Counted from the stretch's first letter, positions 1 to 64,000 are shown. The stretch is 64,000 nucleotides of DNA from an uncultured delta proteobacterium (GCA_963767925.1 CAVYGB010000008.1:1184001-1248000); one strand, 5' to 3'. Notes: generated by a model not told the origin, from the letters alone. Numbers and translations: made by a program.

Positions 1-1
1 C

Positions 2-259
2 TTCCTCCTCTGGTTCCACGGCCTGAGCTGGCAGCGCCCGCCCGACTACCTCGTCGCCCTGGTGGACCGCCTGTGTTACCGGCCGGCGGCGGTACGCGCC
101 CTGTTCGCCACCCCGGTCCCGGATCGGGCCGAGGCGGTCCGCGTCGCCTACTACCGCTATCATTTCACCACGGTTACGGAGTGGCGCGCGACGCGACGTG
201 TGTGGGATCGAAGCCTGGAGGGCCGGACCGAAGAGGTCACCTGCGCCGGCCACCCGTGA
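2..259 (+). CDS. 3' end of a probable lipase maturation factor (LMF) family membrane protein; partial, runs off the window start
   Basis: Open frame from base 2: FLLWFHGLSWQRPPDYL...VAYYRYHFTT...W, resembling the LMF1 C-terminal 'W.F...Y.Y.FT...W' pattern. Confidence 0.55.
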   Translation, partial: FLLWFHGLSWQRPPDYLVALVDRLCYRPAAVRALFATPVPDRAEAVRVAYYRYHFTTVTEWRATRRVWDRSLEGRTEEVTCAGHP

Positions 260-402
260 GGGCACCGCGCCGGTCCGGCTGGCGAGAGCGACACCGGGGG
301 TCTGCACGAGCTGTGATAAACAGGCTGCTTCTCCGATGAGGACTCCTCCAGCAGCCGCGCGGATCGTCCCGGCGTCCGCGCAGGGTCCCGCTGGCGGACA
401 CC

Positions 403-1617
403 ATGCGTAAGGCTTCACTCGGCACGTTGTTCCTGACTGTCTTTCTCGACCTGCTCGGTTTCGGGCTGGTTGTCCCGTTCCTTCCGGGGGTGGCCCGCGA
501 TCACGGGGCGAGCGACTTCGTGGCGACCCTGCTGGCTGCCTCGTTCTCGCTGATGCAGTTCCTGTTCATCCCCCTGTGGGGGCGGCTGTCGGATCGGGTC
601 GGGCGGCGGCCGGTGCTGCTCTTCAGCATTGCCGCATCGGCAGTCGGGATGGCCATGCTGGGGTTTGCCCGCTCGCTGACCCTCCTTTTCGTGGCCCGGC
701 TGTGGAGCGGGGTGGCCACCGCCAACATCGCGGTGGCCCAGGCCTACATCGCCGACGTGACCACCCCCGACACGCGGGCCAAGGGGATGGGCATCATCGG
801 CATGGGCTTCGGGCTGGGGTTCATCGTGGGGCCCTTCGTGGGGGGCGAGCTGGGCCGCTTCGAGGTGATGGGCCAGGAGGGGACCCTGGCCGCCTTCACC
901 GCCGCCGGGCTCTCGGTGATCAATCTCGTCCTGGCGCTCGTCACCTTGCCCGAGTCGTTGCCCCGCGAGCGGCGGGGCCAGCCCGGGAGCCACCGGCGCA
1001 TCCTCGACATCCAGGCCATCCGTCAGGTCTCGCGTCTGCCCGGCATGGCGGTCGCGGTGGCGATCAGCTTCTTCGTGATCTTCTGGTTCTCGGGGCTGGA
1101 GGTGACCTTCCGGCTGTTCACCGAGGACGCCTTTGCCATGACCGTGGCCGAGACCGGTCGGGTCTTCGCCTTCGTGGGGGTGGTGGCGGTCATCGTACAG
1201 GGGGGCCTCATCCACCGCCTGTCCCGGCGCTACGGCGAGGTGAAGCTGATCCGCGCCGGGGTGGCCCTGCTGGCGGCCGGCTTCGCTCTCGACGCCCTCA
1301 GCCCCAGCTTCGGCCGCTGGCTGCTGTTCGTGGCCTCCGCCTTCGTCGCCGCCGGCAACGGCCTGTACAACCCCAGCCTGTCGAGCTACTCGTCTCGCCA
1401 GGCCAGCGCCGAGACCCAGGGGCTCACCCTCGGCGTCATCCAGTCGCTGGCCGCGCTGGCCCGGGTCCTGGGTCCCCCCGTGGGGGGGCTGGCCTACGAG
1501 CTGGTCGGCATGCGCGGCCCCTACGTCATCGGGGCCATCGGGCTGCTGGCAGTGTTCGTCCTGTCCTACCGCCTGGCGCCCGTCCGCCGGCCGGCGGTCA
1601 GCCCCGCGCCTGCTTGA
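403..1617 (+). CDS. MFS transporter, TetA/DHA1-like
   Basis: 404 aa, about 12 hydrophobic segments, motif A GRLSDRVGRRPVLL, AYIADVT, GFIVGPFVGG. Confidence 0.9.
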   Translation: MRKASLGTLFLTVFLDLLGFGLVVPFLPGVARDHGASDFVATLLAASFSLMQFLFIPLWGRLSDRVGRRPVLLFSIAASAVGMAMLGFARSLTLLFVARLWSGVATANIAVAQAYIADVTTPDTRAKGMGIIGMGFGLGFIVGPFVGGELGRFEVMGQEGTLAAFTAAGLSVINLVLALVTLPESLPRERRGQPGSHRRILDIQAIRQVSRLPGMAVAVAISFFVIFWFSGLEVTFRLFTEDAFAMTVAETGRVFAFVGVVAVIVQGGLIHRLSRRYGEVKLIRAGVALLAAGFALDALSPSFGRWLLFVASAFVAAGNGLYNPSLSSYSSRQASAETQGLTLGVIQSLAALARVLGPPVGGLAYELVGMRGPYVIGAIGLLAVFVLSYRLAPVRRPAVSPAPA

Positions 1618-2245
1618 GCACCTCGAGGTAGCGGGCCGTCCGTTCGGCGATCACGGCGGTCCGCCCCTCGCGCAGGGCCTTCAGGTCCACGAGGTCTCCG
1701 CCCACCCCCAGGGCGGCCGCCCCCGCCTGGATGAACGAGGCGGCGGTGTCGACCGAGACGCCGCCGGTGGGGACGAGCTCGATGTGGGGCAAGGGAGCCT
1801 TGATGTTCTTGATATACGAGGCGCCCCCCACCGAGCTGACCGGGAAGACCTTGACCATATCGGCTCCGGCTTTCCAGGCCGCCATGATCTCGGTGGGGGT
1901 GAGGGCCCCCGGAAGGACCGGAACGCCGGCCGCCCGGCAGAAGGCCACCGTCTCGACGTCCAGGCCGGGGCTCACGATGAAACGGGCGCCGGCGTCGATG
2001 CAGGCCTGGGCCGCCCGGGCGTCGAGCACCGTCCCGGCCCCGACAACCACCCGATCGCCGAGGCGCCGCCCGAGCTTGCCGATGACGTCGGTGGCGTCGG
2101 GAACGGTCAGCGTGATCTCGAGGACGGTGATGCCCGCCGCCACCAGGGCGTCGGAGATGGCGAGGGCCTCGTCTGCCGTCGGGGTGCGCACGACGGGGAT
2201 GAGCAGCCCCGCGCGGATCCGGGCCAGCGTTTGCGTCTTGTCCAT
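1598..2245 (-). CDS. eda: KDPG/KHG aldolase
   Basis: EITLT, VGAGTV, FIVSPG, TPTE, VKVFP, PTGGV motifs. Confidence 0.95.
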   Translation of the reverse strand: MDKTQTLARIRAGLLIPVVRTPTADEALAISDALVAAGITVLEITLTVPDATDVIGKLGRRLGDRVVVGAGTVLDARAAQACIDAGARFIVSPGLDVETVAFCRAAGVPVLPGALTPTEIMAAWKAGADMVKVFPVSSVGGASYIKNIKAPLPHIELVPTGGVSVDTAASFIQAGAAALGVGGDLVDLKALREGRTAVIAERTARYLEVLKQARG

Positions 2246-2257
2246 GGTTGACCTCGC

Positions 2258-3364
2258 TCAGCGCGACACGCGCGCGCTGCCTCCCTTCATGACCTTCAGG
2301 ACCTCGTCCAGGGTAGCCATGCTCGTGTCGCCGGGGGTGGTCATCGCCAGCGCGCCGTGGGCGGCGCCGCAGTCGACGGCGAACTGGGCGCCCCGCCCCG
2401 ACAGAAAGCCGTAGATGAGGCCGGAGGCGAAGGAGTCTCCGCCGCCCACCCGGTCGTGGATCTCGAGGTCCTCGCGGAGGGAGGCCAAGAAGAAGTCGTC
2501 CCCGAACGAGCAGATGGCCCCCCAGTCGTTCCGGGTGGCGGTCTTGGCGTTGCGCAGGGTGGTCGCCACCACCTGGAAGTTCGCGTACTGCGACCGGGCG
2601 AGCTGGATCATCTTCTTGAAGTTGGTGGGGTCGAGGGCGGCGAAGTTCTCGTCGACCCCCTCGACGTGCAGACCCAGGCAGGCCGTGAAGTCCTCCTCGT
2701 TGCCGAGCATGACGTCGACGTAGCTGGCCAGCTTCTGGTTGACCTCCTTGGCCTTGGCCGCCCCACCCACGCCCTTCCAGAGCGAGTCGCGGTAGTTGAG
2801 GTCGTAAGAGACGATGGTGCCGTGGCGCTTGGCGGCCTGCATGGCCTCCTGGGCCACCGCCGGGGTGGTCTCGGAGAGGGCGGCGAAGATGCCGCCGGTG
2901 TGGAACCAGCGTACGCCCTCCTGCCCGAACAGCTTCTCCCAGTCGATATCCCCGGGCTTGAGCTGCGAGGCCGCGGTGTGGCCCCGGTCGGAGCAGCCGA
3001 CGGCGGCCCGCACCCCGAAGCCCCGCTCGGTGAAGTTGAGGCCGTTGCGAACGGTGCGACCGACGCCGTCGTATTTCATCCAGCGGACGTAGCGCTGATC
3101 GACGCCCCCCTGATAGATGAGGTCCTGGATCAGGCGCCCCACCGGGTTGTCGGCGAAGGCCGTCACCACCGCGGTGTCGAGGCCGAAGCAGCGCCGCAGA
3201 CCCCGGGCGACGTTGTATTCACCGCCGCCCTCCCAGGCCTGGAAGGTGCGGGTGGTGGCGACCCGTCCGTCGCCGGGATCCAGGCGCAACATGACTTCGC
3301 CGAGGGAGACGAGGTCCCACTGGCAGCGATCTTTGGGCTTGATTGCGAGCTGAGCGGTTGCCAT
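2258..3364 (-). CDS. kdgK: 2-keto-3-deoxygluconate kinase (PfkB family)
   Basis: GEVMLRL, GGGEYNVA, SYDLNYR, DRVGGGDSF; directly upstream of eda; start at ATG 3364 (MATAQL). Confidence 0.9.
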   Translation of the reverse strand: MATAQLAIKPKDRCQWDLVSLGEVMLRLDPGDGRVATTRTFQAWEGGGEYNVARGLRRCFGLDTAVVTAFADNPVGRLIQDLIYQGGVDQRYVRWMKYDGVGRTVRNGLNFTERGFGVRAAVGCSDRGHTAASQLKPGDIDWEKLFGQEGVRWFHTGGIFAALSETTPAVAQEAMQAAKRHGTIVSYDLNYRDSLWKGVGGAAKAKEVNQKLASYVDVMLGNEEDFTACLGLHVEGVDENFAALDPTNFKKMIQLARSQYANFQVVATTLRNAKTATRNDWGAICSFGDDFFLASLREDLEIHDRVGGGDSFASGLIYGFLSGRGAQFAVDCGAAHGALAMTTPGDTSMATLDEVLKVMKGGSARVSR

Positions 3365-3419
3365 GCAGGGGCGGACAATACAAGATCCGCCGCCGGGCGG
3401 GCCCCGAAAAGCTCTCCGT

Positions 3420-3755
3420 TCAGGGCTTGGAAGGCCGCAGCTTGATCTCGCTGCTGGTGGCCTCTGACGTAACGGTTCCGTCGTCGTTGGGCCGGAACCG
3501 GATCTCCGCCTTGACCTCGACCACCATCTTCGAGAGCGCCTTGCGCAGCTCCGTGTCGAGCTCGAGGTGATCGAGCCAGCCTCGGATCTCGGATGTCGCG
3601 ATGCGGACGAAGTCCTCCTTGGACCGACCCGCGGCCTCCATCCCTGCCGCCACGGCGCGCCGAACGAACTCGGAGATCCCGCCCTCGCGCGCAGCCCCTT
3701 CGCCCGGCGCCTCCCCGGCCGGGGGCGCCCCGTCCTTGGCCGATTCGTCACCCAT
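3420..3755 (-). CDS. Small conserved-looking hypothetical protein (111 aa, helical, weakly phasin-like)
   Basis: C-terminal part of ORF 3420..5219 from ATG 3755 (MGDESAK...EFVRRAVAAG...VEVKAEIRF); GC3-rich codon usage. Confidence 0.65.
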   Translation of the reverse strand: MGDESAKDGAPPAGEAPGEGAAREGGISEFVRRAVAAGMEAAGRSKEDFVRIATSEIRGWLDHLELDTELRKALSKMVVEVKAEIRFRPNDDGTVTSEATSSEIKLRPSKP

Positions 3756-3863
3756 GGCTTTCACATTAGCACCGCCGAAGTGCCGGATCCGCGACGTCTC
3801 GAGCGGGCCGCGGCCCATCCCGCGGTGCGGCCGCCGCCGCCCGGTTTCGGCTATGCTGACCCG

Positions 3864-5696
3864 GTGCCTGTGGCGCGGGAGAAGACCGACGACCCGAGCC
3901 CCGACGTGCTGGTCCCCCCGGCCCCGGTGCCCGAGGGGGAACCTGCGCCCCGGCGCCTGACCCCGGCCGGGCCGGAGCAGGCCGGAGTCCGGGTCTCCGG
4001 GACCAGCCACACCTGGCGACGCCTCTTCCGGGCCTATGCCACCACCGTCCAGATCGCGGCGTCCTACCTGTGGCTGGCGTTGCAGCGCCGGTTTCGCCTG
4101 CCCGAGCGGATGGAGGCGCTGACCACCGCCGCCCACCGGCGCAATGCCCGGCGGGCCCGGACGGCCATCGTCGACCTGCAGGGTCTTTTCATCAAGGTGG
4201 GACAGCTCATCAGCATCATGGCGAACTTCCTGCCCGAAGCCTTCCGGCGCGAGCTGGAGGGCCTGCAGGACCAGGTGCCGCCCCGGCCCTACCAGGACAT
4301 CGAGGCGCGGCTGCGCGAGGAGTTCGGAGGGCGCACGCCCGGCCAGGTCTTCGCTGAGTTCGACCCCGACCCGATCGCCTCCGCCTCGATCGGGCAGGTC
4401 CACGTGGCCCGACTGCGCAACGGGGAGAAGGTGGCGGTCAAGGTCCAGTACCCCGACATCGAGGAGATCGTCCGCACCGACCTGCGGGCCCTCCGCCGCA
4501 TCTTCGGGCTGCTCGGGCACTTCATGCCCGAGTGGGGCTTCGACACCATCTACCGCGAGATCCGGGAGATGGTGCTGGCGGAGCTGGATTACCGGGCCGA
4601 GGCGGAGGCCCTGCGCCAGATCGGGCTCAACTTCAAGGGGCGCAGCGACGTGCTGCTGCCCCGGGTGATCGCCGAGTTCTCGACGGCCCGGGTGCTCACC
4701 ACCGAGTGGATGGACGGCACCAAGATCGCCGACCTGCCGCGGCTGGCCGCGGAGGCCATCGACCAGCGGCGGGCGGCCCGCCTGGTGGTCGAGGCCTACT
4801 GCCAGCAGATCTTCATCGACGGCATCTATCACGCCGATCCCCACCCCGGGAACCTGCTGCTGCGCCCGGGCGCCCGCCCCGGGGACGGGCCGACTCTGGT
4901 CTTCCTCGACTTCGGCGCCACCGCCGAGGTGTCGCAGACCATGCGCAAGGGCATGGTCTCCTTCCTTCAGGGGGCCATCACCCGCGACACCGCCCGTATC
5001 GTCTCGGCCATGAAGGACATGGGCTTCATCTCCCGGCGGGCCAATCCCGAGGTGTTCGACCGGGTGGTGGCCTACTTCCACGATCGGCTCCGCTCGCAGC
5101 TCCGGGTGGAGGGCTTCTCGCTCAAGGACATCCGCTTCGAGCCGGAGGCCAAGCTGGCGAGCCTGCTCGACCTGCGTGAGCTGAACGTTTCGCTGTCCGA
5201 CCTGCGCGACTCCTTTCACGTCCCCAAGGAGTGGGTGCTGCTGGAGCGGACGCTGCTGCTGCTGCTGGGCGTGTGCACCACCCTCGATCCGGAGATGAAC
5301 CCGCTCGAGTCGATCCAGCCCTACGTCGAGAAGTTCATGCTCGGCGAGAAGAAGCAGTGGTCGGAGGCCTTCGTGGAGGCCTCACGCGAGGCGGCCTTCT
5401 CCGCGCTGACCTTGCCGGCGGAACTGGGGCGCTTCCTGGCCACCTCGGCCCGGGGCGATCTGGCGATCCGTCCGTCGGGGCTCGACGAGGGGGTGCGCGC
5501 CCTGTACGCGGTCTTCCAGCAGCTGCTCTGGGGCGGCCTGGGCGCCACCGCGGCCATCCTCGCGGTCATCTTCGATGGCCGGGGTCAGACCACCGCCCGA
5601 GGCTTCGCCATCGCCGCCGGCGCCCTCTGCGCGGTCTTGCTTTTTGCATGTCTGCTGAAGGGTGGGCGCGCAACCCGCACCCGATCCCGACGCTGA
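3864..5696 (+). CDS. ABC1/UbiB/AarF family atypical kinase; start uncertain (GTG 3864 or 3870)
   Basis: IKVGQ, LQDQVPP, PIASASIGQVH, VAVKVQYP, ELDY, HADPHPGN, LDFG; two C-terminal TM helices. Confidence 0.92.
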   Translation: MPVAREKTDDPSPDVLVPPAPVPEGEPAPRRLTPAGPEQAGVRVSGTSHTWRRLFRAYATTVQIAASYLWLALQRRFRLPERMEALTTAAHRRNARRARTAIVDLQGLFIKVGQLISIMANFLPEAFRRELEGLQDQVPPRPYQDIEARLREEFGGRTPGQVFAEFDPDPIASASIGQVHVARLRNGEKVAVKVQYPDIEEIVRTDLRALRRIFGLLGHFMPEWGFDTIYREIREMVLAELDYRAEAEALRQIGLNFKGRSDVLLPRVIAEFSTARVLTTEWMDGTKIADLPRLAAEAIDQRRAARLVVEAYCQQIFIDGIYHADPHPGNLLLRPGARPGDGPTLVFLDFGATAEVSQTMRKGMVSFLQGAITRDTARIVSAMKDMGFISRRANPEVFDRVVAYFHDRLRSQLRVEGFSLKDIRFEPEAKLASLLDLRELNVSLSDLRDSFHVPKEWVLLERTLLLLLGVCTTLDPEMNPLESIQPYVEKFMLGEKKQWSEAFVEASREAAFSALTLPAELGRFLATSARGDLAIRPSGLDEGVRALYAVFQQLLWGGLGATAAILAVIFDGRGQTTARGFAIAAGALCAVLLFACLLKGGRATRTRSRR

Positions 5697-5748
5697 TCCT
5701 CTTGCCGGCAGCCCCCCGGGAGCCTACACTGCGCCGACGCGTGAACCG

Positions 5749-6861
5749 ATGGCGCGTGAATCCACGTCCAGTACCCGCGGCTCCGGCACCCGAGAGCCTA
5801 CTCGCACACCTGTAGCGACGCCGAGCGTTGGCATCTACGACGCCTTCACGGTGGGCGATCTCACCGCGATCCGGAACCTGCTCCGCGGCGGTTCGGTGAT
5901 CGACTGGCACCGCGTGTATTTCACTGACCGCGCCGAGGTCGACCGTTTCCTGCGCGTGAACGAGTTCGATCCGGAGAGTGACGCCGACATGGGCCGGCTG
6001 GACAGCCTGCGCCAGGAGGCGGTCGAATATCTCGAGCGACACCTCGACGTACATATCCCCGAGGAGGTCGCCGACGGAATCCCGGCTCGCGATCTCTTCC
6101 TCGTCGCCTCCCAGAAGGGCAAGCGGCGCACACCGGCCTGCATCGTCCTCAAGGTCATGCACGTGCTCAACCACCTCGGCGGACGGGAGCTGCTCACCCG
6201 CCTGCCGGTGAGCTCGGACCAGATCTTCCACCTCGTGGAGGAGAAGGTCCTGCGTACGGTGGAGGAGATGAAAGAGGCGGGGCTGGGCGTGATCGAGTTC
6301 GAATGGAGCCGCAAACATGCCGACAGCCTGATTACCAAGCTCCTCGCCAAGAAGGAGAACATCGCGGCCGATGTTTACGATCGGCTGCGTTTCCGGATGG
6401 TCACCAATTCCGAACACCAGCTCATGCTGGTATTGCGCGAGGTCACGCAACGGCTGGTCCCCTTCAACTACGTCGTTCCCGGGCAATCCCAGAACGGGAT
6501 CATCCAGCTGCGGGAGGTGGTCGAGTCGTCGCCCGCGCTGGCCCCCTTCCTCCCGGATCTGCTCGATCTCTCGAACGTCGCCGCGGACAAGGGACCGGCG
6601 CCCTCCAACGAGTTTTCCGGACCGAGCTACCGGGTGATCAACTTCGTCGCCGACCTGCCGGTCCGCATCGATCGGTACCTGGGGCGGCCCGCCGACGACC
6701 CGTTGTTCTCCGAGACCGGGGCGGTGGTCTTCGTCCTGACGGAGTTCCAGATCATTGACGCGCGGACCGCCGACGACAACGAAAACGGCGAGAACAGCCA
6801 CAATCGCTACAAGGAACGCCAGCTCAACCGGGTGCGGACCCGGCTGATGCACGGGTCCTGA
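5749..6861 (+). CDS. TIGR04552-like myxobacterial protein with RelA/SpoT synthetase-like motifs
   Basis: LRGGSVIDWHR, SRKHADSLITKLL, DVYDRLRFRMV, PFNYVVPGQSQN, NEFSGPSYRVINFVADLPVR, EFQI, SHNRYKERQ. Confidence 0.8.
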   Translation: MARESTSSTRGSGTREPTRTPVATPSVGIYDAFTVGDLTAIRNLLRGGSVIDWHRVYFTDRAEVDRFLRVNEFDPESDADMGRLDSLRQEAVEYLERHLDVHIPEEVADGIPARDLFLVASQKGKRRTPACIVLKVMHVLNHLGGRELLTRLPVSSDQIFHLVEEKVLRTVEEMKEAGLGVIEFEWSRKHADSLITKLLAKKENIAADVYDRLRFRMVTNSEHQLMLVLREVTQRLVPFNYVVPGQSQNGIIQLREVVESSPALAPFLPDLLDLSNVAADKGPAPSNEFSGPSYRVINFVADLPVRIDRYLGRPADDPLFSETGAVVFVLTEFQIIDARTADDNENGENSHNRYKERQLNRVRTRLMHGS

Positions 6862-7226
6862 CGGCTCCGGGCGCGCGACGTCGACGCACCCCCCCGCTCG
6901 CGGCGAGCGCGAGCCTCGTCCGCGAGCCATGCCTCGCGCCCGCCCGGTGGCCGCTTGGCGCTCGCAGCGTCGCCCGAGCAAGTCGCCAAAACAGCGGCGA
7001 CGGCGAGGCGCTTTTGGTGGTAAAAGTTGGGTAGCCCGCATGGAGATCCACGACCCATGTTGAAACCGTCGGGAGCTGGTCTGGGAGGCGGGAGGTGCTG
7101 GGCAAAAGGGCGTCCAACGGGTCCGAAGTTCGGGCACGCGAGCGAGTCGCCGAGTCAAATAGACCAGCCGCCGCGCGGGCTTTGCCGGTGGCGACGCCAC
7201 ATGATATCTGCTACGTTGCCGCGCGT

Positions 7227-10019
7227 ATGCTACAAGGGCCTACAGCCGTGTCAGGATCGGGGGGGTTTCCTCGAGCCTTCGGCTCTGTAGTCCTGCTGAG
7301 GCCTCTGTCCCGCGATCCGCGGACGGAGGTGTTCTTGGCGCTTCGTGCCGAGGGCGCGGATCGCCTTTGCGTCGTCACGTTCCTCGGGTCGTCGCTGGTG
7401 TCGAGCGGGCGGGTCGTCGATGCTCTGCGCGCCCAGGCGACCTGGCTGGTTGGGCGCGTCCACGGGAACCTCGTCCAGATCTACGACGTCGGACAATCGG
7501 GCGAGCAGCTCTTCTTCGTCAGTGAATATGTCGAGGGCGCCGACGTGGCCGCCCTGCTCGGTCGCGCCGGCGCGCTGAGCGTGGGCATGGCCCTGCACCT
7601 GGCCCTCGAATTCGGCGAGGCGCTCTCGTTCGTCCGCGGCCAGGAGGAGGCCGCCACCGGCGTGCGGACCCAGGTAGCCGGCCTCTCGGCGGCCTCGCTG
7701 ATGCTCGCCCGCGACGGGAAGGTCAAGCTCCTGCACCCCGGCTCCGGTCTCTCGGCGGCCCTGGAGACACTCCCGGGTCGGGGCCCCGGGGTGGCCTCCC
7801 TGGTGCCACCCGAGGACCTGGCCGGCGCCTCTCCGGCGGGAGACGTCTACGCGGTCGGCGCCCTGCTCTGGCAGATGTTGACCGGGCGACCGCTGGGCGG
7901 ATCGGACGCCGCCGCCCACCTGACCGAGCTGCGCGCGGGCCGTTTTTCGCCCCGTTCTCCTGCCTCCGTGACCGGAGCGCAGCGGGAGATCCCCGAGGAG
8001 CTCACCCGCCTCGTGCTGGCGGCGCTCTCCCCCTCCCCGGAGGCCCGGCCGGCCACCCAGACCTTCCGCACCGAGCTCGCCGCGGTGATGCGGACCCTGT
8101 CCGACGGGGACGAGCGGGCAGTTCGCCGTCTGGTTGTCGACACCTTCAGCGCCGAGCTGGCGGCGGACGCCACCGAGCTGGCGCGCCTGACCGCGGCCGC
8201 CTCGCGGCCCGTCGAGACCGGGCCCCAGCCTCCCGCCCTCACCCTCACAAACATCTCGGGGGTTCGCCGCCGCCGCCCGGCGGAGACCGAGCTGGTCCCC
8301 GGTCAGGCCATCGCCGGCACCCGCTACCGCGCCCTCGAGAAGCTGGGCGAGGGGGGCATGGGCGCGGTCTACCTGGCCGAACACGTGGACATCGAGCGGA
8401 AGGTGGCGCTCAAGCTCCTGCACAGCGACCTGGTTCAGAACCCGCTGGTGCTCCGCCAGTTCCGGCAGGAGGCGCGGGCGGCTTCCCGGATCGGCAACCC
8501 CTACATCTGCGACGTGACCGACTGGGGCGAGGTCGAGGACGGCCGCGTCTTCTTCGTCATGGAATACCTCGACGGCGCCTCGCTCGGCACCGTGCTCAAG
8601 GAAGAGCGCCGGTTCACGCCCGCCCGGATGATCCCCATCGTCCGGCAGGTGGCCAAGGCCCTCGGCGCCGCCCACGAAAAGGGGATCGTCCACCTCGACG
8701 TCAAGCCCGACAACGTCATCCTCATCGAGAAGGACAGCCGGCAAGACTCGGTCAAGGTCGTGGATTTCGGCATCGCCGGCCTGCTGGGGCAAGGGTCGTC
8801 GGGGGGCAAGGTGATGGGGACGCCCGAATACATGGCGCCCGAGCGGGCCCAGGGCCTCGGGTACGACCACCGCAGCGACATCTATTCGCTCGGCGTGATG
8901 GCCTACGAGATGCTCGTGGGGGAGGTCCCCTTGCAGGGCAGCGCCGCCGTCGAGACCCTCGCCATGCAGGTCGACGAGCAGCCGGACCGGATCAACGAGC
9001 GGCTCACCGAGCCCATCCCCGAGAAGATCGAAGCGCTCATCATGCGCATGCTCGAGAAGGACGCCAGCCGCCGGCCCCAGAACATGGCCGAGGTGGAGGC
9101 GCGTCTCATCGAGGCCCAGCTCGAGGCCCGCATCCAGACCCTGTGGGACGAGGAGCTCACCCTGCCGCCGATGGATCCGGACCGGGCGGCTCGCATCGCC
9201 CGCCGGCTCTCGCCCGAGCCACGCAGCGCCCGTCTATACCTGGCGGTGGCCTCCAGCGTGGCGGCCCTCAGCGTGACCCTCGCGATCTTCTTCGCGACCC
9301 GGGACTCCGAATCGAGCGCGGACGCGCGCCCGGGCCTGCTCGAGCGGGCCCAGATCGTCTCTCCCCCCGCCGCCGCCGCCGCGCCCCGCAGCGAGCCGGC
9401 TCCCCTGGCGGTCGAGAGTCCCACCCCCCTGCCGGCGCCCACCCCGATTCCGCCGCCCGCCCCCGCCGAGGCCCCCCCGCCCGAGCCGACGGCGCCGGTC
9501 GTGGTGGCCCCCACCACCACCCCGCCGGCCGCCCGCTTCGCCACCGACGCCCGCAGCCGGATCCGGCGGGCCTTGCCGCCCCCGCCCCAGACCCAGCCGG
9601 CGCCGACCCTGCCGCCGCAACCACCGGCGGTGGTCCGCGATCCCGGCCGGGCGCGCGTCCACATCAACCGGGGGACGGCGGCGCTGACCGCCGGGCGGGT
9701 GACCCAGGCGGAGAACGAGTTCACGTCGGCGGTGAGCTTCGATCCTCACAACCCGGAGGCGTTCGTGGGGCTGGCCGACGCCCAGTTCGAGAACGCCAAC
9801 TACAAGGCCGCGCTGGCCTCGGCCCGCCGGGCGATCCGATTGAAGTACGCTGGCTTCAAACCCTACGTGCTGGCCGGACACGCCCACATGAAGCGGGGCG
9901 AGTTTCGCCAGGCGGTCGAGGCGTACACCGACGCCGCCCGCATCGCGCCCTACGATTCGTCGATCCAGGAGTACATCGTCAAGGCGCGGGGCAAGCTCGG
10001 CAGCTCCGAGGGCGGCGTC

Positions 10020-10037
<18 letters not shown>
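7227..10037 (+). CDS. Membrane Ser/Thr protein kinase: degenerate kinase domain + intact Hanks kinase + TM + Pro-rich linker + TPRs; start uncertain (7095 or 7227)
   Basis: Second domain has GEGGMG, VALK, HLDVKPDN, DFG, GTPEYMAPE, DIYSLG; first domain keeps HGNLVQIYDVG and DVYAVG but lacks the catalytic motifs. Confidence 0.9.
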
Positions 10038-14317
<4,280 letters not shown>

Positions 14318-14321
14318 CCGT

Positions 14322-14979
14322 TCAGGTGGCCAATTTACCCGATTTCTCGCCGCTGCCAAGCAGCCGCAACACGAGGGCGTGCAGGAAATAGATGAGGGGG
14401 GTGAGGGCGACCGCGATCAGGATCTTCAGAGTGTAGGAGTCACGCACCACGCCGAGGATGAAGGCGACCGGCTTGCGCCCTCCCAGCAGGACCGCGTTGA
14501 CCACGACGGTGTCCAGGAGCTGGCTGGCCAGGGTCGAGCCGGTGGCGCGCAGCCACAACATGCGGTGTCGGGTCAGCCGCCGGAACAGCCCGAAGAGGGT
14601 GATGTCCAGCAGCTGTCCGAGCAGATACGCCGTGAGCGACGCGACGTAGAGTCGGGTCGACCAGCCGAACACCGTATCGAACGCGGATCCGGCCAGGGGA
14701 GATTCGGGGCTGACGGGCAGGGCTATGGCCATCTGGATGACCGTGAAGGCGAAGACCGCCGCGCCCAGGCCCAGATAGGTCACCCGCCGGGCCCCCACCG
14801 GGCCGTAGAACTCGTTCAGCACGTCGGTCAGCACGAAGGTGAGGGGGAAGGCCAGCATCCCGACCGACAGATCGATCGCCGCCGACCCGGAAGAACTTTC
14901 CGCCGATCAGATCGGCGGTGAGCAGGGCGGCGACGAACAGCGTCGCCAGCCAGAGGTAGAGCTGCTGCTTGCGGTCCAT
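14322..14979 (-). CDS. Queuosine precursor transporter (VUT/YhhQ family); one apparent frameshift near 14880
   Basis: MDRKQQLYLWLATLFV...; FPLTFVLTDVLNEFYG, ASLTAYLLGQLLDI, LWLRATGSTLASQLLDT. Confidence 0.88.
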
Positions 14980-15054
14980 GCCTGCCTCGGGGGCTCGACC
15001 GGCGACCGGCCCGGGCGGGGGCGGCGCCAGCCCGCTACCGGCGACGCGCGCCCT

Positions 15055-15621
15055 TCATTGCAGGGACTCCAGGCACAGGGCGGCTTCGGCGCTGTCCCAC
15101 TTGGCCTGGTAAAAGAGCTGCTGCAGCTTCCCTGCGGAGTCGATCAGGAAGGTCTCGGGATACTTCTCGGTCCCGTAGCGCTTGGGGACCTCCTTGTCGG
15201 CATCCAGGAGGATCGACAGCGAGGTCCCGCGGGGGAAGAACTTCTTCACCGTCTCCCAGTCCTCGTCGAGGCTGACCGTGAGGACCTTGACCCGATCGCC
15301 GGACCGCTTCGAGCAGATTCTCGAGGGAGGGCATCTCCTCGACACAGGGGGGGCACCAGGTGGCCCAGAAGTTGAGCAGGACCGGCCGGCCTCGCAGCTC
15401 CCGCAGCGACAAGGCCCGACCGCTGGCGTCCTTGAGGGAGAAGTCCGGGGCCGGGTCGCCCAGCTTCACCTTGCCCGCCACCATCTTCTGGGGAGTGAGC
15501 GCCCGACAGGCCTCCGTCCGCATGGACCGGGCTCGATTCCCCGCCGCGTGGATGAAGCGGGCGGCCAGGAAGGCGACCGCCGGGACGACGATCACCAGCA
15601 CGGCGAGACGCCGGCGCTTCA

Positions 15622-15622
<1 letters not shown>
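15055..15622 (-). CDS. TlpA/ResA-like disulfide reductase, membrane anchored; one apparent frameshift near 15310
   Basis: N-terminal TM, APDFSL, LLNFWATWCPPCVEEMP, YPETFLID; ATG overlaps the upstream stop (TGATG). Confidence 0.88.
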
Positions 15623-18225
<2,603 letters not shown>

Positions 18226-18357
18226 GTGCGACTCCGTCTAGAGCTCGATTGTCCACGGTAATACCCGATGACCCCAGGCCCAGCAACAAGACCAGCAACC
18301 CGGAGTGGTTTCTTGCGTCGATCCGGCTTCACGTGCTATGGACGGGCCCCTCGTATC

Positions 18358-18430
<73 letters not shown>

Positions 18431-18531
18431 CATACACCCTCCCCCCGCTCGGGGGAACCACCATGTAGGCGCGCGGGCCCGATGTCGGGCCGGCAGCCGC
18501 AGGGTGGACGCCCGGAGCGTCGACCCCGGGC

Positions 18532-19473
18532 TCAGACGTAGTTGAGCCCGTAAAAGGGCAGCGGGAGGTGGGCGTACGCCTCGGTCCACCAGGCCGCGCT
18601 GAAGGGGAAGCGGAGCTCCTCCCGCGGCCAGCCCAGGGCGCGGGCGGCCTCCTCCAGGCTCAGGTCGTGGGGAGGTACGACGATCTCCAGGGCCCCCAGC
18701 CCGAGGGCGCGCATGAGGGTAGGGGCGGCCTCGGCGACCGCGGCGCGTTCCCCGGCGACCTCGAGGACCCGACCGGTAGGAAGGGCCGCCTCCGAGGGGC
18801 GCAGGCTGGCCACCGCGGCATAAGCCACCCGCCGGCCCCCCCGTTCGATGACGAAGACCTGCCCCGGTGAAAAGAACAGGATGCCCGCGGCCAGCAGGCG
18901 GCTCCAGTCTTCCGGCGACCGCTCGAACCGGACCGGCTCGGCGGCCTGAAGCGCCCGTACGTCGTCCAGGGCAGACGGCCCGTACGGAACCGGTTTCACC
19001 AGCGGCGGACTGATCGGCCGGGCTGGCGCCCCCGAGACGCGGTAGCGGAGACAGGGCGGGTAGGGGGCCAGGCCGGCCCGCAGGTAGAGGCCACGGGCCC
19101 CCGACACCAGAGCGAGATCGGCGCCCAGCGCGCGGGCTTGCCCGCTGGCGGTGGCGAACACCCGGGTGGCCAGTCCGCGGCCCTGGTGCTCGGCCTCGGT
19201 AAAGACCGCCCCGAAGCAGGCCACCCGGATCCGCTGACCCGAGATCGCCGCCTCCCGCAGCACGAAGCCGACGTGGGCCAGAAGCTCGCCGGAGTCGCTC
19301 TCGGCCAGCCACAGGTTCCCGGCGTTGGCCGGCTCGAACAGCAGCGGATAGTCGCGCCCCATGGAGCCGAGGCCCGGACGCAAGGGGGTGCGGAACACAC
19401 GATCCGCAGCGGCGACGATGCGCGGCAGGTCGTCCGGGGTGGCCGGCCGGATGGCGGGTCGCTCGTCGTTCAT
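18532..19473 (-). CDS. GNAT family N-acetyltransferase (Eis-like length)
   Basis: IRPATPDD, GAVFTEAEHQGRGLA acetyl-CoA binding motif, RGLYLRAG. Confidence 0.85.
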   Translation of the reverse strand: MNDERPAIRPATPDDLPRIVAAADRVFRTPLRPGLGSMGRDYPLLFEPANAGNLWLAESDSGELLAHVGFVLREAAISGQRIRVACFGAVFTEAEHQGRGLATRVFATASGQARALGADLALVSGARGLYLRAGLAPYPPCLRYRVSGAPARPISPPLVKPVPYGPSALDDVRALQAAEPVRFERSPEDWSRLLAAGILFFSPGQVFVIERGGRRVAYAAVASLRPSEAALPTGRVLEVAGERAAVAEAAPTLMRALGLGALEIVVPPHDLSLEEAARALGWPREELRFPFSAAWWTEAYAHLPLPFYGLNYV

Positions 19474-19503
19474 CCCTGCGCCTGGCCGAGCGGGGACGTG
19501 CTA

Positions 19504-20103
19504 ATGAGGGCCATGGCCACCACCCTGGGCCGAGATATTCGCACGATTCCCAACCTGATCACCCTGTCTCGGATCGTGCTCATGTTGATAGCCACCGCCC
19601 TCTATTTCGGGGGGCGGCAGGGCGTCGCCATCGTGCTGGCGGTGCTGGCCGGCGTGACCGACTACCTGGACGGGGCGATCGCCCGCGCGACCGGACAGGT
19701 CACGCGGCTGGGCGAGATCCTCGACCAGTTCTGCGACCTCTGTTACGAGTCGCTCGCGTTGACCGTCGCCATCCAAGCCGGCTTTTTCCCCCCCTATTTC
19801 ATTCTGCTCTACCTTTTTCGGGAATTCTGGGTGCTCAGCATCCGCCGGTCGATGGCCCACGCCGGCAAGAACATCCCCAGCAGCTTGCTCGGCAAGCTGA
19901 AGACGAACTTCGTGATGTGGGGCTTTCTGCCCACCTTCCTTGCGCTCAGCGGCGTCTTCCCCGCTGCCACGCCGTTCCTGACCCAGGCCGGTCGCATCAT
20001 CGTGGGCGCCGGGCTGGTGCTGAGCTACCTCAGCGGGATCGGCTACACGCGCGCGTTCGTGGCCGGCTACGAGTCGCTCGGCGTCCCCCGCCGGTCGACC
20101 TGA
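19504..20103 (+). CDS. CDP-alcohol phosphatidyltransferase (PgsA-like)
   Basis: IPNLITLSRI, TDYLDGAIAR...T.LG.ILDQFCD signature, GKLKT. Confidence 0.9.
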   Translation: MRAMATTLGRDIRTIPNLITLSRIVLMLIATALYFGGRQGVAIVLAVLAGVTDYLDGAIARATGQVTRLGEILDQFCDLCYESLALTVAIQAGFFPPYFILLYLFREFWVLSIRRSMAHAGKNIPSSLLGKLKTNFVMWGFLPTFLALSGVFPAATPFLTQAGRIIVGAGLVLSYLSGIGYTRAFVAGYESLGVPRRST

Positions 20104-20137
20104 TCGGCCCTTGGGCCGCTCGGTCGCCGAGAGCGCG

Positions 20138-20212
20138 CGGCCGTTGGGGTCGAGGAGATTGCGCGATACCGCTCAATTGGGCGCGCGCAACCACCGGCCG
20201 TTTTTCTTTTTT
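20138..20212 (+). terminator. Probable intrinsic terminator after the PgsA-like gene
   Basis: Nested inverted repeats CGGCCG/CGGCCG, TTGCGCG/CGCGCAA and GCTCA/TGGGC followed by TTTTTCTTTTTT. Confidence 0.5.
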
Positions 20213-20249
20213 GAGGTAGCGGTTTTCAAACCGAACAGATGATTTTCCG

Positions 20250-20680
20250 AACGGAGGGTGGCCGACCTTTGCGGGATCGAGCGCCCCGCTTCGGGAGTGC
20301 CGACCAACAGTCGGGAGCGGGAACCGACCGATGGCGCCACCCGCCTGGCACCATCCACCAGGAGCAGCGGAACGGCCGAGGTCAGAGACCGGAAGGCCCG
20401 GGAACGGCTTGATCTCCGCAGTTCTGCTGCTCCTGTGGATTTCCTCTCCACAGCGCGCGAGGAGCGGTTCGCTCCGGGCCTTGCGGCGGGAGCCCTTCGC
20501 TCAGGACGCGTTCATTCTGAATTGGCGCCGCAATCGGGTAAGGAAGAGGTGCAGCGCCAGTTGCTGCCGGTTCTCGGCGCGATTGCGCCGGATGTGAGGC
20601 CCCCTGTTGCTTCGTCTGGTAAACGAATGAACAAACGTCGATTCCGGCGATAAGTGCCAGATTACGTTGCCACATCTTCC
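20250..20680 (+). ncRNA. Candidate structured non-coding RNA, family not recognised
   Basis: Several stems, including a rod at 20353-20440 whose helical mismatches are G-U on the + strand; no convincing ORF. Confidence 0.35.
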
Positions 20681-20740
20681 GCCGCAGCCACGACCGCCCC
20701 GGGCAGGCCCGGGAGAGCGGTGGGGGCTGCTGCCCGACGG

Positions 20741-21094
20741 TCAGCGCTTCTTCTTCTTGACCGGCTTCTTGGGGGCGCTGCGGGTGGCCTTCTTCGCCGG
20801 CTTTTTCTTCACCGGCTTGCGCGTTGCCACTTTCTTTTTCTTCTTGCGAGCCGGGGCCGACTTCTTTCGTTTCTGTCCACCCACGGCGCGTTTTGCCCGG
20901 GATACATCTCCGTCTCGGTCGACGAAATAGATGTAGTTGTTGTCCATTTCAAAGCCGCCATCGGCGACCCGTTCGGGCTTTCCTTTGGGGACTCCAGGCT
21001 GCTTTCGTCGGACGCGCCAGACTGACCCGTCCTTCACGTAAAGCATGAAATCCTTGTCTCGCGAGATTCCGAGCTTTGCGACTTTTTCGGCCAT
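20741..21094 (-). CDS. Small basic protein with an internally duplicated domain and a histone H1-like Lys-rich tail
   Basis: 117 aa; repeats EKVAKLG..YVK-DG.V and ERVADGG..YFVDRDGDV; tail KKKKVATRKPVKKKPAKK; purine-rich RBS-like sequence and sigma70 promoter upstream. Confidence 0.8.
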   Translation of the reverse strand: MAEKVAKLGISRDKDFMLYVKDGSVWRVRRKQPGVPKGKPERVADGGFEMDNNYIYFVDRDGDVSRAKRAVGGQKRKKSAPARKKKKKVATRKPVKKKPAKKATRSAPKKPVKKKKR

Positions 21095-21142
21095 TTTCTC
21101 CGCCCTCCGTCGAAAAAATGTGGCGAAACGAGCAGGGGTGGC

Positions 21143-21170
21143 ATCGTATCCGTCGGAGAATTCGTGTCAA
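21143..21170 (-). promoter_or_regulatory. Sigma70-type promoter for the Lys-rich protein gene
   Basis: Minus strand TTGACA (21170-21165), 16-nt spacer, TACGAT (21148-21143). Confidence 0.7.
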
Positions 21171-21224
21171 GGAGATTCCCGGCGGATTTCCTCGACGGTG
21201 CGGCGCCAGCGCCCGAATTGAATG

Positions 21225-22139
21225 TCACGATTTCGGGCTGGTCTTCCGGATCGGTTTCAGCGCCGTCTTGCCTGACATCTTGCCCGCTTTTTTGCGGAAT
21301 TTCGGCCGGGCCACGTAGATGTGCTGCTCGACTGGCTCGAGGGTGGACGGCTGCAGCGGTCGGGCGTCGAACCCCCCGAAACTGGAGGCCAATTCCAGGT
21401 CTGCCCGGGCCAGCAAGCGCACCACCTCGTCGGGGGAGAGTTGCCGGTGGCACAGTCGGTGGACCCGTTCGGGACCCCGGCGGTTCCCGCGGGCGTCGAC
21501 GGGCTGGTAATAGAGGCGGATGTGCAAGGCTCGCCGGATCGGGTCGTAGCGGTGGTTGGTGGTGTAGATCAGCCGCTCGCCGGTGGTGGGGTGCCGAAAC
21601 TGCGTCCGGGCCCAGCGCCGCTCGGGATCGCGGGCGATCCAGGCCGGATCGGGGGGCAGCAGGTCGAAGGCGAACCAGCCGTCGGGCACCAGGGCCCGTC
21701 GGACCGCCCGGAAACACGCGATCAGATCGCGGTCGTCCACCAGGTGCTGCAGGCTGTGGAAGGCGGAGATCACGAGGCCGAACCGCCGGTGCAAGGCGAA
21801 CGATCGTATGTCGGCGCGCAGAAGCAGCGCGCGAGGGCGGCGCGCCGGCGACAGCCGGGAGAGGCGCCGGGACGCTCGAACCAACATGGCCTGCGATCGA
21901 TCCAGCCCCACGACCGCGTGCCCGTCACGCAGGAGGGGCAACATGAGCCGTCCCGTGCCGCAGGCCAGGTCCAGGATCGGTCCCCCGTCGCGTTCGCGCC
22001 GTTCCTCGGCCAGGCGGCGGTAGAAGTTCACGTCCACCCGGCGTCGCCGGTATTCGAAGTCGTAGAGGGTCGCGTCCTCGAAGGGCTCGCGGGCGCCCGC
22101 TTCCTCCTCGGCGCGCGAAAAACTCGGCCTTGGGGGCAT
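21225..22139 (-). CDS. Class I SAM-dependent methyltransferase
   Basis: ILDLACGTGR, VGLDRSQAML, RADIRSF, ALVPDGWFAFD. Confidence 0.88.
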   Translation of the reverse strand: MPPRPSFSRAEEEAGAREPFEDATLYDFEYRRRRVDVNFYRRLAEERRERDGGPILDLACGTGRLMLPLLRDGHAVVGLDRSQAMLVRASRRLSRLSPARRPRALLLRADIRSFALHRRFGLVISAFHSLQHLVDDRDLIACFRAVRRALVPDGWFAFDLLPPDPAWIARDPERRWARTQFRHPTTGERLIYTTNHRYDPIRRALHIRLYYQPVDARGNRRGPERVHRLCHRQLSPDEVVRLLARADLELASSFGGFDARPLQPSTLEPVEQHIYVARPKFRKKAGKMSGKTALKPIRKTSPKS

Positions 22140-22174
22140 GGTCGGGCCCGAGTATAAGTGCCCGGGCGACGGAC

Positions 22175-22897
22175 ATGGCAGCAAGTGAGACGAAGGCCGG
22201 TAGCGGGCCCATCGCGGCCGTGGTGCTGCTGTCGGGCGGCCTCGACTCGGCGACCGCGCTCGCCCTCACGCGCGCGGCGGGCCGGATCTGTCACGCCCTC
22301 AGCTTCCGCTACGGCCAGCGGCACCAGCAAGAGCTCGCCGCGGCCGCCCGGCTGGCGCAGGTCCTCGGGGCGGCGTCCCACCACGTGGTGACCGTCGATC
22401 TCGGCCAGCTCGGGGGCTCGGCCCTCACGGCCGACATCGCGGTCCCCAAAGGCCGCAGCCACGCGGAGATCGGCGCCGGCATCCCCGTCACCTATGTGCC
22501 GGCCCGGAACACGCTGTTCGTGGCCCACGCCCTGGCCGCGGCCGAGGTGTGGGGCGCCCAGGAGATCGTGATCGGCGTGAACGTGCTCGACGCCTCCGGC
22601 TACCCCGATTGTCGGCCGGAGTGGGCGGCCGCCATGCAGGAGACGATGCGCCTGGGGACCCGGGCGGGCGTGGAGGGTCGGCCCATCCGGCTCGTCACGC
22701 CCCTCATCGAGATGAGCAAGGCCGACATCATCCGGGCCGGCACCGGGCTGGGGGTCGACTACGCGTTGACCCACTCCTGTTACGACCCGGCCGAAGACGG
22801 GGCCGCCTGCGGCGCCTGTGATGCCTGCCTGCTGCGCCGCCGCGGCTTCGAGGAGGCCCAGATCGCCGACCCGACCCGCTACCGGGGGCCGGGCTAG
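22175..22897 (+). CDS. queC: 7-cyano-7-deazaguanine synthase
   Basis: LLSGGLDS, YGQRH, TYVPARN, GYPDCRPE, SCY...CGACDAC. Confidence 0.96.
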   Translation: MAASETKAGSGPIAAVVLLSGGLDSATALALTRAAGRICHALSFRYGQRHQQELAAAARLAQVLGAASHHVVTVDLGQLGGSALTADIAVPKGRSHAEIGAGIPVTYVPARNTLFVAHALAAAEVWGAQEIVIGVNVLDASGYPDCRPEWAAAMQETMRLGTRAGVEGRPIRLVTPLIEMSKADIIRAGTGLGVDYALTHSCYDPAEDGAACGACDACLLRRRGFEEAQIADPTRYRGPG

Positions 22898-22929
22898 TCG
22901 GGCCCGAGCGAAGCGAGGGAACCCGACTA
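22895..22929. repeat. Short REP-like palindrome or bidirectional terminator between convergent queC and pcnB
   Basis: TAGTCGGG...CCCGACTA enclosing CCCGAGCGAAGCGAGGG. Confidence 0.45.
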
Positions 22930-22952
22930 CTTCGAAAACAGTCCCTGGCCTC

Positions 22953-24506
22953 CTACGGCTCGGTCGTGTTCCAGCGGCCGCCGAAGGCCCCCGTGCCCAA
23001 AAAGACCGGGCGGTGGTCGGGAGCGGCGCCCAGGCGGGCCAGGTCGGGGATGGGGGTCCGTCCGCTGGCGGTCAGCGCCGCCACCGCCACCGTTCGTTCG
23101 GGGCGGTCTCCGCGTTCGGGGCGGTCTCCGCGTTCGGGGCGGTCTCCGCGTTCGGGGCGATCCGGGCGGGGGCCGGCCGGGCCGGCCGATTCGCCCCGAT
23201 CCCGGTCCCTGTCCCTGGGACCGCGGCGGCGTTCGAACTCGCTGGGCGTCTCCAGCTCCCGGGCCAGCCGCTCGTCGGCCTCGGCCGAGATCGGCACCAG
23301 CTCGCCCTCGGCCAGCAGGGGTCGGCCGGCCAGCCGGGGCTCGACCGCCTCCGCGTCGCTGACGATCTCGTGCAGGCGCAGGGCATCGTCGAGGAACTCC
23401 CGACCGGCGAAGCGGGGGCGCCTGCGCCCGGCGTTGCTGGAAGGGAAGATGTAACGCATGGCCAGCAGGATCTGCCGGGCCAGCTCGCTGTCGCGGCGGG
23501 AGGCCCGCACCTGCTCGAGGATGGGGGCGATCGCCTGCACCACGAGATGGCCGATGTCGCGCACGTTGTTGGTGTCCGGGTGCAGGGCGTCCCGCAGCGT
23601 GGGCAGCAGTACCGTGGCGAGGATCAGCGAGTTCGAGGGGGCCGAGTCACGGCGGGCGGTGGAGCGGTCGAGCGCGGCCAGGTAGGCCTGCAGCCGGTCG
23701 CGGGTCATCCGGGCCTCGCTGCCATCACCATCGAGCGCCTCGCGCCCGCTCTGCTCGAGGATCGTGTCGAGAGCCGGCACCAGCAGGCGCAGGAGGCTGG
23801 TCCGTTGCAGCAGCTCGATCGAGCGCCACGCCGCCCCCGCTCGCAGCAGGCGGTAGAACTCCTCCGAGACGCGGGCCTGGGCACACTTCTGGATCTCGCC
23901 AGCGTGCTCGAGCATCCGCCGGTAGGTCTCGGGCTCGATGCTGAGGTTGCAGCGGGCGGCGAACTTCACCGCCCGCAAGATCCGGATCGGGTCCTCCCGG
24001 AAGCGGATGTCAGGGTCCCCGATGGTCCGGACCAGCCGGTCCTGCAGGTCGACCATGCCGTTGACGTAGTCGATCACCTGGCCGGTCTCGAGGTCGTAAA
24101 ACAGGCCGTTGATGGTGAAGTCGCGCCGGCGGGCGTCCTCCTCGGCGGTGCCGAAGACGTTGTCCCGGCGAATCAGGAGGTCCTGGTTGTCGCTCTCCGT
24201 GCTGGCCTCGCCGGGCTCCTCCTCCGTGTCCCGGGGGTTGGCCCGGAAGGTGGAAGTCTCGATGATCTTCGAGCCGAAGAAGATATGGGCCAGCCGGAAG
24301 CGGCGACCGATGATCCGGCAGTTGCGAAACAGCCTCCGGAGCTCATTGGGGGTGGCGCTCGTCGCCACGTCGAAGTCTTTCGGCTTCAGGCCCAGGAGGA
24401 GGTCGCGCACGCAGCCGCCGACCACGTACGCGGCGTGGTCGAAGCGGCGCAGCCGGAGGACCACTTTCGCGGCGTCGGGGTCGATTTGATCCGGAGTGAT
24501 TTGCAT
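22953..24506 (-). CDS. pcnB: Poly(A) polymerase I
   Basis: VGGCVRDLLLG..PKDFDVAT, PAP signature IIGRRFRLAHI, RRDFTIN, REDPIRILRA. Confidence 0.92.
   Translation of the reverse strand: MQITPDQIDPDAAKVVLRLRRFDHAAYVVGGCVRDLLLGLKPKDFDVATSATPNELRRLFRNCRIIGRRFRLAHIFFGSKIIETSTFRANPRDTEEEPGEASTESDNQDLLIRRDNVFGTAEEDARRRDFTINGLFYDLETGQVIDYVNGMVDLQDRLVRTIGDPDIRFREDPIRILRAVKFAARCNLSIEPETYRRMLEHAGEIQKCAQARVSEEFYRLLRAGAAWRSIELLQRTSLLRLLVPALDTILEQSGREALDGDGSEARMTRDRLQAYLAALDRSTARRDSAPSNSLILATVLLPTLRDALHPDTNNVRDIGHLVVQAIAPILEQVRASRRDSELARQILLAMRYIFPSSNAGRRRPRFAGREFLDDALRLHEIVSDAEAVEPRLAGRPLLAEGELVPISAEADERLARELETPSEFERRRGPRDRDRDRGESAGPAGPRPDRPERGDRPERGDRPERGDRPERTVAVAALTASGRTPIPDLARLGAAPDHRPVFLGTGAFGGRWNTTEP
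23095..23159. repeat. 18-bp tandem repeat (3 full copies plus a partial) encoding ERGDRP repeats in the PcnB tail
   Basis: CGTTCGGGGCGGTCTCCG x3 plus CGTTCGGGGCG. Confidence 0.9.
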
Positions 24507-24573
24507 GAGATGGCGCTCCGACGGGTAGCACGCGGCGCCCGCTGCGGCAAGAACGCCGAGTCCCGGACGGGCG

Positions 24574-25017
24574 TCAAAAACTCGGGGGTAAGGGGCCGTC
24601 GAGGTCGATCCTGGCGGGGGGCTGGGCATGGGAACTTCTGGCCCGGGCGGTCCGGAGACCGGGGGGACGTGGCCGGACCGCGCCCCGCCGGGTGGGGGCA
24701 GCGACGGCGCTGGGCGCCGGCGCAGCGACGGCCAGCGGGGTGGCAGGGGGAGGGCTGATCGTCGCCAGGACGGTCTTCTCGGGGGGCGGCCCCGACGGGG
24801 CGCGCGGCGCAAAGGCCAGCACGACCGCCAGCGCGCTCAGGAGCGTCACCACCGCGCCCAGGGCCACCTTCCGGCGGGGCGGCAGGCGCGGGCGGCTGTC
24901 GGCCGGCAACCCGGCCAGCTCGGGCTCCGGGATGGCCAGGGCGGGGAGGTGGATGTCGCGACCCAGGACCGTTCGCCTGGGAATCCGGCCTGCCGGTCGG
25001 TGCTCCGAGTGACCCAC
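24574..25017 (-). CDS. Hypothetical single-TM, Pro-rich protein
   Basis: Fills the gap upstream of pcnB; TM VALGAVVTLLSALAVVLAFA followed by a Pro/Ala-rich region. Confidence 0.45.
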   Translation of the reverse strand: MGHSEHRPAGRIPRRTVLGRDIHLPALAIPEPELAGLPADSRPRLPPRRKVALGAVVTLLSALAVVLAFAPRAPSGPPPEKTVLATISPPPATPLAVAAPAPSAVAAPTRRGAVRPRPPGLRTARARSSHAQPPARIDLDGPLPPSF

Positions 25018-25124
25018 CCTGATTTGCGTTCCCCCCCTTACATGAGTTTAGCCGAAATCGGCGGTTTTGCCGTCGGCCCGGACGCCGGGTGGGGTGTCGG
25101 GTATATACTGCGCCGCTCCTGTCG

Positions 25125-26165
25125 ATGCGCGTTTGCTTCGTGGTCAATAGCGTCCGTACCCAGCGCTCGTCGTACACGACGGTCCACCTGGGTTTTGCCG
25201 CACACAGGCGGGGCCACGACGTGGCGTTCGTCTCGGTGGATCACCTCTCTCACGACGGGACCCACGTCTGGGGCAACCTCGTCCGGGCCCGCGGCGAGCG
25301 GCCCCGCAACACCGTGGCTTACGTCAAGGGTCTTCGCTCGGCCGACGCCTCCAAGGAGCAGGCCCGGCTCGACGACTTCGACGTGGTCTTCCTGCGCAAC
25401 AACCCCCACGTCGGCGGGCCCGAGGGGGACGGCTTCAACCCGGCCATCGAGTTCGGGCGCCGGCTCAAGCAGAGCGGGGTAATGGTGTTCAACGACCCCG
25501 ACGGCCTGGTCCGGGCGGGCTCGAAGATGTACCTGGCCGGCTTCCCGGTGGAGATCCGGCCCCGCACCCTGATCACCCGCTCGGTCGAGCGAGTGCGCTC
25601 GTTCCTGCGCGAGCTGGATGGCCCGGCGGTCATCAAGCCGCTGCATGGCTTCGGCGGGCAGAACGTCTTTTACGTCGGGCGCGGCGAGCGGGTGAACCTC
25701 GCGCAGATCATCTCGACCGTGAAGAACCAGGGGTACTTCATCGTCCAGGAGTACCTCCCCTCGGTGCGCCACGGGGACAAGCGGGTGCTGCTGCTGGGGG
25801 GGGTCCCGGTCCTGGTGGACGAGCACTGGGCCGTCTACAAGCGGATGCGGCCCAAGGACGACAACCGCAACAACATGCACGTCGGCGGGGCCCGTCGCTC
25901 GGCCAGCCTGAGCGAGGGGGAACGGCGGATCTGCGACCTGATCCGCCCCCGCCTGGTCGCCGACGGCCTGTATTTCGTGGGCGTCGATCTGGTCGGGGAC
26001 CGCATCCTCGAGATCAACGTGTTCGCCCCCGGCGGCATCCACAACATCAACGAGCTCTACAGCGTGGACGTGGCGGAGGCCGTGGTGCGGGATCTCGAGC
26101 GCAAGGTCGAGCTCAAGCGGGCGTTCCGGGAGCCCTTGCCCCCGCACGTCATCATGCGGGCGTGA
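25125..26165 (+). CDS. gshB: Glutathione synthetase-like ATP-grasp ligase
   Basis: DVVFLRNNP, NDPDGL, SKMY, VIKPLHGFGG, VQEYLP...GDKRV, GLYFVGVD, EINVFAPGG. Confidence 0.75.
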   Translation: MRVCFVVNSVRTQRSSYTTVHLGFAAHRRGHDVAFVSVDHLSHDGTHVWGNLVRARGERPRNTVAYVKGLRSADASKEQARLDDFDVVFLRNNPHVGGPEGDGFNPAIEFGRRLKQSGVMVFNDPDGLVRAGSKMYLAGFPVEIRPRTLITRSVERVRSFLRELDGPAVIKPLHGFGGQNVFYVGRGERVNLAQIISTVKNQGYFIVQEYLPSVRHGDKRVLLLGGVPVLVDEHWAVYKRMRPKDDNRNNMHVGGARRSASLSEGERRICDLIRPRLVADGLYFVGVDLVGDRILEINVFAPGGIHNINELYSVDVAEAVVRDLERKVELKRAFREPLPPHVIMRA

Positions 26166-28642
26166 CCGGTCGGCGCCGCCAGGCCCGCTGGGCCGCGGCC
26201 GGGGCGGCCTGCGCGGTCGTGGTCGGCGTCGCCGCCGGTCCCGCTCCCGCCCGGGCCGAGCCGGGCGCCGAAGTGGCTGGCCGGGTGACCGATGGGACCG
26301 GGCGGCCGATCGCCGGCGCGGACGTGGTGATCACGGACCCCGGCGGACGCCAGCGCCGATCGGACGTCACCGGCTCCGACGGGCGGTTTCATCTGCGGAT
26401 CCCCGGCGCGGGCGCGCGGCGGATCGCTGTCTACACCGAGCGCGGCGCCCGGGTCGTCGTCTCGGCGCTCGAGGTGGCCCCCGGCGCGCGCCTGTGGCTC
26501 GAGGCGGCGGACGCGGGGGGCCACCTGCAGGTCCGATCGTTCCTGGCGCCGGGACAGGTGCCCTGGCCCGGACCTGTCCCCGGCCGAGGGGACGATCTGG
26601 CGGGCCTGCTGGCCGGCATGCCGGGGACCGCGCCGGCCTCGGCGCCTGTCGATGGGCCGACCCTGCTGGGGACGGACCCGGCCGAGGCCCAGGTGCGGCT
26701 CGACGGCTTCCTGCTCAACGACCCGGTGGACGGACGGGCCCCCTGGGACCTCCCGGCGGCCTTCTTCGCGGCGGCGGTGCCGGCTTTCGGGCTCGGCCCC
26801 GCCCGCCTGCGCCAGACCGGAATGGCGGCGGTGGCGCTGGCCGCGCCCCGCCCGGAGCGGCCGCTGCAGGCGGCGCTGGCAGTCTCGGGCGGCCTGGCCG
26901 CACCGGCGGGGGAGGCGCAGGGGCCCGAGCGGCCTGCCGGACGGTCGGGGGCTGCTTTCACCCACGCTTCGCTGGGCCTGGTCCGGCGCGACGGAGAGAT
27001 CCGGGGACACCTCGCCCTCGCGCCCGCCTGGGGCCCATTCGAGGCGGATCCCGAGAGCCCCTCGGCGATGCGAGGCCGCCGCCCGCGGCGCTTCCCCGTG
27101 CTGGGGGGCGCGGAGGTGGACCTGGCGCGCTGGAACCTGAGCGCGGTCGGCCTGGGCAACCTGAGTCACCTGACCCACGGGCGCGCGTCGCGCATCGTGC
27201 CCCCCCGGGACCCCGCCGCCTCGTCGAGCAGCCTCTGGCTGGTCGGGGCGACCGCCCGGCGGGCGGCGGCCGCCGGCCCTGGCGAGCTGGCCCTGTCGGC
27301 GAGCCTGCTGCGGACCGGCCGCGCGATCGACTTCCAGGGCGACCTGCCGTCGCGGACCACCGCCTACCGCTCCACCCTGGCGGCGCAGGTGTCCACCGAC
27401 GGGACGCTGCTCGGCCGTCACCTGCTCGAGGCGGGGGCCGGGCTCGACGCATCCTGGGCCCGGCGCCCGACCCGGGAGCCGTCGCGGCAAGCCGGGCTCC
27501 TGCTGGCCGGCTCCCGGGGCTCGTCGTACCTGCCCTGGCTGGCCCTCGACGAGCGTTACCGCCCGCGGCCCGAGGTGGAGCTCGAGCTGGGGGTGAGGTT
27601 CGAGAAGGCCGCGTTCAGCGGCCGGGCCGAGCCGGAGGCGCAGCCAGCGATCGAGCGCAGCTTCTCCACGGGCCTGCTCATCGCACCCCGGGCGCAGGCC
27701 TGCTACCAGCCCGGGCCGGGGCGGATCTGCCTTGCTGCGGGCCGTTTCGGTGGTGGGCTGCCCCTGGCCCCCCTGCTCGATGCCACCGCCGCGCCTCCCG
27801 TCACGGCGGACGCCCCCGCCGAAGATGCCGTGCTCGCGCAGGCCGAGCTGCGCCTGGGCCCGCTCGGTCTGGCGGCCCACGCCCTCGACCGGCGGACCGC
27901 CCACACCGTGGAGGACCGGTTCTCTCCGGTGACCGGCACCCTCGAGCTTCACGAGCCCCGAGGCCTGCGGCGGCGGATGCTGGCCGCGGGGCTCTCGGCC
28001 TGGCTGAGCCTGGCGCGCACGCGCATCGCCGCCGGGGTGCTGGCCAGCCGGCTGCGGGGCAACCACGTCGGCTTTCTCGACGCGGGGACCGGGCAGGTCC
28101 GGCCCGCCGGCACCGCGGAGTGGGACACCCCCGCCGCCGCGGTCAACCGGGACGGAGCCCTGCCGTTCGATCGGCCCTGGAGCGGACGGCTGCTCCTCGA
28201 GCACCGCCAACCCCTGGGCGCCATGACGCTCGACCTGCTGGCGCTCGGCCGCTGGGACGCGGGCACCCCGCTGTCGGCACGCGCGCGCAGCCCGGAGAGC
28301 GGACCTTCCCAGGTGTTCCTCGTGCAGCGAGGCAGCCTGGGGCGGACCTCCGCGACGGCCAGCCTCGATCTCAGGGTCGGGCTCTCGCGCCGGATCGGGG
28401 ACATCCGGCTGGCGCTGCTCGTCGAGGGGTTCAACCTCACCGGGTTCCGACCGGTGGTGGCGCGGGAACAGACCTACACCGACGCCGCGGTGGCGCCCCG
28501 GCAGGGCGCCTCCGGTCGCGCGGCGCTGGAGGGGCTCACCGATGGCGAGGGAAACCCGCTGCCGCCCCGGGCGGGGTTCGGCAACCCCGTCGCCTGGGCG
28601 GAGCCGTTGCTGGTGCGCCTGGGGCTGGCCGTCGAGCTATGA
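26162..28642 (+). CDS. Divergent TonB-dependent/Oar-like outer-membrane receptor with an N-terminal carboxypeptidase-regulatory-like domain
   Basis: Signal peptide, GRVTDGTGRPIAGADV, LDGFLLNDPV, DGALPFDRP, GTPLS, RGSLGRT, FNL, C-terminal VRLGLAVEL; GTG overlaps the upstream stop. Confidence 0.65.
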   Translation: MTGRRRQARWAAAGAACAVVVGVAAGPAPARAEPGAEVAGRVTDGTGRPIAGADVVITDPGGRQRRSDVTGSDGRFHLRIPGAGARRIAVYTERGARVVVSALEVAPGARLWLEAADAGGHLQVRSFLAPGQVPWPGPVPGRGDDLAGLLAGMPGTAPASAPVDGPTLLGTDPAEAQVRLDGFLLNDPVDGRAPWDLPAAFFAAAVPAFGLGPARLRQTGMAAVALAAPRPERPLQAALAVSGGLAAPAGEAQGPERPAGRSGAAFTHASLGLVRRDGEIRGHLALAPAWGPFEADPESPSAMRGRRPRRFPVLGGAEVDLARWNLSAVGLGNLSHLTHGRASRIVPPRDPAASSSSLWLVGATARRAAAAGPGELALSASLLRTGRAIDFQGDLPSRTTAYRSTLAAQVSTDGTLLGRHLLEAGAGLDASWARRPTREPSRQAGLLLAGSRGSSYLPWLALDERYRPRPEVELELGVRFEKAAFSGRAEPEAQPAIERSFSTGLLIAPRAQACYQPGPGRICLAAGRFGGGLPLAPLLDATAAPPVTADAPAEDAVLAQAELRLGPLGLAAHALDRRTAHTVEDRFSPVTGTLELHEPRGLRRRMLAAGLSAWLSLARTRIAAGVLASRLRGNHVGFLDAGTGQVRPAGTAEWDTPAAAVNRDGALPFDRPWSGRLLLEHRQPLGAMTLDLLALGRWDAGTPLSARARSPESGPSQVFLVQRGSLGRTSATASLDLRVGLSRRIGDIRLALLVEGFNLTGFRPVVAREQTYTDAAVAPRQGASGRAALEGLTDGEGNPLPPRAGFGNPVAWAEPLLVRLGLAVEL

Positions 28643-28657
28643 GGGGGCGGGATCGTC

Positions 28658-29119
28658 TCAGGAGACGGCCAGCAAGGCGTACAGGCACAGGCAGAGCTCG
28701 AGGGTCAGGAGCAGGCCGCGCGCGCCGGACAGGCGAGAGAACGCCGAACGTTCGTCGGCCGAAGGCGGCGCGCTGCCGTCGCGCATCCGGCTGAGCAAGG
28801 CCCGCAACCCGGGGGAGACGGCCAGGGCCGACAGCAGGCGGGACACGGCCATGGCGGCCACGGGCACGACCAGGCTCGCGGGAGGGGCGGCTCGATCGAT
28901 GGCCATGCGCGCGCCGAGCCCCAGCAGGACCAGCGCCATCGCGAGAAAGAGCGCCCGCTCGAGGCGCGTGCAGAGCGCCGCCGACAGCTCCCGGGCCTGG
29001 CCGGCAGCGAGCTGCTTCTCCACCAGGGGGAGCACGAGCAGCAGGGCCGCGGCCAGCCCCAGCCAGAGCGCCAGCCCCAGCAACATGGCAAAGCGCGAAG
29101 CGACGACGAACGCGTGCAC
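28658..29119 (-). CDS. Four-TM membrane protein (DUF4149-like)
   Basis: LALWLG motif, four hydrophobic helices, F.RL near the C-terminus. Confidence 0.6.
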   Translation of the reverse strand: MHAFVVASRFAMLLGLALWLGLAAALLLVLPLVEKQLAAGQARELSAALCTRLERALFLAMALVLLGLGARMAIDRAAPPASLVVPVAAMAVSRLLSALAVSPGLRALLSRMRDGSAPPSADERSAFSRLSGARGLLLTLELCLCLYALLAVS

Positions 29120-29163
29120 CGGGGCGGGCTCGAGCGGGAAGAGGAGCGGGTTGCGGCTGCGCT

Positions 29164-29643
29164 TCAGACGCGCAGGTGCAGGGGGACGTTCTTGTCGAGC
29201 GACTCGGTGCAGGCGCCGTTGACCAGCTTCCAGATGTTGCGGAGCTGGGCCTCGATGACGGTCCCCTCGTCCTCTTCCTCGTCGTCCTCGTCTTCTTCCT
29301 CCTCGTCGTCCTCGTATTCGTCCTCCTCGACGGCCAGCTCTTCTTTCATCTCCTCGAGCACGTCGATGAGGGAATGGGCCGAGGCGACCCGCAGGTCTCC
29401 GACGGAGAGCCTCCCCTCGAACTCGGCCGGCAGGTAGATGTCGGCGGCCAGATCGTGGGCCTCGAGTCGGTCGAGGAACTCGGTCATGGCGTCTTCGCTC
29501 AGGCGCGTGGCGATCGTCTGGGTGGTCTGGTTCTCTTCCTGGGCAGCATATTTGGCACCGGCCTGGTCCAGCAGCCGATGCAGGGTCTTGATCTCTTCTT
29601 CTTCCAGCCTGTCGGACACCGGACCTAGTTCAATCTCAGACAT
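29164..29643 (-). CDS. Highly acidic hypothetical protein with a poly-Glu/Asp tract
   Basis: 159 aa, EEDEYEDDEEEEDEDDEEEDE; good codon usage; AGGGG RBS-like element before the ATG. Confidence 0.75.
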   Translation of the reverse strand: MSEIELGPVSDRLEEEEIKTLHRLLDQAGAKYAAQEENQTTQTIATRLSEDAMTEFLDRLEAHDLAADIYLPAEFEGRLSVGDLRVASAHSLIDVLEEMKEELAVEEDEYEDDEEEEDEDDEEEDEGTVIEAQLRNIWKLVNGACTESLDKNVPLHLRV

Positions 29644-29821
29644 GCCCCTACGGTGCCCGACTCACGGAGCCGCGTCAAACCCCGTCCCATCGGTTCGGCC
29701 GTCGCTGCTTTTGTAGGTTTGAAGCCGAAAAAGGGTTCGCCGCGACCACCCCGCTCGCCCGATGCATGGCGATGCCTCTGGTAAATTCTACGGGCCTACC
29801 GCGTCGTCGGAGGCAACGACC

Positions 29822-32536
29822 ATGACCTCTCCGCCGCAAACAGGAACCATCGCCGGCCCGCTCGCCGAGGCGCGGGCGCGGGCTGCCGCGGCGCTTGTCG
29901 AGGGCGAGGGCGGCATCGCCCTCGCGCACCGCTTGACCACCGACGTCGACGGCCTCGTCACCCAGCTCGCGGCGCGCGAGCTGGAGGACGAGCCCCCCGC
30001 GCGGGCGGCCCGGGTGGCGGTGCTGGCCACCGGCGGCTTCGGCCGGCGGGAGTTCGCCCCCTTCTCCGACCTCGACCTGATCTTCCTGTTCGCCGACGAG
30101 CCGGACGAGGCCGGGCAGGCCCTGGCCCGCCGGATCTTGCACCCGCTCTGGGATGCCCGCCTCGACGCGGGGCACGCCGTGCGATCCATCCGGGAGGCGC
30201 TCGAGCTCCCCGAGAGTGACCTGACGGCGGCCACCGCGCTGCTCGACGCCCGTTACCTGGCCGGAAACTCCGGCATGGCGGCCGAGTTCTTGCAGCGCTA
30301 CCGGGACCGGGTGGCCGGCTCGTCTCCGGGCAGCTTCGTGGCCCGGCTGCTAGCCGAGCAGGAGAAGCGGCACTCCCGCTTCGGGGACACCATCTACCTG
30401 CTCGAGCCGGACCTCAAGAGCGGCCCGGGCGGCATCCGCGACATGTGCGCGGGGCGCTGGGCCGCGTTCGCCCGCTTCGGCACCGGGGACCCCTTCGCCC
30501 TGCGCGAGCTCGGGCAGATGTCGGCCCGACAGGCCGCCGCCTTCGAAGCGGCCCGGGACTTCCTCCTCAAGGTGCGGGTGGCGCTCCACCTCGAGACCGG
30601 TCGGCGTCAGGACCAGCTTCGTTTCGATCTTCAGGAGCGCCTGGCGCCGGCGCTGTACCCCCACGTGGCTCGCGTCGCCGGCGACGATCGTTCCTCGGTG
30701 GCGCCCGCGGTGGAGGCGCTGATGCACGACTTTCAGCGCCACGCCAAGGTGCTGAGCCGGGAGACCACCCGGCTCATGCTGCACGCCAGCGCCGATCCGG
30801 CCCACCGGCCCCGGGAGACCCGGCTCACCCTCCGCGGTGGCGCGGAGGACGATCCCAGCTTCCTGGTCCGCGACGGGATGCTGGAGGTCGTCGACGCCAG
30901 CGTGTTCGAGCGAAAGCCCTCGGAGATGTTCCGGGCCTTCGAGGTGGCGGTCGAGCGGGACCTGCCGCTCGGCCTGCAGACCGCCGACCTCATCGGCGAG
31001 CACGCCGCCCAGGGCGGCGAAGCGCTGCGGGGCGATCCCGGCTCGGCGGCCCAGTTCTTCGCCGTCCTCACCGACCCCCGCGACCGGGCCACCCCCTCCC
31101 GGCTCGAGCAGATGAACGACCTCGGGCTCCTCACCGCGCTCATGCCGGAGTGGGAGCCGATCATGGGACGGGTCCAGCACGACCTCTATCACGTCTACAC
31201 CGTCGACCAGCACTCCCTCTACGCAGTGGCGATGCTCAAGGCGCTGCGCCGGGGCGAACACGCCCGGACCGCTCCCTGGCCGAGCGAGGAGGCGGCCCTG
31301 GTCAACCGGCCGCTGCCCCTCTACCTGGCGATGCTCCTGCACGACGTGGGCAAGGGGATGGGCAAGAACCACTCGACCAAGGGCGCGGCGGTGGCGGTGG
31401 CGATCGCCAACCGGCTGGGCCTGCCGGCGGCCGACGCCCGGCGGGTGGAGTTCCTCGTGCGCGAGCACTTGACGATGGGGCACATCTCGCAGCGGCGTGA
31501 CCTGGAGGATCCCGGGTTGATCGCCCACTTCACCCAGCTCTGCGGGGACTCCCAGACCCTGCGCGAGCTCTTCCTCATCACCTACGCCGATCTGATCTGC
31601 GTGGGGCCGGGGAACCTCACGAGCTGGAAGGACGAGCTGCTGCGCGACCTGTTCCAGCGGGCGCGTGTCTACCTCGAGCGGGGGCCGGATCTGCTGACCG
31701 CCGACCGGGCCAAGATCGCCCACCGCCACAAGCGGCAGGTGGTCAAGAAGCTGGAGCTGTCGGCCGACGATCCTCGGGTGGCGGCGGTGCTGGGCGGCCT
31801 GCCCGATCGCTACTTCGCCGAGTCCTCCCTGCACGAGATCGCTCTGCACTTCGAGCTGCTGCTGGGCCGGCAAGGGCCCTGCGCCCTGAAGGTCATTCCC
31901 CAGCGGGGCAAGAGCCACGTCGAGCTGGTGGTGGTGGCCGACGACGTCCCCGGCTTGCTGGCCAAGATCACGGGCGTGCTCTTTGCCAACAAGCTCGACA
32001 TCATGGACGCGGCGATCTTCTCCCGGGAGCCCTTCGGCGCCCTGACCTCGGGTGAGGCGCTCGATATCTTCAGCGTGCGCCCGGCCACCGCCAACACCCA
32101 GATCGACGAGGCCCGCATCGCCGGGATCCGCCGCGACCTGGAAAACGTCCTCGCCGGCCGGATCGCGGTCGAGTCCCTGGTGGCCTCCCGGGCGGCCTCC
32201 ACGGTGTCGATGTTCGCCCGCTCCCGGCCGGAGGTGCCACCCACCGAGGTCAAGGTGGACAACGAGATCAGCCGGGACTTCACCGTGATCGACGTGTTCA
32301 CCGAGGACCGGCCCGGCGTGCTTTACACCATCGCCCACGTGTTGCACGAGCAGGGCCTGGACATCCACCGCTCGAAGGTCGGGGTCGAGGCCGATCGGGT
32401 CGCGGACATCTTCTACGTTCGGGGCGAGCAGACCAACGGCAAGGTGCTGGATCCAGCGCGCATCGTCGCCATCCGGGAGGCGCTCATCGGCGCCCTGCCG
32501 GGCAGCCGCAAAGAGGCGCGCGCGGCCGCCGTTTGA
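29822..32536 (+). CDS. glnD: PII uridylyltransferase/uridylyl-removing enzyme
   Basis: GGFGRREFAPFSDLDL, EPDLKSGPGGIRD, HD domain (YHVYTVDQH, LLHDVGKG), two ACT domains (DVPGLL, DRPGVL). Confidence 0.95.
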   Translation: MTSPPQTGTIAGPLAEARARAAAALVEGEGGIALAHRLTTDVDGLVTQLAARELEDEPPARAARVAVLATGGFGRREFAPFSDLDLIFLFADEPDEAGQALARRILHPLWDARLDAGHAVRSIREALELPESDLTAATALLDARYLAGNSGMAAEFLQRYRDRVAGSSPGSFVARLLAEQEKRHSRFGDTIYLLEPDLKSGPGGIRDMCAGRWAAFARFGTGDPFALRELGQMSARQAAAFEAARDFLLKVRVALHLETGRRQDQLRFDLQERLAPALYPHVARVAGDDRSSVAPAVEALMHDFQRHAKVLSRETTRLMLHASADPAHRPRETRLTLRGGAEDDPSFLVRDGMLEVVDASVFERKPSEMFRAFEVAVERDLPLGLQTADLIGEHAAQGGEALRGDPGSAAQFFAVLTDPRDRATPSRLEQMNDLGLLTALMPEWEPIMGRVQHDLYHVYTVDQHSLYAVAMLKALRRGEHARTAPWPSEEAALVNRPLPLYLAMLLHDVGKGMGKNHSTKGAAVAVAIANRLGLPAADARRVEFLVREHLTMGHISQRRDLEDPGLIAHFTQLCGDSQTLRELFLITYADLICVGPGNLTSWKDELLRDLFQRARVYLERGPDLLTADRAKIAHRHKRQVVKKLELSADDPRVAAVLGGLPDRYFAESSLHEIALHFELLLGRQGPCALKVIPQRGKSHVELVVVADDVPGLLAKITGVLFANKLDIMDAAIFSREPFGALTSGEALDIFSVRPATANTQIDEARIAGIRRDLENVLAGRIAVESLVASRAASTVSMFARSRPEVPPTEVKVDNEISRDFTVIDVFTEDRPGVLYTIAHVLHEQGLDIHRSKVGVEADRVADIFYVRGEQTNGKVLDPARIVAIREALIGALPGSRKEARAAAV

Positions 32537-32541
32537 GCGGT

Positions 32542-33633
32542 ATGAATCGGGGGATGATGTCGCCCGCGCGCGTGCTCGCCGCCCTCCTGCTCCTGGTGGC
32601 CCCGGCCGCCCGGGCCGCCCCGCCCGGCCCCTCCCCGGCCGAGGCCCAGCTCGAGCGGGGGCAACGGCTGTTCGAGCGCGGAGACCTGCCGGGGGCCCTC
32701 GTCGCCTTCGAGGCGGCGCTCGTGCAGGCCCCCCGGGACCCCCGGGCCCACTACCTGAAGGGGCTGGCCCTGGAGAAGAAGGGCGACGTGGCCCGCGCGG
32801 AGGCCGCCTACCGCAAGTCGATAGAGATCGGCCCGCCGCTGCCCGAGGCCCGCAACAACCTGGCCGGCCTGCTGCTGGCCCGGGGCGACCGCGCGGGCGC
32901 CGAGCGAGAGTTCACCGCCGTCACCCGGGCCAACCCCCGCTACGCCGATGCGTTCTTCAACCTCGGCGTGCTGCACGATCAGAACGGGCGCCACCCCGAG
33001 GCGGTGGCCGCCTACCGCCAGGCCACCCGCCTGAAGCCGGAGGACGTCTCTTACCGGCTGAACCTGGGAGCGGCGCTCAGGCGCAGCGGCGATCTGGACG
33101 GGGCCCTGCTGGAGGTGCGCCGGGCGACCGAGCTCGGGCCCACCAGCGGCCCGGCCTGGGCGAACCTGGGGCTGCTCCTCTCGGACAAGCAGAGCCTCGA
33201 CCAGGCCCGGGAGGCGCTGGCCAAGGCCACCAAGCTGGAGCCCACCTACGCCGTGGCCTGGGCCGGGCTCGGCCGGGTCGAGCTGCGCCGCAAGCAAGCG
33301 GGGGCGGCCGTGACGGCCCTGGTGCGGGCCCGCCAGCTCGACCCCCGCAACGTCACCTTCGCCACCGACCTGTGCCGGGCGGAGGTGGCCCGCGACGCCA
33401 CCGGCCCGGCGGGAACCCGCACCTGCCGGGCGGCGCTCGAGCTCGACGCGAGCAACCCTCTGGCCCGTTACATGCTGGGCAAGACGCTGGTCGCGCGGGG
33501 CGAGTGCCCGGCGGCCAGGACCGAGCTGGAGCGGTTCCTGACCCTCTCGGGCGTCAAGGACGAGGCCCGGACGGGAGCCCGGACCCTGCTCGCTACCTGT
33601 CGTCCGGGCGTGAAGCAGTCACCCCCGCCGTGA
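32542..33633 (+). CDS. Exported TPR-repeat protein
   Basis: Signal peptide then about 8 TPR-like units (AHYLKG, ARNNLA, AFFNLG, AWANLG, AWAGLG). Confidence 0.85.
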   Translation: MNRGMMSPARVLAALLLLVAPAARAAPPGPSPAEAQLERGQRLFERGDLPGALVAFEAALVQAPRDPRAHYLKGLALEKKGDVARAEAAYRKSIEIGPPLPEARNNLAGLLLARGDRAGAEREFTAVTRANPRYADAFFNLGVLHDQNGRHPEAVAAYRQATRLKPEDVSYRLNLGAALRRSGDLDGALLEVRRATELGPTSGPAWANLGLLLSDKQSLDQAREALAKATKLEPTYAVAWAGLGRVELRRKQAGAAVTALVRARQLDPRNVTFATDLCRAEVARDATGPAGTRTCRAALELDASNPLARYMLGKTLVARGECPAARTELERFLTLSGVKDEARTGARTLLATCRPGVKQSPPP

Positions 33634-35828
33634 CCGGCCGCTCGCTCTCGGTCACCCCCAGCTCGGTGAGCACGAAGGCCATCACGAAGGCGTTCTCGCG
33701 CAGCCGCTCATAGCGCCCCGACTTGCCGCCGTGGCCGGCCGGATCGAGGTCCATGCTCAGCAGCAGCGGGTTCGCGTCGGTCTTGGTGGACCGGAGCCGG
33801 GCCACCCACTTGGCCGGCTCGAAGTACATGACCTGGCTGTCGTTGTAGGCCGACTTGATCAGTAGGCTGGGGTAGGCCCGGGCGGTGACGTTGTCGTAGG
33901 GGCTATAGCTGGCCATGTATTCGTAGTGGGTCCGGTCGCGGGGGTTGCCCCACTCCTCGAACTCGCCAACCGTGAGGGGGAGGGTCTCGTCGAGCATGGT
34001 GTTGAGCACGTCGACGAACGGGACGTGGGCCACCGCCACCTTGAAGAGGGCGGGGCTCATGTTGAGGACCGCCCCGATGAGCAGGCCGCCGGCGCTGCCG
34101 CCGCTGATGGCCAGCCGGTCGGGGGCGGTGTATTGCTCGGCCACCAGCAACTCGGCGCAGGTGATGAAGTCGGTGAAGGTGTTCCGCTTGTTCAGCATGC
34201 GGCCGCCGTCGTGCCACTTCTTGCCGAACTCGCCGCCCCCCCGCACGTGGGCGATGGCGACGGTGACGCCCCGGTCGACGAGGGAGAAGCGGTTCGAATC
34301 GAAGGAGACCTCCGAGGGAATCCCGTAGGCCCCGTAGGCCCCGAGGTGGAGGGGGGCCCGGCCGTCGCGGGGCACCCCTCGCCGGGAGAGGATCGAGATG
34401 GGGATGGGCGTCCCATCGGCGGCGGTGGCGAACCGCCGCTCCTGCTGGTAGCGGCCGGGGTCGTACCCGCCCAGCACCTCGGTGCGCTTGAGCAGGGTGC
34501 GCCGCCCGCTCTTCACCTCCTCCTCGAACACCGACTCGGGCGTCACGAAGGAGGTGGTGCGGTAGCGGTAGCGAGCGGTGGTGAACTCGGGGTTGGCGTG
34601 CGGAGACAGGCTGTAGACCGGCTCGCCCGTGCCGATGGCGCGGCTGGTCGCCGTCGCGGAAGCTGTTGAGCTGCAGGGCGGGCAGGCCTTCGCGCCGCTC
34701 GTAGAGCACGTAGAAGTCCCGGAAGACCTCGATCCCCGACAGCATCACGTCGTCCCGGTGGGGGACCAGCTCCTTCCACTTGTCCCGATCGGGTGCGGTG
34801 GTGGGGGCGGTGACGAGGCGGAAGTTGCGTCCCTGGTCGTTGCTGCGAATGTAAAACAGGTCGTCGCGGTGATCGACGCTGTACTCCTGATCCTGGACCC
34901 GGGGGGCGATCAGGCGCAGCTCGCCCCGGGGGCTGCCCGAGGGCAGGTAGCGGACCTCGCTGGTGGTCTGGCTCTGCGACGAGACGAGCAGGAACTTGTC
35001 GCTGCGGGTGCGGGAGACCCGGAGGTTGAACCTCTCGTCGGCCTCCTCGTAGACGAGGTCGTCCTTCTCCGCGTCGGTCCCCAGGCTGTGCCGCCACAGC
35101 CGGTAGGGCCGCTTGGTCTGGGGCTCCTCGGAGACGTAGAACAGGGTGCGCCCGTCGTCCGCCCACTGCACCGTCGTGACCCCGGTCCGCCGGTCGGGCA
35201 GCACCTTGCCGCTGCGGATGTCCTTGACGAAGAGGGTGTAGACCCGAAACCCGGTGGTATCGAGGGTGTAGGCCAGCTTGCGCCCGTCGAGGGAGACCTC
35301 GGTGGCGCCGACGCCCACGAACTTCTCGGTCCGGCCGATCTCGTTGGGATCGAGCAGCACCTGCTCGGGCGCGCTGTCTCTGCCCCGCTTGCGGGCCCGC
35401 AGGGGGTATTGCTTGCCCTCCTCGGTGCGAGAGTAGTAGAGGTACCCGCGGTGACGAACCGGGACCGAGAGGTCCGTCTGCTTGATGCGGGCGAGCATCT
35501 CGGCGTAAAGCGCGTTCTGCAGGGGGAGGGTGGGGCGCATGATCGCCTCGGTGTAGGCGTTCTCGGCCCGCAGGTAGTCAAGCACCTCAGGGGTGTCCTT
35601 GCGGCGGAGCCAGGCGTAGTCGTCGACCCGGCGGTAGCCGTGGAGCAGCTCCTCCTTTGGCTCGCGCCGGGCGGTGGGGGGAGCGGGAATGGCTCCCCGG
35701 GTCTCGGAGGGCGTGGAGGGGATGCCGGCGCCGGCGCAGCCCGCGCCCACCAGCGTGGCGAGGGCCAGCGAGAGCGCCCGGATCGACTCGACACCCCGGC
35801 GACCCGGGAGAAAACGCTGCGAGGACAT
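33593..35828 (-). CDS. ptrB: Oligopeptidase B (S9A), probably a lipoprotein; one apparent frameshift near 34650
   Basis: Lipobox-like VGAGC, DDYAWLR..YLRAENAY, YGAYG, HVRGGGE, GGSAGG, EFEEWGNP, YSPYDNV, DSQV, AGHGG. Confidence 0.9.
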
Positions 35829-35998
35829 GGCCCGGACGCTACGCGCACCCCGGCAGGCTCGCAAGCCGCCCCGGCAGGCCCGGACGATCGGATTGCCCGC
35901 GCGCGCTCGCGCGCCGGGCGCGGACGGATCGACGTTGCCGGCGTTTGCGCGTCGCGCGGCCCTTGAACCCCCCGCGTACGCTCGGCTAATCTCCCGAG

Positions 35999-37475
<1,477 letters not shown>

Positions 37476-37479
<4 letters not shown>

Positions 37480-39024
37480 GCAACTCCGTCCTCATCCTCG
37501 ACTTCGGCTCGCAGTACACCCAGCTCATCGCCCGCCGGGTTCGCGAGCAGACGGTCTACTCCGAGATCCACCCCTTCAACCTGTCTGTCGAGCGCATCCG
37601 GGCGCTCGCGCCGGCCGGGCATCATCCTCTCGGGCGGGCCCTCGTCGGTCTACGACGAGGACGCGCCGCCGGTCTCGCCGGAGCTGTTTTCGGTGGGCGT
37701 GCCGATCCTCGGCATCTGTTACGGCGTCCAGCTCGCCGCCACGTGCTGGGCGGCAAGGTGACCGCCAGCAGCCACCGCGAGTACGGGCGAGCGCAGGTGC
37801 CGTTTGGAGGGCGGGGTCGGAGCTGTTCGCGGGCTTTCAAGCCGGGCGAGGAGCTCTCGGTCTGGATGAGCCACGGCGATCGGGTCGAGGCCCTGCCCCC
37901 GGGCTTTCAGGTGGTGGGCACCAACCCCAGCTGCCCGCCGCGGCCGTCGAGGCCCCCCAGCGTCGCATTCTGGGGCGTGCAGTTCCACCCCGAGGTGGTG
38001 CACACCCCGCGCGGCGGCGAGATCCTGTCGAACTTCCTGTTCCGCATCTGCGGCTGCCAGCCGACCTGGACGATGGCCGGCTTCGTCGACGAGGCGGTGG
38101 CGGCGGTCCGCCGCCAGGTCGGGAGCGGGCGGGCGGTCTGCGGGCTGTCCGGCGGGGTCGACTCGTCGGTGGCCGCCGCCCTCGTCCACCGGGCCATCGG
38201 CGATCGTCTGACCTGCATCTTCGTCGACAACGGCCTGCTGCGGGCGGGCGAGCCGGCCCAGGTCGAGTCGCTGTTCCGGGACGCCTTCAAGATGGACCTG
38301 CGGGTGGTCGACGCCGCCGAGCCGCTTTCTGGAGAAGCTGGCCGGGGTCAGACCGACCCCGAGACAAAGCGCAAGATCATCGGCTACGAGTTCATCGCCG
38401 TGTTCGAGGAGGAGGCCCGGCGCGTCGGCGGCGCCGACTTCCTGGTGCAGGGGACCCTCTATCCCGACGTGATCGAGTCGGTCTCGCACAAGGGCCCTTC
38501 GGCCACCATCAAGTCGCACCACAACGTCGGCGGCCTGCCCGAGAAGATGCATCTCAAGCTGGTCGAGCCGCTGCGCGAGCTGTTCAAGGACGAGGTGCGC
38601 GTCGCTGGGCGAGGAGCTGGGCCTGCCCCGGCACGTGTTGTGGCGGCAGCCGTTCCCCGGACCCGGGCTGGCGGTGCGGGTGCTGGGCGAGGTGACCCGC
38701 GAGCGCTGCGACCTGCTGCGCGCCGCCGACACGATCATCGACGAGGAGATCCGCAGCGCCGGGCTCTACGAGTCGATCTGGCAGTCCTTCGGCGTGCTGC
38801 TGCCGATCCGCACCGTCGGGGTGATGGGGGACGACCGCACCTACGCCAACGCGCTGGCGCTGCGGGCGGTGCACTCGCGCGACGGCATGACCGCCGACTG
38901 GGTCCCGCTGCCCTACGAGGTGCTCGGGCGCATCAGCTCGCGCATCGTCAACGAGGTGCGCGGCATCAACCGCGTGGTCTACGACATCACGTCGAAGCCG
39001 CCCGGCACCATCGAGTGGGAGTGA
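37476..39024 (+). CDS. guaA: GMP synthase (glutamine-hydrolysing); several apparent frameshifts, start reads ATA
   Basis: [78 protein letters not shown]. Confidence 0.93.
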
Positions 39025-39689
39025 AGCGCGCCAGCCAGCGGCCCGCGGGCGTCCGGCGCTTGGCCCTGGCGCTGCTGCTGGGTATCTGCGCCGCCCCGGT
39101 CCAGGCCGCCGAGGACGCACTGGTCCGCCCGCTGGGGGCGGGCGAGGTGGACTGGGGGCGCGGGCTGGTGCGGGTGCGGGCCGGAGCGGCCGCCGACCTG
39201 CGCATGCCCGGGCCGGACGCCGCCCGGGCCGATGCCCAGCGGCGAGCCCGCAACCGGGCCCAGGAGCTGCTGCGCGAGGTGCTCGCGGATCTGCCGCTGG
39301 GACCGGGGCGGAAGCTGTCGAAGGCGGCCGTCGAGGCGGCCGTCGGGCGGGCGCGGATGCCCCCGGTGGACTACCAGTCGAACGGCGGCGTCTTGCTCGC
39401 CCTCGAGCTCGGCTTCGCCGATCTCGATCCGCCCAGGCGTTGGGACAAGGAGCCGCCCCCCGGGCTCAGCGTGGCGGTGACGAGCATGCCCCTGGAGGCC
39501 CGGGCCACCTTGCTGTTCCGCAAGGAGGAGCTCACGACGACCGCGCTCTACCGGCTGGACGACCCGCCCAAGGACGTGGTGCGTGTCCGTCGCGATCGAT
39601 CCGGGCGCCTGGTCCTGCCGGCCGGGACCCTGCCGCCGCCCCCCCAGTCACCGGTGGTCATCTACCTCCGCACGATCGCCCGGCGCTGA
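39021..39689 (+). CDS. Hypothetical exported protein
   Basis: GTG overlaps the guaA stop; signal peptide ([16 protein letters not shown]), [14 protein letters not shown]. Confidence 0.6.
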
Positions 39690-41207
39690 CCCGGCGGGGG
39701 ACCCCGCGGCGAGCTGGTCCAGCCGGCGGCGAACCGCGGCCCGATCCGGATCGAGGGCGAGCGCCGAGGCGTAGGCCGCCCGGGCGGCGGCCAGGTCGCC
39801 GCGGCGGTCGGCGAGGCGCCCCAGCCCGGCCCAGGCGGCGGGTGAGGGGAGCAGCGCGAGGCTCCGGCGATATTCGGCGGCGGCCGCCTCGGGGTGGCCG
39901 AGCCGCTCTTCCAGCCGGCCGAGGGCGTTGCGCAGGCGGGGGCCATCCCGCCCCAGGAACTGCAGGCGGTCGGCGGCAACCCGCGCCCGGGCCAGGTCCG
40001 AGGCGGCGACCGCCCGGCGATGCCCGACCTCCTTCTCCCAGGCGATCCCGAGCCAGCAGACGAGGGAGAACACCCCCGCGCTCACCAGGGCCCCGATGGC
40101 CAGCGCGGGCAGCGGCCGGCCCTCGCCGTCGGGAGCGGCGGCCAGCGGGTCGCCCGCGACGAGGACCCGCCCGATCGCTGGGTCGCGCAGCTTCCAGATC
40201 GCCCCGTCGAGCACGAAGTGGTGCAGGTTGACCGCCGCCGCCACGAGCAAGCCCAGGCCAGCCTCGAAGGGGACCCGGCCGAAGGCGCCAGGGGCGAAGG
40301 CCAGCGCGGGCAGGACCCAGATCCCGGCCCCCGCCAGCAAGACCCGACCGCCCCAGAGCGGGCCGGGCTCGCTCCGGGCGAGATGGCGCGAGATCCAGAG
40401 GTACTGGACGCTGTGGGCGATCGCGATCCAGACGAAGGCGGCGCCAGCGCCCAGCGCTTCGAGCAGACCGGGCCGGGCCAGGTGGGCGACGGCGGCCGGG
40501 ACGGCGAACCAGAGGCTCTGGGTCAGCAGCAGCGCGCCCACCGGCAGGAGGGCCCGCCCGCTCACCCTCCGGAGCGTCCAGCCGAGCAGACCCAGGACGA
40601 CGAGATAGGCCGAGGCCAGCAGGGGAAAGGCCACCCCGGCCAGCGCCTCGGGGATGCCGAGCGGGACGAAGTGGTACGCCCCGCCGGGGTCGAACATCGG
40701 GTCGCTCCCGACCACGCCCCGGACCCGGTGGAAGTTGAGCAGCGTCAATGCCGTCGAGAGCCCGAAGCTGGCGAGGAGCAGGCGCCGCGCCCGTGGGGAG
40801 GGGCGGGCGCCCGCCCGGCCGAGGAACATGAGGGTCAGCCCGAAGTTCTGCCCGGCGTAGTGCCAGGGGCTCCAGCTCAGGTACAGCGTGATGAGCAAGC
40901 AGCCGAGCCAGGGCTGGAAGGCCGCCACGACGAAGGCCCCCCAGACGAGGGCGCTCAGGTAGGTGCCGTGGAGGGCGTAGCGCTGGCGGCTGGCCGTGCT
41001 CCCATAGGCCCGGACAAGGGTGGCCCCGTAGTGGGGCACGCCGGTCAGGAGGATCAGCAGCGGAAGGAAGGGCCCCAGCCCGGTCATCTCCGGCCGCGCG
41101 AACAGCAGGATCGCGACAAGCAGCAGGTAGCCGATCCCGCATCCGAGCAGCAGATCGGGCGCCGGACCCGCCAGCCAGGGACGCCGCGCGACCGCGGGGA
41201 GCGACAT
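39648..41207 (-). CDS. Polytopic membrane protein with conserved His motifs and C-terminal TPRs
   Basis: HYGATL.RAY, WHYAGQNFG, HSVQYL, HHFVLDGAIWK; TPR-like end (YRRSLALLP, YASALALDP). Confidence 0.75.
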   Translation of the reverse strand: MSLPAVARRPWLAGPAPDLLLGCGIGYLLLVAILLFARPEMTGLGPFLPLLILLTGVPHYGATLVRAYGSTASRQRYALHGTYLSALVWGAFVVAAFQPWLGCLLITLYLSWSPWHYAGQNFGLTLMFLGRAGARPSPRARRLLLASFGLSTALTLLNFHRVRGVVGSDPMFDPGGAYHFVPLGIPEALAGVAFPLLASAYLVVLGLLGWTLRRVSGRALLPVGALLLTQSLWFAVPAAVAHLARPGLLEALGAGAAFVWIAIAHSVQYLWISRHLARSEPGPLWGGRVLLAGAGIWVLPALAFAPGAFGRVPFEAGLGLLVAAAVNLHHFVLDGAIWKLRDPAIGRVLVAGDPLAAAPDGEGRPLPALAIGALVSAGVFSLVCWLGIAWEKEVGHRRAVAASDLARARVAADRLQFLGRDGPRLRNALGRLEERLGHPEAAAAEYRRSLALLPSPAAWAGLGRLADRRGDLAAARAAYASALALDPDRAAVRRRLDQLAAGSPAGSAPGDRAEVDDHR

Positions 41208-41263
41208 GCCAACAGTCTACTCAGGCCAGCGCCGGGAGGGTCGACCGGATTCCCGACCGGCTC

Positions 41264-41707
41264 TCAACGTCCCGGGTCGACCGCGTCGGGCAGCTCGTTC
41301 TTGTCGCCGGGCAGCGGTGGGAACAACGGCGCCAGGCGCTGGGTCAGCGCGTCCACCGCTTCGACGAGCCCCTCGGTGTAGCGGCCGGCCCGGAAGGCCG
41401 CGGTCAGCCGCTCCACCACGCTGGACCAGAGCGAGGGGTCGACCTTGCTGGTGATGCCTTCGTCGGCGAGCACCACCACCCGGCGGCGCCAGGGCGCGAT
41501 CAGCAGGAGGATGCCCGTGCGTCGCGCGGTGGCGGTCATGCCCAGCCGCTGGAAAGCCTTCTCCGCCAGGCGCTGGGGGTCTCCCCAGAACAGCCCGGCG
41601 ATGGAGATGCGCAGCTCGATGGCGCTGGCCCGCTCGGCCCGCTGGATCGCCGCCTCGACCTGACGAAGGTCGAGCCGCGACAGGAGCCTCCGGCGCGTCA
41701 TCACCAT
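41264..41707 (-). CDS. TPM-domain protein (short type)
   Basis: AIQRAERASAIELR, RTGILL, LADEGI, NELPD. Confidence 0.88.
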   Translation of the reverse strand: MVMTRRRLLSRLDLRQVEAAIQRAERASAIELRISIAGLFWGDPQRLAEKAFQRLGMTATARRTGILLLIAPWRRRVVVLADEGITSKVDPSLWSSVVERLTAAFRAGRYTEGLVEAVDALTQRLAPLFPPLPGDKNELPDAVDPGR

Positions 41708-42498
41708 GACCCCGAGGCGCCGCCGCCGCCCGAACGGCCGCCCCCGCCGCCCCAGCCGCCACCCCCGCCGCTCCAGCCACCCCCGCCGCCCCCGCGGCCG
41801 CCCGATCCCAGGCTCATCAACAGGTACACCGCCAGCGAGGGGTTGGTCAGGAACAGGATGAGGAACACGACCCCCACGATCCCGAACAGGATCAGCGAGC
41901 CCCGGCTGCGCTGCCGCTCGCCGGCCGCCGGCTGCGCGCGCTCGTCGGCTCCCCGGTCCGCCTCTCCCCCGATCGCCGCCAGCACGCGATCCACCGCGGC
42001 CGTGACGGCGCCGTCCCGGTTTTCGCGCTGCAGGCGGGGGACCATCTCGTCGCGGATGATGCGCGCGGCCCGCAGGTCGGTCAGGCGATCCTCGAGCCCG
42101 TAGCCGACCTCGATCCGGACCTGTCGATCCTGGGCGAAGACGAAGATCGCCGCCCCGTCGTCGAGCCCCTTGCGGCCCACTCCCCAGGCCTCGAAGGTGC
42201 GGGCGGCCCAGTCCTCCAGGGACTGGTTGCCCAGGCTGGCCCCGATCCAGACGATCACCTGGTGACCGCCGCTCGAACGTTCGAACGCCTCCAGCCGCCG
42301 GTCGAGAGCATCCCGCGTTCCCGGCGAGAGAAACCCCACCGGATCGGTCACCCAGCGGACGGGCGCCGGCGGCGGGGTCGCCAGCTCCTGCGCCCCCGAG
42401 GCTCCTGGCAGGGCCGCCGCTGCCGCCATCAGCAGCAGGGCCGCCGCCGCCCGGCCCACCCGCGCTCCGGACATCGGATGCCGCCTGATCAGCGCCAC
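41701..42498 (-). CDS. TPM-domain membrane protein (YgcG-like); alternative start ATG 42474
   Basis: VTDPVGFLS, WGVGRKGLDDG, RIEVGYGLE, Gly-rich end GGGRSGGGGASGSW. Confidence 0.9.
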   Translation of the reverse strand: MALIRRHPMSGARVGRAAAALLLMAAAAALPGASGAQELATPPPAPVRWVTDPVGFLSPGTRDALDRRLEAFERSSGGHQVIVWIGASLGNQSLEDWAARTFEAWGVGRKGLDDGAAIFVFAQDRQVRIEVGYGLEDRLTDLRAARIIRDEMVPRLQRENRDGAVTAAVDRVLAAIGGEADRGADERAQPAAGERQRSRGSLILFGIVGVVFLILFLTNPSLAVYLLMSLGSGGRGGGGGGWSGGGGGWGGGGGRSGGGGASGSW

Positions 42499-42508
42499 CT
42501 CCTCCGGG

Positions 42509-43102
42509 TCAGAACTTGACCTTGGGCGCCACCTCGGACCCCGCCTGGGCCGCGAAGTAGGGCTTCTCCTTGAAGCGTTCGCCCAGCACCGACGCGAAGA
42601 TCACGGTGGGGAAGGTCTGGCGTTTCGTGTTGAAGGCCTGGGCCGCCTGGTTGAAGCGCATGCGCTCGACCGAGATGCGGTTCTCGCTGCCTTCGAGCTG
42701 GGCTTGCAGATCCCGGAAGGCGGCGGTCGCCTTGAGATCCGGGTAGCGCTCCGACACGACCATCAGGCGCGACAGCGCACCCGACAGCCCTTCCTGGGCC
42801 TGCTGGAAGCGCTTGAAGGCCTCGGGATCGTTGAGGACCTTGTCGAGGCCCTGGGCCGACACCTGGCCCACGCGCGAGCGCGCCTCGGCCACCGCGGAGA
42901 AGGTGTCCTTCTCGAAGTTGGCGGCGCCCTTGACCGTCTCCACCAGGTTGGGGATCAGATCCGCCCGTCGCTGGTAGGCGTTTTCGACCTGGCCCCACTG
43001 CGCCCGCACCCCCTGCTCCAGGCCGACGAGAGAGTTGTAGCTGCGCACGCAGCCGAACCCGAGGATGGCAACGACCCCGAGCGCGATGAGTACCTTTTTC
43101 AC
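42509..43102 (-). CDS. lemA: LemA family protein
   Basis: YNSLV, YQRRADLIPNLVETVKG, ERYPDLKA, LEGSENRISVER. Confidence 0.95.
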   Translation of the reverse strand: MKKVLIALGVVAILGFGCVRSYNSLVGLEQGVRAQWGQVENAYQRRADLIPNLVETVKGAANFEKDTFSAVAEARSRVGQVSAQGLDKVLNDPEAFKRFQQAQEGLSGALSRLMVVSERYPDLKATAAFRDLQAQLEGSENRISVERMRFNQAAQAFNTKRQTFPTVIFASVLGERFKEKPYFAAQAGSEVAPKVKF

Positions 43103-43196
43103 GGGGTCAATGTAAGCACGATTCGCCCCGAGGAAAGTGACGACTTGCGCGACGACCGGGCTCGACCGGTCGGGCCGCCGGCCCTATCGTGCGCGA

Positions 43197-44819
43197 TCAG
43201 TGCAGCCCGGGCGCCTCGTGGCCGCTGCGGGCCACGTATTCGAGGTAGCCGCCGCCGTAGACGATGGGGCCTTCCGGGGTCAGCTCCAGCACCCGGTTGG
43301 AGAGCTGGGCCAGGAACTTCCGGTCGTGGGAGACGAACAGCATCGTCCCGTCGTAGTCGCCCAGCGCCCGCACGATCATCTCCTTGGTGCCCATGTCGAG
43401 GTGGTTGGTGGGCTCGTCGAGGACCAGGAAGTTTGGGCTTGTCGTAGAGGATGCGGGCCAGGACCAGGCGCGCCTTCTCCCCGCCCGAGAGCACGCGGCA
43501 GCTCTTCTCGATGTCGTCGCCGGAGAAGCCGAAACAGCCGGCCAGCGTGCGCAGCGAGCCCATGTTGGCCAGGGGGAAGGCCTCCTCCAGGGTCTGCGAT
43601 GACCGTCTGGTCGGGCGAGAGCAGCTCCATCGAGTGCTGGGCGAAGTAGCCGAGCTTCACGCTGGCGCCCAGGTTGACCGCGCCGCCGTCCGGCTCGGTC
43701 TCGCCCGCCACGAGCTTGAGCAAGGTGGACTTGCCCGCGCCGTTGACCCCCATGATGGCCCAGCGCTCCCGGCGGCGGATCGTGCAGGTCGAGGCCCTGG
43801 TAGATCACCCGGGTTCCGTAGCGCTTGTCGACGCGGGCGAGCTTGATGACGTCTTCGCCCGAACGGGGGCAGGCGGGAAACTCGAAGGTCAGGGTCTTGC
43901 GCCGCTTGGGCGGTTCGACCTTGTCGATCTTGTCGAGCTTCTTGACCCGCGATTGCACCTGGGCGGCCTTGGCCGCCTGGGCCTTGAAGCGCTCGATGAA
44001 CCGCATCTCCTTGGCCAGCATGGCCTGCTGGCGCTGGTAGGCGGCCTCGGCCTGGGCCTCCTGCAGCTCCCGCTGCTTCTCGTAGAAGTCGTAGTTGCCC
44101 GAGTAGCTGGTCAGCACGCCACCGTCGATCTCGATGATGCGGGTGACGATCCGGTTCATGAACTCGCGATCGTGCGAGGTCAGGATGAGCGCGCCTTCGT
44201 AGGCCTTGAGGAAACCCTCCAGCCAGATCAGCGATTCGAGATCGAGGTGGTTGGAGGGCTCGTCGAGCAACATGGCGTCGGGGCGCATCAGCAGGATGCG
44301 AGCCAGCGCCACGCGCATCTTCCACCCGCCCGACAGCTTGCCCACGTCGCCGTCCATCATCTCGCCGGAGAAGCCCAGGCCGGCCAGGATCTCGCGGGCC
44401 CGCGCCTCGAGGGCGTAGCCCCCCAGCTCGTCGAAGCGGGCCTGCACCTCGCCGAAGCGGGCCAGCAGGCGGTCCAGGTCGTCGGCCCGGGCCGGATCGG
44501 CCAGGGCCTCTTCCAGCTGCTTCAGCTCGGCGGCGACCTCGGAGACCTGACCGGCTCCCGCCATCACCTCGGCCACCGCGGGCTGGCCGGTCATCTCGCC
44601 CACGTCCTGGCTGAAGTACCCGATGGTGATGCCGCGATCGAGCGAGATCTGCCCCTCGTCGGGGGACTCCTCCTTCATGATCATCCGGAAGACGGTCGAC
44701 TTGCCGGCCCCGTTGGGGCCCACCAGGCCGACCTTTTCGCCGCGGTAGATGGCCGCCGACGCCTCGACGAAGAGGATCTGGGGACCGTGCTGCTTGCTGA
44801 TCTGGTCGAGGCGAATCAC
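43197..44819 (-). CDS. ABC-F family ATPase; about three apparent frameshifts (~43785, ~43597, ~43435)
   Basis: Two ABC domains: GPNGAGKS/LSGGW/LDEPSNHLD and GVNGAGKS/LSGGEK/LDEPTNHLD; no TM segments. Confidence 0.92.
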   Translation of the reverse strand: MIRLDQISKQHGPQILFVEASAAIYRGEKVGLVGPNGAGKSTVFRMIMKEESPDEGQISLDRGITIGYFSQDVGEMTGQPAVAEVMAGAGQVSEVAAELKQLEEALADPARADDLDRLLARFGEVQARFDELGGYALEARAREILAGLGFSGEMMDGDVGKLSGGWKMRVALARILLMRPDAMLLDEPSNHLDLESLIWLEGFLKAYEGALILTSHDREFMNRIVTRIIEIDGGVLTSYSGNYDFYEKQRELQEAQAEAAYQRQQAMLAKEMRFIERFKAQAAKAAQVQSRVKKLDKIDKVEPPKRRKTLTFEFPACPRSGEDVIKLARVDKRYGTRVIYQGLDLHDPPPGALGHHGGQRRGQVHLAQARGGRDRAGRRRGQPGRQREARLLRPALDGAALARPDGHRRPWRRPSPWPTWARCARWPAVSASPATTSRRAAACSRAGRRRAWSWPASSTTSPNFLVLDEPTNHLDMGTKEMIVRALGDYDGTMLFVSHDRKFLAQLSNRVLELTPEGPIVYGGGYLEYVARSGHEAPGLH

Positions 44820-45003
44820 GGGAAGGCGGCGTTTACCGCGAATGGCGGCTCGGCGCCAGCCTTCCGCGGGGTGGTGGCAGATCGCGACAAGGGTGCCTTA
44901 TCGAGAAGATCGGCAACGCGGTGCAAAGGTAACGGCGCCGGCTGCGCGCCCCGACAGGACGGCGCGCGCGACCGGTCGGCCCGCCTGGCCCGGACGACCG
45001 GGG

Positions 45004-45639
45004 TCAAGTCGCGAACCGCACCGTCGCGCCGGTCCCGGCCCGGACCCGCGCCTGGTCGACGCCCGGCGCCCGCTCCACGCAGACGAAGTGATCGCCGGCG
45101 GGGTCGAAGACCCCGAGGTCGGTGATGACCCGCCGGGCGCAGCCCAGGGCGGTCGGCGGCAGGCTCAGGTGGTCGACCAGCTTGGGCGCGCCGTCCTTGG
45201 CGACGTGGGTCTGCAGGACCACCACCCGCCGCGCGCTGGCCGCCAGGTCCATCGCGCCGCCCATCCCGGTCGTCATCTTGCCGGGCACCGTCCAGTTGGC
45301 CAGGTCGCCGTTTCGCGCCACCTCCAGCCCGCCGAGGATGGCCAGGTCGATGTGCCCACCGCGGATCATCGCGAAGGAGAGCGCAGAGTCGAACACGCTG
45401 CCGCCGGGCAAGATGGTGACGGTCTGCTTGCCCGCGTTGATCACCTGGGGATCGACCTCCTCCTCGAAGGGAAAGGGCCCCATCCCCAGGATGCCGTTTT
45501 CGGAGTGCAGCATGACCCGCCGCCGGGGCGGGATGTGGTTGGCCACCTCCGTGGGCATGCCGATGCCGAGGTTGACCGTCTGGCCGTCCTCGATCTCGGC
45601 CGCCGCCCGCCGGAGCATGTCGTCCTTGGACCAGCTCAT
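45004..45639 (-). CDS. 3-oxoacid CoA-transferase subunit B
   Basis: VNLGIGMPT, HSENG, INAGK, MIRGGHID, GMGGAMDL. Confidence 0.93.
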   Translation of the reverse strand: MSWSKDDMLRRAAAEIEDGQTVNLGIGMPTEVANHIPPRRRVMLHSENGILGMGPFPFEEEVDPQVINAGKQTVTILPGGSVFDSALSFAMIRGGHIDLAILGGLEVARNGDLANWTVPGKMTTGMGGAMDLAASARRVVVLQTHVAKDGAPKLVDHLSLPPTALGCARRVITDLGVFDPAGDHFVCVERAPGVDQARVRAGTGATVRFAT

Positions 45640-46361
45640 GGTGGGCCCCCGGCGCGGGGGCGGGTGGTCAGGAACTCGATGGCGTTCTTGTGATCACGCG
45701 CCTCGAAGATGTGGTCGACGAACACCCCGGGCAGGTGGATGTCGTCGGGGTCGAGCTCACCCCGGCCCACCAGCCGATCCACCTCCGCCACGGTGACGTC
45801 GGCGGCGGTCGCCACCAGCGGGTTGAAGGCGCGGGCCGTCCGATAGAAACGCAGGTTGCCGTCGGGATCCCCGAGCGCCGCTCGCACGATGGCGAAGTCG
45901 GCACGCAGGGGCTTCTCCAGCAGGTACAGCCGGCCGTCGATCTCGCGGGTCTCCTTGCCCTCGGCCACCACGGTGCCGACCCCGCTGGGGGTGAAAAACC
46001 CGGCGATGCCCGCCCCGCCGGCGCGGATGCGCTCGGCCAGCGTCCCCTGCGGCACCAGCTCGACCTGGACGGTGCCGGCCAGGTATTGCTCGGCCAGGTC
46101 GGGGTTGCCGCCCATGAAGCTGCACACCACCCGCGCCACCTGGCGCTGCTTGAGCAGAACGGCCAGGCCTTGCCCCTGGTTGCCGCAGTTGTTGCTGATG
46201 ATCGTGAGTTCCTTGATACCCCGGCGGGCGATCTCCGCGATGCAGTGCTCGGCGTTGCCGCACAGGCCGAAGCCGCCCGACATGAGCCGCATGCCATCGC
46301 GCAGACCGGCCAGCGCCACCTGGGGCCCGGATACGATCTTGGTTGTCACCTGGTCGTCCAT
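45636..46361 (-). CDS. 3-oxoacid CoA-transferase subunit A
   Basis: GGFGLCG, ISNN, PQGTLAERIRAGGAGI, GNL..TARAFNP, IHLPGVFV. Confidence 0.93.
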   Translation of the reverse strand: MDDQVTTKIVSGPQVALAGLRDGMRLMSGGFGLCGNAEHCIAEIARRGIKELTIISNNCGNQGQGLAVLLKQRQVARVVCSFMGGNPDLAEQYLAGTVQVELVPQGTLAERIRAGGAGIAGFFTPSGVGTVVAEGKETREIDGRLYLLEKPLRADFAIVRAALGDPDGNLRFYRTARAFNPLVATAADVTVAEVDRLVGRGELDPDDIHLPGVFVDHIFEARDHKNAIEFLTTRPRAGGPP

Positions 46362-46368
46362 TGGTGCT

Positions 46369-47654
46369 TCAGGCGAAACTCTCGTCGAGAGCGCCGCCGA
46401 GCGCAACCAGTCCCTCCTCCAGCTCCGCCTCGGTGATCACGAGCGGCGGCGCCAGGAAGACCTGGTTGTCCCGCTTGTGCAGGTGCAGCCGCCGCCGGTG
46501 CAGCTCGGCCCGCAGGCGGCCCATCGTGGTAGGGCTGGCCGGGGTGGCCGGCCCGGCGCCGCCCGGCTCGACGAGCTCGAGGGCCCACAGCAGCCCGATC
46601 CCCCGCACCTCCCGGAGGTACGGGCGGGGCGGCGGCGAAGGCTTGCAGCCGCAGGCGCAGCCAGTCGCCCAGCCGGGCCGCCCGCTGGATCAGATCCTCC
46701 TGCCGGTACACGTCGATGGCAGCGACGATGGCCGCGCAGGTCAGCGGGTGGGCGTAGGCCGTCAGGCCGCAGGACAGGGGATGGTCCTCGAAGTGGCGAG
46801 CCACCCGCGCGCTCACCAGCACAGCACCACCGGGGGCGTAGCCGCCGGTCAGCCCCTTGGCGCAGGTGATCAGATCGGGCGCCACGCCGTCGTGGTCCAC
46901 CGCGAACCAGCGACCGGTCCGGCCGAAACCCGGAGAGGACCTCGTCGTCGACGTAGAGCACGCCGAAGCGGTCGCAGGTCTCGCGGATGCGCCGGTAATA
47001 CCCGGGCGGCGGCACCAGGACGCCGTTGGCCCCCACCACCCCTTCGAGCAGCACCGCCGCCACCGTCTCGGGGCCCTCGCGCTGGAGGAGCGCCTCCAGG
47101 TCGCCGGGGTGGGGGGCCGCCGAGTAGGGGTCCTCCCAGGAGACGCCGTCGGGCAGACCGGGATCGAAGGGTTTGCGCCGGGGGTCGCCGGAGAAGGAGA
47201 GCATCCCCAAGGTGGCCCCGTGGTAGCTGCGGCTGCGGTGGATGACCTTCCGCCGCCCGGTGAGCTGGCGGGCCATCTTGATGGCGTTTTCGTTGGCCTC
47301 CGCGCCCGACAGGCAGAAGAAGACCTTGCCCGAAGCCAGGCCGGGAGGGGCGATCTCGGCGAGCCGCTCGGCCGCCGCCACCTTGTCGGCGAACACGCCC
47401 GACGGCGTGGTCAGCAGGCCCCGCTGGGCGGCCTCGGCCAGCGCCTGGCGCATCGTCGGGTGGCCGTGGCCCAGGCCGGCGTTCCAGGTCACGCTGCCAA
47501 GGTCGAGCCAGTCCGCGCCGTCGGCGGTGCGGAACCGGGCCCCGCTACCCCCGACGATCTCCAGGGGGACGGCGTCGCGCTGGGCGGTCCAGGTGTACAG
47601 CACCCGCTGCCCCTGGCGCGCCATGAGCGAAGGGGGTGGGCCACCCGTCGTCAT
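46369..47654 (-). CDS. Class III (PLP) aminotransferase, omega-amine:pyruvate type; apparent frameshifts near 46930 and 46620
   Basis: LGHGHP, SGAEANENAIK, SYHGAT, DEVLSGF, PDLITCAKGLTGGY, RGIGL. Confidence 0.88.
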
Positions 47655-48980
47655 GCGACGGCCAGACAGACCTCGGCGAAGATCCGGGCTGCCGTCTCGG
47701 CCTGCTCCTCGGTGATGGTGAGGGGAGGGGAGAGGCGGATGGCCTTCTCGCCGCAGCCGAGTACCAGCAGCCCGCGCTGATAACAGGCCTGGGCCACCGC
47801 CTCGGCCTGCTCGGCGGTCTTCAGCTCGACGCCGATCATGAGGCCCAGGCCGCGCACCTCCTCCACCGCCTTGGCGCCAGCGAGCCGCTCGCGCAGGTGC
47901 TGGATGAGGCGGGTCCCCACCGCGGTGCAGTTGGCCAGCAGCTCGGTCTCCAGCAGGCGCAGGGTGGCCAGCGCGGCGGCGATAGCCACCGGATTGCCCC
48001 CGCAGGTCGATCCGTGCGAGCCGGCGGGCCAGGTCATGAAACGCTTGCGCGCCATCATCGCCCCGAGCGGCATGCCCGAGGCCAGGCCCTTGGCCAGCAC
48101 GATCACGTCGGGCACGACGCCGAAGTGTTCGGCCGCGAACACGGTGCCGGTGCGCCCCATGCCCGACTGGACCTCGTCGAACACGAGCAGGATGCCATGG
48201 GCGTCGCACAGGGCGCGCAGCCCGGCCAGGAAGGCCCGCGAGGGCACCAGGTAGCCGCCTTCGCCCAGGACCGGCTCGACCACGATTGCCGCCACGTCCT
48301 CCGGGCTGACCGTGCGGCTCCAGAGCTCACGCTCGAGGCTCTCCAGGTCTCCGTATTCGGCGTGGTGGACGCCGGGCAGCAGCGGCCCGAAGTGCTTGCG
48401 GTACTTGCTCTTGCTGGCGGTCAGGGAGAGCGAGCCCAGGCTGCGCCCGTGAAAGCCGCCCCGGAAGGCGACGAGGTGCGCGCGCCGGGTGTGGTGGCGC
48501 GCCAGCTTGATGGCCGCCTCGACCGCCTCGGTGCCGGAGTTGGTCAGGAAGGTCTGCCAGCCCGAGCCGTCCGCCACCCCCGCAGACTTCTCCAGGCGGC
48601 CGGCGTACTCCCCCAGCCGCTCGCACAGCTCGTCGTAGGTCGGGTAAAAGAAGTCGGTGCCGCAGATGTGGATCAGGTTCTCGGCCTGCACGGCGATGGC
48701 CGCCGCGACCTGCGGGTGACAGTGGCCGGTGGCGGCCGCAGACACCCCGGCCTGGCAGTCGAGGAACACGTTGCCGTCGACGTCCTCGACCATGCACCCC
48801 GAGGCCCGTGCCGACCATCAGCGGGTAGACGTGAATCAGCGAGGGGCTCAGGTGCTCCCGGGCCCGGGCGATCATCTGCCGGGCCCGGGGCCCGGGCAGC
48901 TCGCTGACGATGGAGATGTCGCGCTGGGCGAGGGCCGACAGCGAGCCGCCCGAGCCGGCCTTGTGCGCCCGGATGCTCAC
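47651..48980 (-). CDS. Class III aminotransferase, GabT/acetylornithine type; apparent frameshift near 48810
   Basis: ELPGPRA, EDVDGN, GHCHP, NSGTEAVEAAIK, FHGRS, DEVQSGMGRTG, AKGLASG, GSTCGGNP. Confidence 0.9.
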
Positions 48981-50548
48981 GCCACCACGGTCCGGCTCTG
49001 CTCCCGCAGGTAGCAGGGGAGCGTGTAGAGACCTCCGATGTTCTTGCCGGTCGAGCCGCTGGCCTTCCAGCCCCCGAAGGGTTGCACCCCTGGCCAGGCG
49101 CCGGTGGTGGCCCCGGCCGCCCGGTTGACGTAGACCACCCCGGCCTCGATGCGATCGAGGAACTCGTTCACTTCCTCCGGCTTGCGGGAGAAACACCCCG
49201 CCGTGAGGCCGAAGTCGCTGGCGTTGGCCAGGGCCAGGGCCTCGTCCAGGCTGCGCACGGTCTCGACCGCGAGGATGGGCACGAACAGCTCCTTGGTGAC
49301 GAGCTCGTGGTCCCGGGGAACGCCGGTGAGCACCGTCGGGCGGGCGAAGAACCCGTGGGCGTAGCTGCCTTCGGTCAGCAAGGCGGCGCCGGTGTGGATC
49401 TTGGCCACCGACCGCGCCAGCTCGATGAAACGCTTGTAGTCCTCGTAGCTGCCCTTGGTGGCCAGCGGGCCCACGAAGGTCTTGCGGAGCAAGGGGTCCC
49501 CGATGACCGCCTCCGAGGCCAGCTTGGTGAGGCGCTCGAGCAGCTCGTTGGCCACCTTCTCGTGCACGTAGACCCGCGAGCAGGCGGAGCACTTGTGGCC
49601 GTTCATCCCGAAGGCCGACCGGAAGACGCCGGTCGCCGCCCGCTCCAGGTCGGCGCTGTCCATCACGATGGCCGGGTTCTTGCCGCCCATCTCCACGATG
49701 CAGGGCCTGGGGTAGCGGCGGGAGAACTTCTGGTAGAGGTCGTGAAAGCCGACATCGAAAGAGCCGGTGAAGGTGAGTCCCTGAACGTCGGGATGCTCCA
49801 GCAAGGTGTGCCCGACGACGCGACCGCTGCCGGTGACGAGGTTGAGGACGCCCGGCGGCAGGCCAGCCTCCTGGAAGATCTCCGCCACCAACACCCCCGA
49901 GAGCGGCGTGTCGGACGAGGGCTTCGCCACGACGGTGTTGCCGGTCAAGAGCGCCGCGGCGATGGGCGCGCCGAGCAGGGCGTAGGGAAAGTTCCAGGGC
50001 GCGATCACCGCCCAGACCCCGTAGGGGCGCAGCACGCTGGTGTTCTTGTCGTTGGGGCCCAGGCTGCTCATGGCCCGGACGTAGCCCTCGTTGGCCCGCA
50101 TCTGATCGTTGTAGTAGTCGATGAGATCGGCGAGCTCCTCGATCTCGCCCGAGGGCCTCGAGGCGGTTCTTGCCCATCTCCAGGATGAGCCAGGCCGCCA
50201 GCTCGAAGCTGCGCTGGCGGACCAGACTGGCCGCCCGGCCCAGGATCGCGGCGCGTTCCTGCCAGGGGGTGGCCCGCCAGGCGGGAAAGCGCCGTGCGCG
50301 CCGCCGCCACGGCGTCGCGCACGTCTTCGGCGGTGGCCGACGCCACCTTCGCCACCACCACGCGGGTGTCGGCCGGGTTGGTGCTGTCCGCGGTGTCGCG
50401 GGTGACTCGTGCTGCGCCCGCCGATGTAGAGCGGTGTAGCTCGGCCGAGCTCGCCCTTGACCTTCGTGATCGCCGCATCGAACTTGCGGTGCATCCCGTC
50501 GTCGTCAGCCGAGAGCGTGGCATAGGTGATCTTCGTCTCGCCGGCCAT
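48977..50548 (-). CDS. Aldehyde dehydrogenase (P5C-dehydrogenase/PruA-like); apparent frameshifts around 50150-50410
   Basis: IAPWNFP, FTGS, EMGGKNP, GHKCSACSR, ELFVP, GATTGAWPGVQPFGGWK; RBS GGAGG before ATG 50548. Confidence 0.9.
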   Translation of the reverse strand: MAGETKITYATLSADDDGMHRKFDAAITKVKGELGRATPLYIGGRSTSHPRHRGQHQPGRHPRGGGEGGVGHRRRRARRRGGGAHGAFPPGGPPPGRNAPRSWAGRPVWSASAASSWRPGSSWRWARTASRPSGEIEELADLIDYYNDQMRANEGYVRAMSSLGPNDKNTSVLRPYGVWAVIAPWNFPYALLGAPIAAALLTGNTVVAKPSSDTPLSGVLVAEIFQEAGLPPGVLNLVTGSGRVVGHTLLEHPDVQGLTFTGSFDVGFHDLYQKFSRRYPRPCIVEMGGKNPAIVMDSADLERAATGVFRSAFGMNGHKCSACSRVYVHEKVANELLERLTKLASEAVIGDPLLRKTFVGPLATKGSYEDYKRFIELARSVAKIHTGAALLTEGSYAHGFFARPTVLTGVPRDHELVTKELFVPILAVETVRSLDEALALANASDFGLTAGCFSRKPEEVNEFLDRIEAGVVYVNRAAGATTGAWPGVQPFGGWKASGSTGKNIGGLYTLPCYLREQSRTVVA

Positions 50549-50563
50549 GGTGCCTCCTTCTTG

Positions 50564-50609
50564 ATCGTACGCGGCGTACTCCAAAAGCGCAAGAAACCCG
50601 CGGGTTTCT
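50564..50609 (-). promoter_or_regulatory. Sigma70-like promoter of the ALDH operon with an adjacent perfect 18-bp palindrome
   Basis: Minus strand TTGCGC (50592-50587), 17-nt spacer, TACGAT (50569-50564); AGAAACCCGCGGGTTTCT at 50592-50609. Confidence 0.55.
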
Positions 50610-50879
50610 GGCTGATTGTGGACGTGTTGGTAGCTGTCTTCAGTGCATGCACGTGCTCGGGTGTAGCTGGGCCTCCAGATGCAGACATCTGACTCGCCTG
50701 GGGACTCCGCGTGGGACCTGGCTCGGGACTCCGCTTGCCGCCAGCATGGTCCCTCAGGCTGCAGAAGCGACCTGGCAGCCGCGCGCTCGACGGAGAGCAC
50801 GCGCGCGCAGCCGCGCGTGACAGGAGTGTTTCACGGTAGAAAGGGTCACTTGCTCTCTCGAACCGAGGGTTCTTGCGCG

Positions 50880-50909
50880 TTGACACTCGCGCGCGCCATT
50901 GCTTAGTCT
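50880..50909 (+). promoter_or_regulatory. Sigma70-like promoter of the HU gene
   Basis: TTGACA (50880-50885), 18-nt spacer, TAGTCT (50904-50909); RBS GAGGG before ATG 50941. Confidence 0.55.
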
Positions 50910-50940
50910 CGTCCGTCTCTCTGGGGGACAAGAGGGAATC

Positions 50941-51276
50941 ATGACTAAGGCCGACCTTATCGAGAGGGTGGCGAAGCGGAAGGACGTGCCGCGGGAGCTG
51001 ACGAAGAAGGCGGTGGCTCAGGTGCTGGATGCGATTTTCATGGAGGTTGGGGACTTCTTCATCCGTTCACGTGGGGGACGCAAGGCAGCTCGCTTCAGCT
51101 ATCCGCGCTTCGGCACCTTCAGCAAGCGCCGCCGCAACGCTCGCTCCGTTCGCAATCCTCAAAACGGGGAACCCATGGTTATCCCGCCGCAGGTGACCAT
51201 CGTGTTTTCGCCAGGACAGGATCTCCGACAGCTTCTCAACGACTCGCCCAAACTGGGCCGCGGCAACGCCGCCTAG
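50941..51276 (+). CDS. HU/IHF family DNA-binding protein
   Basis: MTKADLIE, FGTF, R.AR..RNPQNGEPM.IP, F.PG..L. Confidence 0.92.
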   Translation: MTKADLIERVAKRKDVPRELTKKAVAQVLDAIFMEVGDFFIRSRGGRKAARFSYPRFGTFSKRRRNARSVRNPQNGEPMVIPPQVTIVFSPGQDLRQLLNDSPKLGRGNAA

Positions 51277-51374
51277 CGCCGACGACAAAGCCCGCCAAGC
51301 CCGCGAATAAGACCAGCGAATATCCGGGCTTGCCGCGACCCTGACAGCCTCGCTGCGCCAGGCTACACTGGATC

Positions 51375-52374
51375 ATGCTGGATCCTCGCCTGGAGCTCGG
51401 CGATCTGCACATCCACGTCGGCGGCGCGGTGGCTCCCCACATCCTGTGGTCCATCGCCCACGAACAGGGGTTCAAGCTCCCGGTGCAGACCTACTGGGAG
51501 TTCCGCGATCTGGTCACCGCCGGCCCGCACAAGGTCTCCTCACAGGACGACTACCTCGAGATCCTGCACCGCTGGACCGAGCGGATTCAGTCCTCGCCGG
51601 CGGCCATCGAGCGGTCGGTCTACGAGATCATCGGCAAGGAGTTTCGCTCGAGCCGGGTGTCGCTGCTCGAGCTGCGCTTCAACCCGATGAAGCGCAACCT
51701 CGGCGGCGAGCGGGACCTCGACCACATCATCCACGCTGCCTTGCGGGGCATGGACCGCGCCGTCCTGGAGTACGGCTCGCGGGTGGGCCTCATCTTCTGC
51801 CTGGCGCGCGAGTTTTCCATCGAGCTCAACGAGATCCTGGTCAAGAAGGCGATCAAGTACCGGGCCCGGGGGGTGGTCGGCATCGACCTGGCCGGCTCCG
51901 AGCAGCACGCCCTCGAGCTCGGCCCGCGAGGTGGAGGCCTACGCCGAGCTGTTCGGGCGGGCGCGCAGCGCCGGCCTGGGGCTCACCATCCACACCGGCG
52001 AGACGCCGCTGACGGGAGCCCGGGGCATGCTCGCGGTGCTCGAGCGCTGGCGCCCGTCGCGCATCGGGCACGGCATCGCCGCCGCCGGCAGCGAGGAGGC
52101 CATGCGCAAGCTCGTCGAGCGCAAGACGGTCCTCGAGCTCTGCCCCAGCTCGAACCTGCGCACCCGGGTGGTGTCCGGGCTCGAGGAGCTCGGCCGAATC
52201 ATGAGCACCTTCCTCGAGCGCAGCGTTCCCTTCACCATCAACACCGATGGCCCCTACCTGCTCGACACCCACCTCCGCCAGGAGTTCGAGATGCTGCTGG
52301 CGGCGGGCGTCTTGACCGAGGCCCAGGCGCTGCACTGTGTGGAGACCGCGCGCGGCGCCACGTTCGTCGGCTAG
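51375..52374 (+). CDS. add: Adenosine deaminase family protein; one apparent frameshift near 51925
   Basis: DLHIHVGG, ELRFNP, VVGIDLAG, TIHTGE, RIGHG, ELCPSSN, INTD. Confidence 0.88.
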
Positions 52375-52535
52375 TCCCCTGGAACGGTGATTTCTTGCAT
52401 ATCTCGCCGGTCCTCTTCGTCCCTGGCTGCGTTGCTCGTCGGTTAAATACGCCCGGTATTCGCCCTCCTCGCGCCTTGCCAGGAACGAAGATGCCTCGCC
52501 GACATATGCAAGCCTTCACCTTTCCAGGGGACTAG
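52371..52535. mobile_element. 165-bp CTAG-bounded palindromic MITE, ERIC-like
   Basis: Terminal IRs CTAGTCCCCTGGAACGGTGA / TCACCTTTCCAGGGGACTAG (1 mismatch in 20); nested IRs CTTGCATAT/ATATGCAAG, TCTTCGTCCCTGGC/GCCAGGAACGAAGA, AATAC/GTATT. Confidence 0.8.
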
Positions 52536-52597
52536 CAGCCACGGGCCGCTAGGGGAAATCGACGTCCCCCGCCCGCTCCGGCTATAACACCGGCGTC

Positions 52598-53470
52598 GTG
52601 CGCCCCGGAACCGCCTCCTCGACCGTCGTCGCCGCCCTCCTGGCAACCCTGGCCCTGGCCAGCAACTCCCGCCCGGCCAGCGCCGCCCCCCGCGAGCTGG
52701 TCATCGCCCACGAGATCCTGGGACAGGCGGGCGAGCACCTGGCGGCGAACCTCGACGCCTTCCTGCGGCGGGTGGAGGAGGTGGCTGGCTGGCCCAAGGG
52801 GTCCCTCCGGGGGCGCGCCTTCGCCCGTCCCCGCGAGGCGCTGGCCTACATCAAGAAGAGCCGGGCCGGGTTCGCCATCTTGCCCGCCCATCAGTTCGCC
52901 GAGGGCCAGCAGGCGCTCGGGCTGGAGGCGCTCGGGCGGGCGGTGGGGGTCGATGGCACACCCCTCGTCTACTCCGCGGTCACCCGCCGTCCTCGGCCCT
53001 TCGCCGAGCTGGCCGGGACGCCGGGTTTGCGGATCGCGCTGACCGAGGCCTACGACCCGGCCTGGGTCAAGATCCTGACCGAAGGGGCGGTCGACCGGGA
53101 GGTGGCCCCCGTGGCCCTCGTCGAGGTCCCCTCGGGGCTGGCCGGCGTGGAAGCGGTGATCGGCAACAAGGCCGATCTGGCCATCGTCTCCGAGCTGGAG
53201 TACCGATCGATCAAGCCGCGCATCGAGCCAGGCGGCGACCTGGAATGGCTGCTCAGCTCGCCCCATTTGCCGCCCTCCGCCTTCGCCGCCGTCGGCAAAT
53301 ACGTGCGCACGGCCGACCGGAAGACCATGGCTGGAGCCATCGACAAGATCTGCAAGACCAGCGGCGGTCCGGCCTGTGCGCGCCTCGGCATCCTCTACAT
53401 CGAGGCCAACCGCGCAGAGAGTTACCAGGGCCTGCTGCAGCTCTATCAGCGACTGAAGAGCGGGGGCTGA
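52598..53470 (+). CDS. Periplasmic solute-binding protein-like (PhnD/SsuA type), no cognate permease; start uncertain
   Basis: Signal-peptide-like N-terminus, AVIGNKADLAIV, SSPHLPPSAF; overall pattern only. Confidence 0.55.
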   Translation: MRPGTASSTVVAALLATLALASNSRPASAAPRELVIAHEILGQAGEHLAANLDAFLRRVEEVAGWPKGSLRGRAFARPREALAYIKKSRAGFAILPAHQFAEGQQALGLEALGRAVGVDGTPLVYSAVTRRPRPFAELAGTPGLRIALTEAYDPAWVKILTEGAVDREVAPVALVEVPSGLAGVEAVIGNKADLAIVSELEYRSIKPRIEPGGDLEWLLSSPHLPPSAFAAVGKYVRTADRKTMAGAIDKICKTSGGPACARLGILYIEANRAESYQGLLQLYQRLKSGG

Positions 53471-53534
53471 CGATCCGGCCGCGCCCTGGCAAAAAGGCCG
53501 GGCGCCGCCGGGGGAGTTGTTTCAGAATCGCTTC

Positions 53535-54284
53535 ATGCTGGCCCTCTACCGCGAAACCGCCGTGCTCGCCTTCCGGCGGGCGGTCAAGGCCTGGCCGGTG
53601 GCGTTCTCCCTCGTCATCTACGCCATCATCTTCGCCGCGGCGGCCCGCCTGCTGGGCGGTCTGGGCCTCATCGGCGGCGTGCTCCTGGGCCTGGTCGGCG
53701 CGGCCTGCGCCTCGGGATATCTCTATCTGCTGCTGCAGGCGGTCCGGGGGCTGCCCCTGCGGTTCGACGACCTCCGCCGGGGCTTCTCCGCCCTGTTCTG
53801 GGACGTGATCAGCGTCGGCTTCGCTCTGTGGATCATCGGCCTGCTGATCAGCCTGGTGGTGCAGGGGGCCGGCGACCGGGGTGATGCCATCGCTGCCATG
53901 GTGGGGCTGGCCATGGCGTTTTTCCTGAACCCCGTCCCGGAGATGATCTACCTGGGCAAGAGCCGGTCCTTCGATCTGCTGCTCGAGTCCTGCCGGTTCG
54001 TGATGGCCAATCCCCTGGTCTGGTTCCTGCCGAACCTGATCTTCGCCGTCTTGCTCCTCGCCCCCACCGGCGCGCTGGTGGTTGGCCACCCGGGCGAGCT
54101 CCTGCTGCTCTTCAGCGCCGTCTTCTCGGTCCAGGGTCTCGCCCAGATCTTCGGGCTGCTGCCGCTCTGGCTGATGCCCCTCCTGCTCCTGCTCCTGCAC
54201 TACGTGATGGTCTTCCGCGGTCTCCTCTTCGAGGGGCTGGCCAGCGGGAGCGCCCGCCGGCGCGCCTGGCAAGCGCGCTTCTGA
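53535..54284 (+). CDS. Hypothetical polytopic membrane protein; alternative start TTG 53517
   Basis: About 6 TM helices; FLNPVPEMIY, WFLPNL, MVFRGLLF. Confidence 0.75.
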   Translation: MLALYRETAVLAFRRAVKAWPVAFSLVIYAIIFAAAARLLGGLGLIGGVLLGLVGAACASGYLYLLLQAVRGLPLRFDDLRRGFSALFWDVISVGFALWIIGLLISLVVQGAGDRGDAIAAMVGLAMAFFLNPVPEMIYLGKSRSFDLLLESCRFVMANPLVWFLPNLIFAVLLLAPTGALVVGHPGELLLLFSAVFSVQGLAQIFGLLPLWLMPLLLLLLHYVMVFRGLLFEGLASGSARRRAWQARF

Positions 54285-54368
54285 TTCGGGGGCCAACCGC
54301 GGGCGGCGCGCTTTCCGCTTTCCGGGGCGGACGGCGCTCGGGTAGGTTCTCGCCCGGTCGCCGCCTCC

Positions 54369-55214
54369 ATGTCCTTGCCCGCAGCCGCCACCGGCTGGTC
54401 CGCCGAGCTCGAGCTGGACTTCACCGCGCGGGCGGGGCAGACCGTGCTGTCGCGCCGGGCGCACCGGGGACCGCTGGTCGTGCAGCGCCCGTTTCGCCCC
54501 GAGGGCCCGGGCCTCTTGCACGTCTACCTGCTGCACCCGCCGGGCGGGCTGGTGGCCGGTGACACCCTCGCCACCCGGGTCCAGGTCGGCAGCGGCGCGC
54601 AGGTGCTGCTGACCACGCCGGCGGCCGGCAAGGTCTACCGCCACCGCCCGGGCGCCGAGCCCTCCCGCCAGACCCAGCGGCTGGCGGCGGAACCCGGCAG
54701 CACGCTCGAATGGCTGCCCTCCGAGACCATCGTGTTCGACGGCGCCGAGGTTTCCTTGCAGACCATCGTCCACCTCGGGGGGGACGCCGCCTTCATCGGC
54801 TGGGAGATGCTCTGCTTCGGACGGCCGGCGCAGGCGGAACGTTACACGCGTGGATCCTGCCGGCAATGTTTCGAGCTCTGGCGCGACGGCCGGCCGATCA
54901 GCCTCGAGCGGGCCTTTTTTCAGGCGGGCGGGCCGATCTTCACCGCGCCCTGGGGGCTGGCCGAACGCCCGGTGACCGGCACGTTCCTGGCGAGCCCCCT
55001 GCCGGCCGGCTCGCTCGAGGCGCTGCGCGCCTGCTGCGCCGATCTTCCGACGCCCGACCTGGCCGCCGTCACCGCGATCGAGGGGGCCCTCCTGGGCCGG
55101 TACCTCGGCGCGAGCACCGAACGATGCCGTGATCTTTTTTCCCGCCTTTGGACGATAGTGCGGCCAGCGCTGCTGGGCCGGCCCGCCGCGCGCCCCCGGA
55201 TCTGGTCGACCTGA
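54369..55214 (+). CDS. ureD: Urease accessory protein UreD
   Basis: [44 protein letters not shown]. Confidence 0.95.
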
Positions 55215-55233
55215 ACCCCGAGGAGAACCTCCC

Positions 55234-55953
55234 ATGGAGCTCACGCCCCGAGAGAAGGACAAGCTGCTTCTGTTCACCGCCGCGCTGCTGGCGGAGCGAC
55301 GCAAGGCCCGCGGCCTCAAGCTCAACTATCCCGAGGCGGTGGCCTACATCTCGGCGGCCATCCTCGAGGGGGCACGCGACGGCAAGACGGTGGCCGAGCT
55401 GATGGGCTACGGCGCCACCCTGCTCGGTCCCGACGACGTCATGGAGGGGGTGCCCGAGCTGATCCCCGAGGTGCAGGTCGAGGCCACCTTCCCCGATGGC
55501 ACGAAGCTCGTGACCGTCCACGATCCCATCGCGGGAGGGGCGGGTCGGGCACCGGGCGCGATAGAGCCTGCCGAGGCAGAGGATCTGATCATCAACGCCG
55601 GGCGGGGGGCCATCACCGTGGAGGTGGCGAACACCGGCGACCGCCCCATCCAGGTCGGCTCGCACTATCACTTCTTCGAGACCAACCCGGCCCTCGTGTT
55701 CGACCGGGCGCGGACGCGGGGCTTCCGCCTCGACATCCCCGCCGGCACCGCCGTTCGCTTCGAGCCAGGGCAGAGCCGCGAGGTGCAACTGTGCCCCTAC
55801 GCCGGTGACCGGGTGGTCTACGGCTTCCGGGGGGCGGTGATGGGACCCCTCGACGGCAAGCGGGCAAGACCCCGACCGACGCGGAGCAAGCCGACCGCCC
55901 GCAAGTCTGCCGACCGCACCCCGGCCGTCCAGAAGAAGAGCGGGCGCCGATGA
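55234..55953 (+). CDS. ureAB: Fused urease gamma-beta subunit
   Basis: [11 protein letters not shown]...[17 protein letters not shown], then in frame [30 protein letters not shown]. Confidence 0.95.
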
Positions 55954-57668
55954 CCCCTCCCGCCCCTCGCAAGATCGGCCGGCGGGCCTATGCCGAGATG
56001 TACGGGCCCACGGTGGGTGACCGGGTCCGGCTGGCCGACACCGACCTCTACATCGAGATCGAGCGGGACCACACGACCTACGGAGAGGAGGTCAAGTTCG
56101 GGGGCGGCAAGGTGATCCGGGACGGCATGGGTCAGAGCCAGCGCACCGGGAAGGAGGTGGCCGACACGGTGATCACGAACGCCGTCATCCTGGATCACTG
56201 GGGCATCGTGAAGGCGGACGTCGCGATCAAGGGTGGACGCATCGCCGGCATCGGCAAGGCCGGCAATCCCGACATCCAGCCGGGCGTCGACATCGTGATC
56301 GGACCGGGCACCGAGATCATCGCCGGCGAGGGCAAGATCCTCACCGCCGGAGGGATCGACACTCACATCCATTTCATCTGCCCGCAGCAGGTCGAGGACG
56401 CCCTCATGTCGGGCGTCACCACCATGATCGGAGGGGGGACCGGCCCGGCGGCGGGGACCAGCGCCACCACCTGCACGCCCGGCCCCTGGAACGTCGCCCG
56501 CATGTTGCAAGCGGCGGACGCCTTGCCGATGAACCTCGGCTTCCTGGGCAAGGGCAACGCCAGCTTGCCGGCCGGCCTCGTCGAGCAGGTGCGGGCGGGC
56601 TGCCTGGGCCTCAAGCTCCACGAGGACTGGGGGACCACGCCCCAGGCCATCGACACCTGCCTGACGGTCGCCGACAAATACGACGTTCAGGTGGCGATCC
56701 ACACCGACACGCTCAACGAATCCGGCTTCGTCGAGGACAGCGTGTCGGCATTCAAGGGTCGGACCATCCACACCTACCACACCGAGGGGGCGGGCGGCGG
56801 CCACGCCCCCGACATCATCAAGGTGTGCGGCGAGCCCAACGTGCTCCCCTCCTCGACCAACCCGACCCGTCCCTACACGGTGAACACCATCGACGAGCAC
56901 CTCGACATGTTGATGGTGTGCCACCACCTGGACTCCGGCATCGCCGAGGACGTGGCCTTCGCCGAGTCCCGCATCCGGCGCGAGACCATCGCCGCCGAGG
57001 ACATCCTGCACGACCTGGGCGCCTTCAGCATGTTCTCCTCCGACTCCCAGGCCATGGGCCGGGTGGGGGAGGTCATCACCCGCTGCTGGCAGACCGCCCA
57101 CAAGATGAAGGTCCAGCGGGGGAGCCTCGGCCAGGACGGGCCCCGCGCCGACAACTTCAGAGCCCGGCGGTACATCGCCAAATACACGATCAACCCCGCG
57201 CTCACCCACGGCATCGCCGGCGAGGTCGGGTCGGTCGAGGTCGGCAAGCTGGCCGACCTCGTGCTCTGGAAGCCCGGCTTCTTCGGGGTCAAGCCGGCCG
57301 CCGTGATCAAGGGCGGCCTGATCGCCGCCGCGCCCATGGGGGATCCCAACGCCTCCATCCCCACCCCCCAGCCGGTGCACTATCGACCGATGTTCGGGGC
57401 GCTGGGCGGCGCCCGGCACGCCACCAGCGTCACCTTCGTGTCGAAGGCGGCCCTCGAGGCGGGCGTGCCGGAGCGGCTGCGGCTGGCCAAGCGGGCGGTG
57501 GCGGTCAAGGGGACCCGGAAGGTGAGAAAGAAGGATCTCATTCACAACGACGCCATGCCGGTGATGGAGGTGGATCCCCAGACCTACGAGGTGCGGGCCG
57601 ACGGGGAGCTCCTGACCTGCGAGCCGGCCCGGGTCCTGCCGATGGCCCAGCGCTATTTCCTGTTCTGA
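55950..57668 (+). CDS. ureC: Urease alpha (catalytic) subunit
   Basis: [56 protein letters not shown]. Confidence 0.98.
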
Positions 57669-57674
57669 GGGCCC

Positions 57675-58175
57675 ATGCGGATCGCACAACGTCGGGCCGA
57701 GATCGAGTCGGAGCCGCAGGCCCGGCTGGTGCTCCCCCACGACGATCGGCGGCGCTGCCGGCAGCGGACCCGGCTCGCGGACGGCGAGGAGATCGCCCTC
57801 CTGCTGCCCCGGGGGACGGTGCTGCGCGCCGGGGATCGGCTGATCACCGACGATGGCCTGGTGATCGAGGTGGAGGCCGCCCCCGAGCTGATCTCCTCGG
57901 CCACCACCCCGGATCCGCTGCTGCTGGCCCGGGCCGCCTACCACCTGGGCAACCGGCACGTGCCGCTGCAGATCGAGCCGGGCCGGCTGAGCTACCGGCA
58001 CGACCACGTGCTCGACCACCTCGCCGCCAGCCTCGGCCTCACGGTCTCGTCCGGGCACGCCCCCTTCGAGCCGGAGAGCGGGGCCTACCAGGGGCACGAT
58101 CACGGCGGGGGCCACGGTCACGGGAGCGGGGCCCCCGCGGCCAATGGCCACGATCATCCCCACGACCATGACTGA
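57675..58175 (+). CDS. ureE: Urease accessory Ni chaperone UreE with a His-rich tail
   Basis: LPRGTVLRAGD, AYHLGNRHVP, DHVL, FEPESGAY, HDHGGGHGH...HDHPHDHD. Confidence 0.95.
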   Translation: MRIAQRRAEIESEPQARLVLPHDDRRRCRQRTRLADGEEIALLLPRGTVLRAGDRLITDDGLVIEVEAAPELISSATTPDPLLLARAAYHLGNRHVPLQIEPGRLSYRHDHVLDHLAASLGLTVSSGHAPFEPESGAYQGHDHGGGHGHGSGAPAANGHDHPHDHD

Positions 58176-58848
58176 CCTGTCGATGGCCGGGCTGCTGCGG
58201 CTGCTCCACCTGGCCAGCCCCGCGCTCCCGGTGGGCGCCTTCGCCTACTCGCAGGGGCTCGAGCCCGCCGTCCAGGCCGGCTGGGTACACGACGAGGCCA
58301 GCGCCAGCGCCTGGATGGCGGGCCTGCTCGGACACAACCTCGGAGCCCTGGAGGTCCCACTGTTTCAGCGGCTCTCCCGGGCCTGGAGCGACAACGACGA
58401 GGAGGAGGTGGACCGCTGGAACGACCTCCTGTTCGCCGCCCGGGCCACCGGGGAGCTGCAGCAAGAAGATCGGAGGCTGGGGGCGGCCCTGGCCCGCGTC
58501 CTCGGCACCCTCGAGGTGGCGGCGGCGCAGCGCTGGGCCAATCATCCCCGGGTCACCCAGGCCACCCTGTTCGCCCTCGCCACCAGCACCTGGGGCATCC
58601 CCGCCCGGCCGGCGGCGGCCGCCTTGCTGTTCGCCTGGGCCGAGAGCCAGGTTGCGGCCGCGATCCGGCTGGTCCCGCTGGGTCAGAGCGCGGGCCAGCG
58701 CATCCTGGCCCGGCTGGGACAGCAGATCCCGGAGGTGGTGGCGCGCGGCTTTTCTCTCCACGACGACGAGATCGGCCAGGGCGCCCCCGGGCTCGCCCTG
58801 GCCAGCGCCTGGCACGAAACCCAATACACACGGATCTTTCGCTCATGA
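58168..58848 (+). CDS. ureF: Urease accessory protein UreF
   Basis: [36 protein letters not shown]. Confidence 0.95.
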
Positions 58849-59471
58849 CGACGAACAGGAGACCGGCCCTGCGGGTGGGGGTGGCGGGCCCGGTGGGCTC
58901 GGGCAAGACCGCCCTCATGGACGCGCTTTGCAAGCGGCTGCGCGATCGCTACCAGATCGCCGCGGTCACCAACGACATCTACACGAAGGAGGACGCCCAG
59001 TTCCTCATGAAGAGCGGGGCGCTCCCCATCGAGCGCATCGTCGGGGTAGAGACCGGCGGCTGTCCCCACACCGCCATCCGCGAGGACGCCTCCATCAACC
59101 TGGAGGCCATCGATCGCCTGTCCGAGAAGTTCCCCGACCTCGAGATCATCCTCGTCGAGAGCGGGGGGGACAACCTGGCGGCCACCTTCAGCCCCGAGCT
59201 GGCCGACCTCACGATCTACGTGATCGACGTGGCGGCGGGAGACAAGATCCCGCGCAAGGGCGGCCCTGGCATCACCCGCTCCGACCTCCTGCTGATCAAC
59301 AAGATCGACCTGGCGCCCATGGTGGGGGCCTCGCTGGAGGTGATGGAGCGCGACGCCGGGCGGATGCGAGGGACCCGTCCGTTCGTCTTTACCAACCTGA
59401 AAACGCAACAAGGGATCGACGAAGTGGTCGCTTTCATCGAACGAGAAGGCTTGCTTCGCCCGCAAGCCTGA
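58845..59471 (+). CDS. ureG: Urease accessory GTPase UreG
   Basis: [33 protein letters not shown]. Confidence 0.97.
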
Positions 59472-59564
59472 GGCCTGTTTACCGAACTTTCCCGGGCAGG
59501 AAATCTGACCGAAACGTCGAGCTGCCATAGTTGCCAGCGCTTCATTTTCAAGGAGGAGCGCGAA

Positions 59565-60938
59565 ATGCGGACTATTGCGAGTGCGACGCTTATGGTGGGG
59601 GCCCTGGGCATGCTGGGCGCCTGCGAGAAGAAGCAGGAGGTACCCGGCACGGCGGCGGCTCCGGCTGCGGCCCAGGAGAGCACCACGGCCAAGGCCGACA
59701 CCGGCCCGATCAAGGTTGGCATCTTGCACTCGCTCTCCGGGACCATGGCGATCAGCGAGACCTCCCTCAAGGACGTCGCCCTGATGGCCATCGAGGAGAT
59801 CAACGAGAAGGGTGGGGTGCTGGGGCGGAAGCTGGAGCCGGTGGTGGTGGATCCTGCCTCCAACTGGCCCCTGTTCGCGGAGAAGGCCCGCGACCTCATC
59901 CAGAACCAGAAGGTCGCCGTGACCTTCGGCTGCTGGACCTCGGTCTCGCGCAAGTCGGTGCTCCCGGTGTTCGAGGAGCTGAACGGCCTGCTCTTTTACC
60001 CGGTTCAATACGAGGGCGAAGAGTCGTCCTTCAACGTCTTTTACACCGGCGCCGCCCCCAACCAGCAGGCGATCCCGGCGGTCGAGTACCTCATGAGCGC
60101 CAAGGGCGGGGGGGCCAAGCGCTGGGTGCTGCTCGGCAGCGACTACGTCTACCCGCGCACCACCAACAAGATCCTCCAGTATTTCTTGAAGTCCAAGGGC
60201 GTGAAGCCCGAAGACATCATGGAGACCTACACCCCCTTCGGCCACAGCGACTACCAGACCATCGTCGCCGACATCAAGAAGTTCGCCCAGGGCAAGCGCA
60301 CGGCGGTGGTCTCGACCATCAACGGTGACTCGAACGTCCCCTTCTACAAGGAGCTCGGGAACCAGGGTCTCAAGGCGGAGGACGTGCCGGTGGTGGCCTT
60401 CTCCGTGGGTGAAGAGGAGCTGCGGGGCATCGACACGAAGCCGCTGGTCGGCCACCTGGCCGCCTGGAACTACTTCATGTCGATCGACAACCCGGTCAAC
60501 AAGGAGTTCGTCTCCAAGTGGCAGGCCTACGTCAAGAAGCACAACCTGCCCGAGGGCGACAAGCGCGTGACCAACGACCCGATGGAAGCCACCTACATCG
60601 GCATCAAGATGTGGGCCCAGGCGGTCGAGCAGGCCCGCAGCACGAACGTCGACGCCGTCCGCCAGGCGGTCGGTTTCCAGGTCGTGCGCGCCCCCTCGGG
60701 CTTCGACATCAAGATGGACGCCAAGAACCACCACCTCCACAAGCCGGTCTTCATCGGTGAGGTGCAGGCCGACGGTCAGTTCAAGGTGGTCTGGAAGACC
60801 GAGGGACCCGTCCAGGCCGCGGCCTGGAGCCCCTTCATCCCCGACAGCGCCAAGAAGGTGGCGGACTGGACCTATCCCTGGGTCTGTGGCAACTGCCTCG
60901 AGCCCAAGTTCCCGGCGCTGGTCCAGGCGGCCAAATAG
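59565..60938 (+). CDS. urtA: Urea ABC transporter substrate-binding lipoprotein
   Basis: Lipobox LGAC, KVGILHSLSGTMAISE, FGCWTSVSRKSV, YPVQYEG, GAAPNQQ; RBS AAGGAGG. Confidence 0.95.
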   Translation: MRTIASATLMVGALGMLGACEKKQEVPGTAAAPAAAQESTTAKADTGPIKVGILHSLSGTMAISETSLKDVALMAIEEINEKGGVLGRKLEPVVVDPASNWPLFAEKARDLIQNQKVAVTFGCWTSVSRKSVLPVFEELNGLLFYPVQYEGEESSFNVFYTGAAPNQQAIPAVEYLMSAKGGGAKRWVLLGSDYVYPRTTNKILQYFLKSKGVKPEDIMETYTPFGHSDYQTIVADIKKFAQGKRTAVVSTINGDSNVPFYKELGNQGLKAEDVPVVAFSVGEEELRGIDTKPLVGHLAAWNYFMSIDNPVNKEFVSKWQAYVKKHNLPEGDKRVTNDPMEATYIGIKMWAQAVEQARSTNVDAVRQAVGFQVVRAPSGFDIKMDAKNHHLHKPVFIGEVQADGQFKVVWKTEGPVQAAAWSPFIPDSAKKVADWTYPWVCGNCLEPKFPALVQAAK

Positions 60939-60941
60939 ACG

Positions 60942-62594
60942 GTGAAAACCCCGGCGCCCGGTCGGATGAAAACTTCGTTCTTACTGGCGCTGGTGGTGGC
61001 GGGCACCCTCTCGGTGCTCGCCGCCCCGGCCGCCCGGGCGCAGGAGACGCCCGACCTGGCGCAGCTCGTCCGGGGGCTGGGGGATAACGACCCGGAGAAG
61101 GTGGCTCAGGCAATCTCCGCGCTCGGCCAGCGGGGAGACGCCGCGGCCCTTCCGGCGCTCGACGCCCTGTACGACGACCGCTTGCGGGTCGGTCCCGACG
61201 GAGCGGTCTTCCTGCTCGAGGAGAAGACCCGGGCCCTGGTGAGGCCGCTCGACGGCGCGCCGGTGGCTCCGGCCCCCGCGCCCCTGCGCAGCGGGGAGAT
61301 GAACAACCAGATTCGACGGGCCATCGGCCCGGTGATCGCTCAGCTCCGGCTGCGCGCCCCCGACCGCGGGATCCGGCTGGCGGCGGCGGAGGAGCTGTCG
61401 CGCCGGGGTGGCGAGTCGGTGCTGCCGCTGCTCCGGGCGGCGCTCGCTCAGGAGACCGACAGCGGAGTCAAGGACGCCCTCTCCCTGGGGCTGGCCCGCA
61501 GCGATCTCCAGCTCGGCGACAAAGCGCGCAAGCTGGCGGCCCTGTCGGTCCTGCAAGACCTCGGCACCGGCGAGGTCAGACCGGAGCTCGAAGCGCTGCT
61601 GCTCCAGACCGGCGGCCGCTTCGCCGAGCCCGACCCCGACCTCCGCAAGGCGGCCGACGCGGCCCTCAGCTCCATCCTGGGCCGGGAGCGCTGGGTGAGC
61701 GCCGCCGGTCACGTCATCTACGGCCTGTCGCTGGCCAGCGTGTTCCTGTTCGCCGCCCTCGGGCTGGCGATCACCTTCGGGGTCATGGGCGTCATCAACA
61801 TGGCCCACGGGGAGATGTTGACCATCGGCGCCTATTCGGCCTTCGTCGTGCAGGCGTTTTTCCAGCGCAATGCCCCGAGCGCGCTCTGGCTCTATCCCCT
61901 CGTCGCCATCCCGGTGGCCTTCGTGGTGGCGGGGGGCCTGGGAGTCTTGCTCGAGCGCACCGTGATCCGCTGGCTCTACGGGCGCCCGCTCGAGACCTTG
62001 CTGGCCACCTGGGGCATCAGCCTGACGCTCATCCAGACCATCCGCCTGCTGTTCGGGGCGAGCAACGTGGCGGTGGAGAACCCCGTCTGGCTGGCCGGTG
62101 GTTACGAGCTCTTCCACGGCCTGGTGCTGCCTTACAGCCGGCTGGCGGTGGTCGTGTTCGTCATCCTGGCAGCCCTGCTGGTCTGGTTCCTCCTCCAGCG
62201 CACGCCCCTCGGCCTGACGGTGCGGGCGGTGACCCAGAACCGGTCGATGGCGGCCTGCATGGGTGTCCGCACCTCGCGGGTCGACATGTGGACTTTCGGC
62301 CTGGGATCGGGCATCGCCGGGCTGGGCGGGGTGGCGCTCTCGCAGCTCGGCAACGTGGGCCCCGAGCTCGGGCAATCGTACATCCTCGATTCGTTCATGG
62401 TGGTGGTGCTCGGTGGCGTGGGCCGGATCGCCGGCACCATCGGGGCCGCCCTCGGCCTGGGGATCGTCCAGAAGATGCTCGAGCCGGTCTCGGGCGCCGT
62501 GCTCGGCAAGATCGCCGTGCTCGTGTTGATCATCCTCTTCATTCAGCGGCGGCCGCAGGGGATCTTCCCCCTCAAGGGCCGGGTGGAGATCTGA
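60942..62594 (+). CDS. urtB: Urea ABC transporter permease with a large N-terminal periplasmic domain
   Basis: GLAITFGVMGVINMAHGE, YGRPLETLLATWG, RAVTQNR, SFMVVVLGGVG, FIQRRPQG. Confidence 0.93.
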   Translation: MKTPAPGRMKTSFLLALVVAGTLSVLAAPAARAQETPDLAQLVRGLGDNDPEKVAQAISALGQRGDAAALPALDALYDDRLRVGPDGAVFLLEEKTRALVRPLDGAPVAPAPAPLRSGEMNNQIRRAIGPVIAQLRLRAPDRGIRLAAAEELSRRGGESVLPLLRAALAQETDSGVKDALSLGLARSDLQLGDKARKLAALSVLQDLGTGEVRPELEALLLQTGGRFAEPDPDLRKAADAALSSILGRERWVSAAGHVIYGLSLASVFLFAALGLAITFGVMGVINMAHGEMLTIGAYSAFVVQAFFQRNAPSALWLYPLVAIPVAFVVAGGLGVLLERTVIRWLYGRPLETLLATWGISLTLIQTIRLLFGASNVAVENPVWLAGGYELFHGLVLPYSRLAVVVFVILAALLVWFLLQRTPLGLTVRAVTQNRSMAACMGVRTSRVDMWTFGLGSGIAGLGGVALSQLGNVGPELGQSYILDSFMVVVLGGVGRIAGTIGAALGLGIVQKMLEPVSGAVLGKIAVLVLIILFIQRRPQGIFPLKGRVEI

Positions 62595-62598
62595 ACCC

Positions 62599-63702
62599 GT
62601 GAAAGCGCTCGCCGGCGTCCTCAAGCAGATGCACACCCCCCGGACCTGGGCGATCCTGCTCTCGCTCTGGTTCCTCCTCACGGTCGGGGTGGCGCTGCTG
62701 AACGCGCTGCCCGCGCCGGGCTCGGCCCTCCACCTGCCCGACTATCTCGTTCCCTTGTTCGGCAAGTTCATCTGCTTTGCCATCGTGGCCCTCGCCATCG
62801 ACCTCATCTGGGGCTACGCGGGGATCCTCAGCCTCGGTCACGGCCTGTTCTTCGCCCTCGGGGGCTACGCCATGGGCATGTACCTCATGCGCTCCATCGG
62901 GGGTGAGGGGGTGTACCGCAGCGCCTTGCCCGACTTCATGGTCTTCCTCGACTGGAAAGAGCTGCCCTGGTTCTGGTACGGCTTCTCCAACTTTCACTTC
63001 GCCCTGGCGATGGCCCTCCTTGTCCCGGGGCTGCTGGCCTTCGTGTTCGGCTGGCTGGCCTTCCGCTCCCGGATCCGGGGCGTGTATTTCTCCATCGTCA
63101 CCCAGGCTCTCACCTACGCAGCGATGTTGCTGTTCTTCCGCAACAACACCGGCTTCGGGGGGAACAACGGGCTCACCGACTTCAAGCGGATCCTCGGCTA
63201 TTCGCTGTCCGATCCCACCACCCGGCTGGTCCTGTTCCTCACCTCGGGCGCGGTGCTGCTGCTCGGCTACCTGGCCTGCCGCTACATCGTCACCAGCAAG
63301 CTCGGCCGCACCTTGACCGCCATCCGCGACGCCGAGGCCCGGGTCCGCTTCTGCGGCTACGACACGAATGACTACAAGCTCTTCGTCTGGGTCTTCTCGG
63401 CCATGTTGTGTGGCCTGGCCGGCGCCCTCTACGTGCCCCAGGTGGGGATCATCAACCCCAGCGAGATGCAGCCGGCCAACTCGATCGAGATGGCGATCTG
63501 GGTGGCGGTGGGCGGCCGGGCCACGCTCTTCGGAGGCATCCTCGGCGCCTGGCTCATCAACGGGGCCAAGAGCTGGCTCACCATCGCCTTTCCCTCGGCC
63601 TGGCTGTATTTCCTCGGCCTGCTGTTCATCCTCGTCACCCTCTTTCTTCCCCGGGGCCTGGTCGGACTGGCCGCCCTGGTCCGCAGGAGGCGCCAACCAT
63701 GA
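62599..63702 (+). CDS. urtC: Urea ABC transporter permease
   Basis: DLIWGYAGILSLGHGLFF, LPDFM, GVYFSIVTQA, AIWVAVGGR. Confidence 0.95.
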   Translation: MKALAGVLKQMHTPRTWAILLSLWFLLTVGVALLNALPAPGSALHLPDYLVPLFGKFICFAIVALAIDLIWGYAGILSLGHGLFFALGGYAMGMYLMRSIGGEGVYRSALPDFMVFLDWKELPWFWYGFSNFHFALAMALLVPGLLAFVFGWLAFRSRIRGVYFSIVTQALTYAAMLLFFRNNTGFGGNNGLTDFKRILGYSLSDPTTRLVLFLTSGAVLLLGYLACRYIVTSKLGRTLTAIRDAEARVRFCGYDTNDYKLFVWVFSAMLCGLAGALYVPQVGIINPSEMQPANSIEMAIWVAVGGRATLFGGILGAWLINGAKSWLTIAFPSAWLYFLGLLFILVTLFLPRGLVGLAALVRRRRQP

Positions 63703-64000
63703 GTGCGTCCGCTCCCACCGCGGCGGCCATCGAGCCGGCCGCCGTGACCAGCCCCGCCGTCGCCACCCCCGTCATCGCCCCGGACAGCACCGCCAGCGCC
63801 AGCACCGTCCAGCAGGCGGCGGGCACCCTCCTCTGGGTCGACGCCGTCACCGTGAGCTTCGACGGTTTCAAGGCCCTCGACGAGCTGAGCCTCACCCTCG
63901 AGGAGCGCGAACTCCGCTGCATCATCGGCCCCAACGGGGCAGGCAAGACCACCCTGATGGACGTCATCACCGGCAAGACCCGACCGGACAGCGGTCAGGT
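63699..64000 (+). CDS. urtD: Urea ABC transporter ATP-binding subunit; partial, runs off the window end
   Basis: ATG overlaps the urtC stop; VSFDGFKAL, IIGPNGAGKTTLMDVITGKTRPD. Confidence 0.9.
   Translation, partial: MSASAPTAAAIEPAAVTSPAVATPVIAPDSTASASTVQQAAGTLLWVDAVTVSFDGFKALDELSLTLEERELRCIIGPNGAGKTTLMDVITGKTRPDSGQ

Follow-up and report, generated by a model that had tools for sequence, protein, structure and literature searches.

TIGR04552 proteins of Myxococcota form a distinct subfamily of probable RelA/SpoT-type synthetases with a rebuilt acceptor pocket

The gene at positions 5749..6861 of the window (the whole 64,000-nucleotide stretch of DNA that was analysed) encodes a member of the uncharacterised TIGR04552 family, and the homology of this family to RSH synthetases, together with the shared fold, is about as secure as computation allows. 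Within the RSH superfamily TIGR04552 is a separate subfamily, so far unstudied, that has an N-domain of its own and a rebuilt pocket for the acceptor. Residues predicted to handle ATP and Mg are 90-99% conserved in the family alignment; the window protein is likely an active pyrophosphokinase, and its product may be a molecule other than (p)ppGpp. To the explanation as a whole, a pyrophosphokinase of the RSH superfamily with a remodelled acceptor site and a housekeeping or regulatory role, we would give about an even chance. A preliminary description of this DNA had proposed a stand-alone, divergent RelA/SpoT-type synthetase and noted that the family is annotated as of unknown function; the former is borne out by Pfam, by profile searches of the PDB, by hhalign and by fold comparison, and the family is indeed uncharacterised.

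Conservation was assessed in alignment A1, which comprises the window protein and 72 full-length representatives of the family (n=73) with 29-64% identity to it. The gene and the parts of its product are as follows.

5749..6861, + strand: TIGR04552-family gene, 370 aa (ORF list, translation, NCBIfam)
5749..5847, + strand: residues 1-33, a low-confidence tail, probably disordered and not conserved (pLDDT, homologue alignments)
5851..6201, + strand: residues 35-151, an all-helical family-specific N-domain with the invariant K135 (AlphaFold2 model, A1)
6205..6852, + strand: residues 153-368, a domain with the RelA/SpoT-type synthetase (pyrophosphokinase) fold

The ORF list offers an in-frame GTG at 5662 as another start, and the translation of 5662-6861 contains all four synthetase motifs that had been quoted, in the order given for them. 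The window protein matches NCBIfam model TIGR04552 over its full length with 344.3 bits (curated cut-off, 125 bits), residues 37-367 aligning to positions 4-351 of the 352 in the profile, and also matches the sister model TIGR04562 with 328 bits. Among the 8,000 candidates examined, 2,996 proteins belong to the family at E <= 0.001, and the family falls into 772 clusters at 50% identity. A protein atlas search with the family retrieved its own clusters only. The stand-alone character of the protein was confirmed, as Pfam detects no HD, TGS or ACT domain in it at E <= 1 and shows just a weak RelA_SpoT match; a search for longer forms found no fused homologues of at least 649 aa, which is weak evidence. 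There is no predicted membrane segment, and the protein would be a soluble, cytoplasmic enzyme of the RSH superfamily. Rfam produced no match in 3000-10500, and a promoter/terminator scan of the + strand gave nothing usable 3' of the gene.

The RelA_SpoT match (PF04607) has 17.6 bits and an E-value of 0.0048, below the gathering cut-off of 27 bits, and joins residues 189-235 to profile positions 4-49. Individual scans of the 73 members of A1 gave a PF04607 match at E <= 0.01 for 30 (best E-value, 4.2e-6), and no other Pfam family is found on more than one of the 73. In a PF04607 scan of 61 genomes of the phylum three weak matches turned out to be TIGR04552-type ORFs, and one of these exceeds the cut-off with 29.2 bits over profile positions 4-112; in one atlas cluster of the family 11% of the members carry the match. 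A search of the PDB with the window protein as a single sequence retrieved nothing relevant. The A1 profile, run against all PDB sequences, had exactly two matches, both to RSH synthetases, namely RelP of B. subtilis (6fgk, E-value 0.017) and Rel of S. aureus (7oiw, E-value 0.036), with Syn1/2, Syn3 and Syn4 aligned as separate stretches. We then compared A1 by hhalign with alignment A2, made of 29 long-RSH synthetase domains from genomes of the phylum. The two align over 151 columns, from Syn1 to Syn4, with a probability of 90.2% and an E-value of 1.5e-6. Since this E-value is accompanied by PDB profile matches that are both RSH synthetases, the resemblance of the motifs is more than chance.

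The fold agrees with this relationship. AlphaFold2, supplied with A1, produced a confident single-body model (mean pLDDT 91.1, pTM 0.88). In a Foldseek search of the PDB nine matches reached E <= 0.001, each to RelP or RelQ, and among the matches listed every one to rank 50 is an RSH protein. An exhaustive comparison with 48,161 chains using VIA-align, which is independent of Foldseek, placed RSH synthetases at all of ranks 1-10 (VIA-align value last):

Rank 1: RelQ (5dec), 145 residues, 3.2 A; 9.4
Rank 2: RelP (6fgk); 9.2
Rank 3: Rel (8acu); 9.2
Rank 4: RelP (6ewz); 9.1
Rank 5: Rel (6yxa); 7.5
Rank 6: RelA; 7.4
Rank 7: SpoT; 6.3
Rank 8: exported Streptomyces SAS; 5.9
Rank 9: CapRel; 5.3
Rank 10: Tas1; 5.1

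The predicted structure is thus of the RelA type, with RSH proteins at the top of both searches. A fold match alone is no proof of function.

The case for catalysis comes from the donor site, whose predicted residues lie in three of the motifs.

6304..6354, + strand: Syn1-like motif WSRKHADSLITKLLAKK, residues 186-202, with predicted ATP-phosphate contacts K189, S193, K197 and K201
6370..6402, + strand: Syn2-like motif DVYDRLRFRMV, residues 208-218, with predicted Mg-binding D211, predicted adenine-stacking R216 and the family-specific R214
6739..6816, + strand: Syn4-like motif TEFQIIDARTADDNENGENSHNRYKE, residues 331-356, with the predicted catalytic E332, Q334, the family-specific D337, N344, and then H351-x-x-Y354-K355

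The Syn1 string originally quoted, SRKHADSLITKLLAKK, covers residues 187-202. In the hhalign alignment K189, S193 and K197 align with GRxKxxxSxxxK of long RSHs, D211 and R216 with the invariant D105 and R110 of A2, and E332 with the invariant E165 of the 29 long RSHs; the Syn4-like motif aligns with EVQIRT...AAHWRYKE of RSHs both there and in the PDB profile search. According to the available part of the RelP study (Steinchen et al., PMC5794853), the adenine of ATP is stacked between R78 and R112, the ribose is contacted by H190 and the phosphates by K80, S84, K88 and R91, Mg is bound by D107 and E174, and the G-loop Tyr serves the guanosine substrate. Transferred to the window protein via the hhalign register, and with conservation taken from A1, these residues correspond as follows.

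RelP K80 (phosphate): K189, 71/73
RelP S84 (phosphate): S193, 66/73
RelP K88 (phosphate): K197, 68/73
RelP R91 (phosphate): K201, shifted by one residue, 60/73
RelP D107 (Mg): D211, 70/73
RelP R112 (adenine stacking): R216, 67/73
RelP E174 (Mg): E332, 72/73
RelP H190 (ribose): H351, 68/73
RelP G-loop Tyr (guanosine stacking): Y294, Y in 53 and F in 18 of 73

The remaining motif residues are similarly conserved in A1: R214 in 71 of the 73 sequences, Q334 in 69, D337 and N344 in 72 each, Y354 in 70 and K355 in 67. The predicted catalytic Glu is therefore kept, as had been claimed, and conservation extends to all of the D/E/H-x-x-Y-K residues; judging from the structural alignment, the conserved positions probably cluster in space. 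The exception is the first stacking Arg (R78 of RelP, the R of GRxK), which faces S187; the adjacent R188 is present in just 39 of the 73 sequences, and ATP binding may therefore differ somewhat. The family-specific R214 is close to this displaced Arg.

Displacement of the first adenine-stacking Arg, together with the remodelled acceptor site described below, would also fit a pseudo-enzyme, that is, a non-catalytic nucleotide-binding or regulatory protein sensing ATP or an alarmone. We consider this decidedly unlikely, as D211 and E332 and the phosphate-binding K/S/K set are kept down to 29% identity, and such retention is typical of an active site selected for catalysis.

It is the acceptor side that sets the family apart from (p)ppGpp synthetases, in two segments.

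6460..6495, + strand: PFNYVVPGQSQN, residues 238-249, family-specific, replacing the 'P.PGRFKD' acceptor segment of RSHs
6607..6645, + strand: NEFSGPSYRVINF, residues 287-299, the G-loop/Syn3 equivalent with the aromatic residue 294

The first segment lies opposite 'WTP-VPGR...FKD' of long RSHs in the hhalign alignment and is conserved within A1 at P238 (71/73), N240 (66/73), P244 (64/73) and N249 (70/73). In the second, N287 is found in 63 of the 73 sequences and faces an Asn that is invariant in long RSHs, and Y294 aligns with the invariant Tyr of their YQSLH motif. Among the 29 long RSHs of A2 the RFKD segment, K145, S151 and H153 vary little or not at all; by hhalign and A1 none of them has a conserved counterpart in the TIGR04552 family, where the facing positions Q246, R255, E256, P285, V296 and N298 are each less than 80% conserved. 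The family conserves instead N240, P244, N249, N287, S290, P304 (73/73), R306, D337 and N344. We take the RxKD segment, the Lys of PKxN and the Ser and His of YxSxH to be ligands of the GDP/GTP phosphates. In the pocket of RSHs Lys and Arg residues hold the phosphates of GTP, as stated in the available part of PMC7983052. Because the basic residues that hold the 5'-phosphates are missing, the handling of acceptor and product probably differs from that in (p)ppGpp synthesis, and it is plausible from these replacements that the acceptor differs from GDP/GTP. The preliminary description had pointed to a single change here, His to Asn in Syn3 (string GPSYRVINF, residues 291-299). The change is real in the window protein, but is not a feature of the family, since Asn298 occurs in just 43 of the 73 sequences; the acceptor pocket has been remodelled more broadly.

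GDP or GTP nevertheless could be the acceptor, because the G-loop aromatic residue and N287 are retained, and the protein might then be a small alarmone synthetase of the usual kind, only divergent, which produces (p)ppGpp from ATP and GDP/GTP and supplements the single long Rel of the genome. Its closest folds being RelQ, RelP and Rel, the presence of Tyr or Phe at position 294 in 71 of the 73 sequences, the match of N287 to the invariant Asn and the occurrence of just one canonical long RSH in the genome are all consistent with this reading. It is opposed by the fact that K145, H153 and RFKD, invariant in the 29 long RSHs, are unconserved in the family, although pocket Lys and Arg are what holds GTP phosphates in RSHs (PMC7983052, available part), and by the extra N-domain, which has no RSH counterpart. 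On balance we regard it as rather unlikely. An RNA acceptor had also been suggested. The RNA-binding idea was rejected for want of a consistent basic surface: pI values of 5.9 and 5.5 make the window protein acidic, and medians for the family are 6.7 and 8.3.

The distinct N-terminal region noted at the outset proved real and consists of two parts. Mean pLDDT of the first 30 residues is 46-72 in the AlphaFold2 model, and homologue alignments begin around residue 30-37 of the window protein. The domain that follows is built in the model from helices 35-46, 61-70, 78-98, 105-108, 113-121 and 127-151; K135 is present in all 73 members of A1, and residues 35-151 have no convincing fold match to known structures.

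In the mechanism that we favour, that of a pyrophosphokinase with a remodelled acceptor site, the helical N-domain would pack onto the synthetase domain from its N-terminal side, and the C-terminal 215 residues would form a synthetase-type pyrophosphokinase domain binding ATP-Mg as RelP and RelQ do. The ATP phosphates would be held by K189, S193, K197 and K201 and the metal by D211 and E332, with R216 stacking on the adenine and H351 contacting the ribose. The beta,gamma-pyrophosphate would then be transferred to a hydroxyl of an acceptor stacked on aromatic residue 294, the lost basic ligands presumably being replaced by the polar residues N240, S247, N249, N287, S290, D302, R306, D337 and N344. 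Alternatively, the protein could transfer NMP, as other nucleotidyltransferases of the Pol-beta fold do, instead of acting as a pyrophosphokinase; we hold this to be very unlikely.

The gene is widespread in the phylum: 132 of 201 sampled genomes carry it, as do 37 of 38 in the window's class (its own genome excluded), and 14 control genomes belonging to other phyla yielded none. Among public MAGs, the named relatives are assigned to Myxococcota, Myxococcales, Kofleriaceae and Haliangiales. All 41 genomes of the window's order carry it, with 65-77% identity, 37 of them with one match and four with two. Two of the double matches (G222 and G234) represent one gene split across frames, a third (G115) is a gene split over two adjacent ORFs, and the fourth (G215) is a true second copy. 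The window genome itself has one TIGR04552 copy and, elsewhere, one canonical long RSH of 724 aa. Being single-copy and vertically inherited, the protein is expected to have a housekeeping or regulatory function rather than to act as a toxin. A toxSAS of a toxin-antitoxin or defence module was accordingly rejected on distribution, and we judge it extremely improbable: a toxin would hardly fit a gene found in every genome of the order and in almost two thirds of those of the phylum. Nor do the loci point to a partner, as the +/-2 neighbours of 18 loci contain no conserved small protein and no cluster of more than four, and the 234-bp spacer downstream of the gene in the window has no listed ORF of at least 100 aa. 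In VIA-align, moreover, housekeeping RSHs are far better fold matches than toxSAS.

The preliminary description had placed the gene between an ABC1 kinase and a membrane Ser/Thr kinase on the same strand and suggested a signalling locus. Both neighbours were confirmed by Pfam.

3567..5696, + strand: ABC1/UbiB-family atypical kinase, 709 aa, upstream neighbour (Pfam ABC1, 1.6e-71)
7095..10037, + strand: Ser/Thr kinase, 980 aa, downstream neighbour (Pfam Pkinase, 3e-59, and TPR families)

The ABC1 kinase has two predicted C-terminal membrane segments (residues 653-671 and 675-700); the Ser/Thr kinase has two kinase-like regions, C-terminal TPR repeats and one predicted membrane segment (residues 713-736). 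The synteny with ABC1 holds in this order and in one further group. Of 40 genomes of the order, 28 have an ABC1 orthologue in the same orientation less than 3 kb upstream; of the other 12, nine (one genus) have the genes on different contigs, two end in uninformative contig ends and one is without an ABC1 orthologue. In a Kofleriaceae-like group with about 50% identity a co-oriented ABC1 orthologue precedes the gene at 30 of the 39 loci with enough flank, separated from it by a gap of 2.8 kb on average that contains at least one opposite-strand gene. ORFs between the two genes at the Kofleriaceae-like loci have no Pfam match. GC3 suggests an opposite-strand gene of about 305 aa in this interval. 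Beyond these groups the synteny does not stand: ABC1 was found within 7 kb at none of 20 loci from other families of the phylum, and among the +/-2 neighbours of the 18 loci none is conserved across the phylum.

The Ser/Thr kinase of the window is itself a local neighbour, with an orthologue directly downstream in five of 40 genomes of the order. Kinases as such recur near the gene more often. The Kofleriaceae-like group has a Ser/Thr kinase domain less than 3 kb downstream at 27 of 36 loci, always convergent, and 8 of the 20 loci from other families have a kinase within 7 kb. At four of these eight loci (L043, L045, L047 and L058) the kinase is the immediately adjacent, convergent gene, with a PEGA domain in all but L047. 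The window genome contains 122 kinase domains, one per 76.5 kb, and from a random point a kinase start would lie less than 3 kb away in a chosen direction with a probability of 0.038; against this background the recurrent adjacency to mutually non-orthologous Ser/Thr kinases is suggestive. It is a lead, not a finding, since it comes from a small number of related lineages and from counting done post hoc. A more specific scenario would combine these observations, with a phylum-wide, vertically inherited pyrophosphokinase of Myxococcota that has a non-(p)ppGpp product or a non-nucleotide acceptor, is controlled by its N-domain and is wired to Ser/Thr kinases; in this full form we find it doubtful.

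RSH enzymes have a central part in the stress biology of bacteria, (p)ppGpp triggers starvation-induced development in myxobacteria, and work on toxSAS has shown that the same fold makes (p)ppApp or pyrophosphorylates tRNA. A very diverged relative of (p)ppGpp synthetases with a novel helical domain therefore makes an extra nucleotide-signal enzyme probable in these bacteria. Since the RSH-like enzyme is conserved, apparently catalytic, provided with a rebuilt acceptor pocket and present in most sampled Myxococcota, it is a candidate for producing a new nucleotide signal. The fuller scenario above, with kinase wiring and control by the N-domain, would if true amount to a second-messenger system of social and predatory bacteria that has so far gone unnoticed.

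The literature that we searched contains no statement linking the TIGR04552 family to RSH. MXAN_4858 of M. xanthus, located near the G1 gliding cluster, shows a weak transposon fitness pattern resembling the one seen for glt genes (bioRxiv 10.64898/2026.08.28.747804), and a mutation in a Bdellovibrio TIGR04552 gene is listed in PMC9888234; the available text of neither source mentions RSH for the family, and as far as that text goes, the weak, gliding-gene-like effect of MXAN_4858 is the sole phenotype in print. The available part of the RSH census of Jimmy et al. 2020 (PMC7229694, sd02) lists 14 of 30 Myxococcales genomes without a synthetase-only RSH, including Haliangium, Anaeromyxobacter and three Myxococcus species, and likewise B. 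bacteriovorus; the remaining 16 of 30 have 'Rel[S]', 'MixRel[S]' or 'AaRel[S]'. Three family-specific motifs are absent from the representative alignments of the census in the available part of sd05 (PMC7229694), and some of its 'Rel[S]' entries may be TIGR04552 proteins above the detection threshold. Identity of MixRel with TIGR04552 was rejected, as MixRel is a mixed-taxon group and the first 19 of its 50 entries are without the family motifs. The available tables of Atkinson et al. 2011 (PMC3153485) contain no matching subgroup. The RSH link is latent in databases through borderline Pfam matches on a minority of members.

Comparison with characterised systems shows where the family departs from each of them. 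RelQ/RelP-type SAS are single-domain proteins of about 200-250 aa that form homotetramers. The window protein, with 370 aa, has 14-20% identity to RelQ (SAS1/YjbM) and RelP (SAS2/YwaC) of Firmicutes (5dec, 6fgk, 6ewz) and differs from them in having an additional helical N-domain of 120 residues and 50 inserted residues between Syn2 and Syn3, in the loss of the acceptor-phosphate ligands and in the displaced first stacking Arg. In contrast to the long RSHs Rel, RelA and SpoT (8acu, 6yxa, 5l3p, 7qps), it lacks HD, TGS and ACT; moreover, the R-T of EIQIRT is replaced in TIGR04552 by a hydrophobic residue followed by D337, and PGRFKD and PKxNGYQSLH by PGxSxN and NEFSGxxYRxxNF. CapRel (7ztb, a tRNA pyrophosphokinase), Tas1 (6ox6, a (p)ppApp synthetase) and FaRel2 (8pu1) are much weaker fold matches than RelQ, RelP and Rel, and are sporadic toxins with an immunity or antitoxin partner, whereas TIGR04552 is vertically inherited and no partner was found for it. 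Finally, compared with the proteins gathered under NCBIfam TIGR04552/TIGR04562, such as MXAN_4858 of M. xanthus, the window copy is an ordinary orthologue that does not differ in kind.

The TIGR04552 gene of the window is followed on its 3′ side by a long gene for a Ser/Thr kinase, and the features that frame the pair are the following.

Features flanking the TIGR04552 gene in the window
403-5696, upstream block: MFS transporter, KDPG aldolase (-), PfkB sugar kinase (-) and ABC1 kinase
7095-10037, +, Ser/Thr kinase of 980 aa with kinase-domain matches, a membrane segment and TPR repeats
9979-13062, -, long ORF with a match to the DEAD/H-associated domain (Lhr-like helicase)

The 980-aa protein contains two stretches that resemble a kinase, one at residues ~59-318 and the other at residues 410-671, each of them matching kinase domains, and they are followed by a single membrane segment (residues 713-736), a Pro/Ala-rich linker and the C-terminal TPR repeats. 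The protein may be a tandem pseudokinase-kinase receptor.

Among loci from public MAGs, the closest ones (L063-L066) conserve the order of the four upstream genes. The helicase ORF, which is convergent with the kinase gene and overlaps its end, is also found downstream in L064-L066. Other neighbors were observed at further loci, namely, a divergent Lon protease gene adjoining the TIGR04552 gene upstream in one same-class genome group (L043, L045 and L046), and an M16 peptidase gene adjoining it in L056 and L058.

In Kofleriaceae-like loci, a tandem array of two to three convergent Ser/Thr kinase genes lies immediately 3′ of the TIGR04552 gene (L069, L071, L073, L079, L084, L087, L093, L100, L101 and others). 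Immediately upstream, on the opposite strand, these loci share a conserved gene of ~305 aa (4817-5731 in L100; 4804-5730 in L069), which was recognized by its GC3 of 0.91-0.92 and had zero Pfam matches.

The RelA_SpoT scan of 61 genomes of the phylum retrieved ordinary ORFs resembling small alarmone synthetases (64-75 bits) in six of them. In addition, several genomes encode a second ORF of ~720-770 aa (genome:contig G054:C43, G018:C1, G060:C8, G030:C2, G048:C194, G036:C16, G042:C1 and G024:C1), matching the domain weakly and partially (27-43 bits). These ORFs may represent a second, paralogous long RelA/SpoT homologue (RSH) whose synthetase domain is degenerate.
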